Shown here: positions 1-48,331 of the stretch, piece after piece
How positions within the stretch are numbered: position 1 is the first letter of the stretch
How the letters are laid out: every line of letters begins with the position of its first letter
NCBI GenBank assembly: GCA_002332755.1
Contig: DDBO01000035.1
Span: forward strand, 1-48,331
DNA length: 48,331 nt
Direction of reading: 5' to 3'
DNA from: Bacteroidales bacterium UBA2030
Lineage (GTDB): Bacteria; Bacteroidota; Bacteroidia; Bacteroidales; TTA-H9
Translations under genes and position numbers: made by a program
The notes under the pieces: model-generated
Databases searched by the model: none
Told to the model about the DNA's origin: nothing
The model's input: only the letters and a program-made list of their open reading frames with translations

Positions 1-873
1 GATGCAGATACCTATTATCCACCAGACTATTTTGCGGCCTTAAGGGAGACTTTTCAACAATTTCCGCAAGCCACAGGAATTTGTGTACCCTATCATCACC
101 CTCTGAGTGGAAACGAGGAGGCAGACCGCTGCATGCTCCGCTACGAAATTTATATGAGAGCTTATGCACTCAACCTGCTTGCAATTGAAAATCCCTATGC
201 TTTTACGGCAATTGGGTCGTCGATGGCAACTACCGTAAGGGTGTACCGGAAACTTGGGGGAATTACTCCCTATGCAGCTGGAGAAGATTTCTATTTTATT
301 CAAAAATTGGCAAAAAACGGGCCGCTGGTCACCTGGGCTCCAACGAAAGCCTTCCCTGCCGGACGCTTTTCTGACCGTGTGATTTTTGGAACGGGTCCGG
401 CGATGATAAAAGGCCGTCAAGGAGATTGGAGCTCTTACCCTGTCTATCCCCCTTCTTTATTTATTCCCATTCGAGATACCTTCGCTTTATTTGAACCTCT
501 CTTTGAAAAAGATATTGCAACCCCCCTCGACAACTTTTTAGAGAGGACATTCGGTACACGATTCATATGGCAAACTTTGCGCGATAATGCACGATCCATT
601 GAAAGTTTTAAAAGAGCCTGCATGCAAAAAATAGATGGTTTGCGTATCTTGCAATATGTAAAGTCGAATTTGCAAAATCATGGAGGCAGTAATGAAGATC
701 ATTTAAACGCATTACTGCAGACCCTGCCCGGGGGAGAAAATTACATGCTACATACATCCTTTTCATCCACTCCCATCGAAACACTTGAACGAATCCGGTT
801 GTTTATGGAGCAGACAGAAGAAACCATTCGCCAAACCAGCCTGGTAGTTAATCAAAAATATTTTAAAAAATGA
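1..873 (+). CDS. glycosyltransferase family 2-like protein, 5'-truncated at window edge
   Basis: Frame 1 is open from base 1 (DADTYYPPDYFAALRETF...) and continues into the tracked ORF 133..873. The D-x-D start and the GEDFYF segment are GT-A/GT2-like. The stop overlaps the miaA start (ATGA at 870-873). Confidence 0.6.
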   Translation, partial: DADTYYPPDYFAALRETFQQFPQATGICVPYHHPLSGNEEADRCMLRYEIYMRAYALNLLAIENPYAFTAIGSSMATTVRVYRKLGGITPYAAGEDFYFIQKLAKNGPLVTWAPTKAFPAGRFSDRVIFGTGPAMIKGRQGDWSSYPVYPPSLFIPIRDTFALFEPLFEKDIATPLDNFLERTFGTRFIWQTLRDNARSIESFKRACMQKIDGLRILQYVKSNLQNHGGSNEDHLNALLQTLPGGENYMLHTSFSSTPIETLERIRLFMEQTEETIRQTSLVVNQKYFKK

Positions 874-1799
874 TAGTTATCACTGGACCTACCGCATTGG
901 GGAAAACCCGGCTGGCCGCCCGATTGGCTGCCAGCTTGGGGGGAGAAATCATCAGTGCAGATTCTCGACAGGTATTTAAAAATATGGATATCGGTACGGG
1001 TAAAGACCTGCAAGACTATATTGTTGATCGTATAACAGTACCCTATCATTTGGTAGATATCCGTTTTCCTGGTGACACATTCAGTGTCTATGATTTTGTG
1101 GAAGAATTCAGCCGGGTAAAACCTGAGATTTTAAAGAGGGGGCATCATGCAATATTATGCGGAGGTACCGGTCTGTATATTGAGGCAGTGGTGGCAGGTT
1201 ATCATCTACCGTTTGTTCCAATCGATCACGAACTAAGGGAAAAGTTCAGTCCCCTCAGCGATAAAGAACTCATCCAAATGCTTGCCTCCATGCGGACTTT
1301 ACACAACACAACCGATATTACCGACCGTGACCGCCTGGTGAGGGCAATTGAAATTGAAATGTGGAAGCAGAATCATCCAGACCTGAAACCTGAGATTCCT
1401 CCCTATTTTCTGATTGGCTTAACGGCCGAAAGAAAAGAACTACGCAGAAAGATTACCGAAAGGTTGCGTTTCAGATTAAAAAACGGACTTATTGAAGAGG
1501 TAAGCTCATTGCTGGAGCGGGGAGTTCCATCAGAAAAGCTGGAATTTTATGGCCTTGAATACCGTTATGTGAACCGCTACCTTTGTGGTCAGTTGACCTA
1601 TGAAGCAATGTTCGAGGGACTCAACACAGCAATTCATCAGTTTGCCAAGCGCCAGCAAACGTGGTTTCGCCGCATGGAGCGCAAAGGTTTTAATATCCAC
1701 TGGCTGGATGCTTCTGTGGGGCCTGACGAGCTATACGTTCAAGCCCGGCAACTACTCGAAGAAAACCGCTACGAATGGGATGAATTCATAAAAAAATAA
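870..1799 (+). CDS. miaA: tRNA dimethylallyltransferase
   Basis: 309 aa with P-loop GPTALGKT and SADSRQVFKNMDIGTGK, and a QRQQTWFRR C-terminal region typical of MiaA. Confidence 0.9.
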   Translation: MIVITGPTALGKTRLAARLAASLGGEIISADSRQVFKNMDIGTGKDLQDYIVDRITVPYHLVDIRFPGDTFSVYDFVEEFSRVKPEILKRGHHAILCGGTGLYIEAVVAGYHLPFVPIDHELREKFSPLSDKELIQMLASMRTLHNTTDITDRDRLVRAIEIEMWKQNHPDLKPEIPPYFLIGLTAERKELRRKITERLRFRLKNGLIEEVSSLLERGVPSEKLEFYGLEYRYVNRYLCGQLTYEAMFEGLNTAIHQFAKRQQTWFRRMERKGFNIHWLDASVGPDELYVQARQLLEENRYEWDEFIKK

Positions 1800-1813
1800 A
1801 TCACCCTGAATTT

Positions 1814-2818
1814 ATGCCAGCAAAAAACATGGTCATTACCGGAGCTACGGGTTTTATTGGGAGCTTTTTGATAAAAGAAGCTTTAAAAAACGGATACCGG
1901 GTGATTGCCTGGGGAAGAGAGGAGAGCAGTAAAGGCCACCTGCCTGAGGAGGTTGAATTATTAAAACCCGGATTCAACAACTATAAAAAAATGGCAGAGG
2001 CACTGCAATACCTTCAGAGCAACTATGGAAGCATTGATGTATTCATACACAATGCCGGACTCACCAAAACCCTTCATCCTGATGAATTCATGGAGGTAAA
2101 TGCCAATAACACTTTTCGCCTGACAGAAGTAATGCGCCTCACCAATCAGAAACCCGGCCGTTTTATCCTTATGAGTAGTCTTGCAGCTGCAGGACCTGGC
2201 GACCCGGTGACTTTAAAGCCCATCTCCCCCACCGACGAACCTCATCCCAATACTTTATATGGCCGTAGCAAACTGAAAGCAGAAAAGATTGTTCAAACTT
2301 CAGGGCTTAACTGGAACATTATGCGCCCTACCGGTGTCTATGGGCCTCGCGACAAAGACTACCTGGTTATGCTGCAAACCGTTAAGAAAGGTTTAGCCAC
2401 CACAGTAGGTTTCGAGCCTCATTATATCACTTTTGTTTATGTTAAAGACCTGGCCAGAGCGGTTATACTGGCTGCTGAATCACCTTATTCCGGGCAAATT
2501 TTTCATGTGTCGGACGGGCTTACTTATACCGACCGCGAGTTTCGCGACCTATGCATCAAAATCGTAAACCCCAAGGCCATTAAACTTACTGTTCCGGAGA
2601 CAATACTACGACTGACCACAACCGTTGCCGAACCCCTGGGGCGATTGAAAGGGAAAGCCCCAACCCTAAACAAAGATAAATTCCACACCCTCACTGCTCG
2701 CAATTGGAAATGCGACATCTCTCTCACGCAGAACCTTTTGGGATATTCACCCACTTACGACCTGGAAAAAGGCTTAAAAGAAACCTTTGACTGGTATCAA
2801 AAAGCAGGATGGATATAA
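1814..2818 (+). CDS. NAD-dependent epimerase/dehydratase (extended SDR)
   Basis: ITGATGFIGS Rossmann motif and a YGRSK (YxxxK) catalytic motif; 334 aa. Confidence 0.8.
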   Translation: MPAKNMVITGATGFIGSFLIKEALKNGYRVIAWGREESSKGHLPEEVELLKPGFNNYKKMAEALQYLQSNYGSIDVFIHNAGLTKTLHPDEFMEVNANNTFRLTEVMRLTNQKPGRFILMSSLAAAGPGDPVTLKPISPTDEPHPNTLYGRSKLKAEKIVQTSGLNWNIMRPTGVYGPRDKDYLVMLQTVKKGLATTVGFEPHYITFVYVKDLARAVILAAESPYSGQIFHVSDGLTYTDREFRDLCIKIVNPKAIKLTVPETILRLTTTVAEPLGRLKGKAPTLNKDKFHTLTARNWKCDISLTQNLLGYSPTYDLEKGLKETFDWYQKAGWI

Positions 2819-2859
2819 GGATTTAACCGCTTATTTTTTCTCTCTTTTGCAAGGATTAA

Positions 2860-2898
2860 GAAAAAGACCGGAGAAATTTGTTCAACTTCAGCCGGTCT
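2860..2898 (-). terminator. possible intrinsic terminator downstream of galM
   Basis: On the minus strand, AGACCGG (2898-2892) pairs with CCGGTCT (2871-2865), followed by a short T-run. The loop is long (20 nt) and the T-tract is only 4-5 nt. Confidence 0.3.
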
Positions 2899-2940
2899 CT
2901 TTAATCGTTAGAAACGCACTACACTCAGTATTTCAACAGA

Positions 2941-4071
2941 TTACTGAATAAAAAACTTATAAACTGTACGGGTTTTGTATTCCTCGCCGGGACGAAGCAC
3001 AACTGAGGGAAACCAGGGTTTATTAGGACTATCAGGAAAATGCTGGGTTTCGAGGCACAAACCCCAATATTGCTGATAAACGACTTTATATTTCCCTTTC
3101 AAACTGCCATCGAGAAAGTTTCCGGAGTAGAATTGTAGACCGGGTTGATCGGTCCATACCTCCATTGTCCGACCGCTTACCGTATCGGATAAAACTGCAA
3201 CTTTTCTAAATGAATCCACTCCCGTACGCAAAACGAAATTATTGTCGTAGCCAGGCTTTTTATTAAAAACCTTTCGAATGTGCTGACCGATACTTTTAGG
3301 GTTTCGAAAATCGAACGGGGTTCCTTCAACTGGCTTTATATCGCCGGTTGGAATCAAGAGACTATCTACAGGAGTGTAATTATCGGCCATGATTTGAAGT
3401 TTGTGATCGAGAATATCACGCTGCGCATTACCACTCAAATTGAAATAACCATGGTGGGTTAAATTGATTATTGTGGGCTGATCGGTTGTAGCACGATAAT
3501 CAATCCGAAGTTCATTGTCGGTACTCAGGCAATAAGTAACATAAACATCAAGGTTACCCGGATAGCCTTCCTCACCATCAGAGCTTTTATAATGAAGTTC
3601 AAGACAAGGGCCGGATGAATCGATATAGGCTCGGGCATCCCACACCACCTTATCGAACCCTTTAAGGCCTCCATGCAGATGATTGGGGCCGTCGTTGGGT
3701 GTTACATGATACTCTTTACCATCGAGGGTAAATCGAGCCTGTCCAATGCGGTTACCATAGCGGCCCACAATAGCCCCAAAATAAGGTGAATCATTCAGAT
3801 AATCTTTCAAACTGTCGAAGCCCAGGACAATATCCTCAACATTCCCATTTTTATCTTCCATCCAGAGAGACTGAACAATGGCCCCATAGTTGGTTATAGT
3901 GGCTTTCATTCCTCGACCATTGACCAGGGTGAATAATTCCACCTTTTTACCGTCGACACTGCCAAATTCTCTTTGAGTAATCTCCATTTTGGGATAAGTT
4001 TTACAAGCCATAAATGATACGATTATGAAAGTTAAAAAAGCTATAAAGCTCAGAATGTGGATTCTTTTCAT
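2941..4071 (-). CDS. galM: aldose 1-epimerase (galactose mutarotase), exported/lipoprotein-like
   Basis: 376 aa with an N-terminal hydrophobic signal ending in a Cys (IVSFMAC). Mutarotase motifs present: GNRIGQARFTLDGKEY, NHLHGG, THHGYFNL. Confidence 0.85.
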   Translation of the reverse strand: MKRIHILSFIAFLTFIIVSFMACKTYPKMEITQREFGSVDGKKVELFTLVNGRGMKATITNYGAIVQSLWMEDKNGNVEDIVLGFDSLKDYLNDSPYFGAIVGRYGNRIGQARFTLDGKEYHVTPNDGPNHLHGGLKGFDKVVWDARAYIDSSGPCLELHYKSSDGEEGYPGNLDVYVTYCLSTDNELRIDYRATTDQPTIINLTHHGYFNLSGNAQRDILDHKLQIMADNYTPVDSLLIPTGDIKPVEGTPFDFRNPKSIGQHIRKVFNKKPGYDNNFVLRTGVDSFRKVAVLSDTVSGRTMEVWTDQPGLQFYSGNFLDGSLKGKYKVVYQQYWGLCLETQHFPDSPNKPWFPSVVLRPGEEYKTRTVYKFFIQ

Positions 4072-4201
4072 ATGGGCCAGGTTTAAAAATAAGTGGCTAA
4101 ATTTACAAAATTGTAGTTTTTACAATTTGCCCGTAAAATAAAATTATTGCTAACTTGCGGCACATTTATCAAATCACCTAATCGTAAAAGCCACCGCCAT
4201 T

Positions 4202-5899
4202 ATGAAATTTTCAATCATTGATTATGTCATTTTTGCGGCCTACGTTATCACGATCATTGGGGTAGGCCTTTGGGTATCGCGTACACGAAAAGGGACCCAA
4301 AAAACTTCGCAGGATTATTTTCTTGCAAGCAAATCTCTTCCTTGGTGGGCCATTGGGGCTTCGCTTATTGCAGCCAATATCTCAGCAGAACAATTCATTG
4401 GCATGTCAGGGTCAGGTTTTGCTATTGGGTTGGCTATTGCCTCATACGAATGGATGGCTGCCCTCTCACTTATTATTGTGGGCAAATTTTTTCTACCCAT
4501 CTTTATCGAAAAAGGCCTTTACACCATACCCGAATTCATAGAAAAACGCTACAGTACCCAACTTAAATCTATTTTGGCAGTTTTCTGGATTGCCCTTTTC
4601 ATCTTCGTGAATCTTACTTCAGTATTGTTTCTGGGCAGCAAGGCCCTCGATACCATTGTTGGAAATGGGGATGGAAGTCTGATTATGTATTCCATCATTG
4701 GTCTGGCCTTGTTCGCAGCAGCCTATTCTTTATGGGGTGGATTAAGTGCCGTTGCTTGGACCGATGTGATACAGGTGGCTCTTCTGATAGGCGGAGGTTT
4801 GCTTACTACCTTCATTGCCCTGGGGCATGTTTCACCCGATGGAGGCATCATCAGTGGCATCAAACATATATACAATGTAGTCCCTGAAAAATTCTCCATG
4901 ATTATTCAGAAAGGAGAGATTTTTACTCCCAACGGAGAAGATGCCTACAGCTACCTACCGGGGTTGGCAGTTTTATTGGGAGGAATGTGGGTGGCTAACC
5001 TCTATTATTGGGGATTCAATCAGTACATCATTCAGCGCACCCTGGCTGCCAAATCGCTCAACGAAGCCCAACGGGGTATTGTATTTGCCGCATTCCTCAA
5101 ACTCATTATTCCCATCATCGTTGTCATCCCGGGCATCATAGCCTTTGTTATCAATATGGATCCCAGCGGGCATATTACTCAGGGCGTTGCCGATAATACT
5201 TTCTTCAATGCTTTAGGACAAGTAGATAATGATAGGGCTTACCCCTGGCTGGTTAGTCATTTTATACCCACAGGACTCAAGGGGCTGGTAGTTGCAGCTC
5301 TGGTGGCAGCCATAGTATCTTCCTTGGCTTCTATGCTCAACAGTACCAGTACCATCTTCACCATGGACATTTACAAACCCTATTTCTCACCCAAAGCCAG
5401 TGAGGGTGAATTGGTAAAAACCGGCCGTATTACTGCAGCCGTTGCTTTGATAATCGCTATCTTCATGGCGCCGCTATTGGGCAACATCAAGCAGGCTTTC
5501 CAGTACATTCAGGAATATACAGGCATTGTTAGTCCGGGAATTCTGGCCATCTTCCTTATGGGCTTATTCTACCGCAGAGCTACCAACAAATCAGCTATTT
5601 TCGGTGCTCTGTTTAGTATTGTAGTGGCTTTCTACTTCAAAATTGGTCAAAATGGCTGGCTCAGTGGTACATCGCTCGAAAGCCTGTTCCCCAGCCTTCC
5701 CTGGATGGACCAGATGGGATTAACATGCTTGCTCACTATGGCTGTAATTGCTATTTATAGTTACTTCGAAACCAATGGAAAAATCGACGAAAAGGGTATC
5801 GCTCTTACGAAAAAAACCTTTGAAACTGATGCAGTTTTCAATATCACAGCCTCAATTGTGATTTTGATTCTCGTGGCTCTATATGCCATTTTCTGGTAA
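4202..5899 (+). CDS. sodium:solute symporter family (SGLT-like Na+/sugar cotransporter)
   Basis: 565 aa and polytopic, with SSS-family motifs (WWAIGASLIAANISAEQFIGMSG, YNQYIIQRTLAAKS). It is divergent from galM, which suggests a hexose substrate. Confidence 0.85.
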   Translation: MKFSIIDYVIFAAYVITIIGVGLWVSRTRKGTQKTSQDYFLASKSLPWWAIGASLIAANISAEQFIGMSGSGFAIGLAIASYEWMAALSLIIVGKFFLPIFIEKGLYTIPEFIEKRYSTQLKSILAVFWIALFIFVNLTSVLFLGSKALDTIVGNGDGSLIMYSIIGLALFAAAYSLWGGLSAVAWTDVIQVALLIGGGLLTTFIALGHVSPDGGIISGIKHIYNVVPEKFSMIIQKGEIFTPNGEDAYSYLPGLAVLLGGMWVANLYYWGFNQYIIQRTLAAKSLNEAQRGIVFAAFLKLIIPIIVVIPGIIAFVINMDPSGHITQGVADNTFFNALGQVDNDRAYPWLVSHFIPTGLKGLVVAALVAAIVSSLASMLNSTSTIFTMDIYKPYFSPKASEGELVKTGRITAAVALIIAIFMAPLLGNIKQAFQYIQEYTGIVSPGILAIFLMGLFYRRATNKSAIFGALFSIVVAFYFKIGQNGWLSGTSLESLFPSLPWMDQMGLTCLLTMAVIAIYSYFETNGKIDEKGIALTKKTFETDAVFNITASIVILILVALYAIFW

Positions 5900-5921
5900 T
5901 TTTATTTACAAAAACGCTTTG

Positions 5922-5960
5922 CAGAGGCTGTCTCTCCGGAGTCAGCCTCTGACTTTTTTT
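5922..5960 (+). terminator. Rho-independent terminator after the symporter gene
   Basis: Perfect 9-bp stem CAGAGGCTG (5922-5930) / CAGCCTCTG (5943-5951), followed by a T7 run (5954-5960). Confidence 0.8.
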
Positions 5961-6015
5961 AATAAGTTCAAATAGACAGCAACTTCTCTGATTTTGCCCT
6001 ATGCCTGCAACCTTT

Positions 6016-6023
6016 TACCTTTG
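6016..6023 (+). promoter_or_regulatory. candidate Bacteroidota -7 promoter box (TACCTTTG)
   Basis: Exact match to TAnnTTTG, 35 nt upstream of the ATG at 6058. Confidence 0.35.
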
Positions 6024-6057
6024 CTTTCGTTAAAGCCATACACAAGCCGGCAGAATA

Positions 6058-7578
6058 ATGAAAAGAAAACACTTTACTTTTGCATTACTGGTAGTCATGC
6101 TCTTTTCTTGCCGGCATGAAGAAAATAAACAGACGGAAAACCTTGTGTTGGTAGAAAAACCAGCAATAGTTTTTTATTATCCATCAACGCTTGTGGAGGA
6201 CAGCCTGCAAAGGGCAATGGGGTCTCGGTTTTTCGATCTTCGCGACAGCCTTACACGGTTTAATTCCGAATGGAGACACTATGCTGATTCTAATGGACTG
6301 ATGCAAGTGAACACAACCTCTTATAGGATAATATTTAAGGTTCAGCCAGGGTACGAAGTAAATATTGACACACGCAGATGGGGAGCTCCTTACGGAATCA
6401 TTGTATTTGAAGAAGGTAAAGCCCCTGTAGTGTTGAAGACACAGCGCCCGCCTAAACCCCAGCCGATTGCTACAGAAACCACAGGAAAACCCCAAAAAAT
6501 TGCCAGGAAGCCCAAACAGCCGATGGCTATTCCTTCAACGCAACCATCGGTATCAAAAGCCATCCGCCAACAAGATTCTCTGAATTTTATGAGGCGACTG
6601 AAAGCCAGAATTTCCCATTTATTTGAAAGGAAAACTGAGTTTACCTTCACCCATTCCGAACCAGCTTTTCCGGGGGCTATTAGCCGAAAAAAGGTGGTAA
6701 TACTTGGATTGGAAAACGATATTTTTGCAGGCACCGATATGTGGTATACCAACGGCACCACGGGAGAATGGATAAGTCCGGCCTGGCAGCATTCTCCTCT
6801 GAGCCGTTTACTCCACCCCTCCCGCCAAGCCTCTCTTGATTATTATGGTTTGCAAATCAGGCAAAATCTCTATACAGCCAAATATCCATTTTGGGAAGGA
6901 ATACAATATGGCGACCGGCCCTTTGCTGCCTTTATAACGCTGGGTAACTTTAAAATTTCAAACTTTCCCCAAAAAAGGCTGAGATTGCAATCCTCCATCG
7001 ATATTGGAATTATTGGCCCACACGCCTATGGCGGGCAAGTACAGAAATTCATACACAGTTCAGCCAAAGAGCCTGTTGGGTGGGAAAATCAGATCAGGGA
7101 TGATGTAGTGCTGAAATACACTCTGATGGTAGAAAAGTCATTAACAAACATACCCGGTCATGATATTACGGCTGATGCAGGTATGAATGCAGGTACGCTC
7201 TATAACAATGCTTTTGTTGGCCTGGCTTATCGATTTGCCCGTTTCGACCGTCGCTATAGAGATGATTTGCCTGAAGCGTTTAAACCCAACCTCTGGGGAG
7301 AGGTTTTGCGCAAAACCCAGATAGAGGCATTTGCCCGAACATGGGCAACAGCAGTCTTTTACGATGCCACCCTGCAAGGAGGAATTTTCAATCACTCCAG
7401 TCCCTATACCATTCGCGAAAAAGATCTGAGCCGATATGTTTTGGGCGCAAGTGGCGGGTTATCAGCATCATTCAATGGAATTAGCATTGCTTTTTCGATG
7501 TACATGATAAGCCCAGAGTTTGCAACTTTTCGGCGTTGGCACAAGTGGGGAAGAATAGCCATAGGGCTTTCATTTTAA
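6058..7578 (+). CDS. lipoprotein with C-terminal LpxR-like (lipid A deacylase family, DUF2219) domain
   Basis: Lipobox-like signal (LLVVMLFSC). The N-terminal ~130 aa are unassigned and are followed by a Pro/Lys/Gln-rich linker. The C-terminal ~300 aa start with LENDIFAGTDMWYTNGT, the signature opening of LpxR-family barrels. Confidence 0.55.
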   Translation: MKRKHFTFALLVVMLFSCRHEENKQTENLVLVEKPAIVFYYPSTLVEDSLQRAMGSRFFDLRDSLTRFNSEWRHYADSNGLMQVNTTSYRIIFKVQPGYEVNIDTRRWGAPYGIIVFEEGKAPVVLKTQRPPKPQPIATETTGKPQKIARKPKQPMAIPSTQPSVSKAIRQQDSLNFMRRLKARISHLFERKTEFTFTHSEPAFPGAISRKKVVILGLENDIFAGTDMWYTNGTTGEWISPAWQHSPLSRLLHPSRQASLDYYGLQIRQNLYTAKYPFWEGIQYGDRPFAAFITLGNFKISNFPQKRLRLQSSIDIGIIGPHAYGGQVQKFIHSSAKEPVGWENQIRDDVVLKYTLMVEKSLTNIPGHDITADAGMNAGTLYNNAFVGLAYRFARFDRRYRDDLPEAFKPNLWGEVLRKTQIEAFARTWATAVFYDATLQGGIFNHSSPYTIREKDLSRYVLGASGGLSASFNGISIAFSMYMISPEFATFRRWHKWGRIAIGLSF

Positions 7579-7728
7579 GGATGAAATTCAACAAAATATT
7601 TTAATGATTATTAATCACTTATACACTTAATGAGTGATTTGCGGTAATTTCGGGGAAATTCAAGGCAAATCAAAGAAAACTCTTTCCGTAATTTCGCAAA
7701 AAAAATCTAACCAGTTGCAATTTCTCTC

Positions 7729-9438
7729 ATGCAAACAGAAAATACTCTCATCCAGCTCTTTACATCCTTATATGGACTCCAGTATCAATCATTGATTCGC
7801 GATTTTATCGCAGAATTAAAAGCATTGAAAGGCACCCTCGACATCAAGCCAACGGAAAAAGAATGGTATAAAGATGCCGTGGTATATTCGCTTTATGTTG
7901 ATCTTTTTAATAAAGATTTTCAAGGACTTACCGAAAAACTGGATTACATCCGTTCGTTGGGTGCCAATACCCTCTGGCTTCTCCCCATCCTCGATTCACC
8001 GATGCGGGATGCCGGATTCGATATTCGCGACTATCGTAGCATCAGACGGGAACTTTTTTCTTTGCCGGCCGACACTCCGGCAGAAGATACGCGCAAGTTA
8101 TTCCGCAATTTTCTTGACCAAGCACACGATAAGGGTCTTCGGGTGATTTTCGATATTGCGATGAATCATACCTCGAACGAGCATCCCTGGTTTATAGAGT
8201 CGCGCAAAGGCCCGGAAAATCCGTATCGCGATTATTACATCTGGAATAAAGACACCAACCTATACAAAGAGACCCGATTACTCTTTAAAGGCCTATGCCC
8301 CAGCAACTGGGAGTATGATAATGGATGGTACTTTTTCCACCGCTTTTATGAATTTCAACCAGACCTCAACTATCGTAATCCCAAGGTGTTGATTGAAATA
8401 AGCCGAATACTTGTCTTCTGGCTTAGTCAGGGAGTGGATGGATTCAGAGCCGATGCAATTCCTTTTATCTGGAAAGAAGATGGGACAGATTGCGAAAATC
8501 TTCCACAAACCCATACGATTGTAAAATTTTTTAGGGCAGTTCTCGATTTCTTAAGGCCAGGAACACTCTTGTTGGCTGAAGCCTGTCAACCCCCCAAAGA
8601 AGTTGTAAAATACTTCGGAGAAGGAGATGAATGTCATGCAGGCTATCATTTTCCGCTCATGCCTCAGATTTTCATCAGCGTGGCAATGGCCGATGCCCGT
8701 CCTGTACAGCAAGTGCTCAGTGCCGAAGTAACTCCTTCCATTCCACCATCCTGCCAATGGTTTACATTTTTAAGGCTGCATGATGAATTAACCTTGGAAA
8801 TGGTAACCCCGGACGAACGCGACATTATGAATAGCCATTACAGGCACGATATACGGTGGAATTTTCGTGAAGGAGAAGGCATTTCCGCCCGGTTGGCCGA
8901 ACTGTTTAAATTCGATGCACAACGTATTTTACAGGCCTATAGTATAATGTTAACCCTGCCCGGTACTCCGGTAATTTATTACGGCGATGAATTGGGCAAA
9001 GGCAACGACGAGGCATGGTTCGATTATATGACCCAAATTACCGGCCATCCCGATAGCCGTTTTTATGTAAGAGGCCCTATCGATTGGCAATGGGTGAAAG
9101 ATCAACTCGCTAATCCTGAATCATTTACATGCAAAATGTTCAATGGCCTAAGCCAGATGCTCAAAATAAGGAACACACATAGCCTTTTTGGACACGGAAT
9201 TCTATGCTGGGAAACGCCCTTAGAAAATCTCCCCAATCATGTTCTAGCCTGGCGAAGGATTTATAATGGACAAGAAATGCTTGCAATTCATAACCTTTCA
9301 AATCAACCAGTGAACATCACTTTAAAAAGTAGTTCCTGTAGCTGGCAACCAGGTTTTTCGATGGGGATGAATGAGACAGAAAAAGAAATCCTTACCTTTG
9401 AACCTCATGGATTTGCCTGGTTATTTAATATCTTATGA
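7729..9438 (+). CDS. GH13 alpha-amylase-family enzyme (trehalose synthase / amylosucrase-like)
   Basis: WYKDAVVYSLYVDLF...GLTEKLDYIRSLGANTLWLLPI...DAGFDIRDY, NHTSNEHPWF, GVDGFRADAI and the LHDELTLE conserved regions of GH13. No signal peptide. Confidence 0.85.
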   Translation: MQTENTLIQLFTSLYGLQYQSLIRDFIAELKALKGTLDIKPTEKEWYKDAVVYSLYVDLFNKDFQGLTEKLDYIRSLGANTLWLLPILDSPMRDAGFDIRDYRSIRRELFSLPADTPAEDTRKLFRNFLDQAHDKGLRVIFDIAMNHTSNEHPWFIESRKGPENPYRDYYIWNKDTNLYKETRLLFKGLCPSNWEYDNGWYFFHRFYEFQPDLNYRNPKVLIEISRILVFWLSQGVDGFRADAIPFIWKEDGTDCENLPQTHTIVKFFRAVLDFLRPGTLLLAEACQPPKEVVKYFGEGDECHAGYHFPLMPQIFISVAMADARPVQQVLSAEVTPSIPPSCQWFTFLRLHDELTLEMVTPDERDIMNSHYRHDIRWNFREGEGISARLAELFKFDAQRILQAYSIMLTLPGTPVIYYGDELGKGNDEAWFDYMTQITGHPDSRFYVRGPIDWQWVKDQLANPESFTCKMFNGLSQMLKIRNTHSLFGHGILCWETPLENLPNHVLAWRRIYNGQEMLAIHNLSNQPVNITLKSSSCSWQPGFSMGMNETEKEILTFEPHGFAWLFNIL

Positions 9439-10724
9439 TTAACCCCGATACCGCCTGGTACCCCTCACCCATGGATTGCAATGGGACTTTCTCTGAAGAA
9501 GAGCAAACCTCACTTGAACTTTTTCGCCAGAGATTACTGCGATGTCGCAAAGTAGAAGAAGCTTTGGATGTAGTGTGGTCTTCCACTGAAGGTATAATCC
9601 CACGTGACCGCATCGGTCTTTCTTTTCTTTCGCCCGACGGAGAGACTTTGACTGCTGCTTATTATATCACCGACTACCAGCCTGTACTTCTCACCCATAA
9701 TTACTCTGCCGGGATAAGTTCATCCACATTGTCGCTTCTTATTGAGGAGAGAAGTATTCGCATTATTAATAATCTCGAGACTTATCTGAAATTTCATCCT
9801 CGATCAAGCAGCACGCGATTACTCGTTGAAGAGGGCGTCAGGTCTAATCTTTCTTTGCCTCTGCAGGTTGATAACAGAAATGTTGGCTTCCTTTTCTTTA
9901 GTTCACGCCAAAAGGAATCTTTCACCACGCATCATGCATGCCTGCTCAGGGCATTGCTCGATGAAATGTCAGCACTGATTGAAAAAGCATGGATGATAGA
10001 CCAGCTGAGCAAGGCCAGAAAAGATTATTTGACCATGCTTGGTTTTGTAGCTCATGAACTTAAAGCCCCATTGGCCACTATGACTACAATGGGTCACATG
10101 TACCTTGATGGTTATTTCGGCCCTCAGGACAAAGCCGGAATCGATACCATTAGCAAAATGCTGAAAATATCAGGGTACATGATTAACATGATTCAAAATT
10201 ACCTGGGTCTGTCACAGTTGGAAACCGGAGAAATGCGATTCAAACCCCAAGAGGGCGTAAAATTCAGAGAAGATGTGCTCGACTTCGTGATTAACACACT
10301 GGATGCAAGAATACGCGAACGCAATGCCCAAATAAAAATCGAAGGCTCTGACGAAATAACCCTTGAAGCCGATCCGGATTTACTTCGCATTGTCTTCACC
10401 AATCTGGTAGATAATGCAGTGAAATATGGCGAAGAAAATGGCGAGATCAATATTCATTACCAGACCGATAATCAAAAACTTACCTTTAAAATCCGTAATA
10501 CAGGGGTAGGATTTACGCCTGAACAGGCATCTCAACTGTTTAAAAGATTCAGCAGGCTCCACCAAAAAGGGCTGGAAGACAGGAAAGGAACAGGATTGGG
10601 ACTTTACCTCACATGGTGGATTATTCAGAAACATAGAGGGCATATATCGGCTTCGTCAGAACCAGGTAAATGGGCGGAATTTTATGTCGAATTGCCTTTG
10701 ACACAAACACAATCCATTAACTAA
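9435..10724 (+). CDS. soluble GAF-domain sensor histidine kinase
   Basis: No TM segments. N-terminal GAF-like region, H-box FVAHELKAPL, N-box DNAVKYG, G-box GTGLGLYL. The start overlaps the GH13 stop (ATGA at 9435-9438). Confidence 0.85.
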   Translation: MINPDTAWYPSPMDCNGTFSEEEQTSLELFRQRLLRCRKVEEALDVVWSSTEGIIPRDRIGLSFLSPDGETLTAAYYITDYQPVLLTHNYSAGISSSTLSLLIEERSIRIINNLETYLKFHPRSSSTRLLVEEGVRSNLSLPLQVDNRNVGFLFFSSRQKESFTTHHACLLRALLDEMSALIEKAWMIDQLSKARKDYLTMLGFVAHELKAPLATMTTMGHMYLDGYFGPQDKAGIDTISKMLKISGYMINMIQNYLGLSQLETGEMRFKPQEGVKFREDVLDFVINTLDARIRERNAQIKIEGSDEITLEADPDLLRIVFTNLVDNAVKYGEENGEINIHYQTDNQKLTFKIRNTGVGFTPEQASQLFKRFSRLHQKGLEDRKGTGLGLYLTWWIIQKHRGHISASSEPGKWAEFYVELPLTQTQSIN

Positions 10725-10878
10725 GGAATGAATAAATCACACAGCACCTTGTTTTTCGATGATATCTTCAATCGTTGTGTCTTAAAAGTATTTCCCTGAC
10801 ATTATGTTGATACTTATGGGCAAATAAATTTTTTAGGTAATGAAAAATTTATAACTTCGCCCTGTTCAACCCAACTAT

Positions 10879-12075
10879 ATGGACAGTGTGTCGGAGACAG
10901 AAGTTGCCATAGCGGGCGCAGGCCCGGCGGGATTGGCCTGTGCTTTAAAACTTGCCCAAGAGGGAATATCAGTGGTTATTATTGACAAAGAGACCTTTCC
11001 ACGGAGCAAACCCTGCGGAGGAGGACTCGGTGTGAGGTCGCTCAGATTACTCCGAGATCTGGAAATTGACTTAAAAGAATTGGATCAAAAGACGTCCATA
11101 TATGGGGTAAAAATTCATACTCCGGCTCATAGGACTCATGTTTTTCGTACCCACCCTGACGGGAAAGATGATCAGCCCCTCGGGTATGTAGTAAACAGAA
11201 GCGATTTCGATTATTTTTTACTTCAAAAAGTAATTTCATATCCCCACGTCACTTTCTTACCTGGCAGAAAAGTCAAAATGATAGCAGGTAGTGGGGACCA
11301 GGTAGTAACAGCAGGCGATGGATTCCGTATTGCTTCGAATTGGGCGATAGATGCCAGGGGTGCACGTTATGCGGAACATGATGAAAACCGTAAAAACTGG
11401 GCTTTTGCGCTTACGGGCACAGTAAGCGGAATAGATTTCGATGAAACGGAGGAAAATCTTATTGAATTTTACTTTACAGAACCATTTTTTCCGGGATATT
11501 TCTGGATATTTCCTCTGCCTGGCGGACTTGCCAACACAGGAATATACGTCCCTCTTATGCATTATAAATATAGCCTGACACACCTCAAGGAAACCTATTA
11601 CGACTTTATTCAAAACCATCAGCAATTGGCCGGTAGGTTTCAGGATGCAGGACTTGAAGAATCATTGCAGGGAGGTTGGCTCCCTATTGGGAATGAAATC
11701 ACGGAAAGCGTTAATGGGCACATACTCCGGGTTGGTGATGCTGCTTCACTCGTAGATCCTTTGGCAGGAGAAGGTATAGGTAATGCTCTTTTAAGTGGAG
11801 TTATGGCTGCAGATACCCTCATAGAGATTATAAAAGGCCATGAAAGTTCTGCAGAGAAATACGAAACCTCGCTGAAGCGTACGATGGAAAACGAATTTAA
11901 GCATCGGCAACGCATCTTGAGATTGGCTGCACACTATCCAAAAACCTTTAGTTATCTGTTTTACCGGCTCGCTAAAAGCGACCATCTTCGTCAAATGGCT
12001 TCATCTGCTGTCAAATCAAACGACTTTGTTAAAAACCTTTCCATTAGCCGTATCCTTCGCAGCCTGATTCATTAA
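10879..12075 (+). CDS. geranylgeranyl reductase family FAD-dependent oxidoreductase
   Basis: GAGPAGLACALKLAQEGISVVIIDK dinucleotide fold, a PCGGG motif, and the RVGDAASLVDPLAGEGI motif typical of the family. Confidence 0.8.
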   Translation: MDSVSETEVAIAGAGPAGLACALKLAQEGISVVIIDKETFPRSKPCGGGLGVRSLRLLRDLEIDLKELDQKTSIYGVKIHTPAHRTHVFRTHPDGKDDQPLGYVVNRSDFDYFLLQKVISYPHVTFLPGRKVKMIAGSGDQVVTAGDGFRIASNWAIDARGARYAEHDENRKNWAFALTGTVSGIDFDETEENLIEFYFTEPFFPGYFWIFPLPGGLANTGIYVPLMHYKYSLTHLKETYYDFIQNHQQLAGRFQDAGLEESLQGGWLPIGNEITESVNGHILRVGDAASLVDPLAGEGIGNALLSGVMAADTLIEIIKGHESSAEKYETSLKRTMENEFKHRQRILRLAAHYPKTFSYLFYRLAKSDHLRQMASSAVKSNDFVKNLSISRILRSLIH

Positions 12076-12099
12076 AATATTCAAAAAACTGCAACAGCC

Positions 12100-13368
12100 A
12101 TGAACGAGCAGTTTCTTTATTATATCTGGCAATATCATCTTCAAGGCAGAACACTCGCATCCGTTACCGGTGAGGAAATAGTAATTATTAAACCAGGATA
12201 TCGAAATAATGATGCCGGGCCTGACTATACTGAAGCCCTGGTGAAAGTTGGTACGGAAGTTTGGGCAGGGAATCTTGAAATTCACTTAAAAACCTCCGAC
12301 TGGTATAAACATCATCATGAATCTGATAAGCAATATTCGAGCCTGATTTTACATGTTGTTTACGAAAACGATTTGCCGGGACGTGAACCCACCAGTTGTC
12401 CTACCCTTGTATTAAAACCATATGTGGATACCCGGCTTTGGCAGGTTTATCAGGGATTCCTGCTCTCACAGGATTGGATTCCATGTGCAAGGGGTTTCAA
12501 TAAAGTTTTTCCTGTGGTAGTTCACTCGATGCTCGAACGAGCCATGATTGAACGCATGGAGCGAAAAGTCGGAGAAATACAGCGTTTGCTCAATATCACA
12601 CGAAACAACCTGCATGAATGCTTCTATATTGCCATGGCCCGCGCCTTTGGGCAAAAAACCAATGCACAGGCCTTTGAAATTCTTGCCAGAACTACACCAT
12701 TAAATATACTTGCCCGTTACTCCCATTCTTTTTTCCAAGTCGAGGCACTCCTTTTTGGCCAATCAGGTTTGATTTCAGAAAAACACGTGGATGAATACCA
12801 CGATCGTCTGTACGCGGAATACAAATTTTTGAAAGAAAAGCACCATTTGGTGGCAGCCTTACATATTCCCTGGAAATTCATGCGCATGCATCCCCAGGGA
12901 TTTCCCACAGTGCGCCTGGCACAATTTGCAGCCCTTATACATCAATCCTCCGGGCTGTTGCAGAAGTTATTAAACAGTCGGGATGTACAAGAAATGCAAA
13001 AAATGCTTTCCTGCCAGGCTTCGGAATACTGGAATACACATTATCGTTTTGGCGAAACAAGTGCCCCCAGAACCAAGTCGACAGGGAACGATTTTATTAA
13101 TAACATCATTATTAACGCCGTAATACCTTTTCAGTGGATCGACGCAAGGATGCGCGGAGATGAATCAGGTCCCGAACAGGCACTAAGATTGCTCTATGAG
13201 CTTCCGCCAGAAAATAATTCCATTGTAAGAGGTTGGGCCAAGCTGGGCTATAATGCCAGAGACGCTTTTGCCAGCCAATCTCTTTTGGAATTAAAAAATC
13301 GTTACTGCACCTTCCGACGCTGCCTCGATTGCAAAATAGGTCATTCTTTGTTAAAAATGCAGGTTTAG
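12100..13368 (+). CDS. DUF2851 family protein
   Basis: The N-terminus MNEQFLYYIWQY..., the size (422 aa) and the C-terminal CxxCxxC..C (CTFRRCLDC) pattern match the conserved Bacteroidota DUF2851 family, recognised from memory. Confidence 0.6.
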   Translation: MNEQFLYYIWQYHLQGRTLASVTGEEIVIIKPGYRNNDAGPDYTEALVKVGTEVWAGNLEIHLKTSDWYKHHHESDKQYSSLILHVVYENDLPGREPTSCPTLVLKPYVDTRLWQVYQGFLLSQDWIPCARGFNKVFPVVVHSMLERAMIERMERKVGEIQRLLNITRNNLHECFYIAMARAFGQKTNAQAFEILARTTPLNILARYSHSFFQVEALLFGQSGLISEKHVDEYHDRLYAEYKFLKEKHHLVAALHIPWKFMRMHPQGFPTVRLAQFAALIHQSSGLLQKLLNSRDVQEMQKMLSCQASEYWNTHYRFGETSAPRTKSTGNDFINNIIINAVIPFQWIDARMRGDESGPEQALRLLYELPPENNSIVRGWAKLGYNARDAFASQSLLELKNRYCTFRRCLDCKIGHSLLKMQV

Positions 13369-13382
13369 ACCTTAAGAAATAA

Positions 13383-13396
13383 TTGATTTAAATCAA
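13383..13396. promoter_or_regulatory. perfect 14-bp palindrome TTGATTTAAATCAA (FNR/CRP-type TTGAT-N4-ATCAA)
   Basis: Read directly from the sequence. It is centred about 110 nt upstream of the NSS transporter ATG and 15 nt after the DUF2851 stop. Confidence 0.35.
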
Positions 13397-13499
13397 AAAT
13401 ATCTATTTTAGAGGCCTAAAAATGCCAAGCACTGAGCCTGAAATGGGGTAAAAGGCTCAGGTTAGATCTAACCATCAATCAATCAACCAGTAATCAGGA

Positions 13500-15347
13500 A
13501 TGAGTACAAAACTTAAAACTTCTGATATCAAAACCGAGCACTGGGGTTCGAGGGTAGGGCTCGTATTAGCCATGGCTGGAAATGCAGTAGGTTTCGGCAA
13601 TTTTTTAAGATTTCCTGTACAAGCCGTGCAAAATGGAGGTGGAGCCTTCATCATTCCCTACCTTGTAAGTCTGGTTTTACTTGGATTTCCCTTATTAATG
13701 ATAGAATGGACAGCCGGGCGCTATGGAGGGCGCTTTGGCCACCATTCAACGCCGTTCATCTTACACAGCTTGAATAAAAAAGCCATCTGGAAATATGTTG
13801 GCGTTTTTGGATTATTCAGTAACCTCGCTATTGCAGCCTATTACTGCTACATGGAAAGCTGGACCATGTCGTATATTTTCCATAGCATTAAAGGCACTTT
13901 CAATCACCTTGACCAACACGGAGTAGCCTCGTTTTTTGATAGTTATGTCGACATAGGACATAGCACAACAGGCATTCCGTTTGAGGCTTTGGTGTTCTAT
14001 ATACTCTGTCTGGCTCTTAATGTTTGGATACTCAGTAAAGGACTTGCCGGGGGCATTGAAAAAGCAGCCAAAATCATGGTTCCTGTTCTTATTTTCTTTG
14101 GAATTTTCCTGGCCATCAGGGGAATTACACTTAAGGGGGGAGAACAACACGCCATTATGGACGGGCTGGCAGGTCTTAATTTCTTGTGGACACCACAATA
14201 CGATTCATTGACCAATCCCCGGGTTTGGCTTGCGGCAGCAGGCCAGATATTCTTCACCCTCTCTGTAGGAATGGGGTCTATTCAATGCTATGCCTCATAC
14301 CTACGTCAACGCGACGACATTGCAGTAAATGCTATGTCAGCCGGTTTTATGAATGAATTTGTCGAAATAGTACTCGGAAGTTCCATCATTATTCCCATTT
14401 CGGTGGGATATCTGGGTATTGACAAAGTAATTGATTTAGTGGGTCTTGGCGGATTAGGGCTTGCTTTTCGAACTATGCCTTTCCTCTTCGAGCAATGGGG
14501 GCCTATATTTTCTGCCCTGACAGGAACTGCTTTCTTCGGCCTTTTGTTTTTTGCAGGAATTACTTCTTCCCTGGCTATGGGAACTCCCATCATGGGTTTT
14601 CTAAAAGACGAGTATAACTGGTCGAATAAAAAATCGGCTATTACCTTTGGTTTAATAACTTTGGGTTTGGGGCTTCCAACGGTCTTGTTTTTTCAACAAG
14701 GAGTTTTTGATGAGTACGATTATTGGTCGGGCACAGTGGCGCTTTTTGTGTTTGCCATGCTCGAATCTATTCTTTTTGCCTGGTTTTTTGGATACAAAAG
14801 AGGCTGGAAAGAATTCATTGATGGGGCTGATATGCGTATACCAGTGATTTTCAAATATATATTAGGATTTGTAACACCAGTAATTCTGATTCTGGTTTTC
14901 CTGGCTTCATTGCTCAGACCTGCAGGCGACGACTGGAGTAAAATTAGTTTCAAAGGTTGGGAGCTGCATCCCGAAAGTATTATTGGTCAGCTTACTTATA
15001 AAGGTATAACCGAAAACAGAGAAAGCTTTGCTATGGCCTTTTACAGTGAGACTACCGGAACCCTCGACACGGTGTATACATTAAGGGGAAAGCATTACAT
15101 ACGTATTGTCCCCGATGGCAAAGGCCCTGAATTTGCTAAGAGTTATGTCTTCAATCCCGAAAAACACACATTAACGGTTAAGGTTGGCGAGCATATTCTG
15201 AAAGGGCAGAAACTTTATGATGGTTTCGTAATTAACCGCATTTTTTACATAAAAATGGCCCGGCTTATTCTGGTTGGGCTGTTTTTGGGTCTGAGTATTA
15301 TGGTATGGTATGCCTATCGTAAGCGTAAAAGAGAAAATACAATATAA
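13500..15347 (+). CDS. sodium-dependent transporter, neurotransmitter:sodium symporter (NSS/SNF) family
   Basis: WGSRVGLVLAMAGNAVGFGNFLRFP signature; polytopic. The C-terminus carries a ~110-aa hydrophilic insert and one additional TM helix. Confidence 0.9.
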   Translation: MSTKLKTSDIKTEHWGSRVGLVLAMAGNAVGFGNFLRFPVQAVQNGGGAFIIPYLVSLVLLGFPLLMIEWTAGRYGGRFGHHSTPFILHSLNKKAIWKYVGVFGLFSNLAIAAYYCYMESWTMSYIFHSIKGTFNHLDQHGVASFFDSYVDIGHSTTGIPFEALVFYILCLALNVWILSKGLAGGIEKAAKIMVPVLIFFGIFLAIRGITLKGGEQHAIMDGLAGLNFLWTPQYDSLTNPRVWLAAAGQIFFTLSVGMGSIQCYASYLRQRDDIAVNAMSAGFMNEFVEIVLGSSIIIPISVGYLGIDKVIDLVGLGGLGLAFRTMPFLFEQWGPIFSALTGTAFFGLLFFAGITSSLAMGTPIMGFLKDEYNWSNKKSAITFGLITLGLGLPTVLFFQQGVFDEYDYWSGTVALFVFAMLESILFAWFFGYKRGWKEFIDGADMRIPVIFKYILGFVTPVILILVFLASLLRPAGDDWSKISFKGWELHPESIIGQLTYKGITENRESFAMAFYSETTGTLDTVYTLRGKHYIRIVPDGKGPEFAKSYVFNPEKHTLTVKVGEHILKGQKLYDGFVINRIFYIKMARLILVGLFLGLSIMVWYAYRKRKRENTI

Positions 15348-15350
15348 GCC

Positions 15351-15488
15351 ATGAACACTTCAGCTTTAATTCTGATGATTTCCACTTGGTCAATCGTTAC
15401 TTGCCTTACCATTTACTTTTTCGTAAAAGTATTGAAAGCGCCCATGCGTCAGGAGCCCGATTCCTATCTTGACAATGACCCTAAATAA
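15351..15488 (+). CDS. small single-TM protein, MetS-like NSS transporter small subunit (not in ORF track)
   Basis: The ATG lies 3 nt after the NSS stop. 45 codons: MNTSALILMISTWSIVTCLTIYFFVKVLKAPMRQEPDSYLDNDPK, i.e. one hydrophobic helix then a charged tail. Position and shape match small subunits paired with bacterial NSS transporters. Confidence 0.6.
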   Translation: MNTSALILMISTWSIVTCLTIYFFVKVLKAPMRQEPDSYLDNDPK

Positions 15489-15508
15489 TCAAAGAAAATA
15501 TATAAGTA

Positions 15509-15532
15509 ACTGATTATTACACAATAATCAGT
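15509..15532. other. perfect 10-bp inverted repeat hairpin between convergent genes
   Basis: ACTGATTATT-ACAC-AATAATCAGT. There is no adjacent T-tract on either strand, so terminator function is unproven. Confidence 0.3.
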
Positions 15533-15720
15533 ACCGTGAACGATTTTTCATTACTGTAAATAAGATATGAATGAGCAAGTTTAAAAAAATTCGCTCAATC
15601 TTGACTTAGCCGATTTTTTCACTCTTCTCCTTCCATAGATCGATAACCTTCTGTGCCCAGACTCCAGAACCAAGAAACCCGATATCCGAAGGCTAAAATC
15701 TGAAAACCCGAAACGAAATT

Positions 15721-18700
15721 TTATATCCTTCCCAACGCTTTCTGTATCTTAATATTCAGCTCGATAGGATTAAACGGTTTGGTAATAAAATCATTCATTC
15801 CAATCTTATTAATTTCCTCAACCTGTTCGGATAGTGCAGAAGCTGTCAGGGCAAAGATTGGAGTAGGATTAAGTCCGTTATCTCGCTCATATTCCCTGAT
15901 TTTAATCGTAGCCGTGCGACCGTCCATTTCTGGCATTTGCAAGTCCATCAGCACTAACGCGAATTTTTTCTGTTTAAACTTTTCTAAGGCTTCAAGGCCA
16001 TTTTCTGCCTGGTCAATGTTCAGGTTCCATTTTGAAAGAAATTTACCGGCGACAATCAAATTAATCTGGTTATCATCCACTACCAATACATTTTCACCGT
16101 TGAACAGAGCAAATTCATGCTTCACGGCTTTATCAGGCATTTCATGCACTTTTGAACTGATGCGGTAGCTGATGAATACAGTAAAACAACTTCCTTTTCC
16201 GGGTTCACTTTTTACTTCAATACGGCCCCCTTGCATTTCAACAAGACTCTTTGTAATAGCCAGTCCCAGCCCTGTTCCTCCATATTTACGTGTAATATCA
16301 ACACCTGCCTGAGAAAAACTTTCAAATATCTGGGGGAGCTTGTCAGCCGGGATTCCTATGCCTGTATCTTCAATGTCAATGCGCAAACTAATGTGATTAG
16401 CTGTGCGTTCAATAAGAGTCAATTTAATCTTAACATACCCTTCATGGGTAAATTTGACTGCATTTCCCGCAATATTGAATAAAATTTGGTTAAAACGGGT
16501 GGGGTCACCAATGACAAAATCAGGAATATCAGGGCTTAACTCGCTGTATATGCGTATTCCCTTTTCGTTCGCCTTCACCTGCAAAACCTGTACTACATTG
16601 TAAACTTTTTCACGTATATCGAAGTCGGCTTCTTCAAAAACGAGCCGACCGGCATCAATCTTACTGTAATCAAGAATGTCGTTGATTAATGCGAGTAGAT
16701 TTTCGGCACTAAATTTTAAAGTATTTAAGTTTTCAACCTGATCGGGTCGGGGATTTTCATTTAAGAGGATATAGGTCATTCCGATAACAGCATTCAAAGG
16801 TGTTCGCAATTCATGGCTGATTGTAGATAAAAAGAGGCTACGAGCCTGAGCCAGCTTTTCGGCCTTAAGTTTGGCTTCGTTGAGAGCCCTATTCGTTGCC
16901 TCCAGTTCAGCGTTTTTAAGAACAATGGCCGAATTTTGCTGTTCTATCTGATGAGTTTTTTCAAGAATCTCCCGGGTGCGTTCGCTGATAATTCTTTCCA
17001 ATTCAGCTTCGCGAGTTCTATGCAAAAAGGCCTGATACCGTATTATAATTAGAATTAACAAAAGCAACGAAAGAGCGCCTCCGGCTAAAATCCATCTATT
17101 CTGGTACCATTTCAAACCCAGCTTCACCTTTACGATCAGAGGGGCACTCCAACGGTAGTTTCCAGATTTACGCGCCTCAAATTCAATTTGATAATGACCG
17201 GTCGGTAAATTCTCAGTGAAAACTTCCGCAATATTTCGAAAAGGTTGCCATGAGCCAGTGCCATTAGAAGAAATCAACCTGTAACGGTAAATCACTGAAC
17301 GTGAAGGGAAAGCCGGAGTAACCAGTTCGAGTCTTAAAAAGTCACCCTTTCTAAGACGAATTAGCTTGTTAGCTTCACAGTGTGTTGTATTTCCATTAAT
17401 GATAAGCTGATGTATCAAGGGCCGTGGAGTGTCGTTTGATGAAAGCTTGTCCCCGGGAACAGCAATCCCGCTAATGGTACCCACCCAGATTCTTCCCTGA
17501 GCATCTTCTACAAGTGTGCGGTAAGATGTGGTTTTACTGGGCAACCCATTGCGCTCCGAGAAAACATAAAACTCTTTGCCATCCCATTTAACAAGCCCTA
17601 GACTAATAGTAAACCAGATATTACCATTCCTATCAACAATAAGGCTTTTTACGGCAGTTTCAGTAATGTTTTCATGCTCAAGCCGTGTGAGTCGGCCTTG
17701 GAAATCCATTTTTAAAACTCCAAAAGCAGAAGCAAGCCATATATTCTGCTTTTTATCAAAGGCGATATCATTGATAGCAATGGGCACATTATGCCGAAAA
17801 CTCAAGGGACGGCTAAGATTCTTAAGTATCTGCTTCTCTATATCATAGTCCCAAAGATAACCCTCATCGTTTGTACCTCCGAGCATCAGATGCCCGTTAC
17901 CCGGATGTATGGCCATGCTGATAATTCTGCTGTCTTTTAGGGCTTCATCCTTTATCGGAAAATTCAATTGACCTTCGCTATCAACGTATCCTGGAGCATT
18001 TCTGCCATCCTGACAAAACCAAACTCTGCCTCGGCCATCTGGCACAAGATTGAATATGGCCGACTTTTTTTCAGAAAAAATTCGCACAGGTTTCCCATTT
18101 TTACCACTAACAAAATAAATATTTCCCTCTGTGGTGGTCCACCAGATTCGCTCGCCATCCCAAACTACTCTTAAAATCGTTTCTCCTGTTAATTGATACT
18201 TTATTCGGGCTTCAAATCCAGTGTTTCCTTTTACAACAGACCATAATCGGGAGTTCTCGGCAATTAAGACCTCGTCTTCTGCAACAGCTATGGCCTGGAT
18301 ATAACCATTTATCTGTGCAGCGAAAGGATTCTCAAATAATTGCCTTTGCATAAGCGCCAAACCATTGTCGGAGCTAAGCCAAATATTACCTTTACCGTCA
18401 TTCTTAATATGATTAACATTTTGCCAGGCAAATTCCTCAATCTTTTGACAAAATAAGCCTGTGGACAACTTTCGAATGGTATATAATCCTTGCGACCAGC
18501 TTCCAGCCAGGAAAAAGTCCTCTTCTGAGGGTTCAATCCACGAAAATTCAATACCCGGAATTAAAAGGCGCTCGGAGACTATCTGACCATTATTCGTCTG
18601 ATATTCCCACAAACCTTCCCTTGCCGCAGCCCATATTTTCCCTCCGTAAAACGAGGATGCGAAAAAAAACTGTTTTTTATTAAATTGGGAAGGCACCGGT

Positions 18701-19314
18701 GATACTGAATGCGACTCTGCATCGATACGAAATATTTTTCCCCCTTCATAAAAAGCAAATAGATACCCGCTTCCATCATCAGCAAGCATGAAGGAGCGTT
18801 GCACATTCTCCGGAAAAGTAGTCATACTCAGGCCTAAGGGCAATAGCTTCCCATCTTTAAAACGATAAATGGTTCTATTATCCGAAATCCATGTACGTTG
18901 CTGACTATCAGTAAAAATCAATTTGGGATACCACAGGGTGGAATCAGTCGGAGTAACTGACCCTCGTTTAATCACCTTAACAGAAACCTCACAATCGCTC
19001 ACACTTACCTGAGATAAACCCATATCGTCAGATACCAGTAAACTTCCATCGGGAAGACTGTGAACAAATTTGACCAAAGTTCCCGGTAGTTCTTTTTGAA
19101 AAACGCGGAAATGCTGCCCATCGAAAAGCGCAAGGCCGTCATCGCTTGCTATTAACGGAAACCCTGAAGCACTGATTGCTGTTGCTTTGAGTAAATCCGT
19201 GGGTAATCCCTCATTGGTTGTGTAATAAGTAAAATTAAAATACTGGGCCTGCGTATTTTGTGCAAAGGCCATAACCATTAATAAAATCAAAAAACGGCCC
19301 ATGAACCTTACCAT
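15721..19314 (-). CDS. hybrid sensor histidine kinase/response regulator with periplasmic propeller + Y_Y_Y domains
   Basis: 1197 aa: signal peptide, ~700-aa repetitive beta-propeller-type region, TM (WILAGGALSLLLLILIII), coiled coil, H-box ISHELRTPLN, G-box GGTGLGLAI, and a C-terminal receiver (VLVVDDN...LMDLQMPEMDG). No HTH output domain. Confidence 0.9.
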   Translation of the reverse strand: MVRFMGRFLILLMVMAFAQNTQAQYFNFTYYTTNEGLPTDLLKATAISASGFPLIASDDGLALFDGQHFRVFQKELPGTLVKFVHSLPDGSLLVSDDMGLSQVSVSDCEVSVKVIKRGSVTPTDSTLWYPKLIFTDSQQRTWISDNRTIYRFKDGKLLPLGLSMTTFPENVQRSFMLADDGSGYLFAFYEGGKIFRIDAESHSVSPVPSQFNKKQFFFASSFYGGKIWAAAREGLWEYQTNNGQIVSERLLIPGIEFSWIEPSEEDFFLAGSWSQGLYTIRKLSTGLFCQKIEEFAWQNVNHIKNDGKGNIWLSSDNGLALMQRQLFENPFAAQINGYIQAIAVAEDEVLIAENSRLWSVVKGNTGFEARIKYQLTGETILRVVWDGERIWWTTTEGNIYFVSGKNGKPVRIFSEKKSAIFNLVPDGRGRVWFCQDGRNAPGYVDSEGQLNFPIKDEALKDSRIISMAIHPGNGHLMLGGTNDEGYLWDYDIEKQILKNLSRPLSFRHNVPIAINDIAFDKKQNIWLASAFGVLKMDFQGRLTRLEHENITETAVKSLIVDRNGNIWFTISLGLVKWDGKEFYVFSERNGLPSKTTSYRTLVEDAQGRIWVGTISGIAVPGDKLSSNDTPRPLIHQLIINGNTTHCEANKLIRLRKGDFLRLELVTPAFPSRSVIYRYRLISSNGTGSWQPFRNIAEVFTENLPTGHYQIEFEARKSGNYRWSAPLIVKVKLGLKWYQNRWILAGGALSLLLLILIIIRYQAFLHRTREAELERIISERTREILEKTHQIEQQNSAIVLKNAELEATNRALNEAKLKAEKLAQARSLFLSTISHELRTPLNAVIGMTYILLNENPRPDQVENLNTLKFSAENLLALINDILDYSKIDAGRLVFEEADFDIREKVYNVVQVLQVKANEKGIRIYSELSPDIPDFVIGDPTRFNQILFNIAGNAVKFTHEGYVKIKLTLIERTANHISLRIDIEDTGIGIPADKLPQIFESFSQAGVDITRKYGGTGLGLAITKSLVEMQGGRIEVKSEPGKGSCFTVFISYRISSKVHEMPDKAVKHEFALFNGENVLVVDDNQINLIVAGKFLSKWNLNIDQAENGLEALEKFKQKKFALVLMDLQMPEMDGRTATIKIREYERDNGLNPTPIFALTASALSEQVEEINKIGMNDFITKPFNPIELNIKIQKALGRI

Positions 19315-19410
19315 ACATAAATCTTTTTCCTGGTTACATAATCTTTATTAACTCTAAAATGCTAAGGTAAAAAAATAACTGCGGTTAATTTCATCGATAC
19401 AAAAAATTTC

Positions 19411-19418
19411 TACTTTTG
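19411..19418 (+). promoter_or_regulatory. candidate -7 promoter box (TACTTTTG)
   Basis: Exact TAnnTTTG, 34 nt upstream of the ATG at 19452. Confidence 0.35.
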
Positions 19419-19451
19419 AGCTGCCTATACCCTGATCAAATAAATGGTTTA

Positions 19452-21137
19452 ATGCTTAAGGTTCAGAAATTATTTTGGATAGGATTTTTGCTGGGAATGT
19501 TTCTTTTCTGGGCCGCTCCTGTCGTTTGGGCGAATGGCAAAATCTACAAAATTGGTTTTGATATCAATTATCCTCCTCATGAATTCCTGGGGAAGGATGG
19601 TGAGCCTACTGGCTTCGATATTGACATTGCACGGGCGGTTATGGATGCCTTGGGCGAACAGTATGTTTTTATTGGAGGAACCTGGGCTGAAATCACTCAT
19701 CAACTTAAAAATGGTCAAATCGACTTTATTGCAGGAATGTACCTTAATCCCGGCAGGGATTCAATCTACGATTTTAGTACAGCTTACTACATCATCTTTC
19801 ATGCCATCTTTTTCAACGAAAAAAGCAGAATAAAAAACATCAGCGACTTGCAGAACGAGAAAAACCCCATTGCCATAATTCCCAAAAACCAATATCTCAT
19901 CGATTTTTTAAAAGAGAAAAATCCTTCTATAATTTTCAATTTTGGACTCAATGCCCGGCATTGTATTCAAATGTTATCTTCTGGGGCTGGTGATATAGCT
20001 ATCGTTCCCGAAACCGTGGGAAAATACTACATCGAACGATATCATTATAGAAATATAGAGTCGGCTGTTATTAAAATTATCCCTCGGGAATATGGTTTTG
20101 CTGTAAGAGACGGTGACACTTTATTAATCAAAAAACTCAATAAAGGCCTAAGTCTGATTCAGGATAATGGCAGATATAAAGGAATTAAAAACAAATGGAT
20201 ACCTTCAGAATTATCAAAACTCGATAAAATTCTCCAGAAAATAGTTATTACCATACTTCTTTTTCCGGGTGCCGCTCTTTTGATTTATTTAACATGGAAC
20301 AGGCAGCTGAAAAAAATAGTAGCTCAGAAAACTGAAGAGTTAAAACAGGAACTTGAAAAACGAAAGCAGATTGAAGCCGAACTCATAAAAGCAAAAGAAA
20401 AGGCAGAAGAAAGCGACAGGCTAAAATCATCTTTCTTAAGTAATATGAGCCACGAAATTCGCACCCCAATGAATGCCATCATAGGATTCAGCGAACTACT
20501 GGCTGAAGAAAACATAACTCCGGAGGAAAAAGCAGAGTATTACGAACTCATTACGGTAAATGCCAACATCTTGCTCAACCTTATCAATGATATCATTGAT
20601 ATTTCAAAAATAGAAGCCGGGCAATTAGAAATACTACCTGAGCCGGTACTGGTTAACGAATTGTTGTCTTCGCTTTACGACGTCTATACCAATGAACTCA
20701 AAGTTCGGAAAAAAACAAGAATTAGCCTCGAATTGGTAATGCCAGGCCCAGATGATCTTTTTGTAATTGCAGATAGTATCCGACTGTCTCAAGTAATCAC
20801 CAATTTAATGATCAACGCCATCAAATTCACAAATGATGGCTATATAAGGTATGGCTATGAACTGAGGGAGGATTTAAAGCAGATACATTTCTTTGTTAAA
20901 GATACAGGGCCAGGAATTTCGCCTGAAAAGAAGGAAATTATTTTTGAAAGATTTCGTCAGGCCGAAGAGGGGCTTAACCGACGTTATGAAGGGGCAGGTC
21001 TTGGACTGTTTATTTGCAACAATCTTGTAAACATGATGGGGGGAAAAATCTGGCTTAGCTCAGAGCTTGGCCGGGGCTCTACTTTCTGGTTTTCGCTCCC
21101 CCTGCCTTCGGCTCAGGGGATAGGTCATTCTGAGTAA
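19452..21137 (+). CDS. sensor histidine kinase with periplasmic solute-binding (SBP_bac_3-like) domain
   Basis: The track ORF starts at a TTG (19416). I prefer the ATG at 19452 (MLKVQKLFWIGFLL... signal/TM). PBP type 2 region (KIYKIGFDINYPPHEF...GFDIDIA), TM, H-box MSHEIRTPMN, G-box GAGLGLFI. Confidence 0.85.
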   Translation: MLKVQKLFWIGFLLGMFLFWAAPVVWANGKIYKIGFDINYPPHEFLGKDGEPTGFDIDIARAVMDALGEQYVFIGGTWAEITHQLKNGQIDFIAGMYLNPGRDSIYDFSTAYYIIFHAIFFNEKSRIKNISDLQNEKNPIAIIPKNQYLIDFLKEKNPSIIFNFGLNARHCIQMLSSGAGDIAIVPETVGKYYIERYHYRNIESAVIKIIPREYGFAVRDGDTLLIKKLNKGLSLIQDNGRYKGIKNKWIPSELSKLDKILQKIVITILLFPGAALLIYLTWNRQLKKIVAQKTEELKQELEKRKQIEAELIKAKEKAEESDRLKSSFLSNMSHEIRTPMNAIIGFSELLAEENITPEEKAEYYELITVNANILLNLINDIIDISKIEAGQLEILPEPVLVNELLSSLYDVYTNELKVRKKTRISLELVMPGPDDLFVIADSIRLSQVITNLMINAIKFTNDGYIRYGYELREDLKQIHFFVKDTGPGISPEKKEIIFERFRQAEEGLNRRYEGAGLGLFICNNLVNMMGGKIWLSSELGRGSTFWFSLPLPSAQGIGHSE

Positions 21138-21155
21138 AAATCGACCCCAAATTTA

Positions 21156-22043
21156 CTAATACCTTTGAGGAACAAAGGTTTGTTCGTTTAAAGGGGGCCG
21201 AACATAATGTCCTGAGGGTTTCCGGGGAGGTAATTCCATGATTGCCGGAGGCAATTCTTCATAGGGGATTAATGAAAGCAGATGAGCTATGCAATTGAGT
21301 CGTGCCCGACGTTTATCATCCGCATCGACTACCCACCAGGGGGAAATTTTAGTATCGGTATAGGCAAACATTTCATCTTTGGCCCTGCTGTATTCATCCC
21401 ATTTGTCGCGTGAAGCGAGGTCCATGGGGCTAAGCTTCCATCGGCGGGTGGGGTCGGCCAGGCGCTGCCTGAATCTTCGCTCCTGTTCTTCTTCACTTAC
21501 AGAAAACCAATATTTTATAAGGATGATGCCTGAACGTATCAGCATGCGTTCGAAATAGGGGCATGAGCGTAAGAATTCCCAATATTCCTCTTCGGTACAG
21601 AATCCCATTACCCTTTCTACACCTGCCCGATTGTACCATGATCGGTCGAAAAGAACCATTTCACCTGCTGAAGGAAGATGTGCCACGTAACGTTGAAAAT
21701 ACCATTGGGTACGTTCCTTTTCGGTTGGAGCAGGCAAGGCCGCTACCCGACAAATACGGGGATTGAGGCATTCGGTAATACGTTTGATGGTTCCTCCTTT
21801 TCCTGCTGCATCGCGACCCTCGAAAATTACTACGACCTTAAGTCCTTTTACCTTAATCCATTCCTGCAGTTTAACGAGTTCCACCTGCAATTTGGCCAGC
21901 TCCTGCTCATAGAATTTTTTCTTTAGTTTAGAGGGTTCCTCCATTTTTTCTGCTTCAGGCTTGGAGCTCTGCTTTAGGGGATTTCGAGGGGCAATTTCAT
22001 CCTGAAATTCTTCACTGAACAACCTGCGAATATCGTCTTGCAT
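21156..22043 (-). CDS. ppk2: polyphosphate kinase 2
   Basis: Classic PPK2 block VVIFEGRDAAGKGGTIKRI...QWYFQRY...LPSAGEMVLFDRSWYNRAGVERVMGF. Confidence 0.9.
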   Translation of the reverse strand: MQDDIRRLFSEEFQDEIAPRNPLKQSSKPEAEKMEEPSKLKKKFYEQELAKLQVELVKLQEWIKVKGLKVVVIFEGRDAAGKGGTIKRITECLNPRICRVAALPAPTEKERTQWYFQRYVAHLPSAGEMVLFDRSWYNRAGVERVMGFCTEEEYWEFLRSCPYFERMLIRSGIILIKYWFSVSEEEQERRFRQRLADPTRRWKLSPMDLASRDKWDEYSRAKDEMFAYTDTKISPWWVVDADDKRRARLNCIAHLLSLIPYEELPPAIMELPPRKPSGHYVRPPLNEQTFVPQRY

Positions 22044-22075
22044 CGTAAGAATGGTTTTAGGTAAATATACACCCT

Positions 22076-22918
22076 TTAATCCATTTTACAATGACCTGCT
22101 ATTTCAAGGCCAAGCAAATCATCATACCAGTGCATCAGGTTTCGCATTAAAGGATTGCGTACATCGAAAGTGAAGTTTTCGATTCGGCGCAAGGGTAAGA
22201 CCTTAGGAGAAGTGCCTGTCAGGAATGCTGCCTCAAACTGGTCCAGCGATTCAAAATGAATTTTTTCCTGTCGTACCGGTATCCCGTTCAACCGGGCTAA
22301 ATGTATCACTTTGTGGCGTGTCACACCCATAAGCACCATTTCTTGTGGAGCGGTATAGAGCTCATTGCCTTTCACGAAAAAGACATTCGACCTGCTTCCC
22401 TCGGTTACCCAACCCTGTTTATTCACCAGAATGACTTCATATACTCCCTGAGACTCCATCATGGCACGGGCCGCATCTTTTAAGGGGACATTCCGGTATT
22501 TAGTATTTGGACTTATTCTCTCGCTGAAATAGAAGATAGCTTCAACTCCCTCCTCATACTGAACAGGTGCCGGGTAAGTATGAGGAATATACCATGCCAT
22601 AATATGCCTGATGTTTGGACATGCCTCAGGTTGGTAATTGGCCGACAATTCGATATTCCCATCGGGAGAACCGTTGGCATCGAGCATGGCGTAAAGCTTT
22701 TGCTCTATTTCATCATCACTCATCCATAGGTCGAAACCAGAGTTACGAGCAGATGCCCTGAAGCGATGCAGATGGTCGCGCAAAAAAATGAAATGTCCGT
22801 TAATAACCCTGATTACTTCATACACGGTGTAGCCTTGCGAAAGTAAGCGCTCGTCAATCTGATCGCAGGCAAAAATATCATTGTCGAACCAAATGTATTC
22901 CCTGTAGGGTTTTATCAT
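22076..22918 (-). CDS. aminotransferase class IV (BCAT / D-amino-acid AT / ADC-lyase fold)
   Basis: 280 aa with fold type IV motifs (EGSRSNVFFVKGNELYTAP, GVTRHKVIHLA, FLTGTSPKVLPL). Confidence 0.8.
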   Translation of the reverse strand: MIKPYREYIWFDNDIFACDQIDERLLSQGYTVYEVIRVINGHFIFLRDHLHRFRASARNSGFDLWMSDDEIEQKLYAMLDANGSPDGNIELSANYQPEACPNIRHIMAWYIPHTYPAPVQYEEGVEAIFYFSERISPNTKYRNVPLKDAARAMMESQGVYEVILVNKQGWVTEGSRSNVFFVKGNELYTAPQEMVLMGVTRHKVIHLARLNGIPVRQEKIHFESLDQFEAAFLTGTSPKVLPLRRIENFTFDVRNPLMRNLMHWYDDLLGLEIAGHCKMD

Positions 22919-22956
22919 CTGTCAAAGGTTTATCGGTTACAGCGAAACCACCTCTA

Positions 22957-23352
22957 TTAAAAAGGCAGGTCGTCGTCGATGGGAGCAGGATTAGAAGGGG
23001 ATGCATCAGGCTGAGCAATAGGAGGCCGTTCAGAAAGGTAATATTGTTCAGTTGGAGGTGCAATGGGAGCGGATGCACCTGAAACTTTTGTTATTTCGTA
23101 AGCTCTAACGTCGGTGTACCAGCGTTCATTATATTCCCGAGATTCTATACTAAAGCTTATTTTCAACTCATCCCCCGGAGTTAGCTCCTTCAAAATTTCT
23201 GTGCGCTCATTCCAAGCAATCAGGCAAATTTTTTTAGGATAAGTTTCTATCGTCTCTATAATGAAGCTCTGTTTTTTCCAGTTTCCGCGAGCGCTGGTTC
23301 CACTCTGGGGCTCCAATACTTTCACCAGTTTTCCGTTAATTGTGTGATCCAT
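22957..23352 (-). CDS. DUF3127 protein with SSB-like C-terminal tail
   Basis: N-terminal ~88 aa (GKLVKVLEPQSGTSARGNWKKQSFIIET...ERWYTDVRAYEI) match the DUF3127 family from memory. These are followed by a Pro/Ala/Gln-rich low-complexity linker and a terminal DDDLPF. Confidence 0.7.
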   Translation of the reverse strand: MDHTINGKLVKVLEPQSGTSARGNWKKQSFIIETIETYPKKICLIAWNERTEILKELTPGDELKISFSIESREYNERWYTDVRAYEITKVSGASAPIAPPTEQYYLSERPPIAQPDASPSNPAPIDDDLPF

Positions 23353-23366
23353 AAAACAATAAAAAA

Positions 23367-23840
23367 TTAATAAGCAATTTTATTTTCAGATTCGTTCCAA
23401 ACCCGGAATGGGGCATTAGCATTTTCAATTTTAACATGAACAAAAGGAATGTTACGGTCTAAATGAGGTTTTCCAATCTCCTGGTAAATAAAGCTATCGT
23501 CGAAACCGGCGGCGGCTGCTTCATCTTGTGTAGCAGCATAATATACCTTGCGAATACGAGCCCAATAAATTGCACCCAGGCACATTGGGCAGGGTTCACA
23601 ACTGGTATAAAGCTCGCAATCGTCGAGTTGGAAAGTATTTAGCTTTCGGCATGCTTCTCGGATTGCATTCACTTCGGCATGGGCCGTCGGGTCGTTGCTG
23701 GATGTAACAGAGTTAGCTGTCGCGGCTAATATTTGGCCATTTCTAACGATTAGGGCGGCAAAAGGACCTCCACGCCCTCTCTTTACATTGTCCTGCGCCA
23801 TTTCTATGGTAAGGCTCAAATACTTTGATGCGTTTTCCAT
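23367..23840 (-). CDS. guaD: guanine deaminase (CDA-fold nucleoside deaminase)
   Basis: 157 aa with HAEVNAIREA and CEPCPMCLGAIYWA zinc motifs. GFDDSFIYQEI and the C-terminal segment closely parallel Bacillus-type GuaD rather than TadA. Confidence 0.75.
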   Translation of the reverse strand: MENASKYLSLTIEMAQDNVKRGRGGPFAALIVRNGQILAATANSVTSSNDPTAHAEVNAIREACRKLNTFQLDDCELYTSCEPCPMCLGAIYWARIRKVYYAATQDEAAAAGFDDSFIYQEIGKPHLDRNIPFVHVKIENANAPFRVWNESENKIAY

Positions 23841-23910
23841 ACCCGTCTTTTAATTTTCAAAATTACATAAACCTGATGAAGAAAACAGCTGTTGGTTAAG
23901 CTCGGAGGGT

Positions 23911-24618
23911 TTATTTACCCTGAATTTCCTGAAAATATTTTGTCCATTTCCCTTTAATTGTGGGCCATTGCAAAGCGCTTTGCAACACTTTCAAAAATTC
24001 AGCTCTGGGAATGGTTTCAGCCCCAAGACTAAGTAAATGCTCCGTTTTCATCTGCGCATCAATAAAGAGAAAGCCGTGGTGAAGGGCAAATTGCACCAGG
24101 TAATAAAAAGCCACCTTGCTTGCATCGGTCATGTGATGAAACATACTCTCTCCAAAAAAAGCTTTTCCCAGGCTAACGCCATATAATCCACCAACCAGCT
24201 TGCCTTCGAACCAGGTCTCAAAACTGTGAGCATATCCTGCCTTATGAAAAGATGTGTAAGCCTTTTCAACCTCCGATGTAATCCAGGTTCCGGTCTGATC
24301 TTTGCGCGGAGTAACCCTGCAGGCATTTATTACCTGCGGAAAAACCGTATCAACGGTCACCTGAAATTTGTTTTTCCTTAAGGTTTGACGTAAGCTATGC
24401 GATAGTTTGAACTTTTCCGGTATAAGCAAAGTTCGTGGGTCAGGCGACCACCACATGATAGGCTCCCCCTCAGTGTACCAGGGGAAAAGTCCGGAGCTGT
24501 ATGCCGACAGCAAACTTTTAATGCTAAGATTACCACCAATGCCCACCAAGCCAGCTTCCTCGGCTTGTTTGGATATTAGCATGCCTTCATATTCAGGATC
24601 AAATGCAATGATTGCCAT
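23911..24618 (-). CDS. aat: leucyl/phenylalanyl-tRNA--protein transferase
   Basis: LFPWY...PIMWWSPDPR...GTWIT...AHSFETW..GKLVGGLYGVSLGKAFFGESMF are hallmark Aat blocks. Confidence 0.9.
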   Translation of the reverse strand: MAIIAFDPEYEGMLISKQAEEAGLVGIGGNLSIKSLLSAYSSGLFPWYTEGEPIMWWSPDPRTLLIPEKFKLSHSLRQTLRKNKFQVTVDTVFPQVINACRVTPRKDQTGTWITSEVEKAYTSFHKAGYAHSFETWFEGKLVGGLYGVSLGKAFFGESMFHHMTDASKVAFYYLVQFALHHGFLFIDAQMKTEHLLSLGAETIPRAEFLKVLQSALQWPTIKGKWTKYFQEIQGK

Positions 24619-26243
24619 TACTCACTAACAAAAATTTTTTTTGAATAACTACCCTTAGAGCTTATTACCTGAGCAAAATACCAACCCCGTGCCAAATGTT
24701 GAAGAGGAAACATGGGTTTATTCAGGTCTTTACTCCTGAAAACCTCTCTGCCATTGATATCAATAACTCTAACCATCTGTATAATTTCACCTTCTGATGG
24801 ATGGAAAAGCAGGCAAAATTTTCCATCCATTAAAATTATTTTAAATTCTGAAAAAGGTTTTTCTGGTATTCCCAAGGGGTCAGTCATCAAGGTAAATTGG
24901 TGCACAATTTCGGGTGCCATAGCGGGATCATTTACGTGGCCAAAGGTATCGGCTGCGTAAATATAGTATTGAACCGTATCTCCAGGGCTAAGCCCATTTA
25001 TCGTACCGTAATATTTACCCATTTGTAATTGCATAGCAATGCTCGTAAATTCCTGACTAGGCAATATGCGATAAAACAATACCACCGAGTCAGGGTTATT
25101 TTCCGCTTGTACCAGGCACGTTATGGTCTTGAAGGGCTCAAAAATTTGTTCACCTTTCAGTGCAGCATGAAGAATTCTTAAAAACTGAGGTTTGCATATC
25201 TCCCGGGTAATACAATGAATAGCCCCATATAAAGGGGTTAATGTGCGGGCATCAACCATTTTAATTTGATACCCAGGCATATTCCTTTCGTAGATAGCTT
25301 TGGCAGTGTCATCCAATGGATGGTTATATTTGGGAACCACAACCACCCCATTGGTAGTCAGTGAATTCGTATATGTGCGCATTTCGTCGTTGAGGGTAGT
25401 GGTATAAGTTCCATCTTCTTTGGGAGGGGCAGGAATACGAACAATTTTATAAGGTATTCCCAACGGATTTGACATTTGAGAAAGCTGCTGTGCGATACCT
25501 TCGATGATTGGATAGTCGGGTAAATAATCGGGATAACTGGAAATAAGTATTGTTTGATTGTCAATCATTTTCATAAACATGTCCACATGCATCCATATTC
25601 CTCCGCCACTATTTTCCAATACATCAATAAAATGAAAATCATTCAGTCCAAAATAGCTGAGAAAAAGACTTTTTACCTGTGACTGTGTAAGCGTTGGATT
25701 TTGGGTAAAAATGCGTTTGCTGCCAAATCCTGCACCAGTGCCGTCAAGAATTACATTACCCCCTTCAACCTCAAGGGGGAATTGCACCACCGGGATACCC
25801 CATTGACGACCCAATTGAGCCGGAATTGAATCGTCTTTCGGACGATTATATTTGCTGTAACGGGCATCTAAAAAAAATCTCTCCCAATGCTCACCATTGA
25901 ATCTATAACCTGAAAACGGACCATAATCGCGAATCCACAGGGTTTCAGTCCAACCGGGTACAAATTTTACATTATGATAACCCACGCCGTGAAGAAGAAG
26001 ATATGTGCGAATGTATGTAGTATCATAAGGTGCCGGTCCGGGATAATAAATTATCCATACCGTACTAACATCCTGCAAGGAATGGGCAATATTGGCCACC
26101 ACCGAATCACGCGAAGGTGCATAATCCCAGGTAAGTAATACCCCTTCATTATATTCAAACTCAGCAGGAAATGCTCGTGTCTGTGCAGGCAATTGACTTA
26201 TAAAACAATAAAGTAATATGTACAAATAAATGAATTTTCTCAT
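24618..26243 (-). CDS. secreted agmatine deiminase / Porphyromonas-type peptidylarginine deiminase family protein with T9SS C-terminal sorting domain
   Basis: I place the start at the ATG at 26243 (MRKFIYLYILLYCFISQLPAQ signal peptide) rather than the track start at 26345. PAD_porph-type core ending in the catalytic-Cys block YGAIHCITREI, then an Ig-like region and a ~80-aa C-terminus (..ARGWYFAQVISSKGSYSKKIFVSE) typical of type A T9SS CTDs. Confidence 0.75.
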   Translation of the reverse strand: MRKFIYLYILLYCFISQLPAQTRAFPAEFEYNEGVLLTWDYAPSRDSVVANIAHSLQDVSTVWIIYYPGPAPYDTTYIRTYLLLHGVGYHNVKFVPGWTETLWIRDYGPFSGYRFNGEHWERFFLDARYSKYNRPKDDSIPAQLGRQWGIPVVQFPLEVEGGNVILDGTGAGFGSKRIFTQNPTLTQSQVKSLFLSYFGLNDFHFIDVLENSGGGIWMHVDMFMKMIDNQTILISSYPDYLPDYPIIEGIAQQLSQMSNPLGIPYKIVRIPAPPKEDGTYTTTLNDEMRTYTNSLTTNGVVVVPKYNHPLDDTAKAIYERNMPGYQIKMVDARTLTPLYGAIHCITREICKPQFLRILHAALKGEQIFEPFKTITCLVQAENNPDSVVLFYRILPSQEFTSIAMQLQMGKYYGTINGLSPGDTVQYYIYAADTFGHVNDPAMAPEIVHQFTLMTDPLGIPEKPFSEFKIILMDGKFCLLFHPSEGEIIQMVRVIDINGREVFRSKDLNKPMFPLQHLARGWYFAQVISSKGSYSKKIFVSE

Positions 26244-26512
26244 CCCGATTAATTGTATTAGTTCCACCCAGAAATAAACCTTTATTTCACACTTTTCAAT
26301 GTCGCAAGTTAATATTTTAATGCCACGTAAAAAAGATACCGACAAGTAATTTTATAATGCCTTCATCAGCCAGTATTGCCAGAATTCTGTAGAATTTGTA
26401 AGAATGCATAATTTTGAGATGAAAAATGCATCAAACAGATTTATGAAACTAATGAAAAATCAATAAGGAATTATTGATATTTGCATTAATTATAAAACTA
26501 ATTCGGTCTAAT

Positions 26513-26773
26513 ATGAAAATGGACAAACTTTGTCAAAGCTGCGGTCTCCCTTTGGAAAAAGATCCACTAAAAGGCGGCACCCATGTTGATGGAAGCCAAA
26601 ACCCGAAATATTGCAGCTATTGTTACCAAAATGGAGAATTCACCTTTAAAGGCACTGTGAAGGAATTTCAAGCTTTCGTCATGCAAAAAATGCGAGAGCA
26701 AGGCCATTCTTGGTTAAAAGCATGGCTGCTTACCCGAAGTATCCCCTACTACGAAAGATGGAAAAAGAATTGA
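26513..26773 (+). CDS. putative zinc-ribbon domain protein
   Basis: The track ORF starts at a TTG; the ATG at 26513 gives MKMDKLCQSCGLPL...KYCSYCYQNGEFT (CxxC...CxxC). Confidence 0.6.
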   Translation: MKMDKLCQSCGLPLEKDPLKGGTHVDGSQNPKYCSYCYQNGEFTFKGTVKEFQAFVMQKMREQGHSWLKAWLLTRSIPYYERWKKN

Positions 26774-27114
26774 AAGCAGGCTGGACAAATGTGATTCACT
26801 ATCTGGGAAGCGCCTTACTGGTTATTGGTGCAGTCGATCCTTTGGAAGGTTCCGTGCTTATTACGATAGGTAGTGGATTGCTGACATTTGTTGCTTTTAA
26901 AAACCGCAGAAAAGATCGTAACCGACTGATTGCAGGCTTTATAAGTATTTTGGTTGGGGTTTTCTTTTTGTTTCTATTCTCCTCGTTTGGTGGATTTGGA
27001 GGACCTAACGGAATTGCATGGGGATGGAGTGTGCTGATATTGCCCTACCCGGCTGGTTGGTTTTATACAATAGGCCTTTTGTTAGCAAGACTTAAGGCAA
27101 AACCCAAAGCATAG
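26758..27114 (+). CDS. small integral membrane protein (3-4 TM), unknown function
   Basis: Start chosen at the ATG at 26758 (MEKELKAGWTNVIHYLGSALLVIGAV...), which overlaps the zinc-ribbon gene by 16 nt. Hydrophobic helices run throughout. Confidence 0.5.
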   Translation: MEKELKAGWTNVIHYLGSALLVIGAVDPLEGSVLITIGSGLLTFVAFKNRRKDRNRLIAGFISILVGVFFLFLFSSFGGFGGPNGIAWGWSVLILPYPAGWFYTIGLLLARLKAKPKA

Positions 27115-27199
27115 TCGCCTCCACCTTTTTTATAGAAAAATTGTACCACAACCTTCAAAGGAAAGCATAATCACCTTATAAGGCCAACCGTAAGGTTGA

Positions 27200-28234
27200 T
27201 TATTCTTTCCATTCTGCAAGTACTTTGACAACCTTTGCCAACATTTCATCCGTGAAATCGAGATGCGTGACAAAACGAATAGTTTGAGGGCCAAAGGTTA
27301 AGGCAAGAATGTCATGAGCTTTTAAATAATTCAGGAAACGATCAGCAGGCATCGAATCTTTTAACCTAAAAATCAATATATTACTTTCTACAGGAAAAAC
27401 CTCATCCACAAATCTGAGTTCACTGAGGGCTTTACCCAATGTCTGTGCCCGGCGAAAATCTTCTTTTAATAAAGGAATATTGTTTTTCAGGGCATATAAT
27501 CCGGCAGCGGCGAGGTATCCTGCCTGACGCATACCCCCACCTAAAACCTTACGAATACGGCGAGCTCTGGTTATGTCATGTTTCGAGCCTAACAAAACAG
27601 ATCCTACGGGTGTACCCAGTCCTTTGGAAAGACAAATGCTGATAGTATCGAAAATAACTCCGTAATCCCTGGGTTGAGTTCCGTTAAAGGCCATAGCATT
27701 AAACAAGCGGGCGCCATCCAGGTGAAAACCTAAACCTTTTTGATGAGTAAAACTGCTGATTCTCCTGAGCTCCTCAATATCCCACACCGAACCACCACCT
27801 TTGTTGGATGTATTTTCGGCCACCACTAACCTCGAAACAGCCAAATGATAATTATCGGGTTCATTCAGGGCTTCTTGTACCTGTTGCAAGGTAAATCGCC
27901 CTCTGTCGCCTTTAAGCAGACGCACAGAACAACCTGAGTTAAAAGCTATACCACCCGCCTCAAACAGATATACATGAGCAGTTTCATCACAAATTACTTC
28001 ATCACCAGGGCGGGTATGCAACTTAATGGCTATTTGATTAGCCATGGTGCCCGAAGGGGTAAAAATTCCGGCTTCCATGCCAAACATGTTGGCCAGCGTC
28101 TGCTCGAGTTCTATTACCGTAGGGTCTTCACCAAATACATCGTCACCCACCCTGGCTTGCATCATGGCTTTTAGCATACCCTCGGAAGGACGAGTCACAG
28201 TATCGCTTCTCAAATCAATCCATTGTTTTTCCAT
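27200..28234 (-). CDS. ltaE: low-specificity L-threonine aldolase
   Basis: [10 protein letters not shown]...[13 protein letters not shown]...[10 protein letters not shown] and the [13 protein letters not shown]-lysine block. Confidence 0.85.
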
Positions 28235-29420
28235 CTCCCAGTTGTTTTAAAATCTGATGTAAAGTTTGGTTTACGCTATTCGCTTCTTTTGCATCTATAA
28301 TGAGGGGGGGCGAAAGCCGGAGAGCCGAAGGGCAAAATAAAAAACGGTCGCTAATGAGGCGATTTGCCCACATGAATTCTAAAGCCCGTGAGGCAAGTTC
28401 GGGGGTTAAAAAATCAAGAGCGATTAACAAGCCCGATTTTCTTAGTTCACGAATTGCAGAATACTCTTCGAGACCTTTTGTAAGCAGATGGGCTTTTTCT
28501 TCAACGGATTCCCAAAGTCTGCTTTCCTTTAAAATATCGAAGGAAGCACAAGCAGCTGCGGCACTCACAGGATTACCTCCAAAAGTAGTAAGGTGTCCCA
28601 GGGCTGGATTATGAGCCAAAGTATCCATAATCGTCTTTGAACTGATAAATGCGCCCAGAGGCATACCTCCTCCCAAAGCTTTTGCCAGACATAATACATC
28701 AGGCACTACTTCGTATTTTTCGAAGGCAAACAGTGATCCGGTACGGCCCATTCCCGTCTGTATTTCATCAAAAATGAGCAGAGTACCTGTCTCGTTGCAA
28801 CGTTGCCTGAGGGCTTTTAGAAACTGATTTTGAGGTACGATAACCCCAGCCTCTGCTTGAACAGGTTCCACTATGACTGCAGCCACCTCGGGTGTTATCA
28901 GGTCTAAATCTTCAAAACAATTAAATCGCAGGAAAACAATGCCGGGTAACAGTGGACGATATTTCATCTTCAACACTTCGTCGCCCATAATGCTGAGCGC
29001 TCCATGTGTACTTCCATGATAAGCTTTTTTAAAGGCAGCTATATAATGCCTGCCAGTAAACCTTTTTGCCAACTTCATGGCACCTTCAATGGCTTCAGCA
29101 CCTGAATTTACAAGATATACACAGTCGAGCTGAGGAGGTAAAACGCTTACCAACCTTGAAGCCAATTCCACCTGAGGAGATTGAACAAATTCACCATAAA
29201 CTGTCTGATGCAGGTACAGACCTGCCTGTTGCCTGATAGCTTCAATAATTCGTGGATGATTGTAGCCCAAATTATTCACAGAATAACCTGCGCTCAGGTC
29301 GGTGTACTTTTCGCCTTGAGGAGTAATCAGGTAAATTCCTTCAGCATGACTAAATTGCAAAGCTGGGGGTTCGAAAGATGTAAGCGCCAGATGTCTGAAA
29401 AAAATCTCCCGATCACTCAT
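28215..29420 (-). CDS. class III (acetylornithine/GABA-type) aminotransferase
   Basis: Start moved to the ATG at 29420 ([15 protein letters not shown]...), 2 nt after the TerC stop. Class III blocks [34 protein letters not shown]. The 3' end overlaps ltaE by 20 nt. Confidence 0.8.
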
Positions 29421-30441
29421 TCGTTTTTTGCCCGGTATCATAAGACTGCTCTTTGCCCGTTTTTTTAATAATTAATGAAGCCAATACTGACAATAACAAA
29501 ACCACTGCTACAATACTTAAGGAAAGGGGTGATGAAATTTCGATGCCCCAAATATCAGCCAATAACATTTTGACCCCAATAAATGTGAGGATAAAAGCCA
29601 ACCCGTAATGAAGGAAACGGAATAAAGGCATGAGATTAGCAAACAGAAAATAGAGAGAGCGAAGCCCCAGGATAGCGAAAATATTGGAGGTGTAGAGAAT
29701 AAAAGGATCGTCGGTAATGGCAAAAATAGCCGGAATGCTGTCTACGGCAAAAATTACATCAGTTCCCTCTATTACCAGAACAACCAGAAACAAAGGGGTT
29801 GCCATCAAACGACCTGCCTGGCGAATAAAAAACCTACTGCCCGAATATGCAGGGCTAAAAGGGAACAAACGATGGGCAATCTTTACTATCCAGTTTTTCG
29901 AAAAATCTTTCGAAGTCTGGTCGTCGTGTCTCCACGATTTAACCCCGGCATACACAAGGAAAAAGCCAAATATGGCCAGCAACAGGTTAATATGATACTC
30001 CCTGCCGTTCAGCTCAAAAGGAGGCAGGTAAGTCAATTTGATCAGTCCCACTCCCGCAAAAATGAAGATAGCTCTGAAGATAAGTGCGCCAATAATTCCA
30101 TAAAATAAGACCTTATGCTGATACTCTTCAGGGACGCTAAAAAATCTAAAAATCAATATAAAGACGAAAATATTATCCATCGATAAGGCCTTCTCGATGA
30201 GGTAGGCTGATACGAAGTCGCTGGCAGCTACGTGTCCCGATTCAATCCAAATCAGGCCGGCAAAAAGAAAGGCCAACGAAATCCAAAACAATGACCAACG
30301 TATAGCCTCACGACTGCTTACCTTGTGGCTTTTTTTATTAAAAACACCCAGGTCGAGCAAGAGCATTAAAATAATCAGAACGGCAAACCCAATGATTATA
30401 AGTGGATGGTGGGCTTGCTTATGGGATATAAACAGAAACAT
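29413..30441 (-). CDS. TerC family integral membrane protein
   Basis: Start taken at the ATG at 30441 (MFLFISHK...). TerC-type repeats present (EKALSMDNIFVF, EGTDVIFAVDSIPAIFAIT). Confidence 0.8.
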   Translation of the reverse strand: MFLFISHKQAHHPLIIIGFAVLIILMLLLDLGVFNKKSHKVSSREAIRWSLFWISLAFLFAGLIWIESGHVAASDFVSAYLIEKALSMDNIFVFILIFRFFSVPEEYQHKVLFYGIIGALIFRAIFIFAGVGLIKLTYLPPFELNGREYHINLLLAIFGFFLVYAGVKSWRHDDQTSKDFSKNWIVKIAHRLFPFSPAYSGSRFFIRQAGRLMATPLFLVVLVIEGTDVIFAVDSIPAIFAITDDPFILYTSNIFAILGLRSLYFLFANLMPLFRFLHYGLAFILTFIGVKMLLADIWGIEISSPLSLSIVAVVLLLSVLASLIIKKTGKEQSYDTGQKTNE

Positions 30442-30524
30442 GGTGAATAAATGAAATTGGGTTGCAAAAGTACGCAATTAATCCCTGGATGAAAGTCTAT
30501 AAATTCGCAGTAAAATTCATCATT

Positions 30525-31337
30525 ATGAATTCACCAAAAGTGGTAGTGATTACAGGGGCTTCATCGGGTATTGGTAAAGCCCTGGCGATGCAGTATGCCC
30601 AACGTGGGTGTCACCTGGTGCTGGGTGCACGCAGGCTAGATGTACTCGAGTCGATGAAGCCCAACCTCATAAAAAACGGGAGCATGGTCGTTTGCCAACA
30701 GACAGATGTTACCAGAGAAGAAGATTGCAGAAGTTTGATAGAAATCGCAGTCAAAGAATTCGGAAAATTAGATATCCTGATAAATAATGCTGGCATCTCC
30801 ATGCGGGCACTCTTTAAAGATGTCGAGCTGGAGGTAATACGCCGCCTGATGGATGTCAATTTCTGGGGCACAGTATATTGCACGAAATATTCACTACCCT
30901 ATCTTATCCAATCGAAAGGAAGCGTGGTAGGTGTCATCTCCATTGCAGGTTACATAGGTTTACCGGGACGCACCGGATATTCCGCTTCTAAATTTGCGGT
31001 AAGGGGATTTTTAGAAACCCTGCGCACCGAAAACCTCAAAACCGGCTTGCATGTGCTCATCGCAGCCCCGGGGTTTACGGCCACCGATATCCGTTTTACA
31101 GCCTTAAAAGCAGATGGTTCGCCCCAGGGTGCCTCGCCCCGTGAAGAAGCGAAAATGATGTCGGCTGATGAAGTAGCAACACGCATTATCAAAGCCATAG
31201 ACAAACGTAAAAACAACCTTGTACTCACTTTTCTGGAAGGGAAATTCACAGTTTTTTTACATAAATTTTTCCCCACCCTGGTCGCTCGTTTGGCCTACAA
31301 CCATATGGCAAAAGAACCAGATTCACCTTTCAAATAA
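30525..31337 (+). CDS. classical SDR family oxidoreductase
   Basis: Start at the ATG at 30525 (MNSPKVVVITGASSGIGKA), then NNAG and YSASKFA (YxxxK). Confidence 0.85.
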   Translation: MNSPKVVVITGASSGIGKALAMQYAQRGCHLVLGARRLDVLESMKPNLIKNGSMVVCQQTDVTREEDCRSLIEIAVKEFGKLDILINNAGISMRALFKDVELEVIRRLMDVNFWGTVYCTKYSLPYLIQSKGSVVGVISIAGYIGLPGRTGYSASKFAVRGFLETLRTENLKTGLHVLIAAPGFTATDIRFTALKADGSPQGASPREEAKMMSADEVATRIIKAIDKRKNNLVLTFLEGKFTVFLHKFFPTLVARLAYNHMAKEPDSPFK

Positions 31338-31838
31338 ATGAACGCATCTATGGGCAAAAAAATAAAGACAGAAATCATCCCACTCAGGGGCCTTACGACA
31401 ATCCAATTTGGAGACACCACCGAACAGGTTGAGTTTTTACTCGGCCCTCCAGAAGAAACTGAGGTAATTGATCCTATCGAAGAAGGAGGATTCCCCACCC
31501 TGGTGTATTATTATTGGGATGAATGTATTACCTTCTTCTTCAATCAATCTGCAGAGAAACCATTTCTGATTGCCATGGAAACCGATGACCTGAAGGCCAC
31601 CCTCCTTGATGAACGCATTTTTAAAATGAAACCCGATGAAATTGTATCGCTTATGGCGAGTCAAAAACTGTTTGACTATGAAAAAGAAACAGAAGATTGG
31701 GGTGAAGTGCGTTATACCTGGGAAGAATGGAACATAGATTTTTACTTTGATAAGAATAAACTTTCGGTTGTAAATTGGTCGGCCATACTCGATGCAGAAG
31801 GTAAGGTATTTATTCCAGATGAACCTATCCGCTGGTAA
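31338..31838 (+). CDS. hypothetical acidic cytoplasmic protein
   Basis: 166-aa ORF whose ATG directly abuts the SDR stop (TAAATG). I recognise no motif. Confidence 0.45.
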   Translation: MNASMGKKIKTEIIPLRGLTTIQFGDTTEQVEFLLGPPEETEVIDPIEEGGFPTLVYYYWDECITFFFNQSAEKPFLIAMETDDLKATLLDERIFKMKPDEIVSLMASQKLFDYEKETEDWGEVRYTWEEWNIDFYFDKNKLSVVNWSAILDAEGKVFIPDEPIRW

Positions 31839-32018
31839 GGGTTGGCATTCATCAAGCCTTCTTCGTTTAACCCACCCGCCAATTTACCTCTATTTTAACA
31901 TGATACATCTATGGGCGGAAAACATCCACAATTAATTATAAATCAACACAATAAAACCACTGAATAATTTTATTCGGAAAAAATATTTTGACAGAATATT
32001 GCCATATTCAGAAATTTG

Positions 32019-32026
32019 TATATTTG
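32019..32026 (+). promoter_or_regulatory. candidate -7 promoter box (TATATTTG) for the trp leader transcript
   Basis: Exact TAnnTTTG, 12 nt upstream of the leader ATG. A 6-bp inverted repeat GAATAT-N4-ATATTC (31994-32009) lies just upstream. Confidence 0.35.
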
Positions 32027-32037
32027 CAGCGTCTAAC

Positions 32038-32121
32038 ATGAAAAGGAAAAATATGATATCACAGATAATGAACATAGCTTGGTGGTGGCTTTTCCCGTTG
32101 AAAGCAGGGGGGAAAGTCTGA
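32038..32121 (+). CDS. candidate trp leader peptide (27 aa, three consecutive Trp codons)
   Basis: ATG AAA AGG ... GCT TGG TGG TGG CTT ... GTC TGA translates to MKRKNMISQIMNIAWWWLFPLKAGGKV. The TGG triplet is at 32080-32088. The ORF lies 250 nt upstream of trpB and is followed by a terminator. Confidence 0.6.
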   Translation: MKRKNMISQIMNIAWWWLFPLKAGGKV

Positions 32122-32154
32122 GGCTATTTTATTATCGGAAATCATAAACATATA

Positions 32155-32188
32155 GCGCCGCAGGATACCCCCTGCGGCGTTTTTTGTT
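32155..32188 (+). terminator. intrinsic terminator of the candidate trp attenuator
   Basis: Stem CGCCGCAGG (32156-32164) / CCTGCGGCG (32171-32179), 6-nt loop, then TTTTTTGTT. Confidence 0.75.
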
Positions 32189-32374
32189 ATGTAACACCAA
32201 AAACTCGAAACATGGAAAGAAACATACATATCAGCGCATGGCTCTGGCGGGCAAAGCCCCGCCGCACGAAACGAATAAAACAAAACTCAAGCCTTGCAAC
32301 AAGGCCTTTCAACCATTAACTCAATTGTAATTTTTAAAATTATGTATTTCAAAAACCTTTAAAAACCTAAAACA

Positions 32375-33577
32375 ATGAATATTTCAACAGTAAATTCAAA
32401 CGATATTAAAGTTCGTCCTATCGACAACATGTTAAAATATAACGGACGTTATGGCGAATACGGAGGCGCTTACATACCGGATGTGTTGGCAGTACCTCTC
32501 CAAAAGCTAAGCGAGGCTTTCGACTATTTTTCCCGTGATCCAGAGTTCAGGGCTGAATTTTCCAACATTTTGCGTGATTATGCCGGACGACCCTCACCTC
32601 TATATTTTGCTCAAAAACTTTCAAAACACATAGGCTCAACCCTCTATTTAAAAAGGGAGGATCTCAATCATACAGGTTCGCACAAGATAAATAATACACT
32701 GGGTCAGGCATTGATAGCCAAACGAATGGGGGCGAAAGAAATTGTAGCAGAAACCGGTGCCGGGCAACACGGGGTAGCTACAGCAACAGCAGCGGCACTG
32801 ATGGGTATTCCGTGTAAAATTTTCATGGGAGCAGTAGATGCACGCCGGCAAGCACTCAATGTCAAAAGAATCCAACTTTTAGGAGCCGAAGTAATTACCA
32901 CAACTAGAGGAACAGCCACATTGAAGGATGCTGTAGATGAAGCGTTGAATTATTACATTAGTCATCCGGATGTATTTTATCTCCTGGGCTCGCAAGTTGG
33001 CCCCGACCCCTACCCTCGCATGGTCGGTTTTTTCCAGAGTGTAATCGGGCAGGAAGCACGTGCACAGATTCTAATGAAGGAGGGCCGTTTGCCTGATGCT
33101 GTAATTGCTGCAGTTGGAGGCGGAAGCAATGCCATAGGTTTATTTTCAGGATTTTTAGAGGATCATGAAGTTAAAATTTATGGAGCCGAAGGAGGGGGTG
33201 ATGCCCTGCCCGGAAAAACCGCGGCTACGCTTACTTTCGGGAAACCTATGATTTTCCAGGGAACTTATTCCTATTGCCTCACCAACGACGAAGGTCAGCC
33301 TGTCGAATCTCATTCCGTTGCCGCCGGTCTCGACTATCCCGGTGTCAGTCCACAACATGCCTTCCTGAAAGATAGTAAACGAGCACAGTATTTTGCCGTT
33401 ACTGATAAAGAGGCTATTGAAGCATTTCATTTGCTCTCTCAACTCGAAGGCATCATCCCTGCTATTGAATCGAGTCATGCAGTAGCTTTGGCAATTCGGC
33501 TGCTTCGCAATCAAAACCTGCTGGCAATTGTCAATCTCTCGGGCAGAGGTGATAAAGACGTGGATAGGGATTTTTGA
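32375..33577 (+). CDS. trpB: tryptophan synthase beta chain (TrpB1-type), stand-alone
   Basis: 400 aa with YGGAYIPDVL, the PLP-lysine block LNHTGSHKINN, GAGQHGVATA, GGGSNAIG. No trpA or other trp gene is adjacent. Confidence 0.9.
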   Translation: MNISTVNSNDIKVRPIDNMLKYNGRYGEYGGAYIPDVLAVPLQKLSEAFDYFSRDPEFRAEFSNILRDYAGRPSPLYFAQKLSKHIGSTLYLKREDLNHTGSHKINNTLGQALIAKRMGAKEIVAETGAGQHGVATATAAALMGIPCKIFMGAVDARRQALNVKRIQLLGAEVITTTRGTATLKDAVDEALNYYISHPDVFYLLGSQVGPDPYPRMVGFFQSVIGQEARAQILMKEGRLPDAVIAAVGGGSNAIGLFSGFLEDHEVKIYGAEGGGDALPGKTAATLTFGKPMIFQGTYSYCLTNDEGQPVESHSVAAGLDYPGVSPQHAFLKDSKRAQYFAVTDKEAIEAFHLLSQLEGIIPAIESSHAVALAIRLLRNQNLLAIVNLSGRGDKDVDRDF

Positions 33578-33601
33578 CTAAGAAGTGCTACGTATTTTTT
33601 T

Positions 33602-33631
33602 CCCCGTTCTGTTTCAAGGGCGGGGTTTTTT
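33602..33631 (+). terminator. Rho-independent terminator after trpB
   Basis: 9-bp stem (CCCCGTTCT / AGGGCGGGG, with 2 G-U pairs), 6-nt loop, T6 run at 33626-33631. Confidence 0.7.
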
Positions 33632-33738
33632 GTTCCAGGTTCCGGGTTCCAAGTTCCTAGTTCCAAGTTCCAGGTTTCAAGTTCCAGGTTCCGGGTTCTG
33701 GGTTCCGGGTTCCAGGTTCCGGGTTCTGGGTTCGGTTT
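33632..33738. repeat. tandem heptanucleotide array, ~15 imperfect units of GTTCCRG
   Basis: Units in order: GTTCCAG GTTCCGG GTTCCAA GTTCCTA GTTCCAA GTTCCAG GTTTCAA GTTCCAG GTTCCGG GTTCTGG GTTCCGG GTTCCAG GTTCCGG GTTCTGG GTTCGGT. The last eight units form two copies of a 28-bp block. No ORF of 60 aa or more covers the array on either strand. Confidence 0.9.
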
Positions 33739-33783
33739 AAAGTATTGATTTTTAATTAATTAAAAAAATATTTTAAAAAAAAA

Positions 33784-33847
33784 TTAACCAATTGGTCAAC
33801 ATTTCGGATTCTTTTCTAATTTTGCCATTAATTAACCATTTAGTTAA
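33784..33847. promoter_or_regulatory. candidate TetR-operon promoter with two inverted repeats sharing TTAACCA
   Basis: TTAACCAATTGGTCAA (33784-33799; the core ACCAATTGGT is a perfect palindrome). A TAATTTTG -7 box sits at 33817-33824. TTAAC-N6-GTTAA lies at 33832-33847. The TetR ATG is at 33861. Confidence 0.35.
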
Positions 33848-33860
33848 AATCAATATTACC

Positions 33861-34526
33861 ATGAAAAAGAACAAAGAAACGGCAACCGAACAAGCCATTT
33901 TGGAGGCAGCACGAAAGGTATTTGTCGAAAAAGGTTTTGACGGAGCAAGGATGCAGGAGATAGCTGATGAAGCAGGCATTAACAAGGCTCTGCTCCATTA
34001 TTATTACCGTTCTAAAGAAAAACTTTTCGAAACGGTGTTTCTGGAAGCCTTTATTAAGGTTGTTCCTTCGGTGTTGGTGATTCTTAATTCCGACGAACCA
34101 CTTTTCAACAAGATTGAACGCTTCGTTAGTAATTATTTGGATGTATTAGCGGAAAACCCGATTATTCCTGGTTTTATTTTACACGAACTTGCGCACAATC
34201 AAAAACGCATTGGTTCACTCATCAGAGGCACAGGTATAAATCCTCAGTTTTTCATAGCACAAATCTACCGAGAGATAGAAGCAGGAAATATCAAAAATTG
34301 CGATCCCAGGCAGCTCATCATCAATATGCTCTCGATGTGCATATTTCCATTTGTTGCCAAACCGATACTGCAGGCTGTGTTTTTCAAAAACAGCGAAGAG
34401 GAGTACAAACAATTTATTGCAGAGCGCAAAGCCGAAGTTACCCGTTTTATCATCGCATCCATACGGAAACAACAGGAAGAGGAAATCATTTTACCCGGTC
34501 AATCCACTCAAAATACTTCCAAATGA
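33861..34526 (+). CDS. TetR/AcrR family transcriptional regulator
   Basis: Start at the ATG at 33861 (MKKNKETATEQAILEAARKVFVEKGFDGARMQEIADEAGINKALLHYYY, an HTH_TetR N-terminus). Confidence 0.85.
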   Translation: MKKNKETATEQAILEAARKVFVEKGFDGARMQEIADEAGINKALLHYYYRSKEKLFETVFLEAFIKVVPSVLVILNSDEPLFNKIERFVSNYLDVLAENPIIPGFILHELAHNQKRIGSLIRGTGINPQFFIAQIYREIEAGNIKNCDPRQLIINMLSMCIFPFVAKPILQAVFFKNSEEEYKQFIAERKAEVTRFIIASIRKQQEEEIILPGQSTQNTSK

Positions 34527-35833
34527 AGGTTATTCATTTTATTGTAAGTAAAAAAACGATTCAGGTTTTTTTCACAGCCTGGCTAATTCTACTGCTAAAA
34601 TCTCAGGCAATACAAGCTCAACCCTTGATGGAACTTTCGTATGAAGATGCCTGCCAGGCCGTTAAAAACCATTCTGCTCTGCGAGAGAACCCCCAAATAC
34701 TGTCCGAAATTGCGAGGATGGCCACTCAGAACATCCATTCAACATGGCTTCCTCAGGCCTTTCTAAATGCACAGGCTACGTGGCAATCGGAAGTTACCCG
34801 GGTTCAAATTCCGATACCTGGAATTTCGCTACCGGAGATTCCACAAGATCAGTATAAACTATCGGCCGAAATCAGCCAATTGATTTACAACGGAAACACC
34901 TCTGTTTACCGCAGGAATCTGGAGCTTTTGCAACAAAAAGCCAACACCCTCGATGTAGAAATGCAATTAGATCTATTGGAGCAACAGGTAGATGCTTTGT
35001 TTTTTCAAATTCAAACCCTCAGGCGGCAGGAAAACATACTTCAATGGCAAACTAAAACGCTGGAAGCAAGACGCCATTCATGCGAAAAACGCAGAATAAA
35101 CGGCATGTCCACCCCTGGAGACTGTGCTTTGCTGGAAGCCGCCATTCTGCAAGTGGCCCAGAAACAAACAGAGACCCGATTCTCTCATGCCTCTGCTATT
35201 CAGCAATTGAGTATGCTCACTGGACTAAATCTTCACGACAGTGTTAAAATCTCATTTCCGGATTTAGCTATGCGGATGAATAGCTCAAATTATAACCGGA
35301 AAGACCTTAACTATTTGGGTGTGAAACAAGAAATGGCAGATGCCCAGATACAACTGGCCCTTTCACGTAAAAAACCTCAGGCAAATGCATTTTTAAATGC
35401 CGGTATGGGTCGTCCGGGACTAAATATGCTTGACCCCGATTTTCAACCCTGGCTCATGACAGGAATACGTTTATCATTACCTCTATTGCAATGGGGAATC
35501 CCCGATCGCGATGCACGCATCGCCGGCTTACAAAAACAATTGACTATCCACCAGCAGGAGAACCTTCTGCAAAGCCTGGACCGTAAAAATGCAGAACTAG
35601 ATTCTGAAATAAAAAAAACAGAAGAAATCATTGAAAATGACCGAAAACTTTTGGTTTTAAGGCAACAAATAACCACTGAAGCCCAATCGCAATACGACAA
35701 CGGAGTGCTCCCTTCTTCGGAATTTACGGCACGCATGGCCGAAGAAGCCGAGGCCCGGCTAAACCTCGAAATACACCAATTGCAGCTTGAATATGTCAGG
35801 CTGAAAAAATATAAACTTTTCAATAACCAATAA
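34523..35833 (+). CDS. TolC family outer membrane efflux protein
   Basis: True start is the ATG at 34523 (MKVIHFIVSKKTIQVFFTAWLILLLKSQAIQAQ signal peptide), overlapping the TetR stop (ATGA). It shows the two-repeat coiled-coil OEP pattern. Confidence 0.8.
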   Translation: MKVIHFIVSKKTIQVFFTAWLILLLKSQAIQAQPLMELSYEDACQAVKNHSALRENPQILSEIARMATQNIHSTWLPQAFLNAQATWQSEVTRVQIPIPGISLPEIPQDQYKLSAEISQLIYNGNTSVYRRNLELLQQKANTLDVEMQLDLLEQQVDALFFQIQTLRRQENILQWQTKTLEARRHSCEKRRINGMSTPGDCALLEAAILQVAQKQTETRFSHASAIQQLSMLTGLNLHDSVKISFPDLAMRMNSSNYNRKDLNYLGVKQEMADAQIQLALSRKKPQANAFLNAGMGRPGLNMLDPDFQPWLMTGIRLSLPLLQWGIPDRDARIAGLQKQLTIHQQENLLQSLDRKNAELDSEIKKTEEIIENDRKLLVLRQQITTEAQSQYDNGVLPSSEFTARMAEEAEARLNLEIHQLQLEYVRLKKYKLFNNQ

Positions 35834-35844
35834 TCCCATTATCC

Positions 35845-36735
35845 ATGAAAAATGCTCTTGTTTTGATCTTTGCAGGTTTATCTTTAGTTTCATGCAATAA
35901 TTCAGTGCCGGAGGCTGATGCTTATGGTAATTTTGAAAGCACACCCATTTATATAACCCCAGAAACCGGAGGCAAAATTCTTACTGTAGTTGTTGATGAA
36001 GGCGATCGGGTGAAAACCGGACAATTAGTAGCCATACTCGATTCTTCCGAAATAGTTATACGGCAAGAGCAAGTGCTTCATCAAATCGAAGCGGCCAATG
36101 CCAGCATATGTGTCAATCAGGCACAGGCTGCGGTTTACGACCAACAGATAGCTAACCTCGAAATTGACCGCAACCGCCTCGAAAAACTGCTTGCAGACGG
36201 ATCAGCCACTCAAAAACAATACGACGATGTGGTAGCTGCCATTTCCCTGGCGCAGAAACAAAAAGCAGCTTTACTTAAACAAAACGACCGTTTACAGGCC
36301 GAAATAGCTGCGCAAAAAAGCCAGATAGACCTTATGCGACTCAATGTGAACAGATGCAGGGTGATGGCCCCATGCGATGGACGTATTCTCAATCTTTATC
36401 AACGCGCGGGTGAGCTGGCAGCCCCAGGTAAACCCCTTATGCGTATGGCCAATACGGATACCCTTTTTCTAAGGGCTTTCGCCTCGGGCGATCAACTGCC
36501 CTTAATTCAAATCGGGCAAAAGGTTACTGTCAGAATCGACGATGGAGCGGGTCAACTTAAGACCTTAGCCGGAACTATCACCTGGATTTCACAGGAAGCC
36601 GAATTCACACCTAAAACCATTCAAACCCGTCGGGAGAGGGTTAATCTGGTATACGCTTTCAAAGTCAAAGTTTTGAACGATGGAAGCCTTAACATTGGAA
36701 TGCCCGGAGAGGTATTTTTTCCTAAAAACAAGTAA
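35845..36735 (+). CDS. HlyD-family periplasmic adaptor (YbhG-like)
   Basis: Lipoprotein-type signal (LVSC), a biotinyl-lipoyl-like segment (GDRVKTGQLVAILD), a long coiled coil, and a beta-barrel C-terminus. Confidence 0.8.
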   Translation: MKNALVLIFAGLSLVSCNNSVPEADAYGNFESTPIYITPETGGKILTVVVDEGDRVKTGQLVAILDSSEIVIRQEQVLHQIEAANASICVNQAQAAVYDQQIANLEIDRNRLEKLLADGSATQKQYDDVVAAISLAQKQKAALLKQNDRLQAEIAAQKSQIDLMRLNVNRCRVMAPCDGRILNLYQRAGELAAPGKPLMRMANTDTLFLRAFASGDQLPLIQIGQKVTVRIDDGAGQLKTLAGTITWISQEAEFTPKTIQTRRERVNLVYAFKVKVLNDGSLNIGMPGEVFFPKNK

Positions 36736-36738
36736 GCA

Positions 36739-37662
36739 ATGGTTATCCTCAACAGGGTTTCAAAAACCTTTGGGAAAATAAAGGCACTGGATGAAGTAAC
36801 TTTTCAGGTGAATGAGGGAGAACTCTTCGGAGTCATTGGGCCTGATGGAGCAGGAAAAACGACTCTTTTCAGAATTCTGGCAACATTGCTGCTACCCACC
36901 GAAGGCCATGCCACAATAAAAAAACACGACGTGGTGCAAGATTTTGGAGTTCTAAGAAAAATCACAGGTTACATGCCTGGGCAGTTCTCGCTGTATCCAG
37001 ACCTTACCGTTGAAGAAAATCTTGAATTTTATGCACGTGTATTCCGCACTCGTGTTGAAGATAACTATTCGCTTATCCGCGATATTTTTACCTATCTGGA
37101 GCCATTTCGAAAACGCAGGGCTGGCAATCTATCCGGAGGGATGAAGCAAAAACTGGCACTTTCATGTGCACTAATCCATCGGCCTGAGATTCTCCTTTTA
37201 GATGAACCGACCACCGGTGTAGATCCGGTTTCGAGAGCCGAATTTTGGGGCTTGCTACATAACCTGCAAAAGCAAGGACTTACCATATTGGTTTCCACGC
37301 CATATATGGACGAAGCAGCCCATTGCAACAGGATTGCTCTTTTACGCCAAGGCCGGATATTAGGCGTAAACACACCCAAAGGTTTACAGGAAGAGTACAG
37401 CCTGCACCTCTGGGGACTTAAAGGTGAACGCCCTGCCCTGCTACTACCCTTGCTTCGCCAGCTTCCAGCTGAATTTAGAGTTTATGCTGCCGGACAGGAG
37501 GTTAGGGTGGCTTGTAGAGAAAGAAATGGGATTGAAAAAATTAAAGCTTTGCTCGAGACCTCGGAAAAATGGGACCATATTCAAATATCATTGGTACAAC
37601 CCGATGTTGAAGATTGTTTTATAGCCTTAATGCAAGAAAACAATGAATTACAATACAAATAA
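36739..37662 (+). CDS. ABC transporter ATP-binding protein
   Basis: Walker A GPDGAGKTT, signature LSGGMKQK, Walker B LLLDEPT. Confidence 0.9.
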   Translation: MVILNRVSKTFGKIKALDEVTFQVNEGELFGVIGPDGAGKTTLFRILATLLLPTEGHATIKKHDVVQDFGVLRKITGYMPGQFSLYPDLTVEENLEFYARVFRTRVEDNYSLIRDIFTYLEPFRKRRAGNLSGGMKQKLALSCALIHRPEILLLDEPTTGVDPVSRAEFWGLLHNLQKQGLTILVSTPYMDEAAHCNRIALLRQGRILGVNTPKGLQEEYSLHLWGLKGERPALLLPLLRQLPAEFRVYAAGQEVRVACRERNGIEKIKALLETSEKWDHIQISLVQPDVEDCFIALMQENNELQYK

Positions 37663-38395
37663 CCTGAGCATCAAGGTCGAAAATCTTGAACGACGTTTTG
37701 GAAATTTCACGGCCGTTAATAAAATCAGTTTTTCGGTCAGGAGGGGTGAGATATTCGGTTTACTTGGGGCCAACGGGGCAGGAAAAACCACGACGCTTCG
37801 AATGCTTTGCGGCCTACTCGCCCCAACCTCGGGAACGGCCCTGATTGACAACACTGATGTTGCCAGGCAACCCGAAAAGGTCAGATTCAAAATTGGTTAC
37901 ATGAGTCAACGGTTTTCACTCTACGAAGACCTTACAGTTTGGGAAAATTTCAGGTTTTATGGTGGCGTTTATGGCATGTCGGCCAAAGACATCAGAAAAA
38001 AATTCGAGGATTTATCTCAAAGGTTAAATTTTGGAGAACAGGCTGACAGATTAACACGAGACCTTCCGCTAGGGTGGAAGCAAAAATTGGCCTTTATGGT
38101 AGCTGCTTTTCACAATCCACCAGTAATATTTCTTGATGAACCTACCAGCGGAGTGGACCCAATGGTCAGGAGGCAGTTTTGGGATCTCATATACGAATCG
38201 GCCCTCGCGGGTACAACTATCATCGTAACTACCCATTACCTGGATGAAGCCATGTATTGCGACCGGCTGGCTATAATGGCCGAAGGTTCCATAAAGGCAT
38301 ACGGAACCCCGGCCGGCGTTTTGGATGAATTCAAGGCAGTGAATATGCAGGAAGTTTTTCTAAAAATAGCTGGAAAGGAGGCGCTTTTGCAATGA
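37643..38395 (+). CDS. ABC transporter ATP-binding protein (second ATPase)
   Basis: Walker A GANGAGKTT, a degenerate signature (LPLGWKQK), Walker B IFLDEPT. It overlaps the previous gene by 20 nt. Confidence 0.9.
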   Translation: MNYNTNNLSIKVENLERRFGNFTAVNKISFSVRRGEIFGLLGANGAGKTTTLRMLCGLLAPTSGTALIDNTDVARQPEKVRFKIGYMSQRFSLYEDLTVWENFRFYGGVYGMSAKDIRKKFEDLSQRLNFGEQADRLTRDLPLGWKQKLAFMVAAFHNPPVIFLDEPTSGVDPMVRRQFWDLIYESALAGTTIIVTTHYLDEAMYCDRLAIMAEGSIKAYGTPAGVLDEFKAVNMQEVFLKIAGKEALLQ

Positions 38396-39483
38396 AAGCC
38401 TTTATCATTAAAGAAATACGACACCTTCTGCGCGATCCACGCTCTTTACTCATTCTCATAGGAATGCCTGTAGCTCAGATCCTTATCTTTGGATATGCGA
38501 TAACCACCGACCTGAAAGAAACCGATATTGCTATCGTTCGTCAGACAAATGACCCTCTCAGCCAGCTTATCATTCAGCATTTGGATGCCTCGCAATGGTT
38601 CAGAATTAAAAAAATAGAAACCAACTCCTCAAGACTTGAAAATGACTTTCGGCGGGGTGAAATCCGTATGACAGTGGCACTTCCCGACAATATGGAAAAA
38701 CGCTTGATGCAGAGTAGCCCTTTAGAAATTCAACTCATTGGCGATGCCTCCGATCCCAACACCGCTAATCTTCTCGCGCAATATGCCAAAGGTATTATCC
38801 GAACCACAGTAGCCCAATCATTCCCAAGCCAGTATTCAGGAATACAAGTTACCTCCCGAATGCTTTACAACGAAGAAATTCGCAGTGTATTTATGTTTGT
38901 TCCGGGAACCATAGTTATCCTGCTGATGCTCCTTTCAGCCATAATGACCAGTATCAGCCTGACACGAGAAAAGGAATCAGGATCAATGGAAGTATTATTG
39001 GTATCTCCACTCCGTCCTTATGAAATCATTCTGGGCAAAGTAATTCCCTATATTGGCCTTTCATTTCTCAATGCGGCCATCATTTTGCTACTGGCTCGTT
39101 TTCTGTTTGGAATGCCCTTCAGGGGTAGCATGGCTCTACTGCTGGCAGAAACAGTGCTTTTCATTGCATTGGCGCTGAGTCTGGGCATATTCATTTCTAC
39201 GATTACCCTCACTCAACAAATGGCCATGCTGTTGTCGATGTTTGCATTAATGCTGCCTACCATTCTGCTTTCCGGCTTTATTTTTCCCATAGAAAATATG
39301 CCCCTTTGGCTACAATATTTATCCAATCTCATGCCTCCGCGCTGGTTTGTGGTCATCATTCGAGGGATTATGATCCGCGGCATAGGGTTGGAATATTTAT
39401 GGAAAGAGACACTTATTCTTGCAGGAATGACGCTGATTTTTATCCTGCTTAGTATTAAAAAATTCAAACTAAGGCTCGAATAA
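38392..39483 (+). CDS. ABC-2 type transporter permease (YbhS/YbhR-like)
   Basis: N-terminal TM, a large extracytoplasmic loop, then 5 C-terminal TMs with an EKESGSMEVLLVSP block. ATGA overlap with the ATPase gene. Confidence 0.85.
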   Translation: MKAFIIKEIRHLLRDPRSLLILIGMPVAQILIFGYAITTDLKETDIAIVRQTNDPLSQLIIQHLDASQWFRIKKIETNSSRLENDFRRGEIRMTVALPDNMEKRLMQSSPLEIQLIGDASDPNTANLLAQYAKGIIRTTVAQSFPSQYSGIQVTSRMLYNEEIRSVFMFVPGTIVILLMLLSAIMTSISLTREKESGSMEVLLVSPLRPYEIILGKVIPYIGLSFLNAAIILLLARFLFGMPFRGSMALLLAETVLFIALALSLGIFISTITLTQQMAMLLSMFALMLPTILLSGFIFPIENMPLWLQYLSNLMPPRWFVVIIRGIMIRGIGLEYLWKETLILAGMTLIFILLSIKKFKLRLE

Positions 39484-39485
39484 TT

Positions 39486-40595
39486 ATGAGAACTCTGTTC
39501 TATATCATACAAAAAGAATTTATTCAAATTTTTCGCGACCGCCTGATGCCCCGCATAATTATCGGAGTGCCTCTTTTGCAGATGCTGGTGCTTGCCTATG
39601 CAGCCACCTTCGAAGTGAAAGACACCCGGCTGGTGGTGGCCGATCTATCCCTGTCGGAAGATTCGCGTCAGTTAATTGCACATTTTGAAGGAAGTCGCTT
39701 TTTCAAGGTTGTAGCCGTATTTCCTGATTACAAAGAAGCCGAACATTTGTTGCTTAAGGGTAAAGCCCATCAAATCCTTGTGATACCTGCGGATTTTGCC
39801 GGAGCTTCGCATCGCGGAGAGGTTCCCAGAGTTCAGATATTAACCGATGCCGTCGATGCACTTGCGGCCGGAGTCAGAACCGGATATGCACTTCAGGTAA
39901 TTGAATCATTTGGGAAAAATATTAGTCCGAAAGTTACTTCCATACCCAACGATGGTTTGCAGTTTAAGGAGCTGTTTTGGTATAATCCATCGCTTAATTA
40001 TCAAACCTATATGGTTCCCGGTATATTGGCCCATCTGGTAACCATTTTGGGGATGTTTCTGTCAGCGCTCAATATTGTTAAAGAAAAAGAACGGGGCACC
40101 ATTGAACAGATAAATGTTACCCCAGTTAAAAAATATCAATTCATTGCAGGAAAATTGCTTCCCTTCTGGTTGCTTGCCCTGTTCGACCTGGCTTTTGGAC
40201 TTCTTCTGGCCAAATTTATTTTTCAATTGCCCATGTTAGGAAGCATACCCCTTCTATTCTTTACAGCCTCATTGTATCTTGTTGTGGTACTTTCTTTTGG
40301 ACTGATTATCAGCACACTTGCCGAAACTCAACAGCAGGCGATGTTCATTGCCTGGTTTTTTGCGATCGTTTTTCTAATGCTCAGCGGTCTTTTTACCCCA
40401 ATAGATAGCATGCCCATTTGGGCTAAAGTATTCAATTACTTTAATCCAGTGGCATATTTTATAAAGGCACTCAGAATGATACTTTTGAAGGGCAGTGGTA
40501 TAAAAGAACTCTGGAGCTTACTGTGCATCCTTGCCATCTACGCAATAGCCTCGCTCTCATTTGCAACAAGGTGGTATCGTAAGACAAGTTCATAA
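39486..40595 (+). CDS. ABC-2 type transporter permease (second)
   Basis: Same architecture, with an EKERGTIEQINVTP block. It starts 2 nt after the previous stop. Confidence 0.85.
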   Translation: MRTLFYIIQKEFIQIFRDRLMPRIIIGVPLLQMLVLAYAATFEVKDTRLVVADLSLSEDSRQLIAHFEGSRFFKVVAVFPDYKEAEHLLLKGKAHQILVIPADFAGASHRGEVPRVQILTDAVDALAAGVRTGYALQVIESFGKNISPKVTSIPNDGLQFKELFWYNPSLNYQTYMVPGILAHLVTILGMFLSALNIVKEKERGTIEQINVTPVKKYQFIAGKLLPFWLLALFDLAFGLLLAKFIFQLPMLGSIPLLFFTASLYLVVVLSFGLIISTLAETQQQAMFIAWFFAIVFLMLSGLFTPIDSMPIWAKVFNYFNPVAYFIKALRMILLKGSGIKELWSLLCILAIYAIASLSFATRWYRKTSS

Positions 40596-40599
40596 AACG

Positions 40600-40929
40600 C
40601 TAAGCCTTTTGAAGCCAATAGTAGGGTAAGGGTTTTTCGGTTTTCTGAAACCAAAACTGCGGAGTAATTATTTTACCCTGAGCATCTTTTAGGCGACGGC
40701 CATAAACTGCAACAACCGGATTGAAAAGGAGATCTTCAACTCCGACTTTATACGTTGGCTCCTGCCCTTCCCCTTTCGAGGTGAGCTCTTCAACCTGTAC
40801 TTTAAATCCATTTAATTCCAAAAGATTTTTCAGAAACTCGACCCTTTTGCTATCAATGCCGGTCTCTACAACCGAGCACCTCACTCCGTTAATGTCTTCA
40901 ACAATATGTTTGTAACTAAAAGTAGCCAT
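40600..40929 (-). CDS. hypothetical 109-aa protein appended to the nuo operon
   Basis: The ORF starts 5 nt after the nuoN stop. No TM segment and no motif I recognise. Confidence 0.5.
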   Translation of the reverse strand: MATFSYKHIVEDINGVRCSVVETGIDSKRVEFLKNLLELNGFKVQVEELTSKGEGQEPTYKVGVEDLLFNPVVAVYGRRLKDAQGKIITPQFWFQKTEKPLPYYWLQKA

Positions 40930-40934
40930 GATAA

Positions 40935-42359
40935 TTAAAATTTATCAACCATTGCCTGAATGTATTCGAACACCGGGCTAAGGATACCGGTAAGGAATAT
41001 ACCTATGACTGTAATAAATAAAGCTGATCGGAGATACTTGTCAGACCGAATGGTTGGCAAGGGTTCGGGATTAGGATTGATAAACATGGCTTTAACCACT
41101 AAAAGATAGTAGTACAATGCAATGGTTGTATTGACAACTGCTATAAATACCAGCCAGTAATATCCAGCTTTAGCCGCAGCCGTAAACAGAAAAAACTTGC
41201 TGAAGAACCCAGCCACAGGCGGAATCCCCGACAATGAAAACAAGGCCAACATCATTATAAGCGCGAGTCTGGGATTGGTCTTATAAAACCCATTGTAATC
41301 TTCTATATTCTCCTTACCGGAAGCAGCATAAACTGCCTGGGCCACGCCAAATGCAGCCAGATTGGAGAGGATATAAATCAATACAAAATAAATAATGACA
41401 ATTATACCCAAATTGTCAGTATGCAACAGGCCCAACAAAATGAAACCCGCCTGAGCAATAGAAGAAAAAGCAAGAAATCTCTTGATATTTTTCTGACGAA
41501 TGGCAAACAGATTTCCCAAAAACATAGTTGCTACAGCCAAAGTATAGATTACATTTTGCCACAAACCTTCGAAGACCGGAAAAACCTTAAATAGTAAAAT
41601 ACCCAGAACAAAGGCGACTGCCCCTTTGGAGATTACAGAGAAATAGGAAGTAACAACCATAGGTGAGCCTTCATAAACATCTGCCGTCCAAAAGTGAAAA
41701 GGTACCAGGCTAAGTTTGAATGCTAAGCCCGACAACAAAAACGTCAAAGCTAAGGCAACAAGAGGGGATGGCTGAGAGAGGGTTCGCGTGAGATCATCGA
41801 AATAGATTGAGCCCGCAGCAGCATAGAATAACGAAAGCCCAAACAAGAGGAAACCGGTAGAAAGAGCCGAATTGAGTAAAAACTTTATGCCAGCCTCTTC
41901 TGAGCGACTTTTGAACTTTTCATAAGCGGCTAATATCGCCATGGGAATAGATGCTATTTCCAATCCTATGTAGAACATTAGAAAATCGCCGGCCGAAATC
42001 ATAAAATACATCCCGCTTAGGGTTGTCAGCAATATCATCAAAAATTCGTTGCTTTTATTCGCAATTTGGGGCGTCTTGAGCCACGAAGCCGACATCAACA
42101 GTACCAGAAAAACGCCAATATTCAGTACGTTTTTCATCAGAATATGCACCGGTTGGGTTGAGTACATTCCACCAAACAGATTTCCCCCTTCAAAAGGGAA
42201 AAATCCTGCAAGGGTGTGTAGCCCAAAAAGTGCCAATGCGATTAGAAAAACTTTCTGTTTATTTTTTTCATTAACTACCAGGTCGAAGAAGAGTACCAAT
42301 AAAGCAATAACTACTAAACCAAGTTCCTGGCGCATTATGCTAATAATAGAGTATGTCAT
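40935..42359 (-). CDS. nuoN: NADH-quinone oxidoreductase subunit N
   Basis: 474-aa polytopic antiporter-like subunit in the last position of the nuo order. Confidence 0.9.
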   Translation of the reverse strand: MTYSIISIMRQELGLVVIALLVLFFDLVVNEKNKQKVFLIALALFGLHTLAGFFPFEGGNLFGGMYSTQPVHILMKNVLNIGVFLVLLMSASWLKTPQIANKSNEFLMILLTTLSGMYFMISAGDFLMFYIGLEIASIPMAILAAYEKFKSRSEEAGIKFLLNSALSTGFLLFGLSLFYAAAGSIYFDDLTRTLSQPSPLVALALTFLLSGLAFKLSLVPFHFWTADVYEGSPMVVTSYFSVISKGAVAFVLGILLFKVFPVFEGLWQNVIYTLAVATMFLGNLFAIRQKNIKRFLAFSSIAQAGFILLGLLHTDNLGIIVIIYFVLIYILSNLAAFGVAQAVYAASGKENIEDYNGFYKTNPRLALIMMLALFSLSGIPPVAGFFSKFFLFTAAAKAGYYWLVFIAVVNTTIALYYYLLVVKAMFINPNPEPLPTIRSDKYLRSALFITVIGIFLTGILSPVFEYIQAMVDKF

Positions 42360-42371
42360 AGAGTTTTAAGG

Positions 42372-43874
42372 CTAAAAATTAGACATTAAACGTTCAAGGG
42401 CAGGGGCAAGACTATTACCAATCAGCGTCTCAGTAACAAAATGCGGAAAAACACCGATAAGGGTAATAAACAGTAATAATGTTCCGACGGAGAGTTTTTC
42501 CCACCAGGAGGCATCGGTAAGATGAAGATGGTGTTCATCCTTTATAGGTCCCATCAGGAAAACGCCAACTACCCTGAGAATATAAACAGCAGTAATTACT
42601 ATTGAACTGGCAGCCAGCACAGTTACTACACGATGGAAAGTATCGGCATGGGTAAATGCTCCGAAAAACACCATCATTTCTGCCACAAAACCACTAAAGC
42701 CGGGTAAGCCCAACGAGGCCAGTCCACCAATAATGTAAGCAGCACCCAGCAGAGGCATTACTTTGAGCAAACCACCCATTTCATTAATCATACGGGTATG
42801 GGTTCGGCCGTAAATCATCCCAATTAAGGCAAAGAATAGAGCCGTCATAATGCCGTGCGAAATCATCTGAAGGATTGCACCGTCCATTGCCGAACGATTA
42901 AACATGAGTAATCCGAAAAGAATCAATGCACAATGGCTAACACTGGAATAAGCATTGATATATTTTAGGTCTTTTTGCATGATTGCTCCCAACGCACCAT
43001 ATACAATTCCGATTGTAGCAAGTATGAGAAAAAGAGAACCCTGATTATGTGCAGCTTCGGGCAGAAGGAACAAAGCGATACGAAACACTCCATAACTACC
43101 CAGCTTCATCAATACACCGGCATGAAGCATCGAAACCGCAGTGGGTGCCGAAGCATGACCATCGGGCGACCAGGTATGCAGAGGAAACAATGCCCCTAAA
43201 ATCCCAAAGCCAACGAACAAGAAAGGAAACAGAAAGTTTTGGACGTTTTCGGGGATTTTATGGCGAGAAATCTCCAAAAGATTCATGGTGAGCAGCCCAC
43301 CATCAGGGGCTGAATGGAAATAAATGCCCAACAGGCCAACAATAATAAGAGCAGAACCAGCCATAAGCATTAAGGTAAGCTTCATGGCCGAATATTCCTT
43401 GGGCCCTGTACCCCAAATACCAATCAACAAATACATCGGAATTACCGCCAACTCATAGAATACGAACATTGCGAACAAATCGATGGTAATAAAAAATCCG
43501 AAGACACCGGTTGCCAAAACAATGAGGGAAATAAAAAACTCACGATGCAGATTTTCCATTTGCCAAGAGGCGAATACCCCTGCAAAAATTACTATGGACG
43601 TCAGGGCGATAAGCGAGACACTGATTCCGTCGACTCCAAGCGTCAGATTAAAATTGAGACTGGGAAACCAGACCAAGTTTTTCACCATCACAAAGTCATC
43701 TGTAATTCCGGCTGCCCTGATTTTAAGGTACATAAGTATCAACGCAGCAGAAAGGAGAAGCTGCACACTCATCCCAATAGCAGCTATCCATCGGGTTTGT
43801 TTTATATCTTTCGAAAAAAGTATCGCTATTACAGTGAGCAACGGTACTATCACAAACAACAACAGAAAACTCAT
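42372..43874 (-). CDS. nuoM: NADH-quinone oxidoreductase subunit M
   Basis: 500-aa antiporter-like subunit (HTWSPDGHASAPTAVSMLHAGVLMKLG block). Confidence 0.9.
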   Translation of the reverse strand: MSFLLLFVIVPLLTVIAILFSKDIKQTRWIAAIGMSVQLLLSAALILMYLKIRAAGITDDFVMVKNLVWFPSLNFNLTLGVDGISVSLIALTSIVIFAGVFASWQMENLHREFFISLIVLATGVFGFFITIDLFAMFVFYELAVIPMYLLIGIWGTGPKEYSAMKLTLMLMAGSALIIVGLLGIYFHSAPDGGLLTMNLLEISRHKIPENVQNFLFPFLFVGFGILGALFPLHTWSPDGHASAPTAVSMLHAGVLMKLGSYGVFRIALFLLPEAAHNQGSLFLILATIGIVYGALGAIMQKDLKYINAYSSVSHCALILFGLLMFNRSAMDGAILQMISHGIMTALFFALIGMIYGRTHTRMINEMGGLLKVMPLLGAAYIIGGLASLGLPGFSGFVAEMMVFFGAFTHADTFHRVVTVLAASSIVITAVYILRVVGVFLMGPIKDEHHLHLTDASWWEKLSVGTLLLFITLIGVFPHFVTETLIGNSLAPALERLMSNF

Positions 43875-43888
43875 GACTATCTGTGTTT

Positions 43889-45814
43889 TTAGTTATTCAA
43901 TAAATAATAAACCAACAAAGCACTAATAACAAGCACGGCCGATACAAAGGCAAAGGCATATTTTTGCAATTGTCCTGACTGCAATCCTTTGATTTTGTGA
44001 CTGGTGGTTACTGTAACCCAACCAATGGCATTCATGGTTCCATCTACGATATGACGGTCGAACCATGCGATGGGTCGAGATATATAGGCAAAAATGATGT
44101 TTCGTGTGACGAACAGGTAAACCTCATCGATATAGAATTTGTTATATGCCCAACGGTAGAGTGTGCTGGCACTTGCAATAAGCCTTTGCGGCATATCTGA
44201 CGGTTTCTTGTATAACATCCAGGCCAGGGCTATACCTGTAAAGCTTACCAAAGTTGAAATCACTGCCATATCCAGATGCAGATGCGTGTGTAAGGGTTGT
44301 CCATCGGAACTGATAAATTGGCCGAAAGGAATATATCCGGTAAGAATCGATAGAAGTGCAAGAATTATCAATGGAATAAGCATTGCCTTGCCAGGGTCGT
44401 GGGGTTTGAGGTGATAGTGAGGTTCGGTATTCCAGAATACAAGAAAATAAAGCCTGAACATATAAAAAGCCGTAAGACCGGCCACCACCAACAGTGCATA
44501 ATAAACAAGGGGATTACTCTGATAAGCAGCAGTGATTATTTCATCTTTCGAGAAAAACCCGGAAAGACCGGGAAATCCTGCAATGGCCAAAGTAGCTATA
44601 AGGAATGTTATATGGGTTGTTTTCATGTATTTGCGCAGTCCACCCATTTCCCGGATGGAATTGGTATGCACTGCATGAATCACTGCACCGGCGCCAAGGA
44701 ATAATAAAGCTTTGAACATAGCATGAGTGAAAAGATGAAACATAGAAGCCATATATCCAAGTCCTTCTTCGCCTCCATAATGCGACACACCCAGGCCAGC
44801 CATCATATAACCAATTTGCGAAATGGTACTGAAAGCAAGCACTCTTTTAAAATCGATCTGGGTTACAGCAATTACAGCAGCAAAAAGCGAAGTAAAGGCT
44901 CCCACATAACCTACCAGTGCCAAAGCCTCCGGAGCCATAAGGGCATAGTTGGCAAACAAGCGTGCTACCAGATAAACTCCGGCCACTACCATTGTTGCAG
45001 CATGAATGAGGGCTGAAACGGGAGAAGGGCCTTCCATGGCATCGGGCAGCCAAATATGCAGGGGAAACATGGCCGATTTGCCGGCTCCTCCAATGAAAAT
45101 CAATATAAGGGCTAAAGCCGGAATACTAAGGCCAAACAACGCATATCCGCTTAGGTTAAAACTTTCGAAATTTTCAGGATTGGTAAGCGAAATAAAATCG
45201 AAAGTGCCAACGTGGAACGAAAGCAGCAAAATTCCTAACAGGAAGAACAAATCGGCAAAACGGGTTACTATAAAAGCTTTTTTACTTGCAGCAACCGCAC
45301 TCGGCTTTTCGTAATAAAATCCAATAAGTAAAAATGAGGATACACCCACTAATTCCCAAAAAATGTAAATCTGAAAAACATTAGTAGCCATCACCAGGCT
45401 CAGCATCGAAAAACTAAAAAGCTGCAAGAACGCGAAGAAGCGATTGAATCCCCTGTCGTCGTGCATATATCCAATGCTATAAATATGCACCATCAGCGAA
45501 ACAGTGGTAACTACTATCAGCATCATCACCGAAGCCTGGTCGATAAGAGTGCCCATGTGTACACTCAAATGATCGCCCAACTTCAACCACTCAAAATCGA
45601 ACCCGATAAATTTTGGATAAACTCCATTTACTGGGCCCATTTGAAAAAAATACTGCCACGCGGTGTATATTGAGACCACAAAAGTGAATCCAATAAACCC
45701 TGTTGCAAGGACAGCAGTGAGTTTTTTAGGGAAGCGATTGAAATTGAAGATTATAATCAAAAAACCCAGAAGTGGAACGAAAGGAATCAGAAAAGTATAT
45801 TCAAAAGCATTCAT
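43889..45814 (-). CDS. nuoL: NADH-quinone oxidoreductase subunit L
   Basis: 641 aa with a WLPDAMEGPSPVSALIHAATMVVAGVYL block and a long C-terminal extension. Confidence 0.9.
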   Translation of the reverse strand: MNAFEYTFLIPFVPLLGFLIIIFNFNRFPKKLTAVLATGFIGFTFVVSIYTAWQYFFQMGPVNGVYPKFIGFDFEWLKLGDHLSVHMGTLIDQASVMMLIVVTTVSLMVHIYSIGYMHDDRGFNRFFAFLQLFSFSMLSLVMATNVFQIYIFWELVGVSSFLLIGFYYEKPSAVAASKKAFIVTRFADLFFLLGILLLSFHVGTFDFISLTNPENFESFNLSGYALFGLSIPALALILIFIGGAGKSAMFPLHIWLPDAMEGPSPVSALIHAATMVVAGVYLVARLFANYALMAPEALALVGYVGAFTSLFAAVIAVTQIDFKRVLAFSTISQIGYMMAGLGVSHYGGEEGLGYMASMFHLFTHAMFKALLFLGAGAVIHAVHTNSIREMGGLRKYMKTTHITFLIATLAIAGFPGLSGFFSKDEIITAAYQSNPLVYYALLVVAGLTAFYMFRLYFLVFWNTEPHYHLKPHDPGKAMLIPLIILALLSILTGYIPFGQFISSDGQPLHTHLHLDMAVISTLVSFTGIALAWMLYKKPSDMPQRLIASASTLYRWAYNKFYIDEVYLFVTRNIIFAYISRPIAWFDRHIVDGTMNAIGWVTVTTSHKIKGLQSGQLQKYAFAFVSAVLVISALLVYYLLNN

Positions 45815-45824
45815 GGCCCAATTT

Positions 45825-46142
45825 TTAATATTTCATATTACTAACATCCTCAATATTAATAGACTTAAACCTCCTGTAAATTCCGATGATAATAGCAATG
45901 GCTACGGAAGCTTCGGCGGCAGCTATAACAACCACAAATAGGGCGAAAAACATTCCGTGCATATTCTCAGGATGCAGAAAATAGTTAAAAGCCACAAAAT
46001 TGATATTGACCGCATTAAGCATTAATTCCACCGACATAAGCATGGTAATAAGGTTGCGTCGGGTAAGAAAGCCGTAAACCCCGCTGAAAAACATCAGGGT
46101 GCTAACAATCAGAACGTCCTGTAGTGTAATATCCTGCCACAT
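45825..46142 (-). CDS. nuoK: NADH-quinone oxidoreductase subunit K
   Basis: 105 aa with 3 TM and an AAAEASVAIAII motif. Confidence 0.9.
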   Translation of the reverse strand: MWQDITLQDVLIVSTLMFFSGVYGFLTRRNLITMLMSVELMLNAVNINFVAFNYFLHPENMHGMFFALFVVVIAAAEASVAIAIIIGIYRRFKSINIEDVSNMKY

Positions 46143-46144
46143 GT

Positions 46145-46687
46145 TTATTCGTTGTTTGGGTTTTCTGTATCATGAGGTTCCTTCCGGGCAATTACAATAG
46201 CCCCTACTATAGCTGCAAGCAACAAAAGTGAAACCACTTCAAAAGGCAGTACAAAGCCATTGCGCTCGTAACTTAGAAGGGCAGTGCCAATGTTTTTTAC
46301 TGACGCATCAGGTAATGGGGCTTGAGTCGGGATAAAATCAGCGTTCAGCAAAACATATAGGGTAAATCCGGCTCCAATCAGGCTCACAAGAGCAGAGGCA
46401 ATCATTTTTCCCCATCCTATGGGTTCGAAGCGTTCTCCTACATGGCTGGTAAGAAGAATTGAAAAAATAATGAGCACAACAATACCTCCTGCATATAGCG
46501 TAATCTGCAGAGCTCCCATAAAAGCATAATTGAGAATAAAGTAGAAAGCTGCAGTGCCCAAAAGCACAAACAGAAGAAACGTAGCAGCCCGCAAAATACG
46601 CTTACTGGTTACCGTCAGTATACTGAAAATCACGATGATAGCCGAGAAAAAATAAAATACAGCCTGGTGAAATGTAATAGACATCAT
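46145..46687 (-). CDS. nuoJ: NADH-quinone oxidoreductase subunit J
   Basis: 180-aa membrane subunit in the conserved position between nuoI and nuoK. Confidence 0.85.
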   Translation of the reverse strand: MMSITFHQAVFYFFSAIIVIFSILTVTSKRILRAATFLLFVLLGTAAFYFILNYAFMGALQITLYAGGIVVLIIFSILLTSHVGERFEPIGWGKMIASALVSLIGAGFTLYVLLNADFIPTQAPLPDASVKNIGTALLSYERNGFVLPFEVVSLLLLAAIVGAIVIARKEPHDTENPNNE

Positions 46688-46689
46688 GA

Positions 46690-47175
46690 CTATTCTACCT
46701 CCTTCATTAAGGTTGAACCTTCTTTATTGAGAACCTTTGTCAGCTTGCTTCGGTCGTAAACCGCATGCTCAAACTCCTGCCCAAATGCCAGTGCATTAGA
46801 AGGGCAATTCTTTACGCAAAGCCCACAAAATGTGCACATACTTAAATGATAAATATGCTTATCAATTGCTTTCTTTTTCTTACCATCTTCGGTTATTATG
46901 GTCTTTGTAATAACCTCAATTGAACCGTTTGGGCAGCTTATTTCACAAATGCCACAACCGGTGCAGCGGTGCTCATTTTTTTCGTTGTGGGGCATAATTA
47001 CCTCGCCCTTAAAACGCTCAAACATTTGCAACTGAGCCCTGTTTTCGGGATACTTCTGGGTAACGATTTCACCGGGGCTGAAAAAGTAATGGTTTGTCAC
47101 CCGCATTCCTTTCAGCAATGACCGTATTCCCTGAAAAATTCCTCCGATATATTCCTTAAACGTCATCTTACGCAA
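46690..47175 (-). CDS. nuoI: NADH-quinone oxidoreductase subunit I (2x[4Fe-4S])
   Basis: Two ferredoxin motifs, CTGCGICEISCP and CTFCGLCVKNCP. Confidence 0.9.
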   Translation of the reverse strand: MRKMTFKEYIGGIFQGIRSLLKGMRVTNHYFFSPGEIVTQKYPENRAQLQMFERFKGEVIMPHNEKNEHRCTGCGICEISCPNGSIEVITKTIITEDGKKKKAIDKHIYHLSMCTFCGLCVKNCPSNALAFGQEFEHAVYDRSKLTKVLNKEGSTLMKEVE

Positions 47176-47184
47176 TATTTTAGG

Positions 47185-48273
47185 TTAAAAATGCAGGCCA
47201 AGCAATACAATGACCGACATCAGAATGAGGTTGAAAAGGTTGATGGGAAGCAAGTACTTCCATTCAAGGCTCAACAACTGGTCGATACGTAAACGGGGAT
47301 ATGTCCATTTGAAAAGCATAATTATGTATATCACCGTAAATACTTTGACCAGGAACCAAACCAGCGGAGGTATGAAATCCATTACATGATTAAAGGTTTC
47401 AAAATTGCCCAGGTGAAGGGGCATCCACCCACCCAAAAACAAAGTGGTAGCTACTGAGGCCAGGACAAACATATTCATGTATTCGGCCAGGAAAAAGAAG
47501 GCAAACTTGATACCCGAATACTCCGTATGAAAACCTGCGGTAAGTTCCGATTCTGCTTCTGCAAGGTCGAAAGGGCCTCGGTTGGTTTCGGCCGTGCCGG
47601 CAATCAGAAGGATGACAAATGAAAGGATAGCCGGAATATGTCCTTTAAAGATAAACCAGCCATCTCTCTGCATCTCAATGATTTCCGACAGTTGAAGCGT
47701 CCCTGTCAGTATAACCATAGTTACAATGGCCAGTCCAACCGATAATTCGTAACTCACAATTTGCGCCCCGCTTCGCATGGCACCTATAAGCGAGTATTTA
47801 CTATTCGACGACCAGCCCGCCAGCAGTATGCCAATAACCCCAATAGAAGTGGCTGCCATGATAAAAAAGAGCCCAATATCGGGGTCGAGGGCATGAAGCC
47901 CTTTGGCAAAGGGTATAGTACCAAACGCAAGAAAGGATCCAACAATAATGATGAAAGGAGCTACAAAGAAGAGCAATTTGTCAGCCCTTTCTATGCGAAT
48001 ATTTTCCTTAAGAAGTAATTTAATGAAGTCAGCAATGGTCTGGAAAATGCCCTGAGGTCCTACCCTGTTGGGTCCCAGCCGGCACTGAATAAAAGCGCAA
48101 ATGCGCCGCTCGGCATATACCAGCATCAATCCAACCAGTGCATATATCAACAAATATAGAATACCCACCAGCACAAACTCAATGGTTGCAGCCAAAGAGG
48201 GGCCCCAGTGCGATACCAGGTAATGGTCAATACTTTGGGTGATAACTGAAAAATCATATACAAGACCAGTCAT
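47185..48273 (-). CDS. nuoH: NADH-quinone oxidoreductase subunit H
   Basis: 362 aa with [23 protein letters not shown], the hallmark NuoH/ND1 block. Confidence 0.9.
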
Positions 48274-48302
48274 AAAAGGTAATTTTTACTTCGTTGTAAA
48301 AC

Positions 48303-48331
48303 TTATCTGTCGAGATCGGGTATAACCAGAT
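48303..48331 (-). CDS. 3' end of an upstream nuo gene, probably nuoD (only 8 codons + stop visible)
   Basis: The minus-strand frame reads ..LVIPDLDR-stop. NuoD/Nqo4 proteins characteristically end in ..D(V/L)DR. Very little sequence is available. Confidence 0.4.

Follow-up and report, generated by a model that had tools for sequence, protein, structure and literature searches.

The question raised by this locus is whether a small protein of the DUF3127 family, ending in a peptide that resembles the tip of SSB (single-stranded DNA-binding protein), is itself an SSB that uses the same interaction hub. SSB is the hub around which bacteria organize replication, repair, and recombination; efforts are under way to use its C-terminal tip as a target for drugs and as a handle for recombineering. 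We analyzed a 48,331-nucleotide stretch of DNA from Bacteroidales bacterium UBA2030 (contig DDBO01000035.1; the whole stretch is referred to as the window). A preliminary description of the gene had reported a 131-aa protein with a compact N-terminal domain, a linker, and the ending DDDLPF. The open reading frame, the Pfam match, and the sequence agree with all of this (the C terminus reads ...NPAPIDDDLPF), and the 34-aa linker string quoted there is exactly residues 92 to 125. The guanine deaminase gene placed upstream is also real and stops 14 nt before the DUF3127 start codon. The features used below are the following.

22957..23352, minus strand: DUF3127 (putative mini-SSB) coding sequence, 131 aa, from the open reading frame list and the sequence; the stop codon at 22957-22959 is included
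23086..23352, minus strand: predicted OB-fold domain, residues 1-89 (AlphaFold2, Foldseek against PDB, and hhalign to canonical SSB)
22978..23085, minus strand: predicted disordered linker, residues 90-125, rich in Pro/Ala/Ser/Gln (pLDDT of about 60, no secondary structure)
22960..22977, minus strand: C-terminal tip DDDLPF, residues 126-131, predicted SSB-Ct-like docking motif (family-wide conservation)
23367..23840, minus strand: guanine deaminase (CDA fold), directly upstream of the DUF3127 gene (PDB 1wkq/1tiy; Pfam dCMP_cyt_deam_1)
23911..24618, minus strand: Leu/Phe-tRNA protein transferase, aat (Pfam PF03588, E = 9.7e-74)

The window protein matches PF11325 (DUF3127) over residues 5 to 87 (E = 5.9e-29; 100.6 bits against a gathering score of 27), which covers positions 2 to 84 of the 85 in the model. 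PF11325 was the sole Pfam match at an E value of ≤0.01; the PF00436 (SSB) model was not matched, and NCBIfam has no model for the protein. The PHROGs family phrog_4932, "single strand DNA binding protein," matches residues 4 to 131 with its positions 2 to 117 of 117 (E = 4.2e-19). The family had been called uncharacterized, which holds in that our search of the literature on DUF3127/PF11325 and on Bacteroidetes SSB paralogues found no characterized member. The name DUF3127 came up in one paper alone, where a canonical phage SSB has it as a secondary CDD match, and the ETfinder paper does not mention Bacteroidota. The term goes too far in that phrog_4932 and RefSeq phage records already call the family SSB. 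A computational SSB label therefore preexists for the phage members (PHROGs and RefSeq), and for the cellular members the name in Pfam and NCBI remains DUF3127. A defense-system reading of the protein was rejected, with no PADLOC family match. The upstream guanine deaminase gave a weak dCTPase-domain match in PADLOC and nothing more; it aligned over its full length with the Bacillus subtilis GuaD structures 1wkq (E = 1.6e-56) and 1tiy (E of about 1e-56).

The resemblance to SSB had been proposed to include an OB fold in the N-terminal domain. Modeling with AlphaFold2 (37-sequence alignment) yielded a confident OB barrel, with pLDDT values of 89 to 96 over residues 1 to 90 and of about 60 over residues 91 to 131. 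The model has strands at residues 4 to 12, 16 to 20, 23 to 34, and 41 to 47, a helix at 49 to 56, and strands at 62 to 74 and 77 to 89; residues 90 to 131 combine low pLDDT with an absence of secondary structure. The topology (b1-b2-b3-helix-b4-b5) is that of an OB fold, SSB/PriB type, in which loops L23 and L45 are short. Among solved structures, bacterial SSBs and PriB come closest, and they exclusively fill ranks 1 to 47 of a Foldseek search against PDB (E values of 1e-5 to 1e-3; target-normalized TM-scores of 0.5 to 0.7). The SSBs among them come from Mycobacterium, Bacillus (SsbA), Staphylococcus (SsbB), Thermus, Deinococcus, Streptomyces, Salinibacter, and Fervidobacterium. Among the predicted viral structures of BFVD, viral DUF3127 proteins ranked at the top, followed by viral SSBs. 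Searching PDB by sequence and with the family profile returned a single marginal match, an archaeal RPA-related OB protein (E of 0.1 to 0.2), which was too weak, so the fold was assigned through structure prediction.

Profile-profile comparison linked the OB domain to canonical SSB as well. A first hhalign run gave 88% probability over 51 columns, and a more diverse DUF3127 alignment that included phage and Flavobacterium-type members gave 91% over 64 columns (E = 1.1e-6), pairing DUF3127 residues 26 to 89 with residues 29 to 112 of Escherichia coli SSB. The template combined E. coli SSB with tail-less Bacteroidota SSBs, so that the E. coli reference row was the sole row with a tail; since the alignment also lies inside the OB domain, the score does not stem from the shared tip. 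In E. coli SSB, W40, W54, F60, and W88 stack on ssDNA. By alignment, three of these four have aromatic counterparts in DUF3127 (Y38/W40, W47/F60, and Y74/W88, written as DUF3127/E. coli SSB), and R72 pairs with R86. A 10-residue deletion in the L23 loop takes out W54, and neither W54 nor the tetramer residue H55 has a counterpart in the hhalign alignment. The L45 loop carries a 5-residue deletion in most DUF3127 members; Flavobacterium-type members keep a longer loop (RGREWxNPQGExKYFNS) that is visibly like the canonical RxWxxxDGxxKYxTE. Conserved positions in the OB domain are W25, K27, Y38, P39, W47, G60, and the E70-T80 motif ESREYNERWYT, and the charge of the domain is roughly neutral (13 K/R versus 14 D/E). 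Several database proteins match both PF11325 and PF00436, and for one phage SSB in the literature, domain hits to DUF3127 and to SSB were both reported. Judging from the predicted structure and these alignments, we conclude that DUF3127 appears to be a divergent, minimized branch of the SSB superfamily. The failure of the PF00436 model and the markedly smaller OB domain led us to file it as an SSB variant and not as a plain member.

The tip is conserved in cellular and phage members alike. In a search of 5.8 billion proteins, PF11325 was present in all 120 homologues among the matches listed; 62 of the 120 end in DDDLPF and nearly all others in xDDLPF. An [LIM]PF end was found in 248 of 269 homologues, in 79 of 80 genomic copies, and in about 68 of 79 viral copies, and the single tail-less genomic copy runs off a contig edge. 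When the family profile was run against 1.84 billion cluster representatives, it matched 9,048 proteins at an E value of ≤1e-3 and 4,317 at ≤1e-10. Among the best 149 of the 9,048, 130 have the [LIM]PF end, and the remainder seem for the most part to be truncated or frame-shifted. In the 248 sequences with a tail, the final P and F are present in 100% each and are preceded by L (96%), D at position -4 (92%), and D at position -5 (82%), with weak acidity upstream. As a chance level, the window has 222 open frames of 60 aa or more, and 2 of them have [LIM]PF ends; the DDDLPF end of the window protein is no chance ending. The linker cannot be aligned across the family. It ranges from 0 to 155 aa (median, 33) and is made up of A (14%), P (14%), S (12%), and Q (8%), being rich also in T and G. 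Such an architecture, with a conserved domain, a spacer that varies freely, and an unchanging peptide at the C terminus, is the signature of a tethered short linear motif. We also noticed rare tandem DUF3127 proteins with two OB domains (P0121, P0122, and P0161), in which one linker and one tip follow both domains. These may be likened to the two-OB SSBs of Deinococcus-Thermus, whereas the window protein has one OB domain.

The tip had also been likened to that of SSB, and within the phylum this likeness amounts to identity. Cloning primers published for two canonical SSBs that are ssDNA-binding homotetramers give the tips NDLPF for Flavobacterium psychrophilum and DDLPF for Psychroflexus torquis (PMC3991886). 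We scanned metagenome contigs with a degenerate pattern built on the N terminus of the SSB from that study (PMC3991886) and obtained 116 canonical SSBs, 111 of them with a complete C terminus (136 to 157 aa). Their tips were NDLPF in 65 cases and DDLPF in 16 (81 of 111 together), and the rest were mostly close variants; 10 of the 111 had the weakly acidic tips GGVPF, DVVPF, GGAPF, or GDVPF. A protein search seeded with one metagenomic SSB returned Flavobacteriaceae-type SSBs, many named from Flavobacteriaceae genera, of which 117 of 120 end in DDLPF. At the level of sequence, DUF3127 and the canonical SSBs that we sampled from Bacteroidota thus have an identical tip, the sample being drawn from outside the order of the window organism.

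Both families occur on one DNA molecule in three contigs, which are our evidence that they share genomes. On contig L258, an ssb gene (149 aa, ending in ...NDDLPF) is followed by gldE and gldD, an order that marks the housekeeping ssb locus of a Flavobacterium-like genome; a DUF3127 gene ending in ...HDDLPF lies about 10 kb away among ordinary metabolic genes. Contig L237 carries both families, its canonical SSB having the degenerate tip DVVPF. On contig L042, from a Chitinophagales genome, the DUF3127 gene lies 2.5 kb from a canonical SSB that has no tail. The latter is an example of the complete loss of the tail from canonical SSB in some Bacteroidota lineages. It belongs to a large Chitinophagales SSB family that is tail-less in all 120 of its top matches, with lengths of 102 to 116 aa in all but six. 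Because the two families sit on one molecule, DUF3127 is an additional tip-bearing protein and no replacement for SSB, at least in Flavobacteriia. The tail-less SSB family and the degenerate tip on L237, beside both of which DUF3127 retains DDLPF, leave room for a further reading, in which DUF3127 would not be a spare SSB but would carry the SSB interaction hub, in conserved form, in parts of the phylum. We regard this as unlikely. If true, DUF3127 would be an adaptor taking PriA, RecQ, RecO, and similar partners to ssDNA, with labor divided between an OB protein that coats DNA and another that recruits partners; in a variant, it would be a PriB-like restart factor bearing its own tip.

The family also occurs in phages. 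A tblastn search found 82 phage records with DUF3127 members, and the named hosts or organisms are all Bacteroidota (Flavobacterium, Polaribacter, Cellulophaga, Bacteroides, Phocaeicola, and Maribacter). The genes are labeled "single strand DNA binding protein" in RefSeq and in pharokka-style annotation and "hypothetical" or "DUF3127" in the original GenBank entries. In Cellulophaga phage phi10:1, the DUF3127 gene follows a YqaJ-type exonuclease gene, and genes for a NinG/Rap nuclease and for a primase/helicase come after it. In Flavobacterium phage Fpv5, the gene is flanked on one side by a replication initiator plus RusA and on the other by a DNA polymerase. Three phage proteins have the same OB-linker-tip layout, ending in SDLPF, DDLPF, and DDLPF. 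A canonical-SSB profile had no match in Fpv5, searched in full, or in phi10:1, searched over 50 of its 53.7 kb, leaving DUF3127 as the sole SSB-like gene in the sequence covered. In IMG/VR, 158 contigs carry the family, and the 80 that we analyzed held 79 complete copies. The ending x[LIM]PF is found on about 68 of these copies, whereas five consist of the OB domain without a tail. No canonical SSB was seen within 6 kb of the DUF3127 copy on these 80 contigs. Recurrent neighbors were a primase/helicase (10 contigs), a primosomal or initiator protein (9), a RecE/YqaJ exonuclease (9), and a Holliday-junction resolvase (7). The strongest indirect evidence that the fold may still bind ssDNA is that the phage copies sit where a phage SSB is expected. 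Among the chromosomal copies, those of Flavobacterium resemble the Fpv phage type.

The chromosomal family is broad and, by its neighborhood, uninformative about pathway. A scan of one genome per GTDB species gave at least 598 confirmed relatives. Nearly all of the best 80 belong to Bacteroidota (Bacteroidales, Cytophagales, Flavobacteriales, Chitinophagales, and Sphingobacteriales, plus one Balneolia), and the few labeled as other phyla are probably mis-binned contigs. When the four genes on each side were clustered across these 80 loci, no recurrent DNA-metabolism neighbor appeared; linkage to priA, dnaB, or rpsF-rpsR was not seen in the 80 loci, and rpsF/rpsR and priA are also absent near the gene in the window. 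The commonest recurrent neighbor was a signal-peptide-bearing protein (14 of 80 loci). The chromosomal neighborhood favors no particular pathway. The order aat-guanine deaminase-DUF3127-class IV aminotransferase-PPK2 is common to the window and its two closest relatives (L001 and L002) alone, and guanine deaminase neighbors DUF3127 in 2 of the 80 loci. A partnership in nucleotide metabolism or with the deaminase was rejected on these grounds, the deaminase link being local, lineage-specific synteny; the two genes are probably cotranscribed but not functionally linked. The other neighbors in the window are housekeeping genes (a PAD-type deiminase, sensor kinases, aminotransferases, and TerC), and the GC content of the DUF3127 gene is 0.44, against a window average of 0.43. 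A prophage reading of the window was rejected given this context, the absence of phage genes, and a GC content like that of the neighbors, and there was no sign of a genomic island either. There were no Rfam matches and no tRNA in the window.

The window organism was found in anaerobic-digester and sludge metagenomes, and the DUF3127 gene was found in metatranscriptome assemblies. In run X37, one RNA contig spanned 22828-24642, covering aat, the deaminase gene, and the DUF3127 gene, at a depth of 60, and the downstream genes had depths of 3 to 6. Contig depth is a crude measure, and the observation points to aat-guaD-DUF3127 as one transcript. The first gene of this transcription unit is likely aat. 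The chromosomal copy of DUF3127 appears to be vertically inherited.

We consider it likely that the window protein is a genuine minimal SSB using the SSB-Ct hub. It would be a minimal, divergent member of the SSB superfamily and a second tip-bearing ssDNA-binding protein of Bacteroidota. From the alignment with E. coli SSB, ssDNA would be bound on the canonical OB face via the conserved aromatics Y38, W47, and Y74, with further contributions probably made by family-specific residues, the aromatic W25, W78, and Y79 and the basic K27, R72, and R77. The flexible tail would offer the DDLPF tip to the genome-maintenance partners of canonical SSB, candidates being RecQ, RecJ, PriA, RecO, RecG, Ung, topoisomerase III, and primase. 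The DUF3127 protein may bring those enzymes to ssDNA or share them with the main SSB. Its coexistence with canonical SSB suggests that the role is probably specialized or a backup one and not that of the bulk ssDNA coat.

Other readings of the same observations have to be weighed against this one. The OB domain could have lost ssDNA binding altogether, leaving a decoy or regulator that titrates SSB-interacting proteins, or hands them over, through DDLPF in competition with canonical SSB. The identity of the tip with that of the phylum's canonical SSB and the presence of both on one contig would suit such a protein, as would a neutral OB domain that has lost the W54/L23 loop; the invariance of ESREYNERWYT also exceeds the need of a generic DNA-binding surface and hints at a specific protein contact. 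A pure decoy would nevertheless have no need for a conserved OB barrel, three of the four stacking aromatics of E. coli SSB keep aromatic counterparts in the alignment, and phage members sit where an SSB is needed, as the sole SSB-like gene in Fpv5 and in the 50 kb covered of phi10:1. We therefore judge a decoy to be quite improbable. We hold much the same view of a replication-restart adaptor, a small SSB-derived OB protein working with PriA in place of PriB/DnaT or DnaD-type factors. We know of no such restart factors described for Bacteroidota, and PriA binds SSB tips. PriB structures score equally with SSBs in Foldseek, and the family is confined to one phylum and widespread there (at least 598 genomic matches; 4,317 clusters at E ≤ 1e-10). 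PriB, however, has neither linker nor tip and the DUF3127 family keeps both, the linkage to priA, dnaB, or rpsF-rpsR is absent from the 80 loci, and the phage copies, like ordinary phage SSBs, adjoin genes for exonuclease and primase.

It is highly improbable that the chromosomal gene is a phage SSB, domesticated or surviving as a remnant, that was left over from the replication module of a Bacteroidota phage and plays no part in the host. Close relatives do abound in phages of the same hosts (the 82 phage records and 158 IMG/VR contigs), and the Flavobacterium chromosomal copies are similar to the Fpv phage type. Against this, the window is wholly housekeeping, without phage genes and with the GC content of the gene equal to that of its neighbors, the local synteny is common to the two closest related loci, and the gene is transcribed (X37). 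Across Bacteroidota orders, 40 to 55% identity and an invariant motif also persist, which implies long purifying selection. It is just as hard to credit that LPF serves mainly as a ClpXP degron setting the protein level and not as a docking site. Known SSB-Ct complexes lead one to expect conserved acidic residues before [LI]PF in a docking tip, and the two Asp residues before LPF show such conservation (92% and 82%). Degradation by ClpXP has a precedent in some Streptococcus mutans strains, where the LPF end of SsbA and SsbB suffices and LPF alone is required (PMC5143411). That effect was strain specific, was absent in E. coli and other streptococci, and was not reproduced in vitro (PMC5143411). 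The conservation of Asp at positions -4 and -5 favors docking over a three-residue degron.

Several known systems invite comparison with the protein. Canonical SSBs (E. coli SSB, FpsSSB; PF00436) have the same three-part layout of OB fold, disordered linker, and acidic [LI]PF tip. They provide the best structural matches, the profile-profile homology, the aromatic residues W40, F60, and W88 with their alignment-based counterparts, and, in Bacteroidota, an identical tip. They differ in having an OB domain of about 110 residues, against 89 in DUF3127, where L23 is about 10 residues shorter and L45, in most members, about 5; H55 is not conserved in DUF3127, the PF00436 model misses it, and it coexists with SSB. 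The phrog_4932 proteins (Cellulophaga phi10:1 gp021, Flavobacterium Fpv5 gp31, and Bacteroides LoVEphage) belong to the same family over their full length, with the OB-linker-DDLPF layout. The phage copies lie in replication/recombination modules, apparently as the sole SSB, whereas the window copy is chromosomal, lies among metabolic genes, and falls in the cellular clade with the invariant ESREYNERWYT. PriB is likewise a small SSB-derived OB protein with Foldseek scores like those of SSBs, but it lacks the disordered linker and the acidic tip. PriB is proteobacterial and encoded in the rpsF-priB-rpsR operon, a context seen for DUF3127 neither in the window nor in the 80 loci. Secondary SSB paralogues, often tied to competence or sporulation, are in the same way extra, smaller SSBs beside an essential one (SsbB of Bacillus and Streptococcus, SsbC of Staphylococcus, and SsbB of Streptomyces). 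S. mutans SsbB shares the LPF end with DUF3127 (PMC5143411). These paralogues are clear PF00436 members, whereas DUF3127 is separate, far more divergent, and confined to Bacteroidota and relatives.

This second minimal tip-bearing protein is encoded by many Bacteroidota, among them gut Bacteroidales and fish-pathogenic Flavobacterium, and by their phages. A second protein with the same tip would give the hub at least two entry points in the phylum. The proposed function would take the place of the DUF label for a large family (over 4,000 clusters at 50% identity, E ≤ 1e-10) and would define the smallest known SSB-type OB domain with a working tail. It would bear on how phages and hosts compete for host repair enzymes, and it may help in designing recombineering tools for Bacteroidota, for which a matching SSB tip matters.

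In metatranscriptome run X37, a single RNA contig covering window positions 22828 to 24642 spans the genes for aat (Leu/Phe-tRNA protein transferase), guanine deaminase, and the DUF3127 protein at a depth of 60, whereas the contigs with the downstream aminotransferase and PPK2 genes reach a depth of only 3 to 6. This difference suggests an aat-guanine deaminase-DUF3127 transcript of three genes, ending ~130 nt beyond the DUF3127 stop codon. The aat gene lies close to DUF3127 in just 2 of the 80 best-scoring genomic loci; either chance or a vestige of ancient synteny could explain their proximity. The two aat genes, one in the window and one on contig L258, and other window genes in the vicinity of DUF3127 are as follows.

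Window 23911-24618, minus strand: aat, close to DUF3127
L258 (Flavobacterium-type contig) 5416-6051, plus strand: aat, 1.8 kb from DUF3127
Window 24618-26345, minus strand: Porphyromonas-type peptidyl-arginine/agmatine deiminase-like protein (575 aa)
Window 12100-13368, plus strand: DUF2851 protein
Window 26474-26773, plus strand: small Zn_ribbon_2 protein

The window yielded no tRNA genes or Rfam matches.

Tandem DUF3127 proteins are rare. Three of them (P0121, P0122, and P0161) combine two OB domains with one linker and one DDLPF tip, a layout resembling the two-OB SSBs of Deinococcus-Thermus; the tip is absent from a few further tandem forms (P0140 and P0185). Five viral DUF3127 proteins, encoded by ORFs of 84 to 89 aa (in L105, L101, and other IMG/VR loci), consist of the OB domain only, linker and tip both missing. 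At phage locus L137, a primase/helicase gene (phrog_239; 4028-5902, plus strand) adjoins the DUF3127 gene, and the primase/helicase itself ends in DRSPLPF, an LPF terminus that lacks the acidic residues of the DUF3127 tip.

Among canonical SSBs (PF00436), a large family from Chitinophagales and Sphingobacteriia lacks both linker and tip, as seen in all 120 of its best-listed matches, which are 102 to 116 aa long except for six.

L042 7207-7545, plus strand: tail-less canonical SSB
L084/L085 10001-10345: tail-less canonical SSB
P0270-P0389: proteins of the same family

On L042, a Chitinophagales contig, 2.5 kb separates this gene from DUF3127. In a Lacibacter genome, the gene immediately downstream of the tail-less SSB encodes an 825-aa PIF1/AAA_30/HRDC helicase.

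Tips reading GGVPF, DVVPF, GGAPF, or GDVPF were found in 10 of the 116 canonical SSBs sampled from metagenomes. On contig L237, a canonical SSB of this sort and a DUF3127 protein occur together.

L237 1563, plus strand: canonical SSB, ending in the weakly acidic QKDVVPF
L237 9211-9648, minus strand: DUF3127 protein, retaining EEDDLPF

Given SSB tips such as DVVPF against the DDLPF of DUF3127, it is therefore the DUF3127 tip that lies nearer the consensus in some lineages.

Follow-up and report, generated by a model that had tools for sequence, protein, structure and literature searches.

The window analysed here is the whole stretch of 48,331 nt of contig DDBO01000035.1, from a Bacteroidales bacterium, and the leader region under study (32019–32374, + strand) precedes a trpB gene whose product scores 528.9 bits against the NCBIfam profile TIGR00263 (cutoff 392). 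The gene had been described in an earlier note on this DNA as a single trpB, and it is indeed a canonical trpB that forms a single-gene unit: the flanking genes are unrelated, both in the window and in the relatives (trpB loci of Bacteroidales and Flavobacteriaceae MAGs), whose trpB neighbours are also unrelated to one another. In the window, the upstream gene lies at 31338–31838, and the next genes 3' of the trpB unit encode a TetR regulator and an efflux/ABC cluster. The leader region contains two short ORFs with Trp codons, the second of which lies in the 190-nt gap between the intrinsic terminator T1 and trpB (Table 1).

Table 1. Features of the trpB leader region and of the trpB unit, in window positions
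Feature	Position	Strand	Basis and remarks
Bacteroidetes-type -7 box TATATTTG (TAnnTTTG), putative promoter	32019–32026	+	read directly; 11 nt 5' of the first leader ATG
Leader ORF 1, MKRKNMISQIMNIAWWWLFPLKAGGKV and stop, 27 codons	32038–32121	+	base-by-base check; UGA stop at 32119–32121
Long anti-antiterminator ("1:2") hairpin	32052–32146	+	MFE folds; 5' arm 32052–32100, 3' arm 32105–32146
Three consecutive Trp codons TGGTGGTGG, proposed sensing site	32080–32088	+	read directly
Region 2, upstream antiterminator strand	32104–32127	+	GCAGGGGG 32104–32111, UCUG 32117–32120, GCUAU 32123–32127
Intrinsic terminator T1	32154–32185	+	11-bp stem 32154–32164/32171–32181, loop AUACCC, U6 32180–32185; -21.2 kcal/mol
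Leader ORF 2, MERNIHISAWLWRAKPRRTKRIKQNSSLATRPFNH and stop, W-L-W	32212–32319	+	Trp codons 32239–32241 and 32245–32247
Hairpin P1 (UGGCGGG/CCCGCCG, loop CAAAGC)	32245–32264	+	5' arm begins in the last leader 2 Trp codon
Small hairpin AAGCCUUG-CAA-CAAGGCCUU	32289–32307	+	followed only by UUUC; the nearest relatives lack an equivalent
trpB, tryptophan synthase beta, canonical TrpB1 type	32375–33577	+	Pfam PALP; NCBIfam TIGR00263
Terminator closing the trpB unit	33602–33631	+	stem-loop 33602–33625, then T6; terminator scan

Base-by-base checking found every feature listed in the earlier note in its place, including the TAnnTTTG box and the 27-codon leader ORF with its three TGG codons. The start of leader 1 is ambiguous, because translation could begin at any of three in-frame ATGs (32038, 32053 and 32068). 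In 16 of 29 relatives an exact TAnnTTTG is found no more than 90 nt before leader 1, while 0.05 occurrence is expected per 90 nt, and we infer that this box acts as a promoter. The triplet run TGGTGGTGG by itself is not rare, since the window has three copies of it, both strands counted, so that its significance comes from its context and its conservation and not from the run itself. TGGTGG(TGG) is the most conserved block of an alignment of 20 leaders (alignment A1), and the homologues in near relatives read MHSQTMKMTWWWLFPEKKGGKV (locus L205), ...AWWWLFLKNTRGKV (L206) and ...IAWWWLFPLNKRGKV (L207). Little of the leader 1 peptide is conserved besides the W run and those codons that take part in RNA pairing.

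The core of T1 is a perfect 9-bp stem between CGCCGCAGG (32156–32164) and CCTGCGGCG (32171–32179), which begins exactly 34 nt after the leader 1 stop codon; the stem, the T6 and the spacing given earlier are all correct, the stem being in fact extended to 11 bp, and a consensus scan also recovers T1. The folding energy of the 161-nt leader is -63.4 kcal/mol, compared with -36.1 ± 3.9 kcal/mol for 200 dinucleotide shuffles (z = -7.0, none of the 200 shuffles being as good), which indicates that its structure is more than chance. Two pairings had been proposed to compete with T1. In pairing (ii), GCAGGGGG (32104–32111) and CCCCCTGC (32168–32175) form 8 perfect base pairs, just as had been claimed. 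Pairing (i), between TCTGAGGC and GCCGCAGG, does match in 7 of 8 positions, one of them a G–U, and is the weaker of the two. The upstream strand of this antiterminator, region 2, spans the last codons of leader 1 and its UGA stop, while the downstream strand (32152–32175) consists of the T1 5' arm, the loop and the first bases of the 3' arm. A long hairpin at 32052–32146, which the earlier note had missed, sequesters both of the competing segments in the ribosome-free RNA: its 5' arm holds the WWW codons, and its 3' arm holds the antiterminator segment together with the stop codon.

Ribosome states were modelled by constrained folds in which the footprint of the ribosome, whose size is assumed, is masked. 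In this series the naked RNA contains the long hairpin and T1 (-60.3 kcal/mol). With the third Trp codon in the A site, the MFE structure pairs region 2 with 32152–32175 (-26.8 kcal/mol) and T1 is absent; with the ribosome masked at the stop codon, T1 is restored. The three states of a classical attenuator are therefore obtained. The proposal that the position of the ribosome chooses between the two structures is borne out for a stall on the third Trp codon and for a ribosome at the stop, but not for the first two Trp codons: with either of them in the A site, T1 is still part of the equilibrium fold, which means that the switch depends on kinetics and on the footprint assumed for the ribosome.

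Comparison of the upstream regions of the relatives shows that the W runs are kept in most of them and that compensatory changes occur in the stems. A WW or WWW mini-ORF with a terminator behind it precedes trpB in 56 of the 86 loci taken from relatives. T1 is conserved in 20 aligned loci, with four compensatory pairs (RNAalifold on a MAFFT alignment), and RNAalifold recovered no structure besides the terminator from this MAFFT alignment of 20 leaders. Column-wise counts of the antiterminator on alignment A1 were discarded because MAFFT had misaligned the G-run of the window. We used instead the duplex energies of individual sequences, with a permutation that compares a locus's own terminator with those of other loci. 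The 3' end of the leader binds the apex of its own terminator with a mean energy of -11.8, against -9.7 for the terminators of other loci (46 distinct loci), and the mean z relative to shuffles is -2.1; the permutation test of own against other gives p = 5e-5, a significance that is inflated by the fact that covariation tests draw on related sequences. The match amounts to 12 nt in L209 (AGGAGUUCCUGC with GCAGGAACUCCU), and further co-varying pairs are AGGGUU with AACCCU in L008 and CAGGUAUAU... with ...UAUAACCUG in L044. The G-run of region 2 is kept 3–4 codons 5' of the stop in alignment A1.

The long hairpin is also supported by comparison with near relatives (alignment A3): 75% of the cells are paired, against 40–49% in slid controls, and nine pairs are changed on both sides, a number attained in 4 of 500 shuffles. 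In the four nearest sequences, the antiterminator helix specific to the window shows no compensatory change, and the outer GC/AG pairs and the UCUG:CAGG helix are incompletely kept. Pairing (ii) is the conserved core among the relatives, whereas pairing (i) loses one pair in L205 and L206, whose stop codon is UAA. Four contigs that encode an identical TrpB are identical over the whole region, and are hence uninformative on strain-level variation.

The sequence parts, the three alternative folds, and their conservation and covariation are what the analysis shows. We consider, with a probability of about 0.8, that 32019–32374 is the regulatory leader of a stand-alone trpB, in which a ribosome-mediated attenuator (32019–32185) is followed by a second element made of the W-L-W ORF and P1 (32212–32264). 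For the first of these two parts, the attenuator logic of the trpL type put forward in the earlier note appears well supported, by the constrained folds, by conservation and by the covariation of the antiterminator.

According to this mechanism, transcription would start from the TAnnTTTG promoter and the transcript would encode, almost at once, the 27-codon leader with its three Trp codons. If no ribosome is present, the Trp-codon region would pair with the end of the leader ORF (32052–32146), T1 would form and transcription would stop. If Trp is plentiful, the ribosome would reach the UGA codon and cover GCAGGGGG...UCUGAGGCUAU, and T1 would form again. If charged tRNA-Trp is scarce, the ribosome would stall on WWW and open the long hairpin; GCAGGGGG...UCUGAGGCUAU, now free, would pair with the emerging 32152–32175, T1 would be blocked, and RNA polymerase would continue towards trpB. 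Promoter activity, translation of the leader and Trp-dependent read-through are the steps that we infer. The model predicts that changing GCAGGGGG into GCACCCCC would abolish read-through, and that a compensating change in CCCCCUGC would restore it.

The earlier note had left open whether such an element had been described before. A WWW leader followed by a terminator is an already-known kind of Trp switch, of which the copy in the window is a divergent member. The "Bacteroid-trp leader" upstream of trpB and trpE was predicted in Bacteroidetes by Weinberg et al. (2010, Genome Biol 11:R31, PMC2864571; Rfam RF01692), and it is defined there (Additional file 1) as lying upstream of trpB or trpE in Bacteroidetes and as containing a short ORF with at least two conserved UGG codons. 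The proposed mechanism, Trp attenuation by a leader peptide, is a prediction only (PMC2864571), and neither Weinberg et al. nor full-text literature searches yielded an experimental test of leader-peptide attenuation in Bacteroidota. The leader in the window agrees with the definition, by its position upstream of a Bacteroidota trpB and by the UGG codons of its short ORF. Its layout is that of the RF01692 seed sequences: a UAUAUUUG box, which likewise precedes the leaders in the seeds, an AUG, UGGUGGUGG, a hairpin, a terminator and trpB. In both, the UGG run is in the 5' arm of the hairpin, which RF01692 conserves only loosely, and the terminator starts with AAGGC.../GCGCC..., and the covariance-model alignment places UGGUGGUGG of the window on the UGGuGGUG of RF01692, within this 5' arm.

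The RF01692 score of the locus is nevertheless 21.9 bits, for a gathering threshold of 49 (E = 4.9–8.3); among the relatives, 20 give no match to this family at the gathering threshold and 12 more give none at E up to 10. Four seed records, that of the Parabacteroides distasonis genome and three others, also differ from the window in that their terminator is about 40–60 nt from the trpB ATG, without a second leader, whereas here 190 nt, with a second Trp-codon uORF and a hairpin, separate T1 from trpB.

The locus has the parts of the functional class of E. coli trpL (RF00513): an ORF with Trp codons in tandem before trpB, a 1:2 hairpin that contains these codons, a 2:3 antiterminator and, exclusive of it, a 3:4 terminator, with the stop codon placed such that a terminating ribosome covers region 2. 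No sequence homology to E. coli trpL accompanies this likeness, as RF00513 gives no match in 31800–32450 at E up to 10. There are three Trp codons in leader 1 and two in E. coli trpL; the antiterminator strand of the window pairs with the terminator loop and both arms, that of E. coli trpL with the 5' arm only; the window has a putative Bacteroidetes promoter and almost no 5' UTR; and its attenuator would control a single trpB, while that of E. coli controls the trpEDCBA operon.

We also considered that T1 may respond not to ribosome stalling but to a factor acting in trans (a TRAP-like protein, for instance, a tRNA contact of the T-box kind or a small-molecule riboswitch), in which case the Trp codons would not be the sensor. 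The 3' half of the region does bear a weak resemblance to the "trpB motif" RF04312 of Firmicutes and Fusobacteria, whose authors favour a riboswitch candidate and allow for a possible attenuator. This resemblance is below threshold (24 bits against 59), the model's own 40-nt P1 is skipped, the match consists of GGCUAUUUUA and the terminator, and the taxa differ. An Rfam scan of the whole window at gathering thresholds returned no family, a permissive scan returned sub-threshold RF01692 and RF04312 plus noise and nothing else, and no T-box family is among the matches of the region at E up to 10. Besides, the in-frame series of ATG, W run and stop is kept while the surrounding sequence changes, and the overlap between the antiterminator segment and the stop codon has the register that a terminating ribosome would cover. 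Control by such a factor is very improbable.

Slightly less probable again is that promoter, WWW ORF and terminator make up an independent small gene, for a small RNA or a 27-amino-acid Trp-rich peptide that would act in trans, its position before trpB being incidental. The promoter-like box, the strong terminator and the 190 nt to the trpB start codon would fit such a gene, and a terminated transcript of about 155 nt would accumulate under Trp-replete conditions. However, the unit precedes trpB in dozens of genomes whose neighbouring genes are otherwise unrelated, the alternative pairings covary, and the peptide shows little conservation beyond the W run and the RNA-pairing codons. As for a chance arrangement, in which T1 would merely end the transcript of the upstream gene and the WWW mini-ORF would be a coincidence, the recurrence of TGGTGGTGG in the window and the fact that no terminator other than T1 is predicted between 31838 and 32154 speak for it, but it is already contradicted by the comparative data, the leader and the terminator being kept before trpB whatever the upstream gene, and by the fold z-score.

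The second leader, at 32212–32319, is absent from the earlier note. About 29 distinct relatives or variants carry it upstream of trpB, and it is conserved across TrpB identities of 68–100%. One carrier of both leaders is a cultured species, Perlabentimonas gracilis (locus L014). An in-frame start is present in all 29 variants (13 ATG, 13 TTG and 3 GTG), 9–28 codons before the W cluster. Only the W codons of the peptide are conserved (WLWRAKP in the window, WLWQEAA in L209), the position of the stop codon varies freely and the second Trp codon reads TGA in one MAG (L039). P1 occurs in 28 distinct sequences, where its arms are GGCGGGG/CCCCGCC, GGCGGGC/GCCCGCC or CUCUGGCAG/CUGCCAGAG, and the last W codon of leader 2 always opens it. 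The first of these pairs of arms is invariant in the 17 sequences of the main group, where the covariation of P1 is almost nil. In L209, which has the third pair, the peptide has changed while the same position still forms a 12-bp hairpin. The hairpins further downstream differ between subclades; two of them, P2 and P3, covary in one subclade and are absent from that of the window. No U-tract comes after any of these downstream hairpins.

A pattern scan for P1 in metagenomes gave mostly chance matches in GC-rich DNA, and eight low-GC matches that are real: all eight are the leader 2 element, with trpB downstream in six and a contig end cutting the other two. The element has no Rfam match, and full-text searches found no report of it. 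Searches of the literature on Bacteroidetes Trp leaders and on tandem or Rho-dependent leaders returned nothing beyond Weinberg et al. (2010) and the Salmonella mgtCBR leader. Lee and Groisman (2012, PMC3641672) describe two tandem short ORFs in that leader, mgtM and mgtP. Two short ORFs stand in series in a long mRNA leader in both cases, and the translation of each is thought to choose between alternative stem-loops. The difference is that the mgtCBR ORFs, according to that paper, respond to different signals, while both ORFs of the window carry Trp codons and would report on one signal twice over. The two leaders are not homologous and come from unrelated organisms.

Several explanations of leader 2 were rejected. 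It is not a classical attenuator: when the 5' arm of P1 is masked, no alternative pairing appears and the downstream hairpins persist, and P1 is not followed by a U-tract terminator in the window or in any relative. It does not sequester the trpB start either, the duplex z-scores being about 0 in 15 loci. An arrest peptide of the TnaC or SecM kind was suggested by R-(G/A)-x-P, but these invariant codons form the hairpin, and L209, which has QEAA, keeps the hairpin and not the peptide. Last, a Rho site 3' of P1 was discarded, as the C/G ratio ranges from 0.7 to 2.9 among the loci, with no consistent signal.

Leader 2 and P1 most likely constitute a second Trp-tRNA checkpoint in series with leader 1. 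A ribosome stalled at W-L-W would prevent P1 from forming, and what is regulated may be pausing, termination by Rho or the stability of the RNA. It is possible, though we hold it only tentatively, that leader 2 represents an undescribed type of Trp-sensing uORF module in Bacteroidota, whose output is something other than termination by a hairpin and a U-tract (access of Rho, the release of a hairpin that causes pausing, or the stability of the mRNA). If so, trpB would be gated by two serial ribosome-stalling checkpoints with different mechanisms. A second, unrelated type found in other Bacteroidales, IWWxRIxFLW followed by a hairpin, obeys the same design rule, which suggests that this design may be a general principle.

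A narrower version, which we regard as rather unlikely, is that leader 2 and P1 form a Rho-dependent or pause-based attenuator. Stalled and queued ribosomes would occupy the 5' part of the uORF, which is rich in C and poor in G, and would melt P1, and Rho would be kept from the polymerase; with ample Trp the RNA would be cleared and Rho would terminate transcription before trpB. The logic would parallel that of tnaC, the leader of the E. coli tryptophanase operon, in which a leader peptide without intrinsic terminator controls Rho-dependent termination, the stalled ribosome masking the Rho site. Like tnaC, leader 2 is a Trp-related leader without intrinsic terminator, and could be its analogue; but in TnaC it is a conserved nascent peptide that detects free Trp, and the stall occurs at the stop codon, whereas leader 2 has no conserved peptide beyond the W codons and the position of its stop is free. 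This version is in line with the last W codon always opening the hairpin, with the lack of a U-tract terminator after P1 in all relatives, and with the RNA around leader 2, which is rich in A and C and poor in G in the window (C/G = 2.9), L009 and L059 and, by eye, also in L206 and L209. On the contrary, the skew of C over G is absent from the L010–L015 group (C/G 0.7–0.9), and no rut site or pause signal is identifiable by sequence alone.

It is more doubtful still that a dimeric transcription factor binds the invariant GC palindrome as its DNA operator, or that the element is a decaying, functionless duplicate of the first attenuator. The invariance of GGCGGGG/CCCCGCC in 17 sequences is what one would expect of a palindrome bound by a protein, and the arms of P1 resemble those of T1 (CCGCAG/CUGCGG). 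However, the other subclades and L209 keep the hairpin with different arms, and P1 is always in register with the in-frame Trp codons and a start, which would be meaningless at the level of DNA; conservation across the whole range of TrpB identities argues against decay.

Bacteroidota lack Shine-Dalgarno-led initiation, and the coupling of transcription and translation in these organisms is poorly understood. The locus is a compact test case, in which the promoter box, the WWW leader, the three structures and the terminator are mapped, and the position of the attenuator before a single gene gives a simple read-out. Since the Rfam model misses a whole clade, such attenuators are under-annotated in Bacteroidales MAGs. 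If leader 2 is functional, it would show how stalled ribosomes can exert control without an intrinsic terminator in Bacteroidota, and why one signal is read by two successive sensors, which may for instance steepen the response or lower the basal level. The existence of a stand-alone, presumably Trp-regulated trpB suggests that these anaerobes salvage indole into tryptophan.

Structure and comparison support the reading of the first leader upstream of trpB as a ribosome-mediated Trp attenuator, and the observation of the earlier note is borne out as a whole. A base-by-base reading recovers every feature it had listed, each at its place (see the table). The terminator of this leader, T1, is a GC-rich, perfect 9-bp stem (32156-32164 with 32171-32179), extendable to 11 bp, with T6 after it; it is also detected by an independent consensus scan of the window. 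The leader region folds at -63.4 kcal/mol, compared to -36.1 +/- 3.9 for shuffled sequence (z = -7.0), and the G+C content of the window is 42.7%. The TAnnTTTG box identifies the window as Bacteroidetes-like; of 29 loci, 16 have an exact copy no more than 90 nt ahead of the leader, where 0.05 would be expected.

Coordinates of the leader features in the window and of the IWWxRIxFLW leaders of other Bacteroidales (L-numbers are trpB loci of relatives, with positions in that locus)
Feature	Position	Strand	Basis
TAnnTTTG box TATATTTG	32019-32026	+	read from sequence
Leader ORF 1, 27 codons, MKRKNMISQIMNIAWWWLFPLKAGGKV and stop	32038-32121	+	read from sequence
Three Trp codons TGGTGGTGG	32080-32088	+	read from sequence
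Leader ORF 2, MERNIHISAWLWRAKPRR..., in the spacer between T1 and trpB	32212-32319	+	
Trp codons of leader 2	32239-32241, 32245-32247	+	read from sequence
P1, GC hairpin opened by the last Trp codon of leader 2	32245-32264	+	sequence/fold
IWWxRIxFLW leader, L041	2861-2923		
IWWxRIxFLW leader, L044	2691-2762		
IWWxRIxFLW leader, L053	2822-2941		
IWWxRIxFLW leader, L054	2813-2896		
IWWxRIxFLW leader, L058	2809-2919		
IWWxRIxFLW leader, L061	2431-2535		
IWWxRIxFLW leader, L065	2824-2928		

Two pairings had been proposed to compete with the terminator, and both exist: GCAGGGGG (32104-32111) and CCCCCTGC (32168-32175) are perfect complements, and TCUGAGGC, which spans the leader stop codon, can form 7 of 8 pairs with GCCGCAGG of the terminator 5' arm, including one G-U. 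What had been overlooked is that the unconstrained fold contains a long hairpin (32052-32146), the counterpart of the 1:2 hairpin of E. coli trpL, whose 5' arm is the Trp-codon region and whose 3' arm is made of the ORF end and the bases that follow; the terminator comes after it. When the ribosome footprint is masked with the third Trp codon in the A site and the window leader is refolded, the minimum free energy structure is the antiterminator (-26.8 kcal/mol), not the terminator, with helices GCAGGGGG:CCCCCUGC, UCUG:CAGG and GCUAU:AUAGC. The two pairings are thus helices of a single nested antiterminator, the perfect one being its core. With the ribosome masked on the stop codon the terminator is back, as had been anticipated. 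The idea that stalling on the Trp run frees the antiterminator holds for the third codon but not for the first or second, which retain the terminator in the equilibrium fold, so that the switch would hinge on co-transcriptional kinetics and on how exactly the footprint lies. When the RNA stops short of a complete 3' arm, the antiterminator is the fold adopted, both by the window and by most relatives.

One genome per species was scanned, giving 80 trpB loci; in most, a short ORF containing WW or WWW precedes the gene and is followed by a terminator. Conserved blocks in 20 aligned leaders are TGGTGGTGG, the terminator GGCCGCAGG...CCCCUGCGGCC and, 3-4 codons ahead of the stop, a run of G; the terminator has compensatory changes in four pairs. 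The leaders of closer relatives, obtained via TrpB homologues of 78-85% identity, read MHSQTMKMTWWWLFPEKKGGKV, ...AWWWLFLKNTRGKV and ...IAWWWLFPLNKRGKV. In their alignment, 75% of the cells pair in the hairpin-plus-terminator structure, against 40-49% with slid partners, and both sides change in nine pairs, a number reached in 4 of 500 shuffles. No compensatory change in the exact antiterminator of the window was found among the near relatives in this alignment. Over 46 distinct leader/terminator combinations, the 3' end of the leader binds the apex of its own terminator at -11.8 kcal/mol versus -9.7 for those of other loci (mean z against shuffles -2.1; permutation p = 5e-5, which is inflated by relatedness, the direction being consistent). 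Leaders also match altered terminator loops, as in L209 (AGGAGUUCCUGC with GCAGGAACUCCU), L008 (AGGGUU with AACCCU) and L044 (CAGGUAUAU... with ...UAUAACCUG).

The window matches the Rfam family RF01692, "Bacteroidete tryptophan peptide leader RNA", weakly (21.9 bits for a gathering score of 49), and the alignment sets its UGGUGGUGG and hairpin on those of the model. This Bacteroid-trp leader was described by Weinberg et al. 2010 (PMC2864571, Additional file 1), and its seeds are genome records of Bacteroides, Parabacteroides, Flavobacterium and Cytophaga. They have the layout of the window (UAUAUUUG box, AUG, UGGUGGUGG, hairpin, terminator), so that this kind of element has already been described, as a prediction. 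The window copy is below the threshold and its clade as a whole also escapes the model; the first leader is a divergent, previously undescribed member of a known predicted family. In the four seed records examined (Parabacteroides distasonis and three others) some 40-60 nt separate the terminator from the trpB ATG, compared to 190 nt in the window. The leader region does not match RF00513, the proteobacterial Trp leader, and its similarity to the "trpB motif" of Firmicutes (RF04312, 24 bits) stems from the terminator and lacks significance. The authors of that motif proposed it as a candidate riboswitch of Firmicutes and Fusobacteria and also considered a leader-peptide attenuator possible. 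A Flavobacteriaceae trpB leader (L026, 528-621) scores 36 bits on it for a threshold of 59, which hints that part of this class could be leader-peptide attenuators.

A second leader with its hairpin P1 is found upstream of trpB in all closest relatives. Each of 29 distinct variants has an in-frame start (13 ATG, 13 TTG, 3 GTG), usually 9-17 codons (range 9-28) before a W-x-W(-x-W) or WWW cluster. A metagenome pattern scan returned eight low-GC matches, six with trpB downstream and two cut by the contig end; the other matches are due to chance in GC-rich DNA. The P1 stem codons of the main group show no synonymous variation, the top pair is flipped in the window's subclade (GGCGGGC/GCCCGCC), in L209 the hairpin is a different one of 12 bp (UGGCUCUGGCAG/CUGCCAGAGCCA), encoding WLWQEAA where the others encode WLWR(G/A)xP, and the stop codon position varies freely, the ORF ending 8 to 35 codons after the W-cluster begins. 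This is evidence that the constraint probably bears on RNA rather than on peptide. Other Bacteroidales have a different second leader between the first attenuator and trpB, IWWxRIxFLW, with a peptide-like conserved pattern and its last Trp codon usually at a hairpin base.

In L039 (a Tenuifilaceae MAG, about 2760-2780) leader 2 has TGA in place of its second Trp codon (TGG ACA TGA CGT TGG CGG); this is a sequencing error, or else the uORF is naturally truncated ahead of the hairpin. In the window, CGCCGCA (32260-32266, just after or within the P1 3' arm) is identical to part of the T1 5' arm and could therefore pair with the T1 3' arm (UGCGGCG, 32173-32179, 7 bp). The match also occurs in L205 (CGCCGCAG) but is absent from some relatives; it may reflect a long-range link of the two modules or a shared origin.

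Regarding the output of leader 2, a ribosome stalled on its Trp codons would block the formation of P1. The same design rule applies to the first leader, which favors a second Trp-tRNA checkpoint as the most economical reading. No U-tract terminator was found after P1 in the window or relatives, no alternative helix on masking the P1 5' arm, and no complementarity of the leader 2 region to the trpB start in a duplex comparison; hairpins downstream of P1 covary in one subclade and are missing in that of the window. The best guess for the output is Rho or pausing, though at a low probability. The excess of C over G that a Rho site should show is seen in L009, L059 and the window (C/G 2.9) and is missing from L010-L015. 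The probability is lower for a DNA operator or a decaying duplicate, since the hairpin is retained under changed sequences and keeps its register with the reading frame.

The gene itself (32375-33577) is a canonical tryptophan synthase beta gene (Pfam PALP; NCBIfam TIGR00263, 529 bits for a cutoff of 392) with a terminator of its own at 33602-33625 (terminator scan). It is a single trpB, as had been claimed, and stands alone in relatives too, with neighbors that vary by genome. The nearest TrpB proteins are from Bacteroidales and Tenuifilaceae MAGs and Tenuifilum isolates, and the contig is present in several public assemblies (e.g. GCA_030445915.1). Upstream lie a short-chain dehydrogenase and an unannotated 166-aa ORF (31338-31838) without match in Pfam or NCBIfam, at whose site a 162-aa product is called in identical contigs and in the near relatives L205 and L207. 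Downstream (33792-40595) is an ordinary efflux cluster: a TetR-family regulator, whose gene also comes after trpB in L206 and L207, the nearest relatives, then an outer-membrane efflux protein, an HlyD-type adaptor, two ABC ATPases and two ABC-2 permeases. The L007 locus carries a DUF805 RNA motif (404-472, minus strand; RF03081, 71.8 bits) unrelated to trpB. Just upstream of the trpB leader, the metagenomic contig L209 (122-260) has two copies of a 36-nt repeat, GTTGTCAAAGTTACGAATTTGCAAGCATCTCACAAC, separated by a 30-nt spacer, which resembles a CRISPR array end, judging from the GTTG...CAAC repeat ends.

The leader 2 element has no Rfam match and we found no description of tandem Trp leaders in the literature; the nearest analogue comes from Salmonella, where the mgtCBR leader contains two uORFs. 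With its two serial Trp-codon uORFs, the full leader is a novel arrangement within a known kind, and no finding at this locus overturns an expectation. The locus offers a clean system in which attenuation could be put to its first experimental test in Bacteroidota, and the cultured isolate Perlabentimonas gracilis M08_MB (L014, NZ_JAANIG010000030.1), which has both leaders (MTTMICISWWWQGKNSQTRGR; ...LILIWTWRWRGLPAQ... with P1), could serve as experimental organism.
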